A stretch of 64,000 nt of DNA. Origin: Podarcis tiliguerta (taxonomy: Eukaryota). Shown here one piece after another: positions 1-64,000 of the stretch. Where the stretch lies: assembly GCA_965153285.1 (NCBI GenBank), contig OZ229114.1. One strand, written 5' to 3'. The notes below the pieces were generated by a model. It was not told the DNA's origin. It did no database searches and saw only the letters and a list, made by a program, of their open reading frames with translations. Every line of letters begins with the position of its first letter. Positions within the stretch are counted from its first letter, which is position 1. The position numbers were made by a program, and so were the translations under genes.

Positions 1-1770
1 AGGAAGAGTAATTGGATAGAAGGACCAGGGTTGTTATTCCTAGTGGCAAGTCAAAAAAGGAGAGGGATAAAAAAGCAGGCAGAATGGGGCACGGTGAAGA
101 ACAGGAGAAGATAGGAGAGAACCTAGTGTCTATAAGACCTATTTGCATTATTGAGCTTCTGTAGGTAAATTCCATTAAACACTGAAGAACTCCCATAATG
201 GTTTAGAGAAGCCAGCCAAACACTTTCTCTCTACAGAGTTATTTTAAGAAGCTGATTTGCTGTGCAAGCCACTAAAATACAAAGCCGTCCCCGCGTGAAT
301 CTGTTCCGTTAGTCCTCTCCTGAGCTGTGGTTCATGCCTTTAAGAAATCATACAATCCTGTATTATGTCCCTAAGTGGGGGTGGGGGACAGGGAGACCAT
401 CCTGCGGGGAAGGCTTTGAGGGATGACAAATGGGCAAAACAATCAGGTCAAAGAAATTTCATTAACTAGTCATTTCCAGACTAGCCACTGTGTGAATACA
501 AACAGCTGACATTTAGACAGAGCATCTTTCTGAGGTCTTTCTCTTCCCCACTCATTGTCACAATACTTATTACCAAAGGTCATTTAAAAAAAAAAAGGAA
601 GAAGAGGACAGGAGGAAAAACACAAAATTGTTTGAGCAGCCAGGGTTTCATGGGAAGCTTTTAAAAGTTCAGAACACTCTGACCCTATAGTTGTATGTTT
701 CCAGCCTTTCTCTAGTTCCTTTTTTATATCCTGTTTCTGCCCTGTCCAATGTATCCCCTAGTTTTTCATCCTCTGCAATTGCCATTAATGGACTATGACT
801 CCCACTGCCAGGTCATTAATGAGCGAGGAGCAATTGCCTTCCCACAACATTAGACATTACATTATCACTTGCTCTCATTATGCTGCGTTTATAGCACAGG
901 CAGCCAATGTGCTATAGGTCCCATCATCCCTGACCATGGGATCCATAGGAGCTAGGACTGATGTGAGCTGAAGTCCAAAACACCCGCACACACCCCACAC
1001 ACATTTCTTACCTTCATGGCAGATTTATCATCCTAAAACCTGTTCTAAGTTTGCATCTTGAGGAGAGAATAAGCACACATGGCTGAACAATAGTGGTAGA
1101 GGGCCAAAGCCCTTATGTCCTGCTTGCCAGTTCCCTAGAGGCATTTGGTTGGTCATTGTGGCAAATTAGAGACCCTACAAAGCCATAAAATACTGGGCTA
1201 CTGTGCACATAGTTTGAGATCAGCTGGGATATCCAGGAATTGCAGAAGCCATGTCAGCTTCTGGTTTGATCCTGGAATGTCCCGTTATTTGGTCCAGCAC
1301 TCTAGGGCAAGTCAGCTGGCTCTTGTGAGAACTCGGCACCAAATAGCAAATGTCCTGATTTTGAATAGCAGGATGTTGGAGGTATTGCCGGTTAAGAGGT
1401 ACTTTCCGTTTTCAACAGGGTGTATTACAAAGATGTCTAACATGGCACTATATTTTAAACTATATACATCTCATACATTTTCATTTTCATTTATCCTCAC
1501 TGCCTAATGTCACATTATGTACTTTATAATGAAACCTGATTACAATGAAACTTGCAAGCCAGCTGTGTTTTGTAATCTGAACGGCTTTCCTTCCTCCCCC
1601 GCCCTTTCTCCAAAACAGCTTCATCTTCCTTCAGTTCCCAAAGAACAGCAGATGTTCGCTTTGGGAAAATCACCTGATGAATACCATATTAGTTGCATGA
1701 CACTATGAAACAAGAAGTGGCAACAAAGACAACTATTTACATCCACCCACCCATCTCCATCTATCTATTC

Positions 1771-2021
1771 CAGGGGTCAGCAACCTTTTTCAGCCATGGG
1801 CCGGTCCATCATCCCTCAGACTATGTGGTGGGCAGGACTATATTTTTTTTTGGGGGGATGAACAAATTCCTATGCCCCACAAATAACCTAGAGATCCATT
1901 TTAAATAAAAGGACACATTCTACTCATGTAAAAACAGGCTGATTCCCAGACTGTCCGCAGACCGGATTGAGAAGGTGATTGGGCCACATCTGGCCCACGG
2001 GCCTTAGGTTGCCTACCCCTG
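1771..2021. mobile_element. hAT-type MITE
   Basis: TIRs CAGGGGT...ACCCCTG; 8-bp TSD atctattc/gtctattc; second copy at 38692-38934. Confidence 0.85.
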
Positions 2022-2044
2022 GTCTATTCTATATTTCCTATTTT

Positions 2045-2415
2045 TCTTCTTCTATATATTTTAGAAAGTTGTTTGTCTGCTCTCTGAGCATTCAGACACC
2101 TCTTGTGATATCATTACCAAATTTAGCACGCTGGCTCCTGAGACCAGTCTTACTTTCAAACACAAATGAAAATCCAACCCTTGTTCTCAGTAACCATCCT
2201 GCAAATTCGGGGACAATGTGAAAACATAGTCTTGGGAACCATTGTGCCAAATTGGGTGAAGATGTCTCAAAAGGTGTACCAATGCATAGAGACAGACAGA
2301 TAGACAACTTTCCAAAATATCTGCCATTGGGCACCATTTTGAATCCAGGCGGCAGACTGAGCATTTTGAAACTGCACAGATTTGGACACCTCTTAAGGTG
2401 TAACCTCACCAAATG
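2045..2415. mobile_element. Helitron/Helentron-like non-autonomous fragments (inverted pair plus a partial third)
   Basis: gtgccaaattgggtgaagat...acagacagatagacaactttccaaaatat at ~2243-2320 and a reverse-complement homolog at ~2050-2130; resembles the 3' ends of DINE-1/HINE-like elements. Confidence 0.45.
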
Positions 2416-2954
2416 TGACATAATATGCTCCCTCGTGATCCTTTTGCAACAAAACAGCAGTTGAAGATATGGTTTCTGCAAGCAGGCCTTAAGCCTGATT
2501 TACACAAGAGTCTAGCCCTCAGCTGCTACTTCTGTGAAGAGCAAGAGCAAGTACCAAGAGGCTGCAATGCTGTGCTATTGGCTTTTATTGGAAAGAGAAG
2601 GCTAGATTAGGTAGCTCTTGATCTGATCCAGCAAGACAGTTCTTATGTTGCTACCATCATGTAGGATTTCTCTGACACAGTAACAAGCCACCCGACTCCA
2701 CATACCGCATCTCCTGCTGACAATTTTAAATGCTGACAAAAGCGAGTAAATATTTCACTAGAGATGCATTGTGGGAATTTCAGGCAGCCTCTGAATACTC
2801 ACCGGTTTAAATTTGGAAACAAAACTCCTATCATTAAAATGCAGGAGAGAGGGATTTCTGCGGAAGCCTCAGCACAAATGTAATTATGGTGTTGCCATCA
2901 AAGCCTTTCTAATATTATTTACTTGCACACCCATCATCCTAATGAGTTCTAGGG

Positions 2955-4520
2955 AAAGGGTTTGAAGCCTGCTGGAGACAGAGCACTTAAACCAGAGTGT
3001 GGAAACCACTGGAAAGCTGAAGCTGAAAGAGAAACTGAAAGATTTATGGCACAATATGGAAAGTAGTCTACTGGCACACGTTGGGTTGGCTGAAGTGGAA
3101 TTGGATCGGGGAAGTGTTGTCAGATTCTAGCTTTCAGAGAGCCTGATATGCTCAGATGAAAATTCTGGAGCACATATGCTGAAAAGAGACTTCTGTCTAG
3201 GTGCCATTGTTCCAGTTAGTGGTTGTAACACGCTTTCCAATATGGCAGAATATGACTGTATGAAATTTGCAATGAAATGGATCTCCTGTGGTAATTCACC
3301 AGGCTTGAAGAAAAGATTCTTACTTCTGTACATTAAAGGGTGCATAAAATCTAAGTTTATTTTCCAAGGTATTTTGATATCTGTGTCTTATAATCTTTTA
3401 CCAACTTGGGTCATTGGGTATGCACAAACTGGGATCCAATTCTGAGATTTGTTTTTCAGAATACATCTTCTTCTTTGGCAATCACTCATAGCCGAGTAAG
3501 CACATTTCTCCCTTGCGTCCTGAGTTCAAGTGTCTTCAAAGCCCATGACACTTTTGATAAAGGCTGTTCTCCAATTGGAGCGCTCGCAGGCAAGTGTTTC
3601 CCAATTGTTGTTTTTAAAAATTGCCTTGAGACAGTCTTTAAACCTCTTTTGGTCTGGCCACAAACTTCTAGATCTTCAAGTAACTGCAGGTCTCGAGATC
3701 AGATATTTATTTCCTTTCGTCCCTACACAGACCTCGATTATATATTTCTCCTGCTTTTGCACAATTTTGCACATTTTTTTGCTTCAAAAACTATTTTGCT
3801 GAGAACTTTTACTAGCTTTCATGACATTCCTTTTGGGTTCCTTCAGAATTCCTCAGCAGATTCATATATAGATGAAGGAACCTCCAGATCTGCTTTTGAT
3901 TGTCCAACAGTTGCCCATTTGGCTCTAAGAAACACAAAAGACATGATATCCACACATATACATATGCATTTTGGATTCTACTGCCCTAGGAAGTCTACAG
4001 CCAGGCTTCCTAGGGCAGCCAGAACCACCTGCTATTTTTAATGTGCATTTTTGTTCATAATTGGCAGGTATGAGCAGTGGCCTTTCCTCAGCTTATAAAA
4101 CATAAATAGACAACTACATCTATGTTTGCATCTGCCATAAGTAATACTTGATGGCAGGCTTGGAGTTTTTTGCACTGCAATTTACACCGCTTAAGCCATG
4201 AAAAGAAAAATCATGTTTTGTAAAAATGCATTAAAATGCATTTTTAATGACAAAATCTTGTAAACCCCAAATTAAGCTGGTATACAAGTCGTTTCTGTTT
4301 TGGAAAAATATGGCAGAGTAAGTATTTTTAACCAATCTCAGAAAGGTCATGCATCTTCAAAGCGCTCATAAAATGATGCTCATGTTTTGCTTTCTCAGTG
4401 TTTTGAAACTAAAGTTTAGAAGAATGGTGAGTGGGGAGAAAGATTTAGCAGTTTCATTTGGTGATATGCCCCATATTGCATGCCTCTGTCCATCACCACA
4501 AACATTTTGTCCTCAGAAAT
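2955..4520 (-). mobile_element. Highly decayed Penelope-like retroelement (RT, linker, GIY-YIG remnants)
   Basis: Frameshifted minus-strand motifs in PLE order: FMA..(~23 codons)..IDV, NGQL, *FLKQK-NC (cf. SQFLRxRRNCS), SEHIR..SPIQFHF, and QW...LSALSPAGF (cf. WIxxLxTLxPxGLN). Confidence 0.5.
3500..3660 (-). mobile_element. RTE-clade LINE ORF C-terminal fragment, inserted in the Penelope-like element
   Basis: Minus translation approx. KRFKDCLKAIFKNNNWETLACERSNWRTAFIKSVMGFEDT*TQDAREKCA, typical of an RTE ORF end. Confidence 0.8.
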
Positions 4521-5008
4521 GGATTATGATTTGCAAAGAGAAATGTGCTTACTACAAGGCAATGTGAGCCAGTTTCTTTAAGCAACAGATTTTACGTGAA
4601 ATTAAGAGGGAAATAATTTTGATTTGGGTTAGGCGGAACTTCATATAACTATCTATCTGATATTGTCCATAACACTAAAAATGGATTGTAAGGGTGAGAA
4701 ACTCTCGACATAACCACTGTCAGATAGCTTCATACTGGATAGAGGAAGAAGACCGCAATCATTACATAATATGCTTCCACATCACAAGTGCATCTCACTG
4801 ATAAAGAATGAAAATTCAGTTTGGCCAAATGCACATTTTAGGGGCAAAAGAGGAGGCCATCTGGGATTTCCAGTGATATGCTATCACTAGACGTGTGGCT
4901 ACGAGTAGAAAAAGCGTACATATGAAAATCAGTTTGCTTGACAATCTGTTTGCTGTGTGCAGGAACAGCCAGCATGGAGGGCCTCTGCCACGCTGCCACC
5001 CTTCCAAC

Positions 5009-5457
5009 TGTTAGAATTCCTGCTCCATGATTGCAGTCATGGGATTGTTGTCTTTCACATGATGCTATATGTTTTGACTCCACAGAGTGGGAAGTGACGG
5101 AGACAGGATGTTTGTGTTACTGTGTTCCGTGAAGTGGGACCATTGTCCTTTGTTCTTTTGCTCTTTGCTGTCTGATGCTAGAGAGAGAGAGAGAGCCATG
5201 TTGCAGTGCTCCGTGTGTGTTTATATGTAAATAAAGTAGATTAGCCAAAATGCTGAGTTGTTGAGGTCTGTTACGCAAGTTGCGCAAACTCTGCGGATCT
5301 CTAAGTGTGCCGCTCTCTGTTGGCATCGGTCGCTGTGATGTTCGGGCTGAAGAAAGCTTTTGAAGCTCCTGAACAAACGACCAAGAGGGAGAGAACATGT
5401 CAGTCGGGCATGTGTCTCTGCCAGGGTCCTACTCAAGTGTAGGATGAGCTCCTGACA
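5009..5457 (+). mobile_element. Solo LTR (Gypsy-like)
   Basis: TGTTAG...CTGACA termini, internal AATAAA; TSD imperfect (ccaac/ccgaa). Confidence 0.6.
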
Positions 5458-5984
5458 CCGAAGATAGAATCACTGGTACTTACCAGGATAATTCCAGGGC
5501 AAAGCAAGGCAGCAGCAAGATTAGGGCACTGTGGGAACCAATTCACCCGCTGACGCACTCACATACCCTCTATCTTGCCACTGCCCCAGCCTCACACCAT
5601 CTCAGTAAGAGGCATAGACTGTTGTCAGGAGGGTAGTGGCATGGCACCACTGATCCACACCGGCTACTCCTTGCAACACGGGCAATCTTATAGCAAGTCC
5701 TGCTAGGATAGGCAGAATGCAGCTCAGCCACCATTAAGTCCCCAATCCTGGATCGGGCAAAGGTACACTGGTGTCACTTGCTCCTGCTGGCACAGCTGGC
5801 TGAGCTAATACCAGTGTAAGTCCCAAAAAAGAGGGCATGGGGGGGCATGGAAGAGTGGAACCAGAGAGGAGGGCCTTAGGCAGGATCCTAAGCCTGTTCA
5901 GTTTGGTGACATGACCTGGCAACCTGACACAGATCACAGTGTTAAAGGCTTGATTTCCCTCTGCCAGGTTTCTCTCTGAACAGC

Positions 5985-6137
5985 TTTGACAGTAAGAGCT
6001 GTTGGACCATGGAACAGTTTCTCTCGGGAAGTGGTGGACTGTCCTTCCTTGGAGGTGTTTAAGCAGAGGCTGGGTGGTCATCTGTCATGGATGCATCAGC
6101 TGAGATCCCTGCATTTCAGTGGGTTGGACTAGATCAT
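5985..6137 (+). mobile_element. CR1 LINE 3' fragment
   Basis: gtaagagctgtt...gaagtggtggactgtccttccttggaggtgtttaagcagaggctgg...ggttggactagat matches the CR1 ORF2 end and 3' UTR (compare 52186-52557). Confidence 0.8.
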
Positions 6138-6184
6138 CAAGGAAGTCGTAAAACACAATAGGGATACATTTGAATTTGCAATTA

Positions 6185-6582
6185 CCGTATTTTTCGCCCC
6201 ATAGGATGCACTTTTCCCCCTCCAAAAATGAAGGGGAAGTGTGTGTGCATCCTATGGGGCGAACGCAGGCTTTCGCTGAAGCCTGGCGAGCAAGAGGGGT
6301 CAGTGCGCACCGACCCCTCTCACTCTCCAGGCTTCGCACAGCTCTCCGCAAGGCGCGGGAGCCCAGCGCTGGGCGCCCGCAGCTTGCGGAGAGTTGCCTG
6401 CATGCCGAAGGCTGGGCGCACTGGACTCCCACGGCTTGCGGAGAGTTGCCTGTTCTGGGGGCTGGGGTCAGGGGAAGCGCCTGGGGGGGGGAATAAAAAT
6501 GTTTTCCTTTATTTCCCCCCCCCCCAAAAAAAAACTAGGTGCGCCTTATGGGACGGTGCGTCCTATAGGGCGAAAAATGCGG
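6185..6582. mobile_element. Tc1/mariner-superfamily MITE (Tc2/pogo-like TIR)
   Basis: TA flanks; TIR CCGTATTTTTCGCCCCATAGGA / TCCTATAGGGCGAAAAATGCGG; CpG-rich interior suggests a young copy. Confidence 0.85.
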
Positions 6583-7428
6583 TACGTATAACAGGGACAA
6601 TACAGATATAGCAACAGTTAAATATATATATAAATTAAAACTTAGTCACTAACATATAACCTAAAATTATCATTTAAAACCTTCATCATTATGATAGCAC
6701 AGCTTGTTCCCTAACTTTTAGGGTACCTTCTTACTCTAAGTTTCTATGATTCCAGGCTTAGGCAGAGCAGCAGCTGCCCGACTGCTGAACCGGGTTTGGA
6801 TATGGTGCAACTTTATGTCAGCTTACTTCACGCTGACTGGCTTGATGCCACCTTCCTGTTCCTGGGATTGCTCCCTATGCGACATAGCGGAACAGGGACA
6901 GTCTTAGAGAATAAAAAGTACAGAGCTCCTTGAGCTCCCAGAAATGATTCAGCCGTTATTGGGATTCTTGTCCTTAGCATGGCTGTGCAGGAGAGGACCA
7001 TACGGCATAAGTACATCAGTCACCCCCCTGCCCACACGCTTGGGGTGTTGCGGGATTATTTTTCAGCTATGATCAACCTAAATGCAGCCTTTCAGTCAGA
7101 AGCTGTTCTTTATTCACAAGCATTCCATAGCTGCCTCTTCTGATTTACTCATTGCCTTGCAGCCATTTAGGTTTACAAAGGAATAGGCCATTGTTTTGAT
7201 AAATGCTTCAGTTAAGGGGCCATAAAGAATACTACAATGCAAGAGAGACTTTAACTCTTTCCATCTTAAACTTTTGCTGGTATGGCCATGCAGGAGGAAG
7301 CCATGGGGAAAGAAGCAGCAGGTCACCCTGAGTAGAAACAGCAGCTAGGGCTTCTTCGCTCCCTCAGGAAAGAATGAGATTCCTTACTGTTTCCAACATT
7401 CTGTCTGAGTAAAAAAAAATATCACGAT

Positions 7429-8172
7429 TGCGTGACCAGGCAGTGACAGCCCCAGCCCCCAGGGATCATAAGGAAGGAATAAAGACTCTGACAACATTAT
7501 ATGGAATTAAAATTAGGCCGCAACTTTATTAAACTTCTGAATATAGGAAGACCTTGGCTTAGGCCTTTGTTGTGTATCCCTCCCAGCCGGGGGAACTGGG
7601 GCTCATCAGGGTAAATGGGATATGGGGGTGCTCTGCAAGACGTAAGGGTAGCAGGCAGCCAAGCCCATATCCCTGCACACAGGGTAGTTCACTGACGACC
7701 TTTCAGTGTATGGCCAGTGACACCCATATATATAACCCCTTTAATAGGGGACCCTGGAATCGCCACTGCAGGGGGATGAGTCACTACTTCACACACCCAC
7801 ACACCTATAGGGAAGAAAAGACTACAGGATTCCACCCAAGGCCATAACCACCAAAGTTGTGATGAATTGCTATGGGGAAGACAAAACCTGCCAATGCAGG
7901 AAAATTTCTTCCCGGTCCTTCAGCAACCAGTCAAAGACTGTAGCAGCGCCCACTGAACAGGAAGAAAAAGTTAACCTGAAAACAAGAAACATTAAACAAA
8001 GGGAGGGGAGGGAGGGTGAATCTCCAGAGCCGACTGCCTGGCTATTGTCGGCTCCACCTCCCAGCAAGAAACTTGATTACTGAGGCTGGTCGTGAACCTC
8101 CAAAAATTAACACTGAGAGGCAAGCCAGCCCCTGTTTGCCAGTAAGCTCCCTGGGAACTGTAGCACCACGCA
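7429..8172 (-). mobile_element. Solo LTR-like element
   Basis: TGCGTG...CACGCA termini, flanks cgat/tgat (4-bp TSD with CpG decay), minus-strand AATAAAGTTGCGGCC; related to ~27280-28705. Confidence 0.6.
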
Positions 8173-9692
8173 TGATCCTGCAAAGGGCACCCACAATGTA
8201 AAGTGTGGGTGCTCATTGCTAGAGTCTCTGTGTTCTATGCAGACCTCTGATCAATAACTCCCGCTTGAAGATTCTAGAAGTTTCCAAAGGAAACGGTGCC
8301 CTCAAGAGTCTCTTTGATTCATGTTTTACAGAAATGAGGAGAATAACAATTTAGAGAGAGAAAACACAAACCATTTCCACCTTCTGTTCACAGACCTGCA
8401 CCTTAACGTGATGTGATTCATGGGCAATTTAAAACCAGCGAACAGGCACTGAGAAAGAGATGGTGAAATGCTTAGGGAAATCATGACTATTTCAGATAAA
8501 CATGGCCAACTCTTCCTACTGCTCACTGCACTTAATGCACCTTCAGTACTCTACATCATAAAACAAAGGGGGGATATCAAGTTCTTCATAGGCATAAGCA
8601 TTAATACTTCATATACTCTGATATACGCTTCCTCCGAGGTAATTTTATAGAAGATACTTTCATCAATTGTCTTCCTCCTTGACTTAAAGGACACAGTAGG
8701 ATGCAAAGCTGCTTTTCTGATTCAATTAGTGATTAATACTGAATGATGTACAATTATATTGTCAATGATAACAAGCAGTTTGCTGGGAGGACTGTTTGTG
8801 CTGGAGCTCTGGAAATGCAGAGGGAAAGGGGGGGGGAGAGAAAGTGCACTCTCGAAACTGCAGAGTTATTTGAGATGTCAAGAAAAGATTCATTTTCTTC
8901 TATTAAAAATAGCACTTCAAAACCACCCTATTTCCAAAGCACAGGCAGCCACATTCCAACAAAGAAAGGCATAAGTTGAAAGAAAAGGATTGTTTAGTTT
9001 TAACTGACAGAGGGAATAATATGGAGGGTGTAAATAATTTACTGTGTCCTTGTCCTATAGGGAACCGACAGAAGCATGCAACAATCATTAAGATTCAATA
9101 CATAATTCAGCCTTTTCACTTTCTGTTTTATCATTCCGCTCATGCGGCTTTCAAATGTGTGGGCCCATATTCTCATGCTCATTGGAAAGATGTTAAGTGT
9201 CTTGTCCTGATGCAACCAGAACTGTAAAACTTAATGAAATCTTGGGATTGTGCTCTTTACAGCTCCCATCCCTGCCTGTTTTTAGTGAGGAAGCATAAAG
9301 CACAATGGAGAGTTTGTGCCACTAAACATTGACAAATAGGAACAGTTGCTGGGTTGTGATTATGAATGATGTTTAAATGTTTTGGATAAATGTGCATTTC
9401 ATGAAATATTAGCATTCTCTTTGTTACAGCCTGACTTACTCAGAACTCACCTGGAATATCCTTGAAGAAAGAAAACAGACCATTGTTAACTGGCAAGTTG
9501 TGAAAATGAGACAGCCCCCATCTTTGTGCTGTTCAGTGTTTTTTGTTTAGTATTGTTTTGTATTACTTTTTAAACTGTTGGCTTTATATTTGGATAATTT
9601 AATGGTGACTACTTGACTTTAATATTTCTTTAATCATCATCATTTACTTATTATGTTAATTTAATATTATGTTAATATTATTATTTGAAGAA

Positions 9693-10000
9693 AGTTTTAT
9701 TGGTTTTAAGTAAATACATGTTACAAAATTAAATCAGCTCAACAGAATTACCTCCCTCCTTTCCTCCCTCAAGCAGAACAAAATGGTTTCAACAGCAAAG
9801 CACATTGTTCCGTAATCAGGTGTGTGTATGTGGTAGATGCCAAATTGTATTGTTTTCATCTGAGAAAGTTATACATGGATGCCATATTTCAATAAAGTCT
9901 TCAGCGTCTTGGGAACTGTTCAATACCTTTATCTGTTTGGTAAGTTTTCCCATCGAAACAACTGTCCATACTTTCTGTCTCCATAATATAAGCCCCACTC
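9693..10000 (-). mobile_element. L1/Tx1-like LINE 3' end
   Basis: ORF LWRQKVWTVVSMGKLT...FIEIWHPCITF resembles the L1-clade ORF2 C-terminus; minus-strand AATAAA at the end. Confidence 0.6.
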
Positions 10001-13000
10001 CAAGCCTTTTTCTGGGCTCACACTGGCTTAAGAACGTCTAGGCTCAGATCAGCCCATTGGGTCCTGGCTGAGCTAGGATGAAGGAGATAAACTGGCATTT
10101 CTCTGGCTAAGCCAAGGATGAAGAAGCTAAGCTGGTATAGCCTGCCTGTGCCAGGAACCTTCCAGGTTAGCTGGAGATCCACTGGATCTTAACTGGTTCA
10201 TATCAGCAGATCTTGCTATCTTGCTCCCTAATGGTGTGCCCAGTCATTATGCATGATAGAGAATATCTATTCAAAGGTGATGTGAGTAAGGGGCAAGAGA
10301 GGAGATGGAAAATGAGGAATTGATTCCTGTGTCTCGAAGTATGCGCCCAACCCTTCTGTAGTATTTCTCAGCGTGGAAAGCACAATTTGCAAAACGAATG
10401 AAGAAATAAAATTAAAGGGCTGTTTGCAGAGGTCTCGTTCAGAATATTGTATGACCTCATTTGCACGACCAGTTAATTGAGGGATACCATGCCCTAGGTG
10501 GGATGAGAAAGAAGGACCCTGAGCTCATTACACAGTTGCTGAGATCAGGAGTGGATGTTATGATTATTCATCTCCATGCAATTGAAAGACAGATGTACGA
10601 ATGATACTGGGTTCTTAGGATCCATTAAATTTATATTTTTCAATAAGAAGAGCACATTATTTTTTAGCGGTTATCTGAGAATTACTATTGCCAATGCACA
10701 ATATAATAGTAATTATTCTTAAATCAATGAAACAAAATGGTCCATTTTAAATCATATTCTTGTCATTGGATTAAGGTGGTTATCAGCTGTACAGTCAGAC
10801 AGCAATTACTCCACCTTAATTACTTCTGGACTTCTGGAGGTGACAGAAACTTATAATGCATGCTAGTGTGGCAATGATTTTTTAAAAAATAGATTCCCCC
10901 CCCCCCCATGTGAATGATGTGAATGCAGTAAATGTTTGAATGGAAGAGTGTGTGTCCTTGCGTATCGAAAAGATACTGCACTAGAAGCTAATGAATATTA
11001 AGATAAGGAAAAACCTGACATTCTTCATATCTGTTGCCTTGATTCACAATATGGAAGTTGTTTTGGAATCATCAAGTCTTCTAGCATAGGAAACCTAATA
11101 AGATCAACTTTTCAGCATTAGAAAATATATTTTAAAAAATATTAACACAACACAATCAAGTATGATTCTATGCAACTGAAGGTTGTGATCTTTTGCACAC
11201 TAGGACTAAGCCCTGTTGAACTCCATGAGACAAGCCTGACCCTAGAGTTACAAGGATGAGCAAGCTGGGATTTGGTAGATCTTTGACTTGGTGCTAGTTC
11301 TCAGCTCAGCAGAGCTGTGTCAACATAAGACCCCAACCCCAGCTCAGCTGGAGTTATACCATCATATCTTCCCCATCTTAGTCCAGCCAGCTGAGCTGAG
11401 CAAAGAGTGTAGGGTCTGGATTGTTGTAGACCACACTTTTCTCTGGTCCTTCATCCCCCTTGGTGGGCCTTGACTCTTGAGATGTTTCAAACTGTGCTAC
11501 TGTGTTTTTGCTTTGAGTGAGGGGTTGATTTCATGCTTTCATCTGGTACTTCAGCATTTTACTTTCAATGATATCTAAATATCTATATATTAGGAGCTAC
11601 CATCCTTGCTCTCATTGCTCACCAACACTGCCTATCTTTCTGTTACAGCTTCCTGGAGAGGGGGTGTTCTGTGTTATAATTTATTTTTTATTTCTTACTT
11701 ACCATATTCTATTTGTTTTTCTTTTATTGGATTATGGGGGATTTTAATATAAAAAGTGGTGTGAGCCATCTTGGGTATTCAGGTGTATATATGCAAAGGT
11801 GGGGCATATGTAGCTTAATGAACAAACAAACAAACAAACAACAATCATCCTTAGTTTTGTTTTCCTGCAGGCGCCCCTGAGTTAGCTTGGAAATAATCTC
11901 CAGATTCGGTTTGATGAATATGTGCAAAACGAGCCCATTAAAAGGTGCTTGGAAAGCAAGGCGATTGTTACGTTTGACCCATCCATGTGCAGATTGAAAT
12001 CTGAGTGAAAATTACCAAATGCCATCTAAATAAATATGCAGCTGGCATTTCTTCTACCAGCAATCAGTCATTGCTGGGTTGTTGTTATGTGGTGTTTGTC
12101 TCTCTCTGTGTGTGTTTTAAATGCATGATTCCACCGGGGGGGGGGGGGATACACACCAGGAAAAACTTGACTGGAAGAAATTCAGAATTTTATAAGATAA
12201 ATATCCATGCCACTCAAGGTTTTTTCTCTTGTTAGAATTCTAGTTTTGATCTCATTTCACCCTTCTTTGTAACCTTTATTTTGACAGGAAAGAAACACAT
12301 TAATCAAGTTCTGGATAGGATTAAATCTGGGGGGGGGGGGGTGTTGTGTGGGGAGAGAATCATATGACTCAGAGCAGTCCATCAGGTAGCTGACACGATT
12401 ATAACTCCTTGCTCATTATGCTAGTGGCTTGAAAATTGTGGCAAACAATCTGGGGGTTGTTAACAATCATGATAATCAATTAATCAATTAAAAAAATAAC
12501 CAGAGTTCCTCACAGTCTTTATGATGCTTGTGATCCGAACAACCTTGAGAAGATAGAGCATGTTACTCACATATTCTTCCCATTTTATAAACGGACAATT
12601 GAGTTTGAGAGGTTCACCTGAATCTACAAAGGGGATTCATGGCTTCCCTAAGCCTCTGAGTCCAGGTCTCCCACACCCAGAAGCCAGAATACCCACTGAC
12701 TGTGACTGCCCTTTGACAAATAAGACAGTGAAGAAGAAACGACGAATATTTTGTTCGTTGAATGTTTCCCCCTCCCTCTCCCCCAGCCCCTGAACTTCCT
12801 TTCCTTCACAACTACTTATTTCAACAAGGAACCATTGGAATATGGTTGTCATTTCAGCGTCTTTGACGGCCATGCTGTGCCCATATGTAAACTCTCATTC
12901 CAGTAGCTGAGAGCCAGAAGCTAATGGTCTGTTACAAATCTCAGCCTTCAGAGTGTCATATAAGAACAAGAGCACAAAGAAGATGTTTGGCCACAGGCAT

Positions 13001-13240
13001 ATCTTTGGATCCCAGCCTCATGGGCTTATTAGGAAGATACCAGCCAAACATGAAGTACAAAGGCATGCACTTACGATTCCTGTTGTTGCCCACAGCGTTA
13101 ATCCTAGAATATGTCAACGATTGTAACAAAATAATAAAATTGTGAAGGGCTTGATACAACCTAAGCACAGATATACAGGCTGCCATATTGAAATAAATTG
13201 TTGGCAAGATTGCTTTCCTCTTTTCTTGACTGAGATGGGG

Positions 13241-13281
13241 GCTGCTGCTGCTGTTGTTGTTGTTATAGCTGCTGCTGCTGC

Positions 13282-13322
<41 letters not shown>
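13241..13322. repeat. Compound microsatellite (GCT)n(GTT)n(GCT)n(ATT)n at an L2-like tail
   Basis: Direct reading; source of the poly-N/poly-I pseudo-ORFs. Confidence 0.95.
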
Positions 13323-13324
<2 letters not shown>

Positions 13325-13527
13325 AATTAATATCCCACCCTTTCTCCCAAAGGAGCCCAGGGTAGCAGATGAGCAGATGCTTTTCATGAACAAGGTCCCA
13401 GTCTTGTGTTTTTGTCCACAGATAAAGCACCTTTTTATTCACTAAGGCTTTTAATTTGTGTCCCCCCCACCCCCGATGCTGTCTCTAGATGTGGAATTTC
13501 TGTCAAACGCATTATCAGTGAGGCTTG

Positions 13528-13912
13528 TGTTATGTACAAAAGAGTGAACCCTGACTACAAAATTGGTAAGAACCAGCTAAGGAAGAACCTAATGGCTGGA
13601 TGTTAAAGTGAAAAACAACTCTAGAGAAGGTGCGAGGAAGGTTCTAACACATACAATAAAAATGGGTTGAGTAAGCTGCATTTCAAGGGCTGTGGTTGGT
13701 TGAGAGATGATAAGCTGTGGGATTGCATAAAGAATGAACAGCTAAGATGATGCATTATTTCCCTATGTGTAGTGTGTGTCCTAATGGAAAGCTCTTGCTG
13801 ACTCTTTGAACCCTGTCCTGTAATGCATTACTGAATAAAGTCTGTCCAGCTAGGAATTTGGTGTGAGCCTAATGAACTCCAAATGAGAATTTTCCCCCAC
13901 ACTCTTGCAACA
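13528..13912 (+). mobile_element. Probable old solo LTR
   Basis: TGTTATG...GCAACA termini, AATAAA near the 3' end; no clear TSD. Confidence 0.4.
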
Positions 13913-14872
13913 AAAGATTCCCCCCTCCTGACATTGATTGCTCTTTGTTGATTTTACTTATTGCATATTGCATTTCTAACATTGTTTTCCTTGTAAGCTG
14001 GAAAAATTGACTAGTGGCTATATAAATTTGATGGCGATGGTGACATTTTCAGCAGCCACACCAAGTCTTCTGTAACTTGTATTCTGGTCCTTAGGCTCAT
14101 AAATTCCATTGACCTTTATGGGCTCCAGATTCAGTGATGAATTGCTAGCAAACCCTAAAACCTTTCTCCTAAGATACATATGCCAACCTGCTTTGCTGGC
14201 AGCTTCCACCCTTTTCCCCATACCCAGAAGGAAGATTCAACGAAACGGGAATTGGTAAAAAGGTTATACTTATTAAAATATAACAAGGAAGAACTTGTGC
14301 CAATCACATTTAATAAGTGCAGGCAGGTAGAAAATCAGATCAACCAGATCAATTCTATGACCCAAGCTGGTGCGATGGGAGGCAAATAGCGTCTTCCTGT
14401 AAAGAGACAGGAAGCCAGACACCCTCACTGTTCAGTCTTCAGCAAGTGGAACATGCCAGGTCCTGAGCGCACCAAACCAAGCATCTCCACAAACCAGTTG
14501 ACGATAAGAGGTGTCTAATGAAATGCCCCCCACCCAATATGTACCAGGCTGGCAATTGTGCTATAGGCCAAATAAACCAGTCAAAATAAAACCCCTGCCC
14601 ATCATCACTCAAACAAATTAAGAGCAGTGTGTGAAGTAGGCGGGGGGGGGGGAGTGCATCCACAGGCCAATCAGAGTGCGCCCCAAAATTTATCTTCAGG
14701 CAAAAGTGGGACAGTGGGGGGAAATTTCAAACAAAAATGTCAAATCCCCAAACAAGTATGCAATGGCATAGCTATTACCTTACTGTGGGACAATCTATCA
14801 GAACCTGAACATTCCAGACAAGTTACCTCTGACCTTAAATCATTGTGATAGCATGAGAAGATGGCATAATGT

Positions 14873-15120
14873 GGGAGCCAGAGTCGTGTAGTGGTTAAGA
14901 ACGGTGGACTCGTAATCTGGTGAACTGGGTTTGCGTCTCCGCTCCTCCACATGCAGCTGCTGGGTGACCTTGGGCTAGTCACACTTCTTTGAAGTCTCTC
15001 AGCCCCACTCACCTCACAGAGTGTTTGTTGTGGGGGAGGAATGGAAAAGAGAATATTAGCTGCTTTGAGACTCCTTCAGGTAGTGATAAAGTGGGATATC
15101 AAATCCAAACTCTTCTTCTT
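14873..15120 (+). mobile_element. Squam3-like tRNA-derived SINE
   Basis: Head gggagccagagtcgtgtagtggttaagaacggtggactcgtaatctggtgaactgggttt, CORE-like gggtgaccttgggctagtcac, (CTT)n tail. Confidence 0.8.
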
Positions 15121-15595
15121 GTTGTTGTTGGCACACCCAGTATAAAGCCGCCATTTCCAAGACTGGATCCCTCGTCGGACTGAATGGGAAGGTTCCTAAT
15201 TCTCTGCTATACACATTGGTCCAGATCCAACTCTATGTGGTGTGTAGCAGCATACATAAACCAGAACAGAAAGTATGCATTCCATCAATTGTTTGTCAGA
15301 GAGGGGAAACCAATGTTTTCAATCCAACTGATGTTCCTCCTTGTGAATAGTGCCTATTTGGTAAACTGGCTACATATGGACAGTCTTAGCAGCTGAATCA
15401 GGGAAGGAAGCTGTCATGTAGCACTTATTTGAACATAGAAACACAAGAAGCTGCCTTAAACTGAGTTAGACTATGAGTCCATCTAGCTTACTGTTACCTA
15501 CACCAGGGGTAGGCAATCAGGACCCTTCAGATGATTTGGAGTAGAATTCCCATCAGCCCTAGACATCAAGACCAGGGGTAATGGGAGGTGTAGAC

Positions 15596-15731
15596 CAGGG
15601 TTTCCCAAACTTGGGTCCCCCAACTGTTTTTGGACCACAGTTCCCATCATCCCTGACCACTAGTTCTGCTAGCTAGGGATGATGGAAGTTTAGTCCAAAA
15701 ACAGCTGGAGACCCAAGTTTAGGAAACCTTG
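15596..15731. mobile_element. hAT-type hairpin MITE nested in an older related MITE (~15503-15760)
   Basis: Near-palindromic body; perfect 8-bp TSD gtgtagac. Confidence 0.85.
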
Positions 15732-15764
15732 GTGTAGACCAATAACAACTGGAAGGTACCAGCT

Positions 15765-15900
15765 CATTACAATGACTGGTAATGGCTCTCTGGGTTTGGG
15801 GCAGGAGTCTTTTCCGCCCCTACCTGGAGATTTCAGGGACTAACCATAGGACTTTCTGCATGTAAGTCTGTGCTCTTCCATTGAGCTGTGACGCCTCCCC
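15765..15900 (-). mobile_element. tRNA-derived SINE (Squam2-like), degraded
   Basis: Reverse complement of the family seen at 58350-58520. Confidence 0.6.
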
Positions 15901-17500
15901 TCAGTTCTCACCCAACAAAGGAAATGTGTACAGAAGTTGCCCCACCACTGAATAAGGATTGTACTACGTAATAGCAATGACTTTGGAACACTCCAGCACG
16001 CAATCCCTGTAGCAATGCTACACTGAGGTTTTAGATAAAGATGCCAGCTCAAGCATTTAGAACAGGAGTGTTAATCATGACAGGAAGAGGATACCCTAAT
16101 CTCCAAACAGTTAGTTCATCTAGCAGTTATAAAATGACTTAACTGATGGAATTGCACACAGCTGTCACGATCAAGGAGCCAAACTCTCTACTGAATCATT
16201 TGCTTTTGGCGTTACTATGCATATACAAATTGATGGCCAGGAAGCAGTTCACTAGTGGGAACTGCCAGCCATTCTTGCAAGATGGCTGAGAGAGGAGGAG
16301 GATTCCTGGGCTGATCGGTAATGCAGTGATGAAGGTAGGGGGCGGGTCATTGCAGATACTATTGGCTGTGAGGGTTGAGCTATAGGCAGCAGCCTGACAC
16401 CAGCCAGTAGTCAAGATTGAAGGACAAATGAGAATTGAAGGGGGAAACAAGGAGGCAGGGGCAAGGGGCAAGCTGGGCATCAGGACCCAAGAAAAAATGA
16501 GGGATATGACAAGACACTCGAGCAAAAGAAGGCCAGATTACTCAGTCAGGACTTGGAACAGGAGTTCCAATGGAGAACTCTAGAATGCAACTGGTCCCAG
16601 TAGGCTTGCTATCAGGGCTGATCAGCCCTGCTTGCAAAGTTTACTTTAAGTTTCCAGTTATCCCTTCGTAGTTACATCTTTGTGTGACTCACACCTGACA
16701 TCATGGGTGGGTGCAGTTTAGGGAAAACAGCCACACAGGTAAAACTGGGATCTGTGTCAGGCCTAATTCTGCCCACCTGCATACATGCATTCAGGTAACT
16801 TCAGTTGCAATCCTATACCTATCTGAAAGTAAGTTCCATTGAACTCAATGGGGCTTACTTTTGAGTAGGATTGTAATGGAAACTGCCAAAAATGGTCAGT
16901 TGGACGCATGCCATTGCATTGCTAAAATAAATATAGGACTTTCTATCCCTCTCTCGCTGTCTTTTTAAAAAGAGATGTTATTTTGATAGCATCCCTGTGG
17001 AAAGAAAGTATCGAAGTCTTTGTCACTGAAATAAATGGAACTTAAAAGTCCTTAGCTGTGGCTGGACTGTGCTCTTAACTTTAAGGTGAAACTTTTAAAT
17101 CCATAAGGCATTCAAGAGTGTGAAGTATATTTCAATTGATAACCTTTACTTAAATAACTAAACGCATCCAAGTCCAGCAAAAACAATTTCACACTCAACC
17201 GGTGATAAGGTTGAAGGATCCAATAATGACTTGAAAGGTTTAAAAGGAAGTAAAATATAGACTTTGGTTCATCCAAGCTATGAATCTTTTATGAAGAAAG
17301 CTTTGTCAACAGGTTGTCCTATAAGGTTGAGGATTTCATTTGAATCCATTGTTTTGAAATGAAACAATGCTTTGCCATGCCCCAGAACAACCTTGGCTGT
17401 CGCATTATGTCACAACCTAGTGTATTATAAAGTAGGGCTGTGTACAGGCCCATTCCAATCTGATTTGAGACCTGATCTGGTGCTTTGGAGGAGCCCCTCT

Positions 17501-17734
17501 CAGAGGCGGAGCTAGCTGCTCCAGCACCCGGAGCTGCGCACATACTGTACACCCAGGGTGCCGCAAGTCACCCACATGGGTGGTGTGGCAAGCATCCCAC
17601 GGGGGTGCTGCAGCGAGCATGGGCCAGCACCGCCCATGGCGAGCATCCCAGAGGGCGGCGCAGCAATGTCACCACCCCCCAGGGATGACACCCGGGGCAG
17701 ACCACACACCCCACACCCCCTTCCTCTGCCAGTG
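17501..17734. mobile_element. hAT (Tip100-like) MITE
   Basis: CAGAGGCGGAG...CTCTGCCAGTG termini; perfect 8-bp TSD gcccctct; GC-rich. Confidence 0.8.
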
Positions 17735-19903
17735 GCCCCTCTCTGTCCAGGACAATGCAACTCAAGTCCTGAACGCATTTGGGCTCCGTACACAATTATA
17801 AGATCAAAAGCAGTTGGGGGGGTGAGATATATGCAGGCTGCCTATGCATCTCCTTCTGCCCCTCTGCTCACTGCCAGAATGTTCTCCCTTTTAATAGAAT
17901 GTTCTTCCTTCCACACAACCCTGTATGCAATGATATAGAACTTCCCAAAGACAAGATATAAAACTAAGACATTTATACTTCACCAAGTCTCCATAACTTT
18001 TACATACTCTATGCAACGCCAAAATCATGTTCAAGTACAATATGGGATATATCCCAAAACCAAAGTTCCATCCAAATATTCCTTAATTCAATAGAGAGAA
18101 AAGAATCTCCACAGGTATATTTGTTTTTAAAGGATAATTCACAGACTGGGGGGGGGGGGGGCTGTCCACATCCCCAGGGGTGTTGTAGCGTTGCCCTCAA
18201 TCACTCAAACCACAGTGGCAGTGCCCCAGCTGTGTGAAAACAGGACTCCAACGATGAGATCACAGAGATTTGGGGATGTGGAAAGTTTGAAGGGAGAGTC
18301 AAGCCTTCTGCCCCTTTCACCATGCTTGTCTCCCTCATGAGAGTTGTGCCTGGAGAGGGATACAGTCTCATTCCCTGGAGGCTGGGCTGACTATTTGAAC
18401 CTGATACTAATTGAAAAAAGATGGATAAATGATATCAGACAGATGTCCACCACAACCTTAGGCCTGTTTGTGCAGCAGGATGTGTCTGGCGACGACCACC
18501 CTGAGAAAGGCAGTAGGCCATCTGCTCTGCAATCCTACCATCTCCAGGTTGAGAAGGGAGAGAGGCCCTGGAGAGCTTCTGTTAGTCAGAGCAGGCAAAG
18601 CTGAGTTGGATGAACTAATGGTCTGACCAGTAAGACAGCTTCTTATGTTCCTAAGTATACTGCATTGAGCTGAGGGGTTGAACTGAAGGACCTTCAAGGT
18701 CCCTTCCAAATCAGTAATTCTATGAACATTCCAAAGACTAATCCAGCAAATCCTCTTTTGAGGGTACTTGATTCTGCATGCTCAACAGAGGACTGCAGCC
18801 TTACAGTCAACCCAAACTTCCACCAGAGATTTTGCTCAGTGTCTTGCAACTGCTGCGTTTCACTCTGCTAAATACAAACTCTTCTCTTTCTTTCATTCTT
18901 TTACAGAATAGCATGTGTGACAGCCATTATCTCTGTGCAGCTGATCTTATAAAATATTCATTTGAGAAGTATTTGATTTATATTTTAAATAATACTAGCT
19001 CCTCGGCTCACACATTTAGGTCAATAAAAAGGGTGATTATCAGCACACAATGACCCAAAGTATTGGTACCTGAGATAAAGAATCTTAGGCATCTGTGCTA
19101 TTCTGCCTCTAGGCTATATTCAGCGTTATGAAGAAGTAAAATACAGCCGTTTGGGCACTCAGATTCAGTCCTGGCGGCACAATTTCTGATAAGCCAGCAA
19201 ATATGCACGCTCTCAAAAGACGTGGCTGGGATATTTTAGCTTCAGAATAGATTTCAGCTTCACTGGGAACCTGGGACTAGGCATTTAAACACCTGATAGC
19301 AGTTGTTCTCTCCCTGATCCCCAAACACATATACCCACATATATATTTTATTTATCTATCTATTTATTTGCCTTAAAGTAAGATTGAAACTGATGCAGAC
19401 CTGCTCAGGAAAAGAATGAGAAAGCTGTTAACAGAGAGCAGACCGAGTGTTAAATAGAATCTTTTGATTTCTTAAGGACTCATGGCTTCAGTGCAACTTC
19501 CGCCGCCATGAACTAGAGCCCACTTCATCAAATGTACAAATGTATATAAAAACGGGCAAAAGCCCAAATGAATCAAGAGGTACAGCCTTTACCTTTTTGA
19601 TTTTCAAACACTGAAGTGGCTCAGCAGTTGGGGTAGAGGTACCACTCAAGCTTCCCTTCATCGGGGTTGCTGTAGCTTACTGGAAGGAGTGAGATTGCTG
19701 CAGTGCAAACACACTAGTGGAACCAATCCAGCACTCCTGCCTGGGACAACCTGGGACAACTTCTTCAAGCATGGAGTTTCATATTCCAGATGCTCCATTC
19801 CATTTCCTCTTTCTCCCAGTTTTACCATTTTACTTCTCAGTTATCCTGGTCCAAAACTGTTTTATACGCTAGTAGCAAAACCCTGGGTGTCGCCCCCCCC
19901 AAC

Positions 19904-20322
19904 TGTTGGAAAAACGCCCGCCTGGGAAGGTTGCCAACATCCCAGGCACTCTGGGGCCTTTCTCCAATGGTCACTCTCTGGCTAGAATCCACCTTCAGTC
20001 CAGAGAGACCAGCAATAAGCGACCCCTCCCTTCTGAGAGGAGCACACTCACATTCTTCTGCCAATCCATCAGAGAAGAAAGAGACAGTCCGTAGTCTACT
20101 GCTACTTTATTAAGACTGTACAATCTTGTCTGCTCTCCGAGCAGCAAAACAACAAGAGTCTCCGACTCAACTCTAGCTTCGACTCAGAAGCGAAAGCAAC
20201 ACTCAGTAACTCCACGGTTACAATGAGAACTGGCTGAGACTTCCTGTCTCACACTCAGAGACATCACATGATGTCAACAATGTAGCTGCTCCTCACAGCT
20301 GGTGGGAACTGAAATCCCAACA
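19904..20322 (-). mobile_element. Solo LTR
   Basis: TGTTGG...CCAACA termini, minus-strand AATAAAG; flanks ccaac/tcgac. Confidence 0.65.
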
Positions 20323-20399
20323 TCGACATCCTTTTTATTATGTATTCAAGATTATTTGTGCTCCTAGTGATATCAGACTGTTATACATGACCCTGTGTA

Positions 20400-20582
20400 T
20401 GGGTGTTAGGGGAGGGGTAGTACCTCTGGTGGGGGACACATTGTGCTCCTTCCGGGGCAGTTTGTCCACCTTTGGTCCCTACCCTGCACTCAGCTCTCAC
20501 CTGTGGCTCCTAGAAGCTGCCACCATGCAACAGCAACCACAAACCGGGAAACAGCTTTGAATGGCTGGCTAAACCAGGTGAG
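20400..20582 (+). ncRNA. Candidate HDV-like ribozyme (degenerate) at the element 5' end
   Basis: P2 CTCACCTG(20496-20503)/CAGGTGAG(20575-20582), GGC-TCC P3/L3 start, GG before P4, GGCTAAA J4/2-like; P1 is intact only in the second copy. Confidence 0.5.
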
Positions 20583-20948
20583 GGTAGCCAATAGGTCTCA
20601 AACCCTCAGGGAGTTAGAGACTTCCCCTGCATGAGAAGACAGGCTCCAGCGGATTGAGCAGTCCAGACCAATAGCCGGTCCATTGGTCAAGATTGGGGTT
20701 TCTGCATGTGCTGTAGAGGGAATTGCGAGGCCGATGGGGCTCGTCAACCTGGGAAGGTATCCCATCTAGGAGAAAGAAAAGTCCTAAACTTCCACTGCCT
20801 AGCATGTTATCTTCGGGAGAAGAAATCAAACCCTATACAAATCCAGAATGGAGTCCCTAAGTTGGCTGAATGGTGCCTTGTGCACCTCATTCCAGCAATT
20901 CCTGCAGCCAAGCTGGTACCAAATGTATTGATTTCCTTTCCTTTGGAC

Positions 20949-21084
20949 CAGTGTTTCCCAACCTTGGGCCTCCAGCTGTTTTTGAACTACAATTCCCTTC
21001 ATCCCTGACCACTGGTCTTGCTAGCTAGGGATTATGGGAATTGTAGTCCAAAAACAGCTGGAGGCCCAAGGTTGGGAAATGCTG
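20949..21084. mobile_element. hAT-type hairpin MITE
   Basis: Long imperfect palindrome; perfect 8-bp TSD ctttggac. Confidence 0.9.
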
Positions 21085-21240
21085 CTTTGGACCACATCAG
21101 CAAGTCTGAAAGGGGGTGGGTTCCCTGTCATCTGGGTAGCCCAGGAACTCTATACACATGGGCTTGTGCCCCAAGGAGGTCATTTTGTGGTGCTAAAGCA
21201 GCGGTTTGACTTTGCACTGTGGCGTTCACACAGAGCCCCC

Positions 21241-21601
21241 TGTCGTTCCATGGACTATTGACCCTGCACCACCATGGCTTATCCTTTTCCCACTGCCACC
21301 AACCAGGTTTCCCCAGTACTATATTCAGACTCAGTCAGGTTGGAACCTATTAACATAGATTCTAGTTTATTGTGAACCCAAACAAGTTTTAAATACTTTG
21401 AAACACTGTAATCCGATTCACTCTCTCTGTCTCCTTCTGTCTCTAACTCACTTTGACTCCTATGCCTCCCACTCACAAGAAACCAACTGAACTAACTGCC
21501 AAAACCCCTGTGTTGAACCTTAAACACAGTTAGGCTCCACCCCTGGGCTTTTCTTATTGGTCAGCCTATTAACCCTTCCTCTCTCCCCCCCCAGTACAAC
21601 A
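21241..21601 (-). mobile_element. Probable solo LTR
   Basis: TGTCGT...ACAACA termini; minus-strand CCAAT and AATAAA; TSD not convincing. Confidence 0.5.
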
Positions 21602-22575
21602 TCTCCGTAATGAGTGGGTAAACGCCACACACACTCCATTGTCTCTCAAGGCAGGCAGAAGCCAACAACATTTTCATTACTGTTTACACCTGCAAAGGTT
21701 TTGGGGCATACATACTACTTCATTTCCAATCAGCGCATGTTCTGTAGCTTCCTTCTGAAATCCTGTAACTTTTCACACAACCCTATCGGAAGGCAATAAT
21801 ATTGTGACATCAGGGAAGCATCACAGCACAAGGAATAAAGCAGAATGGTGTGTGGATGGTCCAGTATAAATTCATCACTAAAGCACTATTATTGCATCCA
21901 TGTCATACTGCAGAATTTGCCCGCAAGAAACCACCAGTCTGTTGAGGGTCCCTGGAATCTAGCTCGATAGCAAATTGGCAGTATGTATGTTGTTATAACA
22001 TAACCTCAGTGTGCTGTGAACTGAGGAGATAAATACTGCAATGGAGTGTCTGTTCTCCTTTTTCTTTCTTTCTAAAGCAGCAACGGAAATCTCTCCTGCC
22101 AAGTCACTTAGAAATACAGCTGCTAGCTGCATAAAGCAAGCTGTTCCTGCTGCTATTTTGCTTGCCGAGAATGGTGATATATTTTACTTGCTTGTCAGGC
22201 AATAATGTACATTTTGTTGACATCTTAAGGCTCCAACTGAGACGAAGGCCTCAATCCCCCCTGATCTTATGAGTCAAGGCTCTTCCGCTGGTGCCTATGG
22301 GTTGACTCTGAAATTCAGAGTTTCAAACCACCCTTTCATATGCCTCCCCCCTTTGCTTTCTTTTAGAAGCATATGGCGAAGCAAGGTTGTCTCCTGAAGT
22401 GCTTCTAAATTATTGAGACAAAGCAAACAAAAGGTGGAGGGAGAACAGTCACAGGGACATAAAATGCTGCACCCAAGGAAATGAACTTAGATTCCTGCCT
22501 CCCACTTTAGTGACCTTTCCATCTGAACAATTGTGGAGAGACTTGAAACTTTCAAGCTGAAAACTTTCCCAGATA

Positions 22576-22820
22576 TAGTGGTACCTTGGATGTTGAATGT
22601 AATCTGTTCTGGAAGACTGTTCGACTTCTGAAATGTTTGACAACTGAGCTGCAATGGGGGGGGGGTCAGCAAATCTCATTGAGGAAAATGAGAAAGGCAC
22701 CTCGGAAGCCATTCGACTTCCAAGGCATGTTCAAAAATTGAAACATTTACTTCTGGGTTTTCGGCGTTCAGCTTCCAAAATGTTTGGCAGCTGAGATGTT
22801 CAAAAACCAAGGTTCCACTG
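22576..22820. mobile_element. Tc1/mariner (Tigger-like) MITE
   Basis: TA flanks; TIR (T)AGTGGTACCTTGG/CCAAGGTTCCACTG; related to 29595-29844. Confidence 0.75.
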
Positions 22821-22940
22821 TAGTTCATTTACTTTTAAATAGGTGGAATATTCATAAAGTTGGGGGGAGTTGAATTGTCAAGTGCCAGAATCCCAAGATA
22901 ATATTACTATTACTACTACTGATACATTTATATCTGACTA

Positions 22941-23302
22941 AGGGACGCTGACTAAGGGTGGCGCTGTGGTCTAAACCACTGAGCTACTTGGGCTTGCCGA
23001 TCAGAATGTTGCCAGTTCAAATCCCCGTAACGGGGTGAGCTCCCATTGCTCTGTCCCTGCTCCTGCCAACCTAGCAGCTCGAAAGCACACCAGTGCAAGT
23101 AGATAAATAGGTACCACTGCAGTGGGAAGGTAAATGGCATTTCCGTGCACTCTGGTTTCCATCACGGTGTCCTGTTGCACCAGAAGCGGTTTAGTCATGC
23201 TGGCCACATGACCCAGAAAGCTGTCTCTGGACAAACACTGGCTTTCTCATCCTGAAAGCGAAATGATCACTGCAACCCCATAGTCACCTTTGACTGAACT
23301 TA
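22941..23302 (+). mobile_element. Sauria SINE (runs into the gap)
   Basis: gggtggcgctgtggtctaaaccactgag head, gcaagtagataaataggtacc core, gctggccacatgaccc. Confidence 0.92.
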
Positions 23303-23652
23303 NNNNNNNNNNNNNNNNNNNNNNNNNNNNNNNNNNNNNNNNNNNNNNNNNNNNNNNNNNNNNNNNNNNNNNNNNNNNNNNNNNNNNNNNNNNNNNNNNN
23401 NNNNNNNNNNNNNNNNNNNNNNNNNNNNNNNNNNNNNNNNNNNNNNNNNNNNNNNNNNNNNNNNNNNNNNNNNNNNNNNNNNNNNNNNNNNNNNNNNNNN
23501 NNNNNNNNNNNNNNNNNNNNNNNNNNNNNNNNNNNNNNNNNNNNNNNNNNNNNNNNNNNNNNNNNNNNNNNNNNNNNNNNNNNNNNNNNNNNNNNNNNNN
23601 NNNNNNNNNNNNNNNNNNNNNNNNNNNNNNNNNNNNNNNNNNNNNNNNNNNN
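23303..23652. other. Assembly gap (350 N)
   Basis: Run of n. Confidence 0.99.
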
Positions 23653-24970
23653 GGTATGTGAATCTATCAATTTCAGTTCCTCTCAGCTTCTCATTTTCCC
23701 AGATTTCCACATCAGTTTGCACATTAAAAAAAAAAAAGAAATGCACACACTTTTGTATGCAGATTTGCCTAACATAGACATTTTTGCAAAGCATTAACTG
23801 CTTCCATATCTAGACAAATATTTCTGTAGGCCAAACTGTTGATTTTTATGGTGGGATAAATATTCCTCCTGCTTCTTCATGAAAGCTCAGCACCTTGTGA
23901 GCTCAGGGTTTCCACAGCTGTTATAATGCTGCCTTGTCATTTTCTCGCCTTGCACTGCTCACATATAATGCAGATGAGAGAGGGAGGGAGAGGCTCGTGG
24001 AATAGCAATGATGAAGAAGAAAGCAGTGAGCTGGAGGATGCTGCAAAGTCAGAAGGGGAAATAAAACAGATGCTCTGGCCCTGTTACAGTTGATGGGGGC
24101 TAGCGGCTCTCTCAGGCTGTGCCTGGGTATTCATCCATGAGGTTTTGATCTGCCCTCAGAAAGGGACTGTTGCTATTGGCCACTTAACAAGAGGGAAATC
24201 AAACACTTGGGTGCCAGAGATGAGCCGAACTAAAGCAGTCCTGCTCCATTTGCAGAACAATATGACCAGCTGGACTACAATGGTTGCTTTTCTCGGGGGT
24301 GGTGAGCTGGCCCTTCAAATGACAATATATTATACTGCATGTGGATTTGCTGTTTGTTTGTTTGTTTGTTTGTTTGTTTGTTTATTGAAGCGGTCTTGTT
24401 CTTCATCCTCCTCCTGCCTTGGGTACTCATTTGTATCTGTTCAGACTTAAGTGATCGCATTTGGTAAAATATTAAGCCCACTTTATGCAGGCAGAAATCG
24501 CTCTCAGAGACTGAACCACCATCAAGCATCTGGGCCAATGGGCGTATCTTTCTGCATTTGTATCTCATCGCCTTCATTTTCAGATGGATGGAATGAAGCC
24601 TGAAAGCTGATGGGAAGGGATGATTGCCTCCTCGAATGTTTTCACTTGAAAATACTCCTTTATAACATAGACTGTCATTTTAGATGCTTCCCTTCAGCCT
24701 GTGACTTTAAATGGGTGAACTGGCCTTGGGAAACACATGGCTTCCAGATCCTGAGTTCTTTAACCAGGAAAGGAAAGCCCTGCAACTGACACGCCTGGGT
24801 TAGAATGCCTGTACTCCGTACCCACGCATACAACTGAATACATCAAGGATGGAGAACCAGTGCCTCTTCATATGTTTCTGTTCCGTCAACCCTGAAGCAG
24901 GTTGTGGCTGATGGGCAGGGCCAGCCCAAGGCATTTGGGCACCTGAGGCAACCCCCCCTCCCCCACCAAG

Positions 24971-25892
24971 TGACAGCATTCAGATGGATTGACAATCTGT
25001 CAGGATGCTGTCAGTGGCTCCCAGCTGGTTGCCCAGGAAAGTGTAAAGACAAGGAAAAGTTTCTTACAATCCTTTTTTATTTCAAACTTTACAGAGAGAG
25101 GCTGTAGAACCCAGCTGCTTGGATAATGGCATCGTCCCAAGTGAATCTCCACCCTCCTTCTCTCCCACTTCCTCATTCATCACCATCATCATCTCCTCCA
25201 CGGGTGCTGCTAAGTGCCCTCTGTCTTTGAGCTCTTTGCTCTCCTACTTTCGCCGGGTTCTGGGAGGTGGTGGGTCTGGAATGCTTTCTAGTGACCACGT
25301 ATCAACCAGGTTGCTCCTGGTTGCTCTAGGGATACGAGTGGAAGTGGTCTAAACCACTGAGCCTCTTGGGCTTGCCAGTCAGAAGGTTGGCGGTTCAAAT
25401 CCGCACAACAGGGTGAGTTCCTGTTGCTCTGTCCCAGCTCCTGCCTACCTAGCAGTTCAAAAGCATATCAGCGCAAGTAGATAAATAGCTACCACAGTGG
25501 CGGGAAGGTAAACGGTGTTTCCGTGCACTCTGGTTTCCCGTTGCATCAGAAGCACTTTAGTCATGCTGGCCACATGACCCAGAAAGCTGTCTGTGGACAA
25601 CCGCCAGCTCCCTTGGCCTGAAAGCAAGATGAGTGCCACAAACCCATAGTCACCTTTGACTGGACTTAACCGTCCAGGGGTCCTTTACCTGTACCCTTTT
25701 ACCTTTGCTCCAACTCTGCCTTCTCCTCCTCCTCCTCCCATTATTTTCCAACTTTTCCCCTCATCTGCCTCTGAGCTGTGACCTCCCGCAAACCACTGTT
25801 GTAAATCTACACTGTCTTCCTCTTCCTCCTCCCTAGAAAGGTCAGGATAGGGAGGTGGTCTCCACCACTCCTCCTCTGCCCAGCCCCTGACA
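24971..25892 (-). mobile_element. Gypsy-like solo LTR containing a Sauria SINE
   Basis: TG...TGACA termini; perfect 5-bp TSD ccaag (24966-24970 and 25893-25897). Confidence 0.7.
25329..25706 (+). mobile_element. Sauria SINE
   Basis: Full head, core and ACCTTT-type tail. Confidence 0.92.
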
Positions 25893-27447
25893 CCAAGGAC
25901 GAAGGGGTGTGTGAACAAGGGAAGAACTAGGAGAAACAAGGGGAGAATAAAGATTGACATCGTGAACGAGGGTGGGAGGAGACCAGCAGCACCTCCTATT
26001 CACCAAGAGGCCACTGTAGAGGTGGCATAGGGTGGAGGGGACTCCTGAGGAGGCAGAAGATCTGGTTTCAAGGAGTGTGCCACAGTCGCCACTGCTACTG
26101 TGACTACGGCAGCAGCATCAAGCAATGCATTCCTTGGAGGCCATTTCTGCTGCCCTTCTGGATCCGGCCGCCCGAGGCAGTGGTCTCAGCATGCTTCATG
26201 GGTGGGTCCGACTTGGGGTCTTGAGGGAAGAAAGGTGATTATGGGTTGATAGAGGGAAGGAGGAAATGAACAAGGACTGGGAAAGGAGAAGAGGGGGGAA
26301 AGTGAGAGGTAGAGCTGGGGTGGTCAAAGCCCAAAGTCTAATTGCCAACTTTCAAAGACTGAAAATCCCGACAGAAAAGATGTTGAGCCGTTTTTCAGCT
26401 TTTTAAAACTGAAAAACAGCCGACATGGGCTGCTGTACGTCCAGATTTTCCCAGACATTTTCCTGATTTCTGCCCAGACACTGTATTCCAGATATGTCTG
26501 GAAGTTTGGCAACCCTAGTCTCCCACCTGCCAACCACAAAAACACCACATCATTTCAACCCAAAGAGAGTTAAATGATCACAGTGCAAGAGAACGCTGAC
26601 CTTTGTTTTGAAACGAAATAAATAAATATCTAGCAAGCATGCAATGCAATGTATAATGGACAAAGTGTTACATATTTGAGGGGGTTTCTTTTGTAAAATG
26701 TGATCAGCAGAGGTTAGCTAAACCAACCTGCACAAAAGCAAATTTTGCACCACTTTCCCTAGCCACTTTCCTACCCATTTCAGCTCAAGCTTGTCTTGAA
26801 ACCCACATTATTTTTCCAGTCCTGAACAAAAGCTGCCATTCATGTTGAATTGGGTATTGATTTTGTTCATGTGAAGGAGCACGGATCACGACAAAGCAAG
26901 TGGTGACCTAAAACTGCATTAAAGCAGAGAAACTCCAGAATGCACACACACAAAAACACAAAACACCAAAGGTCTGCTGTGTTAAAACTCTGTGAGATCC
27001 GTCTCCAGGCATTCTCCTAATAGGAAATAAATACCTCATGATAGGTGCGATATTGTGGTTTTGAAGCTTAGTGGCAGGTGTGGAATTAAACACTTGCTCC
27101 TTCTTTTAACCCAGCAGCAACCCTCAAGTGCCGCCACTGATGAAAATTGTGACAGGAATCAGTCTCCACAAGGCTGGTGGTTCAAGCAAGGTCACAGCAG
27201 TTGACTTTTAGTACAGCATTGAAAGCTGCGACAGCAATGCAGGCGATCTCATCAGCCTTCCAGTTTGTACATATTTGGAGGGCCGTTGGTTCCCCACTCC
27301 TTCCCTGATGAGACCAAATGTCTTGAGACAATCGTTGGAAATTTCATCAGTGTCCCTTGCATGCCAAGGCACCTGAGCCACAAAGTTCCCAGGATTCAAA
27401 TAGGCCACAACTTTATTGGTTGCAGATGTGAGCAATTTGGCTTAGGC

Positions 27448-27583
27448 CAGTGATGGCCAAACTTGGCCCTCCAGCTGTTTTGGGACTACAACTCCCACCA
27501 TCCCTAGCTAACAGGACCAGTGGTCAGGTATGATGGGAATTGTAGTCCCAAAACAGCTGGAGGGCCAAGTTTGGCCATCACTT
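27448..27583. mobile_element. hAT-type hairpin MITE
   Basis: Long near-perfect inverted arms; 8-bp TSD gcttaggc/gtttaggc. Confidence 0.9.
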
Positions 27584-27940
27584 GTTTAGGCATTGGGGTG
27601 AAGCCAGGGAGTCTGCAGGGAGTCCACTTAAGGGTAAACCACCGATAGGAGGTGCCCTATGACTTACTGGTACATCAAATAGGAGTACCCCAAGGGGTCC
27701 CCGTGGGTCCTAGCCCACATCCAGGCTTCGGACAGGATTCACACCCCGGATCCCTTACTGAGGAGGGGCAGGCGAAGGCAACAACTTCCCCTCCAACCAA
27801 ATAAAGGCTTACCCAATGCCTAACTTCACAAAAGTTCTGACAATTGCTACTAGGTAGGTGAAAACCCAATGGCCAGTGCCAATTTGCCAAGTGGAAAAAT
27901 TCCTACCCAGCCTCAACAATATGGCGACCTACAATTGTCC

Positions 27941-27945
<5 letters not shown>

Positions 27946-27989
<44 letters not shown>

Positions 27990-28436
27990 TTATTTATACC
28001 CCGCCCTCCCTAGCGAAGGCCGGGCTCAGAGCAGCTTACAAGCAATAATAAAAACAAGATGAATGATTACAACTTAAAAACAAAAATAAAATACAACATT
28101 AAAATAATGGAACATTACAATATTAAAATGTAGCCTCATCGCAGGAGGAGAAGGAAAAGAAAAAAGAGAGGGAGGGAGGGAATCAAATTGGCTCCAAGCC
28201 AAAGGCCAGGCGGAACAACTCTGTTTTACAGGCCCTGCGGAAAGAAATCAGATCCTGCAGGGCCCTGGTCTCATGAGGCAGAGCGTTCCACCAGGCCGGA
28301 GCCAGAGTTGAAAAGGCCCTGGCTCTGGTTGAAGCCAATCTAACTTCCTTAGGGCCTGGGACCACTAGGGTGTTGTTATTTATGGACCTTGAGGCTCTCC
28401 GTGGGGCATACCAGGAGAGGCAGTCCAGTAGGTACT
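27946..28436 (-). mobile_element. L2-clade LINE 3' end with (AAT)n tail
   Basis: ORF RARAFSTLAPAWWNALPHETRALQDLISFRRACKTELFRLAF is a typical L2 ORF2 C-terminus. Confidence 0.88.
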
Positions 28437-28999
28437 GATAGCAAGGTCATATCAGAGCAAAGCATGAAAAGAGGGTGGGTGAGTAGGGTGATCTGGCGAA
28501 GGGGTGAGAAAGAGTGTGCTGGTTGGCTACACAGCATTTAAATTGCCCACGGCCACACCCACCCTGCCGACTGATGGGCTGGGGCTGTCCCATGGAGGGC
28601 AGAACCCCCAGCATTGATGATGCAGCCAGCATGAGATGGGGAGAGCTGGCGTCCCTCCGCCCCTTTGGCCTGGAAACTTTTGAGACCCTGCTGCCTGGCC
28701 ACAACGCCGCCCACCAGGTAAAAGGTGACCAGACCTTTCAGACTTATTGAAATAATCCTTTAAGAACATAACAAGAACCTACTGGATCCATCATGATAGT
28801 AGTCGTCAATAGCTGTATCCTCCATGATTTTTTCCTCAATCATCTTTTAAAGCCATTCAAGTTGGTGGCCATTGCTGCCTCCTGTGGAATAGAGTTCCAT
28901 AGATTAACAATGTCCTGTTTGGAGAAGTACTTTTGTCCTGAATCTTTCAGCATTCAGCTCATTGGATGTCCATGGTTTCTAGTAATATATATATATATA

Positions 29000-29353
29000 C
29001 AGTGGTGCCTCACAAGACGAAATTAATTCGTTCCGCGAGTCTCTTCGTCTAGCAGTTTTTTCGTCTTGCGAAGCAACCCTATTAGCGGCTTAGCGCTATT
29101 AGCGGTTTAGCGGCTATTAAAGGCTATTAAAGGCTTAGCGGATTAGCGGATTAGCTGCTAAAAGGCTATTAGCGGTTTAGCGGCTTAGAAAAAGGGGGTG
29201 GGGAGCGGAAAAAAATCTCAAGACTCGCAAGACATTTTCATCTTGTGAAGCAAGCCCATAGGGAAATTCGTCCTGCGAAGCACATCGAAAAACGGAAAAC
29301 CCTTTCATCTAGCGGGTTTTCCATCTTGCGAGGCATTCGTCTTGCGGGGCACC

Positions 29354-29357
<4 letters not shown>
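29000..29357. mobile_element. Tc1/mariner-type MITE with internal TTAGCGG-like tandem repeats
   Basis: TIR CAGTGGTGCCTCACAAGACGAA / TTCGTCTTGCGGGGCACCACTG; inserted in (TA)n. Confidence 0.85.

Positions 29358-29416
<59 letters not shown>
29358..29416. repeat. (TG)n(TA)n microsatellite
   Basis: Direct reading. Confidence 0.95.
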
Positions 29417-29423
<7 letters not shown>

Positions 29424-29594
29424 GGAATTAGACTTTTCTCTATCCACTTTCTCCATGCCATCCATAAATCTATAAACTTCTGTCATGTCACCTCATCCTC
29501 ACCTTATTTCTAAACTCAAATGTTGTAACCTTTCCTAACAGCGAAGTTGCGCCACCCCCTTGATCATTTTGGTTGTGAGAAGGCAAGTACCATA

Positions 29595-29844
29595 CAGTCG
29601 TACCTTGGTTTTCAAACAGCTTAGTTCTCAAATGTTTTGGCTCCCGAACACCACAAACCCAGAAGTGACTGTTCCAGTTTGCAAACTATTTTTGGAAGCT
29701 GAACATTCAACAGGGCTTCCGCAACTTCTGATTGGCTGCAGGAGCTTCCTGCAGCCAATCTGAAGCCACGCTTTGGTTTCCGAACATTTTAGAAGTCGAA
29801 CAGACTTCCAGAATGGATTCTGTTCAACTTCCAAGGTACGACTG
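29595..29844. mobile_element. Tc1/mariner (Tigger-like) MITE
   Basis: Perfect TIR CAGTCGTACCTTGG/CCAAGGTACGACTG; TA TSD. Confidence 0.88.
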
Positions 29845-32800
29845 TACTGACATTATGTTATACCACAAGACTATTATTTTCCAGAATCTCTGTGTGAAAG
29901 AGAACTCTATCTAAATACATGCCATTAGAGTCATTTTAGTTTATGGTAATGGGTATAGCCTGACGATCATTTATCTGAAAGATTTTTGGGTGGAAACACT
30001 GATAGAATTAATCCTTTGTGTTTTGTTTTTTGAGAGTGTAAGTCACAATTTCAAAGGGATGAACTGGAAATTTAGTATTATGCTCTCCATTATAGTTCCA
30101 TCAATAAAGCCATATGTTACAGTCAGTACTAAAATCCAATAATGAATTCCGATTTGCATGGATTTCCTTTATTTCATTCGCACTTTGCTCTTCTTCCAGA
30201 GAGTGGGAAACAGCTTACTCCTGTTTTCCAGGTGGCCTTTCCTTCAGGTAATTTATGGCTGCAGACCCTCTGAGCTCAGGGTGATGAACCCAAATCAATC
30301 ACTGAGACCACCTGCAGAAGCACGATTCGTGGTCCCTCATGGACCAGAAGCACCACTCACTTCACTGTTGTGTGTTCAACTCTGTGGAACTTCCCCCCAC
30401 TAGAAGTTAGACAGGGATCAATCATGCTGAGTTCCAGATACCTGGTTAAAACTGTTTCATTTCGGGAGTCCTTTGCATCATGAATGCTTCTCTTATCTTT
30501 CATTTTTTTGATGATATTCCTTGTTTGTATTCCTGAGATTTTTTTAATTTCTGAGGTTTTACATACTTTTATTAAAGATTTCTTGGTTTACAAAAGTATG
30601 TGCAATGTTTATTTTTTTTTTGAGTTACATTTTCTACAGATCAGTTTCATTTGTTGAGACATTAGTATTACCTTAGGAAGAAAAGGGGGAAAGAGATGGA
30701 TGGGGAAAAGGGGGAAAGAGATGGAAAACTTTGTTTTCATGTCTGAGTGGGGTGGGTGGGTTTCCGACTCTCAGCAACCAGAAACATCATACCCAGACAC
30801 TGGAGAGACTTGTCAGGAGTAAGCATGGACTAATGGTACCAAATGGTATGGGAAACAGCCTTATTAGAAAAACTAACCAACAAACTGAAACTGACACGGG
30901 GACAAATAGAAGAAGATGCCTTCACCCTGGTATAGCTCCCCTTTATCACATACACAGCGCAACAGCATATGAATCAATATGGTTACATTTTTGAGATTTG
31001 ACTCATATTCTGAATTTTGTATTTTGCTTATTATTATTTTTTGTCGGGAGATAAAAAGACCTACACGGTGAAAAGCAGGATGTACAGATTTTTAAAAAAT
31101 AAACCCTCAGCACTTCAGATGTTGTCATACTCTTCCCATCAACCCCAGCAAGCATAGTCAATGGTCAATGGTCAGAAACAATGGGAGATGCAGTCCACAG
31201 GTTCCCCAGTCCTGATTTAGATCTCATCATACGCCTTCATTGCTAATTCACCCAGGGGGGGCAGGGGGCAGAATTGCCAGCTGCATGGCAGGGCTGGGCA
31301 AGATAACTGGCCAGTCGAATTTTGGGTCAGGAAGATTTTCCTGCCGCTTTCCCTCTTTTCTGCTATTCCTCTTGTATTACACAGTGTGGATGGTGAAAGT
31401 TCTTTAGCGCAAGCTGGTGGAAATAGAATTCATTCTCCTGGAGTCTGTCCCCAAAGGCTCCGGTGTTAATGTAATAAAAGTGTTTTGCTTTTTGGTAGCT
31501 CTTGCACCTGAATCCCCCCAGAAAAGCGAGACAACAAATAACAACAATGTCAACAACGGAATCCTGGCATTCCGAGTGTCCCCGACAACGCGGGTTTTAT
31601 GTGTACACAAGGGAGAAGTGATACATTTTTATTGCAGGCTAGAGAAAGTGACCAGAATTGCTGATTGAGTGTGTGCTTGAAACAATGCAACAAATTCAGG
31701 AAAGCGGTGTTTGTTTGGTCTTTTTGATTCATAGCCCGCCTTTCAACCCAAGGCTGCACCTCAAGGCAGCTCACAAGTCACACAATAATTTAAAGGCATT
31801 CTAATAGCAACACAGAGTATTTATGTGGTGCTTCCGAGTGTTCAGAGGGCTTCTTGCTGATTCATTATTTCATAAAACAGCACATAATGAATGTGCCGCC
31901 GCATCGTACGGCAACAGCTATATGCCTTTGAGGTTGTTGAAGGGGATTAGACAAATGCACAATGGGTAAGCTGATCAATGGCTACCAGACACACAATGGA
32001 TACATGCAACCTTTGGGTGGAGAGGAAACATGCCGCTGAATGCTATTTGTTGGCAACAATGGAAAAAGGCTCTTTCTTCATGCTCTTCCAATTCTTGGCC
32101 ATTGGTTGTGAGTCCAGAAAGACCTGTTTCCTGCCTTGCAGGCTGTTTTCCATCCAGCCTGGGAGGGGAGGGCCCTGACTGACTCCAGCTACAAAAGCTG
32201 AGGCTGCTAAAGAAGCCGGAGTTCTGGAATGCCTGCTCCCTGCCTTGTAGGCCTTTTTCCACCTGGGGTGGGATGGAGGAGCCCTGACTGACTCCAACTA
32301 CAAAAAACCAAGTCTGCTGAACAGACACTTGGGCTGGGATACTGTTTAGGAGGTTTTGCTGCTGTAATCGATATGACTTTTTTGTGTCTTCATTTTTAGA
32401 TCTTATTATGTGGAAATTGCTCAGTTTTGTTGTGGGCTTTTTGATGTGTTTTATTTATTGTTTATGACTACTTATGCAAAACCTTTCATGCTGTAAGCTG
32501 CCTCAAGCATGGTTTTAACTATGGAAAGGTGGCATACAAGTAAAATGATGAGGGCGAGAACAAAGCTGCAAGATTTTGTAAAATCCATCACTGCTCTTCC
32601 GAGGTTCTTGTGCTCTGTCTCTTCTCCATTGTGCTGCACTAGTTTTGATGATGTATGATGATGTATGATGATGTATGATGATGATAATGATGATACATAG
32701 ACAAAGTAAGGTTTGATGTAGACAAAGCTTGACCTCTCAATAGAAGAAAGGACAAGACTGCATTAATCAGATCTCTGTGTACATGGCTTGACATTAGCTT

Positions 32801-35554
32801 TCCCATCCACTGAACCTTGTTGAGTGATTGCATGATCCCCAATATATAGACAGGACAGGTAAACTTAGTCTCTAATGTCAGACTCTGTATGTCTCTGAAT
32901 ATCAGCTACAGGAATCACAACTGAGGAGGCTGCTATTGCACTCAAGTCCTATTTGAGGCATAGACATCTGGTTGGCCACCGTGAGATCAAGTTTCTGGAC
33001 CAGTTGGGTATTTGGTCTGATCCATCAGGGATTCTCTTACATTTTGCATTGCACTGGTGCACTTACATTTGCAAGGTTGGGCTCTAAGGCTACAATCTAG
33101 AATCCTAAATACACTTACTAGGGAAGACTTGTTTCTGAGCAAATATCCTTTAGGATTCTGCTGCAAACTGGTAAATACAGTAGCCTTTAAATTATCAGTC
33201 TTCTGGTAGAGAGACTCTTTCTCCATTACAATTTACTATAGGGCTAACAGATGAGGATTAGAAGAAGAGTACAAAATCCCAGAACTCATCTACTCGGAAA
33301 TACCATAGGGAGAGATGTGTAACAAATGACCGGATGGTAGAAAGGGCACCATGTATGACATGTTAACAAGTCTCAGGTGTCTAAAAAGAAGAAGAAGCAG
33401 AAGCAGGCTATCATCAAAGTAGGAATCAATTAGTACTGGCCATGTTGCTTGCATTAATTAACTAGCCCTTATCGCCAGATTACATTGCTTGTTTGTGCAA
33501 TCCTCATTTTATTAGAGCTAATTGGAAATAATTATAAGTGATGTGTTAAATGCTTAATTAAACTGTTTATCTATCACTGCTGCCATGATCCCATATAGAC
33601 CCAGGAGTATCCTAAGCAAGCTTGCGTCAGAACGCTCTGTTTGGATGAAAGGCTTCTGGCAGTATCCCATATCTGTTTCTATTTATAGGCAGCACTTATA
33701 ACTAGGGGGCGGGGGTTCTATTTCAGTTTATGCTTTGGAGCAAACCTACTCATTTTGCTCCCACCCTCCATGTGCGGAGCAGAAAAGCTGCATATGAAGT
33801 ACCATAAGTGATGAGAGATTCCATGCATGGGTCTGTACTGTGCTTACAAGGTGACAGTGGTGACTGGTACTCATTGAAGCTAATAGGGCAGAAGGCAGGG
33901 AGACCAACACTAGGTGGAGCTAGAGCCAATGGCAGGCAAACTAATTCTACTTTTGATCCAGTCTTCCTCCCTGTTCAATTCTATAGGGATTAAGGAACAG
34001 GAAGCTGACAACCAGGGCCACCTCCTATACTGGCTGCAAGGAAGAAGATGCAAGGGAATGGCAGGATGTTGACGAGTGTGCACCAGGGAAAGCGGGGCTG
34101 GAGTCTGACTCAGGAGAGTGGAGCAGTGGTCTGTGGGGGCCCATACCAGTCAGGAGGCAAGATCAGAGTCAGGAGAAGCTTCAGAGCTGGGGGACAAGAA
34201 GGTAGAGGAAAGCCAGGCAGGTAAAGGGCTGGATTCTTCCCCTCACCTCCCCTGAACCACTATCTTCCAGAACAAGAAGGGGACTGAAGAGGGAAGAGCA
34301 GAAATAGCTTCCACACAGGCGTAGTCTCCAGCTATGTTTGTGCAGCCCATCAGAGGAAGGTACATAATGGAAGAGGGAGAGTGGTCCCCAGCTGCTGCAA
34401 CTGCTCCATAGAGCATGGACCTGGAAGTAGATGGGGTGGTGGTGATGATAGGTGAGCATATGTCTTCAGACCTGTAGAAGTGACTATGTTATCTTTGACA
34501 ACAAAGAGTTAACTCTCTGACATGTGCATTCCTTTGACTGGAAGCATCCTTGACAGAAGATGGGCAGATTGAAGTTGGTGGGCAGTGCCCCATTCGCCCC
34601 AATGAACCAGCTTCCCTTGTCAGGTAGTCCCGGTGGTGTCTTTTTCATTCTCTCACAACTGCTTAGAGCAGCTAACAGATGTTTAAAGATGCTCCTAGGT
34701 AGTAATTGTACAGAGGAAAAGATGGCTGCTCTCATGGGCCTACAGAGGTGGCCATCTTTTCTCTATACACAATGTCCCTTGTAGCCTTACAGAAAACAGG
34801 ACTGGGCTGCGTCAGACTACAACTCCCATTGGCCCATCCTGGTTGGGCATGATGGGAGCTGGAATGCAATAGCATATTGAAATCCTCAGGTTAACAACCC
34901 CAGCTCTGAAGTCTCAATGTTAACTGTAACAAGTTATGCATGTTTTGCTGTGTGCTGTATTATAGCCAATAGAGACCAAAGGATGCAATTGTGGAACTGG
35001 AAACTTCTTTCAGAGTCTGTTAGCCTGAGCACTGGTTTCATATATCATATACATATCTCGTGAATACTCAGCGCAGGTCTGCAATAGTCCCTACTCTCGC
35101 CTTTCACCATTATTAATTTATACATAGTTCTAAGGTGTCAAAACGTCATTTGAGGCCTATTGCCACCCCTGGCTTCTGCCCCACCACCACCCCAAAAAAT
35201 TAAGGCAGCAATAACATTGAACTAGATAGATAGATGATAGATGAGAGAGAGAGAGAGAGATGATAGATAGATAGATGGAAGCCATTGAAATCCATCAGAG
35301 CCCTGTACATTGTCATTTTTTCAATGCTGGCATTATAAAATTTCTTTATTATCCGACAAGGCGCTGAGATAAAATTATGATTGCATTTATCAAGCATTTC
35401 GTACACAGCCTGGCCTCAACCTTTTGCCATAGGAAAGTAGAAGAATGAAAGTAAGTAGGAATTTCTATTTAAAAAGGAATAACCATCAGAGGGAAAGCTG
35501 GCTCATATTAGCTATTCTGCTCATACCAAAAAAAGCAAATAGGACAACTAAGTT

Positions 35555-35680
35555 GATTCCTGCATTGCAGGGGGTTGGACTAGGGAGCTGCCTAATTTTC
35601 AACATTTCATAGATCAAAGTAGGGACATTTACCCTTAAGGTCCCTTCCAACTCTACAATTCTATTATTCTATTATTCTAA
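35555..35680 (+). mobile_element. CR1 3' tail with a short foreign insert
   Basis: ttcctgcattgcagggggttggactag...acccttaaggtcccttccaactctacaattctattattctattattct. Confidence 0.8.
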
Positions 35681-35974
35681 ATCAAGCTTGTTTATGTTTA
35701 GCATTCATCCAGACTTCCACTTGCCCCACCACTTTCCCCTGGAGAAACCTGTTTTTACCATTGAATCAGAGCAAACACCAGTAGTGTTTTCAGTGGATTG
35801 AGATCTGCTCCAGTTTAATGCCAAAGAGTGGGCTTTCCTGGGGAAGGCAGTGGAGCAGTTGAAAAACAACTCAGAGCCGTCCTTTCTAGGCATGGTAAAA
35901 GCAGAAGTGTGGGTGACCTTTTGGTGCTAGTCAACTAAGTTTTACTCAGAGTAAACCTATTAAAATTAATAGAC

Positions 35975-36593
35975 ACTTCTCTGGGCCCAAATGTTTGTGA
36001 TCATGGTTCGAGGCGTACAATTCCACTCACCATTCTTCTAAACTTTAGTTTTAAAGCACTGAGATAGCAAAACATGAGTGTCATTCTCTGAGTGCTATGC
36101 AGATGCCTGACCTCTGTGAGATTGGATAAAAAATACTCACTCTGCCATATTTTTCCAAAGCAGAAATGACTTGTATACCAGCTTAGAGTTTACAAGATTT
36201 TGACATTAAAAATGCATTTTTACATAACATGATTTTTTTTTATGGCTTAAGTGGTGTAAATTGCAGTGTAAAAGCTCCCTGCCTGCCATCCAGTATTATT
36301 TATAGGAGATGCAAACATAGATGTACAGTAGTTGTCTACTGATGTTTTATAAGCTGAAGGAAGGAATGCTGCTCACACTTGGGAATTTTGGACAAAAATG
36401 CACATTAAAAATATCAAGAAGGTCTCACCTGACTGTAGATTTCCTGGGGCACTTTAAAAGTAAAATAAAAAATGAATGTGTGTCCATGTGAAGATTTTCT
36501 TTTGTGTTTCTTATGGCCAAATACAGATGGGCAACTGGCGGCCAAACAAAAGCAAAATTTCAGGTTTCCTCATCCTTATATGAATTTTGAAGG
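35975..36593 (+). repeat. Inverted homolog of ~3843-4520 (Penelope-like RT remnant)
   Basis: Colinear reverse-complement match, e.g. ccactcaccattcttctaaactttagtt and tctgccatatttttccaaa.cagaaa.gacttgtataccagctta. Confidence 0.9.
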
Positions 36594-37202
36594 CAGGCTG
36601 TGTTTCAGATCACGTATTGTTGCAGAAAGTGTGGATTTGGTAGTGTTACCTCTGTATGCAAACTGAATTGAATTTTTGCTCCATTCCTAGTCATGGCTCT
36701 GTGCCCCAAGTATTTAAAGGACCTAGCAATGTCCCTGTGGCTATTTGCTGCCAATCACAGGTTTGGAAAAGACACCTTGCCCCCTTCCATATGTTAACAC
36801 ATCTCCTTCCACTGAGGGAAACCAGGTGTGCTGTATGCGCCAAAGTACTTTATGTCCATCAGTATCCATCGGGAGGGTGTGTAGCTCAGTGGTAGAGTAC
36901 ACGTGTTGAATGCAAATGCCCCCAGCTTCAGTCCCTGGCAGCTGTGCTTAAAATGATCTTGGGTTAGAACCAGAAGAACAATTTTATGCAGTCTGGTGGG
37001 ACTTTATATCTTATGGTTCAAATAATGACCTGCACAATTCCTTACCTGCACCTAATAAAGAAATATGGTTCTCCTGATTCATGTCCTAGTTTAATATTAA
37101 ACCACCCAGTAATTAAGCTGCCCAATAATTAATTTAGTTTAATATTAGTTTAATAATTAATTTAGTTTAATATTAAGCAGTGTTAGTTTAATATTAAGCC
37201 AC

Positions 37203-37203
37203 G

Positions 37204-37250
<47 letters not shown>
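37203..37250. repeat. (GTT)n microsatellite
   Basis: Direct reading. Confidence 0.95.
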
Positions 37251-37314
37251 ATTAATTCATATGCAGAACTGTATTTACCATTATTGTATAAGGATTAGAA
37301 AAATATATTGGGTA

Positions 37315-37500
37315 CAGAGGAGCTAACTCCTAGGGGCTGAGATCTCTTCAACACCCCCCCTAAAATATGTGAGGGGGCAGGGGGGACATTGTCATTCAAA
37401 TTGATTGATTATGTGGGCTGGGCTTATTGATTGATTAGGTGGGCAGGGCTTACCTCCCCCCCCCCCAAAAAAAATCATTTTATTCAAGTTGGCACCTCTG
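37315..37500. mobile_element. hAT-like MITE (related to 56350-56535 in opposite orientation)
   Basis: cagaggagctaactcc...ttattcaagttggcacctctg termini. Confidence 0.6.
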
Positions 37501-38691
37501 CTTGGGTACAAGGGCTGGGAAAGATATTGGGAAACAGCTGTCTGTCACAAGAAGTGACTGTGCCAGATAGACCAATGCTCTGTCTCAGTATAGAACAATA
37601 GATCTGGAAGAAGACTTTAGTGGCAGAAAGTTCTCTGCTACAGCATTTGAGTGGGGTGGTCCAGGAGAGGGCCTTCTCTGTGGCAGCCCCTAAGTGGTAG
37701 AATTCCTTCTTCACAGAGGCGCATCTAGATGGACCAATGGTATGACTCCGTATAAAGCAGCGTTTTCTGTGTTTTCCTTCCAAATATAAGCCAATTCAAT
37801 GTCACCAATGCAAATCACTGGATGGTAGTAAGCATTGGCCCTTAGGTATGATTATATGAAAACAAATATAATCAGGAAAACTGCACTGATAGCAAAGTTT
37901 GAAAATTGGGGGGGAAAGCATCTGTAAACTTTCCCCCCAGATTCCTTCTGTATTTCAAAACATCAGGGTGTCTTTTCTTCTAACCTTGATGTTCTCTTTG
38001 AAACAAGGCACATGTTCCTAGAGCTAGCCCCGTCTTCTCTCCCATAGTGCCTTGAGACATCCTTGCTATTAGTGATAATAGGGACCAGTGAGGAATTATT
38101 AAAAAGGATTGATTGAGAGTGAATGGCTGTACCAGGGCATCGCAGTAGGAGACTCAAGCTTGAAGTGATTATATACAGTGAACAGAGGCTGCTTGGAAGT
38201 GGGGGGAGAGAAAACACGAAACCCTTTTCTGAATCCATGGTGCTTTGACATCACATCAAAGCAGGACCATCACACAGCAATGTGGAAGAAGGAACCACAG
38301 CATTTTTAAGATGACAGCCCTAATTTCTAAACTGAACTTTTAAGTGTTGTCAAATAAATTATTACTGACTCTAACACTTTGGTCGTTGATTTTATGGTGT
38401 GTAATTGGCCCTAGTAAATTCTTTCAAATGGCCCAGGGGAGTTTTATCTGCAGGATTTTTCCCCCTCTCGGCACTGAAGATAAACAAGAACAAGTCTCTC
38501 ACATAAGGGAGCTTCATTGTGGTTTAAGGTTTGACGAGCGCATGTGGGAAGCAGGCATTAATGGGCAAAATAAAGTGGGTTGCCTAATTTTTGACATTTC
38601 ACAGATCAAAGTAGGGACATTTATTTTGCATGTGACAATAAAGGGACTGGCCTGAACACATGCAGGGTCCCTGTGCATGATCCATCCGAAC

Positions 38692-38934
38692 CAGGGGTCA
38701 GCAAACTTTTTCAGCAGTGGGCCAGTTCACTGTCCCTCAGACCTGGGGGGGGGGGGGCAGACTATATTTTGAAGGGAAAAAATTAACAAATTCCTATGCC
38801 CAACAAATAAAATTTAAATAAAATCACACATTCTACTCATGTAAAAACACGCTGATTCCCAGACCGTCCGCAGGCCGGATTTAGAAGGCAATTGGGGCGG
38901 ATCCAGCCCCCGGGCCTTAGTTTGCCTACCCTTG
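38692..38934. mobile_element. hAT-type MITE (same family as 1771-2021)
   Basis: CAGGGGT...ACCCTTG; TSD atccgaac/atctgaac. Confidence 0.85.
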
Positions 38935-39162
38935 ATCTGAACCCGCCATTTTTGCTAGTCTGGATCACTATTCACTTTTGCTCCCATACAAATACGACAA
39001 ACCTTGAATACAGGAAGATCAGAGCCTGGGCCACCAAAAGCAATGACAGGCCAGCCCTACTATTAGGCTGAGAAGTAGCTGCCTCAGGCAGCTGATTTTG
39101 CTATCTTGAAGAGTGACAAATCATTCAAAATTTTATTTTTTATTATTGCAGATTTACAAATG

Positions 39163-39310
39163 AGGGACGGGCTGTAGGGCAGTAGTACAGCATCTGCTTT
39201 GCGTGCAGAAGGTCACATGTTCAATCCATAGCATTTCCAGATAAGACTGGGGACATCCTCTATTTTAAATCCTGGAAAGTCACTATAAGCAATACTGAGC
39301 TAGATGGAAA
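39163..39310 (+). mobile_element. tRNA-derived SINE (Squam2-like), degraded
   Basis: agcatctgctttgcgtgcagaaggtc..gttcaatcc head; aatactgagctagatgga tail. Confidence 0.65.
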
Positions 39311-39721
39311 ATGGAAGGGAGAGGGAGACATGCTTGTGAGATTTTCTACCTTAGGTGCTGACTTAGATTGCCTGCTTTGAGATCTGTGCACCTTGACTTA
39401 GGGAAAGAGTAGAGGACCATTTGCTGTTCCACTTTGGTCAGTCCTTGGGCTGCCTTGTGCAACTCCCTCTTTCACCCATGTAATTTCTACACTTCCATAA
39501 CTGCACAAGTACCTGACTTCTAAATACCATAGGGATTGGAAAGGAGTGGAGCGGAATTTGAAAAAGTCTAGTGCATGTTATTTGCGCACTGCAAACCACA
39601 AAATCACATCTGTCTTGAATTCTCCTTGCAGATACAAAGCTGGCAAAACATATTAATTATGTGCCAGTTTTCTATATGTTGGGACATTTTGACATGGGGA
39701 ACAAGTATATTATGAGGTTGA

Positions 39722-40218
39722 ATGCTACCTTTGAAACTGACCCGGAAACTACAACTAATACAGAATGCAGCAGCTAGACTGGTGACTGGGAGTGGCCGCT
39801 GAGACCATATAACACCGGTCTTGAAAGACCTACATTGGCTCTCAGTACGTTTCCAAGCACAATTCAAAGTGCTGGTGCTGACATTTAAAGCCCTAAATGG
39901 CCTCGGTACCTGAAGGAACGTCTCCACCCCCATCATTCTGCCCGGACACTGAGGTCCAGCGCTGAGGGCCTTCTGGCGGTTCCCTCACTGTGAGAAGCCA
40001 AGTTACAGGGAACAAGGGAGAGGGCATTCTCGGTAGTGGCACCCACCCTGTGGAATGCCCTCCCACGAGATGTCAAAGAGAAGAACAACTACCAGATTTT
40101 TAGAAGACATTTGAAGGCAGCCCTCTTTAGGAAAGCTTTTAATGTTTAACAGACTACTGTATTTTAATACTTTGTTGGAAGCCGCCCAGAGTGGCTGGGG
40201 AAACCCAACCAGATGGGT
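39722..40218 (+). mobile_element. L2-clade LINE 3' fragment
   Basis: Translates as RKLQLIQNAAARLVTG...HITPVLKDLHWL...KVLVLTFKALNG and RAFSVVAPTLWNALP; ends gggtataaataataaa. Confidence 0.9.
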
Positions 40219-40280
40219 GGGGTATAAATAATAAATTCTGTTCTGTTCTACCAGCCTATGAAAGTTGTACAAATAATAAA

Positions 40281-40882
40281 GGAGTGGGTGGTGCTGTGGT
40301 CTAAACCACTGAGCCTCTTGGGCATGCTGATCAGAAGGTGGGCAGTTCAAATCCCTGTGATGGGGTGAGCTCCCGTTGCTCTGTCCCAGTTCCTGCCAAC
40401 CTAGCAGTTCAAAAGCACACCAGTGCAAGTAGATAAATAGGTACTGCTGCAGCAGGAAGGTAAATGGCATTTCCGTCTACCAAATTTATCATCTTCATTA
40501 GACACTTAGAAGATTATTTCATGTCACTCTTCTAAGGAATACGTCAGACAGACAGAAAAGATGAAAAAAAATAGAAATGAATGTACTACGGCACTGACAA
40601 AATAAGATTTGTATTTTGTACATAATGGACTTGGTTGTCAACTGAATAAGCTACATTTTAATATATTATGCCACAATGTTGATTTTGACAGTATGAGAAG
40701 CTGTGTCTAATTTTTTGAGAAGTAGTTTCTAGTAAATAACTTTGCAATTGTTATCATACAGCCTACTACGTTTTTGTGGAGAAATGCTGGCTCCCTCGCC
40801 CTGAAAGCAAGATGAGCACCGCAACCCCATAGTCATATTTGACTGGACTTAACTGTCCAGGGGTCCTTTATCTTTTTAGCTT
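40281..40882 (+). mobile_element. Sauria SINE split by a ~300-bp unrelated insert (40477-40774)
   Basis: 5' half to 40476, 3' half from ~40775; one 13-bp TSD tacaaataataaa flanks the whole. Confidence 0.85.
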
Positions 40883-40949
40883 TACAAATAATAAAAGCAA
40901 TGGTATTAGTAGTTGTAAAATCATCACCTCTTACTACAAACTAGACCTG

Positions 40950-41470
40950 TCGGTCACCAAGGAACAATCTAAGTCCTGGCATTTTTCTTAAACTAGAAAT
41001 CCATAAGTTTGGCTTTTACTCCTTGCTCCCTTATATGGTAAGCTTAGGTATATACTTTTTCTTTTAGCAGACACTTTCCTGCAGCTTTTTCTTTTTAATG
41101 TCTGGATTGAGATATTGTAAAGAACTTCAGGAGTACCTGCCTCGACTTATGCAGCCTTGTACAGATCCCGTGTCTCCTCAAACAAGCCCCAAATCCCTCT
41201 CATCTCCTTGTCTTAGGTCAGAATTTGTCTGACTCTAACCCTTATTACATTGCTTCAGTGAATGAATACACCCCTTCTGCCAGTATTGCAGTTCAGTAAT
41301 TCCCAAGGCTGTAAATAAATCTGTCTTTCCCAAACAGCCTTTTAAGGTGCCAAGGAATATTTTGATCACATTCTTATCTTGGATCCATGAGCCAAATGTT
41401 CTCTCTTTCCTGCCAGGCACATTTGTCAAATCTGAATTTCTCAAGCTACACCAAGGGAGTCTGCAAACAT
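40950..41470 (-). mobile_element. Decayed L1/Tx1-like ORF2 fragment (may extend to ~42900)
   Basis: PW..RNSDL..VPG....TFGSW, then ttctttacaatatctcaatccagacat, read as a frameshifted FFQYLQIRH motif. Confidence 0.45.
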
Positions 41471-41585
41471 ACCCACAACAAGTTTAAATAATCTATCTGC
41501 CAATTTTGGGTGTGTGGGTTGTGAGTTTTTTTGTTTTGATTTGCTTTTTTTGCATGCAATGATAAATGAAATGCATTTTCGTCTT

Positions 41586-42036
41586 TGTCAGGAGTGCGTG
41601 CAGGAGCCAGGCCCTGTGACCTTCGCAGGACTGGGGCCTTCCTAAGTTTGTTCTGGAGAGGCAAGGCACAGCTGCACAGGTGAAGCTGCTTGGTAACTCA
41701 CTGCACCTGGTGGCAAGAGCTGGGAAGGGATATAAGGTCAGCATTTCCCTTTGGCTCTTCACCACAGCAACATGTTTCCTGCCTAGCTGCGTTTGGTTTC
41801 TTGCTTCCTGATCCTCAGACCTCGGCTTCTTGACTCCTTGCTTCTCAACCCTCAGACCCTTGACTTCATGACTCCTTGCTCCTTGACTCTTGGATCCATG
41901 ACTTTGTGACTCCCTGCTTTCTGACCCTCGGACCCCTGGCTTTTGGACTCTAGTTCCTGCTCCCACCCCGCCATCTTGCCCCTCGTCCCAACGTCCTCAG
42001 CCGTGACTTCAATCTCGCATAGACCAGACCATGACA
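41586..42036 (+). mobile_element. Gypsy-like solo LTR
   Basis: TGTCA...TGACA termini; perfect 5-bp TSD gtctt; TATA-like gatataagg; internal short tandem repeats. Confidence 0.88.
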
Positions 42037-43004
42037 GTCTTCAGGGGGAAGAATTTTATCTGCAAGTGACACATTCTTAACTCTAGCTCTACTTATGCCC
42101 ACTTTATTTGATTCCTGACTTCCAGGTTAGTGCACAAGCTGTGAAGTGAGACCTCCAGGCCCTCTGAAGCTAGTTGCTCATAATAAAGTTTGACCAAACT
42201 GTGGGTTTGTGATGGCACAAAGTGATTTTTCCCCATGAAGAAAATCCCTGAAGGCAGGTATTTCATTGCTTGGATACTATAGGATAACCAGCCTCATATA
42301 ACCAAAATTGTTATTTTGGTTCACTGAGCTGTAGCTTTTCAAGGATTTTGCCTATCGGAGAAACTCACCCAAGGACTGTACTTGTCAACTATTGAAGTGT
42401 TGATGTGCATCTTTGTTTTTAAGTCCTTGGCAACTTCATATTTTGCTAGGAGTACAAGCTGACCCTTATTGAAAATGTTCGTTGACTGATTTCTACTGCT
42501 TAGAATTTGCTTTCTGTGGAGTTTTGCATGACTGAAAAGGAAGGGGGTCGTGAACTTTGGCTTCATTTTATTAAGGTTTCATTGGCATTAGCGCTACACA
42601 CAGTTAGAAAATGGAGAAAATCAATATATTTTGTTCAACATGATTGAAGTCGCAGAACAGAGTTCTATTTTGGTCTAGGAAAGTACAGCAAAAACAGAGT
42701 TGGGTGATAGAAATCAATTCAAGCCTGTAATTCAGAAACAATTGGGTGGTAAAAGTTTTGTTTTGCTATGATTCCTATTAGTTGAAGTTGATTGATTCCG
42801 TGAATAAAAAACTACATGGAAAAAAATTATGCAGCAATGAACAACTTTCTCATTGATGATTTGTTTCAAAACACACTGATACAAGTGAAACTGTTATTTT
42901 ATTTAAAGGGGGGAAACCAAGGCAAGTCCCATCTTTTTGGACTTTTCTCTGGCTGCCAAAAGTGGGATTTGTGTCCGTCTGTAAGTCTGGCATACAGAAA
43001 GCAG

Positions 43005-43392
43005 ATCTCTGCTCTGTGATGCTCAACAAGATAGGATGCCCACCTAAGTTTCACGATGATCATGTCCTCCCATAAGAACACCCTTGGCACAATCCACTAT
43101 GACAGCTCATCCTCAGATGCCTTCCCTATTATGAGTGGTGTAAAACAGGGCTGTGTTCTCACCCCAGCTCCCTTTAACATATTCTTTTCCCTGGTGCTCT
43201 CATATGCCTTCAGCTTGACTGATGATGGTGTGTACTTTCATTCAAGGAGCAACCTCCAAGCTGCAACAAAACATGTCTCTCCCATGTCAGTTTCTACAGC
43301 CACAGCAGGTGCTGTGACTCTGCAATGTTTTGACTTCACCCCTAAAGGTGCACTCCTCCATTGTTTCCCAAGACAGATGCCAACAACAGATG
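43005..43392 (+). mobile_element. RTE LINE fragment: RT segment joined to the 3' end
   Basis: SDAFPIMSGVKQGCVLTPAPFNIFFS (RT motif), then LYSHSRCC-like C-terminus and ccattgtttcccaagacagatgccaacaac tail. Confidence 0.8.
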
Positions 43393-44451
43393 CTGGCAGT
43401 GCTCTGCTGGCACAGGCTGGCAGGGCTGGTGGAGGGAAACTGCAGTCAGCCTCCCTCCTACCCAGGGCACAAAGTTGGTTTGGATGACTCTGCAAGTCCA
43501 GGAAGTGTGAATTAGACTAGTTTACTTTGGAATGTGGAGTGAATGGAATTTTCCAGCACTCCTAGTCTTCTGGCTGAGATCTGGGTGTGCAGAATCAGGA
43601 CTGGATGTCACTCAATTGCAACAAATAAGGTATATTTCAGGGTTAAGAAGATATGTCAGTGAAAACGAGAACAAACGAGAAAACACTTTTAACTTGCATC
43701 GGAAGTATAAGTAACAAAGACATCAAGTGGCAGAAATGCCTAACATTTACGTACTAAGGTTTAGATTCTAAATTCACACACGTATTCCTGGAAAAATAAT
43801 TACAAGACAAACTGGCTCAAGAGACATATCAAGCATACTAAATTCACAAAGAAAGGAAACAAGCTTTGTCAAAAACTTTGATGTCTGTTCCAGACATCTC
43901 CATTTTCATTTTGTTTTACTGTCAAACTCATCGTAGCAGTGGTGACACTTGAAAAGAAACATTTGAAAAAGTTTCAATTTAACTTGAAGTTCAGTTGATA
44001 CAACACAGTAGATAGCAAAGTTTTCTATTCCTGATTAAAACCTCCTTTAAATTCTGGTAGTCAGATACATGATTTCAGGGTCTAGTGCGGTGAGACGGCT
44101 TTAAGCCAGAGAGGACACTTGGGAATATGTCTCGACTGAGGCTCAAACTGCAGGTTCTCTATCATTTCATGCTCAGAAACTCCAAGCACAGATTCCTTTT
44201 TGAAGGGATCAAGAACATAAGAAAAGAAAAGGGAAACTGTGAGGGACAATGCTAAGATCTGCCAGGACAGCTTAGGAGGCAGCAAATCTCTGGCTCAGCC
44301 AGCAGGTTCCTAGCTCAGCCAGGTTCAGATGGTGGGAAGGCCTCAACACTGATTCAGCCAAAAATATACCAGCATAACTTGCTCATCCTGGCTCAGCCAG
44401 TGCAGGGTTCACTCCCTAAGCATTTCTCACAAATTAGTATAGGCACAAAGC

Positions 44452-44792
44452 AGTAGAGGTTTAGGATCAAAGTTTTCCTTCTCCTAGGTGGGCTACCTTC
44501 CCAAGTTGACAAGTCCCATCTGCTTCACTCTTCCTTCTAAAGCATGTGCAGAAAATGCATTCTTGATTGTTGGACACACTTGTCTACTCAAGCCTGTCTT
44601 TGCATGCAGGGGAAGTCCCTGGTTTAGCTAGCCAGTCGAAGCCGTTCCAGGGGTGTCGTCACTGTTGCATGCCGACAGCTTCCAGGAGCCATAGATGAGA
44701 GCGGAGTGTAGGGTGGGGACCAAAGGTGGACAAAGTACCCCAGAAGGAGCATGATGTGTCCATTACCAAAGGTATCCATCCCCTAACACCCC
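44452..44792 (-). mobile_element. Second RTE-type 5' end carrying the HDV-like ribozyme remnant
   Basis: Reverse complement is colinear with ~20400-20800. Confidence 0.65.
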
Positions 44793-46265
44793 ATTCATCC
44801 CATCACTGAACTGGTCAGTTTATATTAAAATGGGAACTGAATCAAATTTCTTCCCCAGCCCTACCACACCTTCCATTCCTATTAATACCATTTAACACCT
44901 TTGCTAGTACTAAGCTTCCAGGTAATAGCCATTCCTGCAATTCTGACCTTACATAAAACAGCCAGTGATTAGGTGGACTATGAGACATCATTTCAGTTAC
45001 ATATGGACCTCACATCCAATGCCAAATACTGGAAAGAAAAAAGGGGAACATATCATGTTTGCTTCATCCTACCAGAATACAACTGATGGCATTTTGTTTC
45101 AGCTTCAACTTTCAATGACTATTGAATAGCAGTGGTTATGGGAACAATTGAGTACAGCTTTATTACTGAAGTTCATTCACAATCCTAGAAATGGGTCACA
45201 TGGCAAATTATTTCTCTGCTTTGGGAAACAGGTGTGCCTCTAACGACATGCACCACCTTACGTGGCCATATCCTTGCCAAGATGAGGTACTAAGCAAACT
45301 GTGTTTGTTGTGCCCAGTTTCCAAAGCTTTGCTGTATCTGAAGGAGCAGCTGCATTGCACTGATGAAAAATCTCTACTTCATCCCTAAGAATGTCAACTG
45401 TTCAATATCCTCGGCATCCAATCACTGGCTCTACCAAAAGCATTACTTGTGGAGGGAAAGTGAGATAGTCTGGCTCCGCACAATGTTTGCACATACAAGC
45501 CACAGCTCACTTTCTGCTGAAACAGATTAACAAGCATAGGACATATTCATAGAATTTGCAGAGTTTGAAGGGCCCCAGAAGGGTCATCTGTTCTGCAATG
45601 CAGAAATCGCAGCTAATGAAAAGCACAAACAAATAGATTTGTAAATAAAACAACGAACGTTTTAGCGATAAATAATAATTATGTTCTGCGTAACGCCCAA
45701 ATAGTCTTCTAAGCAGTTTGCGAAGTCCAAAATACCAGCTACGCAAACATTAAAATATAAACACCCATAATTAAAACACACAAGAAAACAGTGTCATTAA
45801 AACAATACAGCAATTAAAAACTGCAGACGGAGAATTCAAGCATACGCCTTTGTAGATGCAGGTGCACCTACAAAAAAAGAATAGCACTAACATTTTTAAA
45901 AGACCGGCAAAGCAATGGTATAGCAAGATCCCACCAGAATAAGTGGAGTAAGGATCCAGCAGATCAGCAGGTGAAGAGAGAGGCTCCCAGCACAGCTGAG
46001 TTATGCCAGCATAACTCTCCATCCTCAGCTTGCTCAGCTGCAGATGCTCCAGTGTATTCCCCCCATCGTTTCTCAGCTGGGACCCAGCTGGCTCAGGCAA
46101 ACCAGGCAAATCCTATATTGGCATAAGCCTGAAAAGGGGGTGCTCTGGGGGAAGGGGAGGTGGAGGAGTGGGACCAGAGAGTGGGGATGTAAGCTGGATC
46201 CTAAGCCCATTCAGCCGAGTCACAGGACCAGGCAACCCAGTATACATTAAGCTGGCAAAACAGGT

Positions 46266-46623
46266 AAAGGTAAAGGTACCCCTGCCCGTACGGGCCAGTC
46301 TTGACAGACTCTAGGGTTGTGTGCCCATCTCACTCAAAGAGGCCGGGGCCAGCGCTATCCGAAGACACTTCCGGGTCACATGGCCAGCGTGACATCGCTG
46401 CTCTGGCGAGCCAGAGCCGCACACGGAAACGCCGTTTACCTTTCCGCTAGTAAGCGGTCCCTATTTATCTACTTGCACCCGGAGGTGCTTTCGAACTGCT
46501 AGGTTGGCAGGCGCTGGGACCGAACAACGGGAGCGCACCCCGCCGCGGGGATTCGAACCGCCGACCTTTCAATCGGCAAGCCCTAGGCACTGAGGCTTTA
46601 GCCCACAGCGCCACCCGCATCCC
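46266..46623 (-). mobile_element. Young full-length Sauria SINE
   Basis: CpG-rich, intact B box (GGTTCGAATCC on minus), ACCTTT tail, 12-bp TSD ggcaaaacaggt. Confidence 0.95.
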
Positions 46624-47398
46624 GGCAAAACAGGTGGTGTAACTCAAATCCTGTTTTAGGCACATTGGTACCCAATGCTGTAAGAAACTAGTAAAAATTA
46701 TCATCTGCTTTCTAGTTCTCTTCCCTCTACTGTTCAGGCAGTAAGTTATTCTTCCAGAGCATTTGGAAAATCGAACTCTACTTATCAGAATACCTCTATC
46801 AGGGGAAGGGAGCCCTTCACCCTGTCTAATGGCTGGTCTGACTCTGTTTGACTTTCTGTAGTCTGCTGCCATGCTGCTGATGATGCAAGACTAAGGCTTA
46901 GGATCTTGGTCACCTGAAATCAGTGGGGCTAAGTCATTTTCAGTCCAGGAATTCTGGTGTGATTCTTTCACAGACTGAGCTATGGCAAACTATATGCAGA
47001 ATGTTAAGCTGTCCTATAAATGTGAGGACTGACAAAGAATGCCTTTTGGTGTGATATGCAAATATTTTGCTGAGGCTTATTTGAGATGACATTCAGAGAA
47101 GGGCATCCCAACCTCATTCTAATGTGGTCATTAAGCCACATCACCATCTATTCTCTGTATTTATTCTTGGCACATATGATTGCACAGCTGAGAGAAAAGG
47201 AAGAGGGGCTCCATGGTTTATGAGATTTTGCTGCCATCTTCTGATTAACGGGCGTTGTTTGGGGACAGAACGATGCTACTCAGTTCAAAGAATAAATTGG
47301 TCCTGTCCCTTAGTGGGGCAAAGAGGCAGGAGTAACAAATGCAGAGATCACAGACATTATGAATGCCTGTTTATACTTCTCCTTTCTTTGCATCCTTA

Positions 47399-47660
47399 AA
47401 AACATAAGAACCTACTGAATCAGGTCAATGTCCTATCTAGTCCAGCATCCTGTGGCCAGTCAGATGTCTGTGGGATGCCAGCAACAGGACCTGAACACAA
47501 GAGCATTTCGCCCTTATATGGCTTCCAGCAACTGCTATTCAGAAGCATTTCTGCCATCTGCTATGGAGGCAGAACTCAGCCATCATGGCTAGTAGCCATG
47601 GATAGCTTTAGCCTCCATGAATTTGTCCAGTCCTCAGTTGAAGCCTTCCAAGTTGGTGGG
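47399..47660 (-). mobile_element. CR1 3' fragment
   Basis: aacataagaa tail, atctagtccagcatcctg, ggcttccagcaactg.tattcagaagc. Confidence 0.7.
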
Positions 47661-47781
47661 CACACACCAACTTTTTGGGATTAAGCCCCACTGAAATCAA
47701 TGGATGTTACACTTGAGTAGACAGAATACACAGTAAAGCTGCATGCACACCACATTTTAAAGGCAAGTTTAAAGCACATGA

Positions 47782-48176
47782 TCGCCGAAGAATTGATGCT
47801 TTTGAATTATGGTGCTGGAGGAGACTCTCGAGAGTCGCATGGACTGCAAGATGATCAAACCTATCCATTCTGAAGGAAATCAGCCCTGAGTGCTTACTGG
47901 AAGGACAGATCGTGAAGCTGAGGCTCCAATACTTTGGCCACCTCATGAGATGAGAAGACTCCCTGGAAAAGACCCTGACGTTGGGAAAGATGGAGGGCAC
48001 AAGGAGAAGGGGACGACAGAGGACGAGATGGTTGGATATTGTTCTCGAAGCTACCAGCATGAGTTTGACCAAGCTGCGGGAGGCAGTTGAAGACAGGAGC
48101 GCCTGGCGTGCTCTGGTCCATGGGGTCACGAAGAGTCAGACATGACTAAACGACTAAACAACAACAACAACAACAA
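47782..48176 (+). mobile_element. BovB (RTE) LINE 3' fragment
   Basis: RRRIDAFELWCWRRL...LQYFGHLMR...EKTL.LGK.EG..RRGRQR.RWLD; (CAA)n tail; 11-bp TSD aaagcacatga. Confidence 0.95.
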
Positions 48177-48559
48177 AAAGCACATGACTTCCCCCAAAGA
48201 ATCCTGGGAACTGTAGTTTGTTAAGGATGCTGGAAATTGTAGTTTTGTGAGGGTTAAACTATGGTTTCCAGGATTCTTGGGGGGGGTATGGTGTGTATAC
48301 AGTCTTAAATAACATGCTTCCAACTGAACATACATAGGACTGAGCTGTAGAAGACAACTCCATGAGCACTACAGGAAGTTGACTGTATTGATAGAGTTGC
48401 TGTGGAAAGCATCCAGAGGCAGTACCAAACTTCAGAAACTTGCATAATAGCCCACAGGTTTGCAATCTAGACTTCAGCCTTTTATGTCAAACATTTAATA
48501 CAAAAATAGCACAGCAATAGGGTCAGAGTTGCAGTCCCTTGCATACCAGCATCTTTCAA

Positions 48560-48920
48560 GGTATGCAATTACCCTGAGAACAGAGCCTCTCCTTACTACA
48601 TGTAGAAGAGATGTCTACAACTCAGTTTTCTTCTCACATATACTAACCAATATCATCTTTAACTTGCTGACTTTTCCAATCCTCAAAAGAAAGCTCATCT
48701 CTTTATTTCCAAGTCACTGCTTTGATCCTTCTACAAAATTAATTCTTTTGATGAGCTGCGATAGCCTACTGATCACACCAGCGCCGAGAACTTTCCTTCA
48801 CTTCTTTGACCTCTCTCCTACCTTAAGCACACTTGAAATTCTGCATTCACTACTTCATTCTGCTGATTAATTGATATTTTGATCAAGTTCATTTCGGGGA
48901 GATGTTACTTCAGTCTTAGA
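48560..48920 (-). mobile_element. Possible decayed L1-clade ORF2 fragment
   Basis: Frameshifted ELDQNI..SAE-EVVNA-ISS.LKVG resembles L..PIT.EEV..AI..LK.GK. Confidence 0.3.
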
Positions 48921-51399
48921 AGGTATAAAGTGAAGGAAGACGGGGGAAATTGTACTTTCAGGTTATCAATTATGTATTTTAAGATATAGCAAGGCACTGG
49001 CCTATATTCTAGAATATATACAGATGAAACTGAGATAAACTGAAATTTGGGAGGCTGCAGTGTCCAGCTGCTCCCAAAGAATGTCAATCAAAGAATGGCA
49101 GAAGATGTCCAGGATGCTGAGAGATGGACCTGGTATAAATCAGTTCCCATGTTCTCTCCAGAAGAGCCTAACACTACAGTATTAAATTTTTGCATTGTTT
49201 GTATATCATTCAGCGAGCTTGGTCAAAGACTAGAAAATGAGGGTGACTCTTCAGCTCATAAAAATGGCACATAAACAGAAGCAAACCAACAGTGTTCAGA
49301 ATGTGACAGATTGTATTGTTTATTATGAACGTGGATCTCCAGTATTGCCAGCACACAGAGAATCAAAAAACACTGCTGCCCACATACCACAAATGGACCT
49401 GCATTTTATCAGAAGTGGGTTGTTGTATATGCCTGGAATTTGCCAGATATATACAGAATATTGCAGTCGGAAGCAGTGTCTGGGCAGAAATCAGTGAAAA
49501 TGTCCAGAAAATTGTTCATCTTCCATTCCTTGAATAATTGCTGCATTTTAAAACAGGGGCTTAATGGTTTCCACTCATTTAAGCAGATGGCCTGGGGTCT
49601 TTGGGGTGAAAACCAGGGCCTCATAAGCAAAAGAGCTCCCCTTGCGGCCAAATCATTGTGAAACATTCCAAATTCCTAGCATTAAGATCAAGACGCAGCT
49701 TTCCAATTCATGGCACTGGCTTTCTAGGGACATCAAATGTGCTCATGCAGCAAGATACTCAATGCAGTGTTCAGACCAAAAGTCTGTACTGTATAGCACT
49801 TAAGGGCCAATGAGGATAGTTAAATAAATTGCATATTTATTTATTTATTTATTTATTATTTTGTAATTAGGCAAACAAATACTTCTTTCTCTTTTTCTTG
49901 CTTGTCACGTGCAAATCATTTATCAAATGTGTTTATCCAAGAACCAGTCTTCATCTATCTCTTTGGAAAAACCAGTTAACTACAGTTGCAAATGTGTATT
50001 TTAACGTTTTGGTGAAATAACTTTATCATGTATTTTACTTATGTGTGTTTTGTATTTGACTTTATACTTGTGAACCACTTAGAAGCAATTAATCAGTATG
50101 TAAATTAATTTAATCATCATCATCATTATAGACCCATAGAGCTGGAAGGGACCCTGAGGAACATCTATAGTGTACACAATTTCACTTGTACTTTTCTTTA
50201 CAGTTCTTCCACAGACTGAGGTCTCATCATTATAGCAATTCTTGCTGATTCAAGGGGATTAGAGCATCTAGCAGACAGCCTAGTAACCCAAGCCTTAATT
50301 AAATTCTAACACTTACTGGACCCAGGAATTTAGGGGAGCCTGGCACCCACCAACTCATAACAGGGGCATTCCTATCAAACATGAATAAATGAACCAAGTT
50401 TTCCAAATCCCTTCCAACAAAAGGGGAAAGGGAGAGATTATTTTTTGCCAACCTGTCTGGCATTCTGTACCAGAGGAGGATGACCTTGAGTGAGGCCACC
50501 TGTAAGCCACCAGAGATGGTTTTAAAAGAGGGAATTGTCCAGATACCTTTTCATTTGTAATATTTGATCTGGTGGCCTATTTCTGATTCCCATACAATTT
50601 GACAGCTTCCAACATCCCCTAATACAGAGCAATCCATTAGAACAAATGTCAGTTTTAAGCCTCAGAATGAATGCTGCCTTCATCCTGGACACAGAGACGC
50701 TCTATTCATTTCATGAACATCTCTATGTTTTAAAAAGTCCCACTTTCTTCACCTTCTCTATCAAAAATGTCAAAGAGATTTTGTTATGTCAAAGTATTCA
50801 GCTTAAGAAAAAGCTCTCTTGTTCCAGCAGCTAAATTTCTTCGTTATGAAATAGTTTAATCTTTTCTACTCATGTTTCACAGAATGACATTTTTTTTTTA
50901 ACTGCAAGGTCTGAATAAAGTTAAGAACTATATGGAAAAAATAATTAATGTATTTTGCAAATAAAATTGCCTAAAGAAGGAACCTTATATTTTTCACCTC
51001 TTTCAATATATATAAGTTGTTCTGTGGTTAAAGGAAAACAGTTTCAAGATTAGAGGGGGAGTGACTGAAGGGAAGTGGGAGGCAGGGAGAAAATATAGGA
51101 AGGATTTGATTTAACATTTGATTTAAAATTTCTGTTTCATTTTTCCTCTCTAAGGGAGATGCCCAAATGAACTAACAAGGTTAAAAAAACAAAACACTTT
51201 AAAAATACAAAACCTAATAACTGCAATTACATAGCAAAAAGCAAGATATCACCCGACTAAAATACAGTATAAAGATAACACACAATAATCAGCCATATGC
51301 CATTGTTATCCAAACATAAATAGAGTCAAGGTTTAGCATCTAGTCCAGTGGTAGTTTATTTAGCACTTAGTCTGGTAAAACCTGAGATGGTATTGACTT

Positions 51400-51704
51400 C
51401 AGTGGCGTAGCGTGGGGGGTGCAGGGGGCCCGGCCGCACCAGCCGCAACATCAGGGGGGGGGGCGCTTGCACTCACAGCTCTCTGCCCCTACCTGGCTCA
51501 CTCACTCTCTCTCACTGCAGTGCTGGCTGTGCGAATCCGATCCGAGCCGCTGGGTCGCCGCCCACTGTGGAGGGGAGGGTGCCAGGCGTGCGGTGTGGTG
51601 CGGAGAGAGAGCGAGGGACTATCTGGGGGAGGGACAGTGCAGCGGGGGGGGGGTGCAAATTACTTGCCTTGCCCCGGGTGCTGACAACCCACACTACGCC
51701 ACTG
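51400..51704. mobile_element. hAT (Tip100-like) MITE
   Basis: Perfect TIR CAGTGGCGTAG/CTACGCCACTG; TSD attgactt/attggctt. Confidence 0.9.
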
Positions 51705-52185
51705 ATTGGCTTTATGGTCACCTTCTGCTGTCTTTAGCTTGAATGATTCTTGGAGGTGCCCTTTAGGCTTGGCATGCACAACTTAGTCGATGCTGGGCAG
51801 CAAGTCCAGATTACACAGGTCAGGTTCACACACCCAAGGTTCATATAGAGATGAGGAAGAATTTACTTCCAGTCCTTTTTCAATTTCATTAAATTATTAT
51901 ATTTCTATGCTGGTTTTCATTCAAATGAATCCCAAAGTGGCTAACAAACCATAAATAACCGTCACATGATATGACATCACAAATACATCATAAACCTTAT
52001 AGAATAATTAACAAACCATCAGTGAAACAATTGCAATCTATAAACGCTTATAAAGCAACAACTAAAAAAATAAGCTAAACATCACAATTAAAGCAATGGA
52101 CTCACAGGTCTGTGGGGAAATGGAAATTGTGCATCTTCTCTACAGTATGCTAGTTGCAGGTACACGTCAGAGTTTGGCCTTGAGA

Positions 52186-52557
52186 TTCATAGAATCATAG
52201 AATCATAGAGTTGGAAGAGACCACAAGGGTCATCGAGTCCAACCCCCTGCCAAGCAGGAAACACCATCAGACCACTCCTGACATATGGTTGTCAAGCCTC
52301 TGCTTAAAGACCTCCAAAGAAGGAGACTCCACCACACTCCTTGGCAGCAAATTCCACTGTCGAACAGCTCTTACTGTCAGGAAGTTCTTCCTAATGTTTA
52401 GGTGGAATCTTCTTTCTTGTAGTTTGGATCCATTGCTCCGTGTCCGCTTCTCTGGAGCAGCAGAAAACAACCTTTCTCCCTCCTCTATGTGACATCCTTT
52501 TATATATTTGAACATGGCTATCATATCACCCCTTAAACTCCTCTTCTCCAGGCTAAA
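52186..52557 (-). mobile_element. CR1 LINE 3' end (young)
   Basis: FSLEKRSLRGDMIAMFKYIKG...RKNFLTVRAVRQWNLLPRSVVESPSLEVFKQRLD; (ATTCTATG)n tail. Confidence 0.95.
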
Positions 52558-54096
52558 GATTGAGCTTGTGAAGCTATCCAGATAGCAGGTGCAAAGGATT
52601 ACGTATTGAATAAGCCACAAGGAAGAAGCACGGAGAAATCAAAATTATGAGATATAAGCTTGTATTAAAGTGGTCATCAAGAATGTTTCATAGTAACAAC
52701 AAGGAAGACAGATATCCCATGGGAAGAAGTCAAGATTTAGAAAGTAAATTGGTTTTAGATGTTAAGAACATGTAAGCTTTTTATGGATTTCCTTCTTCCC
52801 AAAGAATGAGATAATAGGTACCAAAGAGATTCTACATTTGTTTGATGTATGGTTTCTGGGATGTCACAAAGCAATATAATGTTAATGTTAAAGGTGGTTT
52901 TTGTGTGCGCACACACTTCAGAAAAGATAAATCATAGGCACTTGACATTTAAATGGAGATAAAATAAAGATAATTAGAAGTGAGGAGACCTACAAATATT
53001 TGTGAACTGTGGATTAATTTGACACATTTCAAAAACAGATAAGGGAAATTAATATTATTATTAATTTGATTTATTGCATTTTATTACTAATATGAAATTA
53101 TCTAAACACATTCTCCCTGCAGTGAAGATTCAACACATATGAAATCTGTCAAATAAGTAGTCTGCAAGTCCCAGCTAACTGCATGCAAAATATATAATAG
53201 TTATATTTTGCCTATTCTAAACCCGATACAAAAATCCTAGCATATGTTGAATGGATTATCATCAGTGAAAGACACATAAATGGTTGCCGGTTTATCTTAC
53301 CACCTTTTATAATGAGTTACTGGGCTATTTTAGAACCACATTAAGATAACTTTATTCCAATGTCTATCAAGACAATTATAGCAACGCACAAAGTCATTCT
53401 ACTGAGGCACCATATTGCAATTGTTTGATCATTCATTTGGATGGAATGTGTGAATCTATGGAGGATAGTAACAAAGATTATTGAGGTCAGATATCCCATC
53501 ATCTCTAACTATTGGCCATGCTGGCTGAAGCTGAGGGGAGTTGGAGTCAAACAGTATAGAGAAGGACAAAGGTTCCCCATACCTGTTTTAGATTCTGGAT
53601 ACAATCCCCCAAAATATATTTATTTAATTATTTAGGGGAAAACAAATCCACACTGAAATAAATCGGGCTTGCTGCTTTTTGTTTTATTGTCGAGTATTAG
53701 CATTACTTCTTCTTCTTCTTCTTCTTCTTCTCTTCTTCCTCCTCCTTCAATGAAAGAGTATCTTCTAATATTACTTAGGAGCTTGCTACTGATTTAAGTT
53801 TTTCTATATACTCCAGTTAAAGAGAAGCAATCAGCTGAATCAAAACATCAACCACTCTCTTGACAATGTATCATATTATTTTGACAACTAATTATCATTA
53901 TTGTACAACATAAAGTGTGATAGATGTTTACAAGTAAACCAGAGGTTGAATCTCTCTAAAGATATGATCAAAGCAATAAAGCTGATAGATTTATGGCGTG
54001 ACAACAAAGGATAGGCAAGAGCAAAATGAGAAAGATTAAAACAGTTAGGCTTGTCCCTCAACATAAAATCAGAATAAATGTGCATTTGTTTTATTA

Positions 54097-54277
54097 AAAA
54101 GGTAAAGGTACCCCTGCCCGTACGGGCCAGTCGTGACCGACTCTAGGGTTGCGCGCTCATCTCACTCAAGAGGCAGGGAGCCGGCGCCGTCTGCAGACAC
54201 TTCTGGGTCACGTGGCCAGCGTGACGAAGCTGCAACTGGCGAGCCAGCACCAGTGCCGCACACAGAAACGCCGTTTG
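54097..54277 (-). mobile_element. 5'-truncated Sauria SINE (same subfamily as 46266-46623)
   Basis: aaaggtacccctgcccgtacgggccagtc tail region; flanking repeat ttgttttatta. Confidence 0.9.
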
Positions 54278-55696
54278 CTAAAAAAAATAATTGTTTTATT
54301 ACTCAGTATGTAATATGTAATAAGATGATGGAGCAGTGAACTTTAAAATGGAAGTTGACAACTACATTTATATATCCTATTTCTAAAGTGCCCTCCACAC
54401 CCTAGGGTGGAAATACATGAACATTGTCTGTTGATGTCAAAACTCAGTAAATGGTGGTTTGCTCAAAAAGTGGTTTATTAACAAGGCAGGATATCCAACC
54501 AGGACCATTAATTCTGGTCACCTTTGAGCTGAACCATGGGGTTACATCTCTGGAATTGGGAGAAAAGAAGGTGTGATTTTTCAAATAAAACGAGCTGGTT
54601 TTCTTGACAGCAACACCACAGGACCCAGGTGGTTGAATGCTCTTCCATTCAAAATATTATCCTGCGCATAGAAAACAAGCACATTGGTGGACTAGAACCC
54701 CTCTCTTTAAAACATGAATCAGTACAGCTGAGTCTCAGATGGATCTACCACTCACTGGTGGTGAGACCTAGGGCCAAAGATGTAGTGACCAAAAAAGGGA
54801 AGATGTAACAACCGTACCTAACCAATCTGACTTGACTGAATGATGTCACAGGGCAAGTGGGAACAACTTAGAGTGCAGGCAAATGAGGACAGCTGTAGAT
54901 GAAAAAGAGCAAACATTTTCACAAGGAGTGCCAGGATTTTCTCGATACTGCTGGGAGAGCTCCCTAACCCCTCCCCCATCTGCTTCATCTCATCAGTGCC
55001 AGCAAAAATCCAGTGTCACAGCAACTGATCTCCTGTAAGATGATCAAATACATTTTGTCATTTTTTAAAAAGTGGTGGTTGTGTGCCACCAGTTCACCCC
55101 TGAAGATTCTTGTCAATTTCCTGGAATCATTTAAATCATCCTCCAACCCCTATAAGAACCGTTTAGCCTGCCTATAAGAATGTTGTATGGGGACCAAACT
55201 GGACTGATGTGTCAACTTCTTGATGCAAGCTAGCAGCCATTTATGAAGGTGTAAGTTCGGCCATCATGTTACAGTTGATGAAGATTGTGCTGCACTAATA
55301 TTGAATGTAGAAGTTCTTTTTTTAAAAAATTCTACAGCAACTTTGAAAGTACTTGCCAAAGAAAAGGTGCATTATCAAAATGGTGATTTTTTTTAATTCA
55401 TTCCAAGAGAGAGCGATTTCTGATGAATTTAATGTTAAGCCATCATTCATAACACTAAAGATGATAGAATAACAGGCTGTCTAGGTAAACTTCTCATTGC
55501 ATGAAATCCAGAATTAGAGTATCCTCAATAGATGGCTATCCAATCTTTGCTGGAAAACTACCAGAAAGGGAGGGCCATTAGCCTTCTGGATAACTGGTTT
55601 CATTGTTAAACTTATCATCAATAGATTTCTCCTAGTGCTCAGTTGATATTTGCCTTCCTGTATTCCAGCCCCATTCAATCCACTTCTGCCCTCTCT

Positions 55697-56095
55697 GTAA
55701 GGATGGAAGAAGCTATCAGTTTTGGTTCTCTCGGGTTCTTATTTTTTCCTCCTTAAATTAGCCCTCCACATTTCTGCAGCAATTTGCAGATTCATTTATT
55801 TATTTTTTATTATGAAAATACTACAGCACTTTGGAGTGAATTTCACCCAATAAGCACATTTTTATATGCAGTTTGGACCAACACACACATTTTTGCAAGC
55901 AACTTTCCCTGTCAAAATGTATGTTGTATGCTATTTTCACAAATTTTTATGCGCCCAGCGTATGTATTTCTGTGAACCTTGGTTGGTTGGAGATATGCCT
56001 AGCAAAATTTAGATAAGTTCAAATTTTGAAGCATGTCTGTGTTCCAGTTTTCATTTTGTTTCAGAAAGTGTACACGTGATAAATAGAAGTTTGGA
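55697..56095. mobile_element. Old interspersed repeat, probably DNA-transposon-derived; related piece at 23653-23795
   Basis: Shared tttt.tatgcag...aca.acatttttgcaa motifs between the two sites. Confidence 0.45.
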
Positions 56096-56266
56096 CTTAG
56101 GCTCAGGTTGAAATGTTGTTGGTCATGAAGGTTCCTTGGGGGCTTGGAGCAAATCCCTTTTTCACACCCTGTTAGTGATAGGATCATTGTCCTTCAGAAT
56201 GTATTGGCTCTTTCCCAGCATTCATTGCCGCCACCAAAGCTGCCCAATTATCTTCCCTTACTTTCT

Positions 56267-56326
56267 CTGGCGTGCTCTGGTCCATGGGGTCACGAAGAGT
56301 TGGACACGACTAAACGACTAAACAAC
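56267..56326 (+). mobile_element. Extremely 5'-truncated BovB 3' end
   Basis: ctggcgtgctctggtccatggggtcacgaagagttggacacgactaaacgactaaacaaca. Confidence 0.9.
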
Positions 56327-57665
56327 ACTTTCCCTATCTAGTTGTGGGGCAGGGGTACCAACTTGAATAAAATATTGGGGGGGGGCAGGTAAGACCTGCA
56401 TAAGCATAATAGAGCACATGGCCTAGTGCACACACACCATTTGAATGGGAATGCCCATCAACTTTGGGGGGCAGCCCCCTCAAATATTTAATTGTGGGGG
56501 CCAAAGCCCCCATGGCCCCTGGGAGTTAGCTCCTGTGATGAGGAAGAGGTGAGAAGGGAAATGGCAGCCTAGCAGACTGTTCAAAGAAAAGCTTCTCCTC
56601 TGCCATAAAGTCTTTTCAAATGCTCAGGATCTCTGGCAGTTGCCAAACACAAACTACATCTCTCTGTTATACCTGAGGAGATGGCAGTACATAAGACACG
56701 ATCAGAGACATCTATGGCACATCAGGGACAATGATAGGTCTTATCATACATTTCAGCCACTATCACAGAGTTTGGGAATTAGATGTACAAAAACCAAGCT
56801 CAACTAGTTCTTCTTTCTATGAAAAGGGTGTCAGCAAAAGCTTTTTTGCTGTTGGTGCAAATTCAACCACTCCACTTTAGTTGAATTTTTTATACCACAT
56901 TGAATTTACCACAAATAATGCTAATGTGAAGATAATTCAGCGTGACCTTTCTACCATTTAAAACCAATGGTCCATTCATGTGTAAATGCACAAAGTTGAG
57001 GGAAAGGCATTGTGCAGACATAGTAGCCCTGATCTCTCTTTTTCACTCTCTCTTCAGTAGTAGCACCCTTGACCTTTAAGCTATCAGCTTCACCAGAATT
57101 TTGTAACAAATAACAAAGGGTAGACAAGGGAATAAACAGGCTTTGTAGAAAAAATGTGTAAGGAGATATTGCCTCAAAAGACAATTCTGAAGCACAGGAC
57201 TGGCTCTGGGGCATATAAGAAGGCATCCATTTCTCTTCCAACCTGTTTGTCACACGCAATGCTGTTTCCATTCTGCTGCGATTCGACTTCCAACAAAAAT
57301 TATGTTATTTGTCTCATGGTCCACTGTGGCTGAATTTAATATAACAAATTGCATTAATAATTATGTCATCATTACAGTATTCCACACCACTCTTTTCAAT
57401 GCAAAGGAAAAACAAGGCAAATGTGGGATAGGGGGCCAGCTGCAGAATATAATCACTTATGTATCATTTGCTGACCAAAAGCAGCAGCAACAGCAGTGAA
57501 TACCAGTCGTATTTGCTGGATCAATTGATCTGTTCCAGACATGGGACAAACAAGCGAATGTCGAAAATTTGCACTCCTGTTTCCATCAGAATTATCCGAT
57601 ATCCCTTGTTACGCCTACTATTGGGCGGCATGAGATGGGAAATCCTAGAGAGTTGGGGGAGGGAA

Positions 57666-57812
57666 TAAGAACATAAGCAGCACTCTGTTGGATCAAGCCA
57701 AAGTTCCATCTAGTCCAGGACTCCGTTCTCACAGGGGCCAACCAGATCCCCATAGGAAACCAGAAAGCAGAACCAGAGTGCAGCAGCACTCTCCCCACCG
57801 GATAATCCCAAG
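57666..57812 (-). mobile_element. CR1 3' tail
   Basis: taagaacataag...ccatctagtccagga.tc.gttctcacag.ggccaaccagat. Confidence 0.7.
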
Positions 57813-58349
57813 TAGTTCTGAATTCTGAAGAGGAAGGGGATTTCACAATTTTAGGGGACCACTGACAGTCTGCTAGTCTCCCTTTATGCCAAACTCATCG
57901 CAGATGTAGGAAGCAGACGTATTCAGCCTTTACAGGCCCAAGGCCTACCTTTAACCCCCAAATGCAGATGTGGACCTACTTTTACATTTTTACTACAACT
58001 CGCTCCTTTCCATCTTTTTTTCAAAATCTCTCTCTCATTTCACCTGCCTACCAACCATAGCATCTCCTCATAAGAAGAGCCCTCCTAGACTAAAGGCCTA
58101 TCTATTACTTTAGCATCTTTTTCTCTCCACAGTGTCCTGCCACATAACTGTGGGATGTTTCTACATGATTACCTTCCTGGGGTTCAGCTGATTCATTAAA
58201 TAAACACGGAGTACTTACCTTCTCTTGTAAAAGGTGCTTAAGTCAACAGCCAAACTATTCATCTTGACACTCTGCCACTTGGCTTGAGACACTCCATCAT
58301 CTGGGGTCCCCCCCCCCCAGGCTCATAGAGGTCAGGCTCCAAACTTTGG

Positions 58350-58520
58350 AGAAGGGCTTGTAGCTCAGTGGTAGAGCATTTGCCTATGGAAGGTCCCTGG
58401 TTCAATCCCTGGTATCTTGAGGTAGGGTTGAGAGACACCTAATCCGAAAGCCTGGAGAAGCACTGCCAGTCAGTGTAGCTAATCTTGAGCTATATAGACC
58501 AAGGCAGCTTTTTATGTTCG
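58350..58520 (+). mobile_element. tRNA-derived SINE (Squam2-like)
   Basis: A box tagctcagtggtagagc, B box ggttcaatccc, tail aaggcagcttt.tatgttc; further degraded copies near 36872-36925 and 59775-59925. Confidence 0.75.
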
Positions 58521-59277
58521 TATCATGAATCAGGGTACACCAGCTGAATACCAAAGGTGTAAAGCATGAATAGTCAATGTAATGCCCTCCAGTTGTTAAT
58601 GGACTCCAACCACTGGCCATGCTGATGTGAACTGGAGTCCAACAACTTCAGGGGGCACCATATTAGCTCCCCTTGCTATAAAGAACAGCTTGGCCTTAGA
58701 ATATATGTATGGCACTTAGATGGCCCCAAATTCTATCCATGGCATCTCCCATTGAAAGGCTGTCTGGTAGCAGAGTTTGCGTGAGAGCTTTGGAATCTGC
58801 TGCCACTTGGAATAGAGAGAAGTGGGGTGGAATATTCAATGGACTGACTCAGAATGTCAGCTACATATGTTTAGAAATCCACACTCACAATGTGCCAACA
58901 GCTTATTTATAGCGGTAGAAATTCCTCATGCCCCTCAAGAGAAGCAGCAGCCCCTAAAATATGAGATATCAGAAGGCAGGGGGTTCTTTTTGTCATCTTC
59001 CCCTCCTCATTCAGTCCTTTGCCAGGCATAACCATCCAGATCTGTTTTCCTGCTCCTGGGCTTCTTCTGCTAGATGATGCATTCTTTGGCATGTAAACAG
59101 ACATCAGATCTGATCTTGCAAATGTCAAGAATGACTTCAGGAGCTATATCTTGAAATGAAAGGTAAGCAAAGGTAGCTTGCTGCCTTGCATAGCTCAAGT
59201 CAAGCAGAAAACAGAGCAAATTTATTCATTTCAAAGAGGGCTTATGGCATCTTGGTGCCACAAACTCACCTGCTCAA

Positions 59278-59309
<32 letters not shown>

Positions 59310-60229
59310 GGAGAGGGAGAGGGAGAGGAGGGGGGGAAATGGGTGAAAGGACCTATGACATTGAGACCTCTAAATCATCGTCCAGAGTATTTTGCCCTGC
59401 CAAAATTGAGAACTATTTGTTTGTTTGTGTGTGTGTTTTATTCTGTCTTTAACTTCTTGAAATTATATTTTTAGGGACAAACAGTATTCTCAGTATTCCC
59501 AAAAGTGGGTTATGCTCAAACACATCAGACTGGGCTGACTCTGTCATGTCTCATTATGTGATGTAACATGATAATACAGTTCAATGAACAAACCAGATAT
59601 GACACACACACAAAAGAAACTTGATGGGAAAAGTCTATTCTTTAAAGATACGGGGAGGGGAGCCAATGTGGTCAAGGAACTTCATGTATTCTCTACTGCA
59701 GAATCTTTGGAAGAAATGTAACCAGTGACTCCCCAAGGTGGTGGTGAAGTTATTATACCATTTATCTAAATCAGGCTCCTGTAGGTCAGTTGTAGAACAT
59801 CTGCTTTGCATGAAGAAGGGCTGGTAGAGACCCCTGCCTAGAACCCCGGAGAGCTGCTGCCATTCATTGTAAATGATACCAGGCTGGCTGGACCAGTGGT
59901 CTGAATCCAGGCAACTTCCTATGTTTATTGCAGCCACTCACCTTATCCTAAAAATGGGACACCCTGAACTGGACTTCTGGTGAGCAGCTTAACCACCAGA
60001 TGGGTCTGTACAGAAGAAAATGCTGCAGACCTATTCACAAGGATGAGCAAGCATTCTGAATTGTGCCCCCAAACAAACGGGTAGCAAATGAGGTTAGTTG
60101 AGTAGCGGCAGAGTATGCTTGCCCCTGTTCGTGCCACTTAACAGCCTCTGTGACTGTGCTACTTTCTGAGCCAGTGGAAATTTTCCAATCAAGATAACAT
60201 GATGCAAACAAACAAAACATCCAGCCTAG

Positions 60230-60378
60230 AGCCTGGATAGCTCAGTTGGTTAGAGCGTGGTGCTGATAATGCCAAGGTTGCAGGTTCAATCCCTGTATGG
60301 GCAGCTGCATATTCCTGCATTGCAGGCGATTGGACTAGATGATCCTCAGGGTCCTTTCTGACTCTACAGATTCTATGG
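60230..60378 (+). mobile_element. SINE made of a tRNA-Ile-like head and a CR1 3' tail
   Basis: Head closely matches vertebrate tRNA-Ile (TAGCTCAGTTGGTTAGAGCGTGGTGCT-GAT-AA); followed by ttcctgcattgcagg..ttggactagatgatcc...attctatg. Confidence 0.8.
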
Positions 60379-60389
60379 TGGGGGGGGAT

Positions 60390-60727
60390 AAAAGGAACCC
60401 CTGACCATTAGGTCCAGTCATGACCGACTCTGGGGCTGCGGTGCTCATCTCGCTTTATTGGCCGAGGGAGCCGGCATACAGCTTCCGGGTCATGTGGCCA
60501 GCATGACTAAGCCGCTTCTGGCGAACCAGAGAAGTGCACAAAAACACCGTTTACCTTCCTGCCAGAGCGGTACCTATTTATCTACTTGCACTCTGACATG
60601 CTTTTGAACTGCTAGGTTGGCAGGAGCCAGGACCAAGCAATGGGAGCTCACCCCGTTGCGGGGATTCGAACGCCGACCTTCTGATCGGCAAGCCCTAGGC
60701 TCTGTGGTTTAGCCCACAGCGCCACAC
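60390..60727 (-). mobile_element. Sauria SINE
   Basis: Reverse complement of head and core (tacctatttatctacttgc; gggattcgaac). Confidence 0.92.
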
Positions 60728-61926
60728 CAAATAGGCAGGTTAAGCCAAAAGCTTCCCTTTGCCAGCAATGATCAATTAATGAAGCATATAATTTGAGTGG
60801 CCTTCCCCAACCTAGTACCCACTAGCTGCTTTAGACTATAACTCTGATCAAGCCTAGCCACTGGATGTAGGGGTCGAGGCTGATGAAGCTTGTAGTCCAA
60901 AATTTCTGGAAGGCACCAGTCGTGGTAGGCTGAATTGTAGCATTGGTCAGCTGCCATTCCATCAAGTTGACAGAGCTTTACCTCTGTGCAATCTCCCTCT
61001 AGTTCTCAGTGAATTAAAATAAACCTTTGACAAATGCCTGAAATATGGAAACTCTCAGTCAGTTTGGGTTCACCTCCGTTGTGGGCAAAAGGGAATAACA
61101 GCATCAGCTGATTTACAAACTGTTCCAAAAGGGCTGCTGACACGAAGAGAGCTGCGGTTGGCAACTTCAGCGCTAGATGCTCTCTTCACAAGCAGCACAG
61201 GCAATGAACTGGGTAAAATTGCATTTTCCACATGAACCTCAGAAACCATCATGACATTCAAGGTTTGTTTCGGATGCTGGGACTAACAACGCTCAGACTA
61301 GCTGCCTAATATTGCTGAATGGTTCACCTGTTCCCTTCTTGAGCCTATATATATATATATATATATATCCCTTTACATCAGGTTATTTCAAGTTGTGCAT
61401 CAGGCATATCTCCTAAATATTATTTTTGGGCTTCCGGGTCATTTATGATATTTTGTCTTCTGTTGAATTATTGTCAAGATTAGGAACAGACTGGCCTCAA
61501 TATGTGACCAACATTAATTCTTTTCCATCCAATTTGAAATGGAAGATGCAGGGTTTTTTTAAAAGCAAGGTGGCCCAAACATGCATTGAACCAGGCTAGA
61601 AACTGGCCATTATTTCCTGCTCCAACTTAGGCAGCAAAATGTTTTTGGCCAGCCCTGGCTGTGGGATGAATGCAGCTGAAACTGCCCCAAACACGCAGAG
61701 AACCACAGAGAACTTGGGGTGTGAGTAAGGCATCTCTTTTTCAGTAAGAAGAAGATGGACAGTTTTCCATCAACTCATATCTGTTCTATATGAATTGGAT
61801 AATTTTAAAAAATTGTTCTGAGCCATTTTGTTAGTGGGCAGGCAATGCCTTGCCCAGGGCAGCATGTTGCAAAATATCATACACTGTATGAAATGCCTAA
61901 TGGCAGTGCCGGCCAATGTGCCCTGT

Positions 61927-62340
61927 TGTCAGGGACTGGCAAGGCTCCAAAGAATGTGGGGCAGAGACAGGGGGCCAGAGGAGTTACCCAAGAGAGGGCA
62001 CCTGCAATGTATGGGGTTTGGGGCTGCCTGGAGGCAGGAGCCAATGCACTGGGAGGAGGAAGAGTCAAGGCAGTCCGAGATTGAGAAAGGCACACAGGAT
62101 GTTGTGGAATAAGAATAGGCTGTTCTCATGACAGATGAATCAGTAGATGGATCATCTACCCCTGCCCCATTGTCTCCTAGAACCAGGAGGGGCTTGAAGT
62201 GGAAGGAGCTGTGGCAACTTCAGTGCAGGAGAAGTCTGGGGTTGAGGGCACACAACCCATCAGGGGAGGGTATATAAGCTGGAAGAAGCGTCTCACTGTT
62301 GCTGAAACTGCTCAGCGGGGCACAGATCTGAGGGACAGCT
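61927..62340 (+). mobile_element. Partial Gypsy-like LTR
   Basis: TGTCAGGG start as in the 24971-25892 family, purine-rich U3, gggtatataag TATA-like box. Confidence 0.45.
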
Positions 62341-63579
62341 GCCTAGTAGCTAGAAGTATATGTATATGTGCTTCCAGAGCAACATGGGAGTTGCTCTACA
62401 TCAGTCCCAAAACATCTGGAGGGCCAAGTTTGGGGGTGCCTGCTCTACATGCTTCTTTTGTCCATAAAGGCTTAACTAACAGATGGGTCCCTTCCTGGCT
62501 GGGACACTCACTAACCAAACCCTACAATCACATTAACATTGCAGTGAACTGAGGATGCACTCCAGTAAACAATCTAGCAAGTCGATTCTGCTGAGGCAAA
62601 ATGTGATACAATGATGATCTTAGCTGGTTATGGGTTGTGCTGTGACTGCTGGGTAGATTTTACTTTGGGGTTCACTTGGACTGATTCCTCCTGCTATCAA
62701 GAAAAAGAAAAAGCATCGCAAACTTGCCGTGTTGCCAATGAGGTCACAGAAGACTTAGTGGCGCAGCTTGCATTAGTCCATTCTCTCTGCATATGTGGAT
62801 CAAACGTAATTTAGTGAATCAGATGCACTGAATTACGTTGCCAGTCACTGGCCTGTAAGGCTGAAATTTTGCCCCATTAAGCAATCTACAAATCATCATC
62901 TTTCTGGCTTTATTACAAAATTCTCCAGCCATTCCGGGTACTTTTGGCTTGGCCTGTCCGTTACTGTACAAAAGGTAGCACCATCAGAGTAATTACAACC
63001 CACTGAGACCAATATTTCTAGGTGGTTTCTTAACGGGAGAGGAGATGGCTTTCTGCAGGATCACAGAAACCTTTCTTTTTAAAACAAGAACATTTAATTA
63101 GTAGATAAAAGTTACACCTTCTCTCAGGACAGTTAATGGGCCTTGAGGGAAATGTCATCCCTGTGAAATTGCCCTATATAAAGAGGGGAGAAGATATTAT
63201 TTTTATTTTAAGGAAGAGAAGTCCCCTTGGATACATGGGTAACTGCTTAAATATACTCACTTTGCTACTCAGGTAATGAGGATAACACATCATCTGCTAT
63301 AGCCTTTTCCTCATTATGGAGCTGAAAGGTGTGCTTGGATGCTAAGTGACAGATAGGGTGGGGGGAATCTCTGCCTTTTCCATCTTAAGCAAAAAGGTAT
63401 CTTGTCGAGTGCAAGAGAAGGGCAGAGAAGACTGTCATCTCTTCACAATAATGACTACATGCATTGCATTGCAACTGCTCTACATCCTTATGAATCCTAA
63501 TCAACACAGAAGACAGAAAGCCACTCTAGATGTATGCTACAGCTCTGAAGGAAACACATGGCTGGCCTTTGCACAGCTC

Positions 63580-63892
63580 TGACTAGGATGCTAACTATGT
63601 CCTTTGCTGGACAAAGCAGATCTGTCCACGGTTACTGATGCCTCACATCCACATTACTGCAGCACACTCAGCCAGATGCTGCTCTTGAAAAGCATTAGGA
63701 AACTGCAATGAGGGCAAAAATTGTGCAGTGGTTGGAGACAATTCTGGTGTTCAGTTTTCCAGACCACATCAAATGTATTTAATTTCCATTCACTTCCTGT
63801 GAATTTCGCATCTTGATTCAAGGAGCTACTTATTACCTATAAAGTCCAAAATACTTTGGGATCAGGATATCTGAAGAGTCGCTTCTTCCCAC
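63580..63892 (+). mobile_element. Degraded L2 ORF2 fragment
   Basis: gcagatctg.ccacggtt, ttgaaaagcattaggaaactgcaa, tattacctataaag, gga.caggatatctgaagag.cgc. Confidence 0.55.
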
Positions 63893-64000
63893 ATAGGAAA
63901 TCATTTTCAAATGTTATAATACAGAGATTTTATTTACTTATTTTCATTCAGCAGATTAATACCCAACCTTTCTTCAACAGAACTCAAGGCGGCATGGGGA

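Follow-up and report, generated by a model that had tools for sequence, protein, structure and literature searches.

A decayed RTE-derived element of Podarcis tiliguerta from a family whose head is a predicted HDV-like ribozyme with a hairpin in L3

Introduction

HDV-like ribozymes are an established feature of the 5′ ends of RTE retrotransposons (PMC6765202 and PMC5786205, citing Ruminski 2011), and those of the RTE, R2, R4, Ingi/L1Tc and LOA elements share both this position and the nested double pseudoknot (PMC6765202, PMC5786205). L3 builds the active site of this fold and is short in the published examples consulted. Genomic HDV carries one extra L3 base at the place that matches the insert reported below (bioRxiv 2022.09.22.508989), the CPEB3 ribozyme has a 4-nt palindrome in L3 itself which mediates dimerisation and competes with P1.1 (bioRxiv 10.1101/2022.09.22.508989), and the 'insertions' of RNArobo are single-base bulges (PMC4870747). 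A published design descriptor fixes C at L3 position 24 and CRRA at J4/2 (PMC6326823). In the HDV-like ribozyme literature that we searched no L3 helix was found; Ruminski 2011, Webb 2009 and Webb and Luptak 2011 lay outside that search and may show such a variant. Two further features described earlier are relevant here. In R2 elements with a duplicated P1, cleavage at the inner copy removes the outer one from later copies (Eickbush 2013, PMC3774820), and in drz-Agam-2-1 a P1.2 helix in J1/2, short linkers and a long P2 speed cleavage up to about 1,000-fold (Webb 2016, PMC4908430).

We analysed a 64,000-nt stretch of P. tiliguerta DNA from contig OZ229114.1 (the window). It contains what is probably the decayed 5′ head of a bipartite non-autonomous RTE, the head of whose family we predict to be an HDV-like ribozyme with a hairpin after the seventh base of L3 and a likely cleavage site before the first G of an outer P1 repeat.

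The window copies and their element family

Positions 20395-21670 (+) are a decayed copy of a non-coding element of ~745 nt built from the two ends of an RTE LINE, and a second copy lies on the minus strand. Their features are as follows.

20395..20398 (+), remnant of the P1 5′ strand (positions 4-7 of the outer GGGGTGT), the first 3 nt including the predicted cleavage-site G1 being missing
20401..20490 (+), J1/2 hairpin resembling P1.2, from folding; it starts with the inner GGGTGT, predicted to pair with GCACTC, and the z-score of the majority is only -1.8
20493..20504 (+), P2 5′ strand, 11 pairs, plus U20504, able to pair with A20573
20505..20507 (+), P3 5′ strand, GGC
20508..20514 (+), L3 heptamer TCCTAGA with U20, C21-C22 (P1.1) and G25 in HDV numbering, by comparison with nine 7-nt RTE L3 loops
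20515..20535 (+), 21-nt insert; the family form is A, a 6-bp hairpin with a 7-nt loop, and G, and this copy has mutations in two pairs of the stem, in the loop hexamer and at the final base
20536..20547 (+), P3′ ACC (family GCC), P1′ ACAAACC (family ACACCCC) and the P1.1 GG at 20546-20547
20552..20567 (+), P4, 5 pairs
20568..20574 (+), J4/2, with the predicted catalytic C at 20569 (C75 equivalent), UAA, A20573 and bulged C20574
20575..20585 (+), P2 3′ strand
20586..21212 (+), rest of the body derived from the RTE 5′ UTR, with a palindromic MITE-like insert at about 20947-21079
21630..21670 (+), RTE 3′ tail with (CAA)n end, parted from the body by an insertion of ~415 nt
44444..44801 (-), copy 2, covering majority positions 1-419, with a degenerate outer repeat (44801-44795), a 40-nt deletion through P2′, and both P3 and P1.1 broken

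Copy 1 is nearly full length and carries two later insertions; no target-site duplication was found for it. It retains P2 (11/11 pairs), P1.1, P4, U20, G25 and the J4/2 C, and keeps 4/7 pairs of P1, 2/3 of P3 and 4/6 of the hairpin; G1-G3, two bases of P1′ and a pair of P3 are gone. Copy 2 is more damaged. The original prediction had paired CTCACCTG (20496-20503) with CAGGTGAG (20575-20582), and this helix holds, reaching 11 pairs (20493-20503 with 20575-20585). TGGCTCC after the P2 5′ strand and GGCTAAAC before P2′ are both where it had placed them, the hairpin that it had noticed in the L3/P3 region is present at 20516-20534, and the GGGGTGT of copy 2 (44792 downward) is, as it had said, complementary to ACACCCC. 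It was right that P2 of copy 2 is damaged, but 'mutated' understates a deletion that takes most of the 3′ strand; likewise P3′, which it had called imperfect, is broken in both window copies, but P3 is perfect in the family (GGC/GCC). An Rfam scan of the window (E up to 5) gave no HDV-family match, and neither window copy passes our own HDV-like descriptor, the five-helix fold being incomplete in both. Judged from its sequence, copy 1 is very likely inactive as a ribozyme, and the window copy is without likely function.

The family to which these copies belong is large. Searching the P. tiliguerta genome by similarity yielded 4,497 first-look candidates, with 80-84% identity for the best 40, and an exact core pattern gave 96 genomic matches against 0 for the reversed control. 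The consensus of ~745 nt from aligned genomic copies has no long frame, ends in (CAA)n and is flanked by target-site duplications; 5′-truncated copies are also present. Median divergence from the family majority in 97 copies is 7% outside CpG and 44% at CpG, which points to an old family. The terminal ~65 nt match 15/25 loci chosen by an RTE C-terminal frame, for which the nearest protein bears RVT_1, and the body matches the DNA upstream of RTE endonuclease frames in 4/30 loci of the genome (L211, L218, L221 and L225), where it is joined to the endonuclease frame, so that the 5′ part is common to the RTE 5′ UTR. These matches support the RTE origin that had been proposed at the outset, and the element fits the bipartite non-autonomous RTE type described by Kojima 2018 (PMC5786205), in the manner of RTESINE1/2, WALLSI3, Bov-A and RTE-N, which likewise combine a 5′ UTR with an RTE 3′ end, without an ORF and with a microsatellite tail.

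A pattern for diverged families sharing the element core returned, in the same genome, 13/13 matches that were the main family itself. A search of the genome for DUF6451 gave 0 matches and its control was likewise silent, viral contigs gave 0 matches by core pattern and 0 by protein, and 77 pattern matches in genome contigs were judged to be chance, since 0/77 fit model R1.

Several observations were made alongside. The junction of the 5′ and 3′ halves (majority 640-745; window 21160-21212 plus 21630-21670) folds into a helix in which GAGGUCA pairs with UGACUUC (z -2.2). One locus, L099, is an extreme deletion form: ~13 nt of the outer head adjoin the 3′ tail with nothing between them, and a target-site duplication is present. 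At 43035-43388 (+) the window holds a separate RTE LINE fragment, a piece of the RT frame fused to the C-terminal end and followed by the same 3′ tail as the element. The palindromic MITE-like element occurs three times in the window (20947-21079, inside copy 1; 15587-15740; 27447-27585), with weak Rfam mir-5408 matches below the gathering score. A further short repeat, which we take to be Sauria-SINE-like, has five copies (22956-23302, 25329-25690, 40286-40873, 46266-46623 and 60391-60725), and next to one of them lies a tRNA-like sequence (60231-60303; Rfam 45 bits).

Fold of the family head

The family majority has P1 of 7 bp, J1/2 of 95 nt, P2 of 11 bp with a U-A pair and a bulged C, P3 GGC/GCC, L3 of 28 nt, P1.1 of 2 bp, P4 of 5 bp and J4/2 CUAA. 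We aligned 35 full-length RTE proteins and fetched 80 metagenome loci, of which 34 reach the endonuclease start and 25 have at least 400 nt upstream. Model R1 gave 1 clear match among the 80 and none strong among 30 LINE loci of the P. tiliguerta genome. The matching locus, L139 (88 bits), is the only relative in the hairpin form that we accepted; its head precedes a stop-free 1,065-aa APE-RT-zinc finger frame and is 78% identical to the family head over 330 nt. P1, P1.1, P2, P3 and P4 stand in nested double-pseudoknot order in both the family majority and L139, so that the HDV order of elements claimed originally is borne out; the descriptor matches both. G1 of the outer heptamer pairs with C within P1, UCC-N-A-G supplies U20, G25 and C21-C22 (facing GG) in both, from which a U20-G25 reverse wobble in L3 is inferred, and the C that starts J4/2 is followed by N-R-A (CUAA in the family, with C in 52/60 loci; the cytosine of L139 is C252); the variants CUAA and CUGA also occur in L140 and L130. 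The numbering and roles of L3 bases follow bioRxiv 2022.09.22.508989 and PMC6326823. Where the published forms consulted have an L3 of 7-8 nt with C24, L3 is 28 nt in the family and 26 in L139, and position 24 is A. Nested folding also gives rival pairings of L3/P3.

The descriptor was composed after the fold had been seen, and the majority passes it only once the CpG-decayed first G of P1.1 is restored (C-G there in 13/44 copies); with that base restored, the consensus forms both P3 and P1.1, as the original prediction implied. In shuffles of the first 200 nt any match occurred in 3/5,000, an equally good P2 in 1/5,000 and P1 within the first 3 nt in 0/5,000; the corresponding numbers for the shuffled 745 nt were 10, 0 and 1 of 1,000, and L139:78-277 gave 0/5,000 descriptor matches. 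Independently of the hairpin form, 9/34 RTE upstream regions carry the same core with a 7-nt L3 (e.g. UCCUCGU, UCCAAGU, UUCACGU) versus 0/1,020 shuffles, and the pair plus bulge at the base of P2 recurs in five of these nine. A chance fold in a GC-rich repeat end would be in keeping with a post hoc descriptor, with the absence of an Rfam match and with the weak overall z-scores (-0.4, -1.5). But the low shuffle rates, the position at the element start and the recurrence of the core in nine other RTE heads speak against it, and together with the covariation in L139 they already largely refute it, so that we hold this reading to be highly improbable.

The copies within the genome contribute differently. 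The whole core is intact in 0/99 distinct genomic copies, in line with the original statement that every copy is mutated; covariation among them is absent (198/500 shuffles were as high), and pairing brings no extra conservation (6.7% at paired versus 5.6% at unpaired sites), which together indicate neutral decay. Missing covariation is expected of dead copies, but it gives the fold no support either. The covariation that had been called for was found in P1, as one firm pair between the family and L139, and not among the genomic copies. On these comparisons the HDV-like fold appears real for the family, not for the window copy, and by every testable feature except L3 length the family is an RTE-type HDV-like ribozyme whose cleavage is itself a prediction.

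Position of the 5′ end

The family head opens with two copies of GGGGTGT, the outer one 9 nt upstream of the inner. The original prediction set the exact 5′ end at 20400/44792 and cleavage at the inner copy. The alignment of the two window copies to each other does start at 20401/44791, but both extend further upstream and hold remains of the outer repeat (GTGTAT at 20395-20400 in copy 1), the start against the majority being position 4 (20395) for copy 1 and position 1 (44801) for copy 2; that end is not confirmed. Of 43 core-selected loci 25 reach the head, and the outer repeat is present in 16/25 (control 8/125) and absent in 9. Nine strict target-site duplications, some only 7 nt long, end at or before the outer repeat in six cases, at the inner G in two (L003, L014) and between them in one. 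When the outer copy serves as P1, J1/2 is predicted to form a long helix in which the inner copy is base-paired (p about 0.9; z -1.8), and J1/2 of L139 folds likewise.

L139 bears on the same point. Its P1′ is ACACCAC and its outer heptamer GTGGTGT, a G-C to U-A change with respect to the family, and its inner GGGTATT misfits P1′. The outer G is base 78 of L139. Contigs from 7 sequencing runs place the start of cover there in X2, X12 and X15 and close to it in X16/X17 (base 80) and in a single X7 contig (base 74); in X5 depth climbs from 68 over bases 70-77 to 7,383 over 78-85, and the loose-end consensuses have unrelated flank before GTGGTGT. These contig boundaries are DNA boundaries, not RNA ends. 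In these runs variation is found at positions 23 and 26 of L3 and as the pair 207/212. A second L139 subfamily carries 225 C>T (40 contigs), and a loose-end consensus reads GTGATGT (13 contigs); if linked, the two would be a second compensatory P1 pair. For a further variant, 227 A>C (38 contigs), the variants listed include no partner change.

Cleavage at the inner GGGGTGT as P1, before 20401, could account for several of these observations: its 7 nt are the same as the outer ones, 2/9 duplications end there, 9/25 copies are without the outer repeat, P1 of L178 resembles the inner copy and its flank, and cleavage at either of two P1 copies is described for R2 (Eickbush 2013, PMC3774820). However, cleavage there would erase the outer 9 nt from daughter copies, and 16/25 keep them; the inner copy is moreover predicted to be paired, and its sequence misfits P1′ of L139. 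We consider it improbable as the main site. The outer site is likely dominant because most copies keep the repeat that inner cleavage would remove, as the retained upstream copy marks upstream cleavage in R2. The predicted cleavage site is thus likely the outer G, 9 nt upstream of the earlier placement, and the inner repeat may be a minor second site. In R2 the P1 duplicate derives from the 28S target; in the element it is internal and sequestered by pairing. The arrangement resembles the P1.2 domain of drz-Agam-2-1, with its long J1/2 helix, short linkers and extended P2 (here linkers of 2 nt and 2-3 nt and a P2 of 11-12 bp), but P1.2 of the element also hides a second P1 copy, and the consulted portion of PMC4908430 mentions no L3 insert. 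A doubled P1 hidden in P1.2 would be a testable case of a retroelement 5′ end moving and becoming fixed.

The L3 hairpin

L3 of the family reads UCCUAGA, then A, a 6-bp hairpin and G, and no 7-nt parse of the whole loop exists. The first seven bases retain U20, C21, C22 and G25, so that the hairpin, which had been described as taking the place of a short loop, is present but sits 3′ of an otherwise normal 7-nt L3. In L139 the order is UCCCAGU, A, hairpin, G, with a stem one pair shorter, both of its sides being shortened; the insert measures 19-21 nt. This insert sets the family and L139 apart from the retrotransposon ribozymes in the literature consulted. The variant feature, as read from the sequence, is this helix in L3 of an otherwise known RTE-type HDV-like ribozyme, for which cleavage is predicted and which is seen in the window in a dead copy.

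One could suppose instead that the hairpin inactivated the ribozyme and that an internal promoter of the kind of Pr77 in L1Tc, with its start at the outer G, defines the 5′ end. L3 forms the active site and has 7-8 nt in the published examples consulted (bioRxiv 2022.09.22.508989), Pr77 is both promoter and ribozyme (PMC4035085), and two other RTE families of the genome have fixed-looking 5′ ends with no descriptor match. A promoter, on the other hand, needs no P1/P1′ covariation, U20, G25, P1.1 or J4/2 C, all of which are kept in two families 78% alike, and it may coexist with cleavage. We regard this explanation as unlikely and favour a family head that is a ribozyme accommodating the hairpin. 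In that case a read-through transcript would carry the element, P1.2 would fold, pair the inner GGGGUGU and bring P1 and the long P2 together, and P1, P1.1, P3, the U20-G25 wobble and the J4/2 cytosine would form the active site. Cleavage would release an RNA whose 5′ end is fixed, and the RTE protein may then copy this RNA from the shared 3′ tail. The hairpin would likely project outward where genomic HDV has its extra L3 base. That base is extruded and dispensable.

The loop of the hairpin is A-GCAUGC in the family (43-66/73 copies per base) and A-ACAUGU in L139, so that its 6-nt palindrome covaries. Both forms occur in the runs; in X5, 207 A>G was seen in 84 contigs and 212 T>C in 90, the two positions being the loop pair. 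Duplex energies of the two palindromes are -8.0 and -4.6 kcal/mol, and a matching hexamer stands at element position 239 in both families (GCATGC, GCATGT), about one such partner being expected by chance in 700 nt. The palindrome fits three readings, namely a CAUG loop closed by a lone pair, a kissing dimer, or pairing with the hexamer at 239. The last two would make the hairpin a working module whose loop kisses a second element RNA or the hexamer at 239, tying cleavage to dimerisation or downstream transcription. The CPEB3 dimer, too, involves an L3-region palindrome within an HDV-like fold, but in the element the palindrome has 6 nt and stands on a separate hairpin. We give the module little credence, since about one chance partner is expected and the lone pair by itself explains the covariation. 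A natural helix in L3 kept across RTE lineages would widen the known architecture of the fold and, if true, offer a new place for grafting domains; searches with a fixed short L3 would then miss a large ribozyme class in animal genomes.

RTE relatives

Of six parses with L3 plus an insert, four were rejected as alternative readings of 7-nt cores and one (L178, at another place) is doubtful, which leaves L139. L129:147-490, L159:398-450 and L178:54-150 are RTE heads with an HDV-like core without P4 (7-8 nt from P1′ to the J4/2 C) and with a one-pair P1.1; they resemble minimal forms described from microbiomes, and L129 and L178 have a fitting upstream P1. The RTE head L140:150-400 has two near-identical G-rich P1 candidates in tandem, which suggests that P1 duplication recurs. 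In the P. tiliguerta genome, L240-L246 form a young RTE family, presumably BovB-like; it has numerous open frames of 1,036 aa and a sharply defined 5′ start common to its copies, and it gave no descriptor match. The L139 element itself occurs in nearly identical form in five organisms as well as in metagenomes from freshwater and from invertebrates, and horizontal transfer of the L139-type element is possible.
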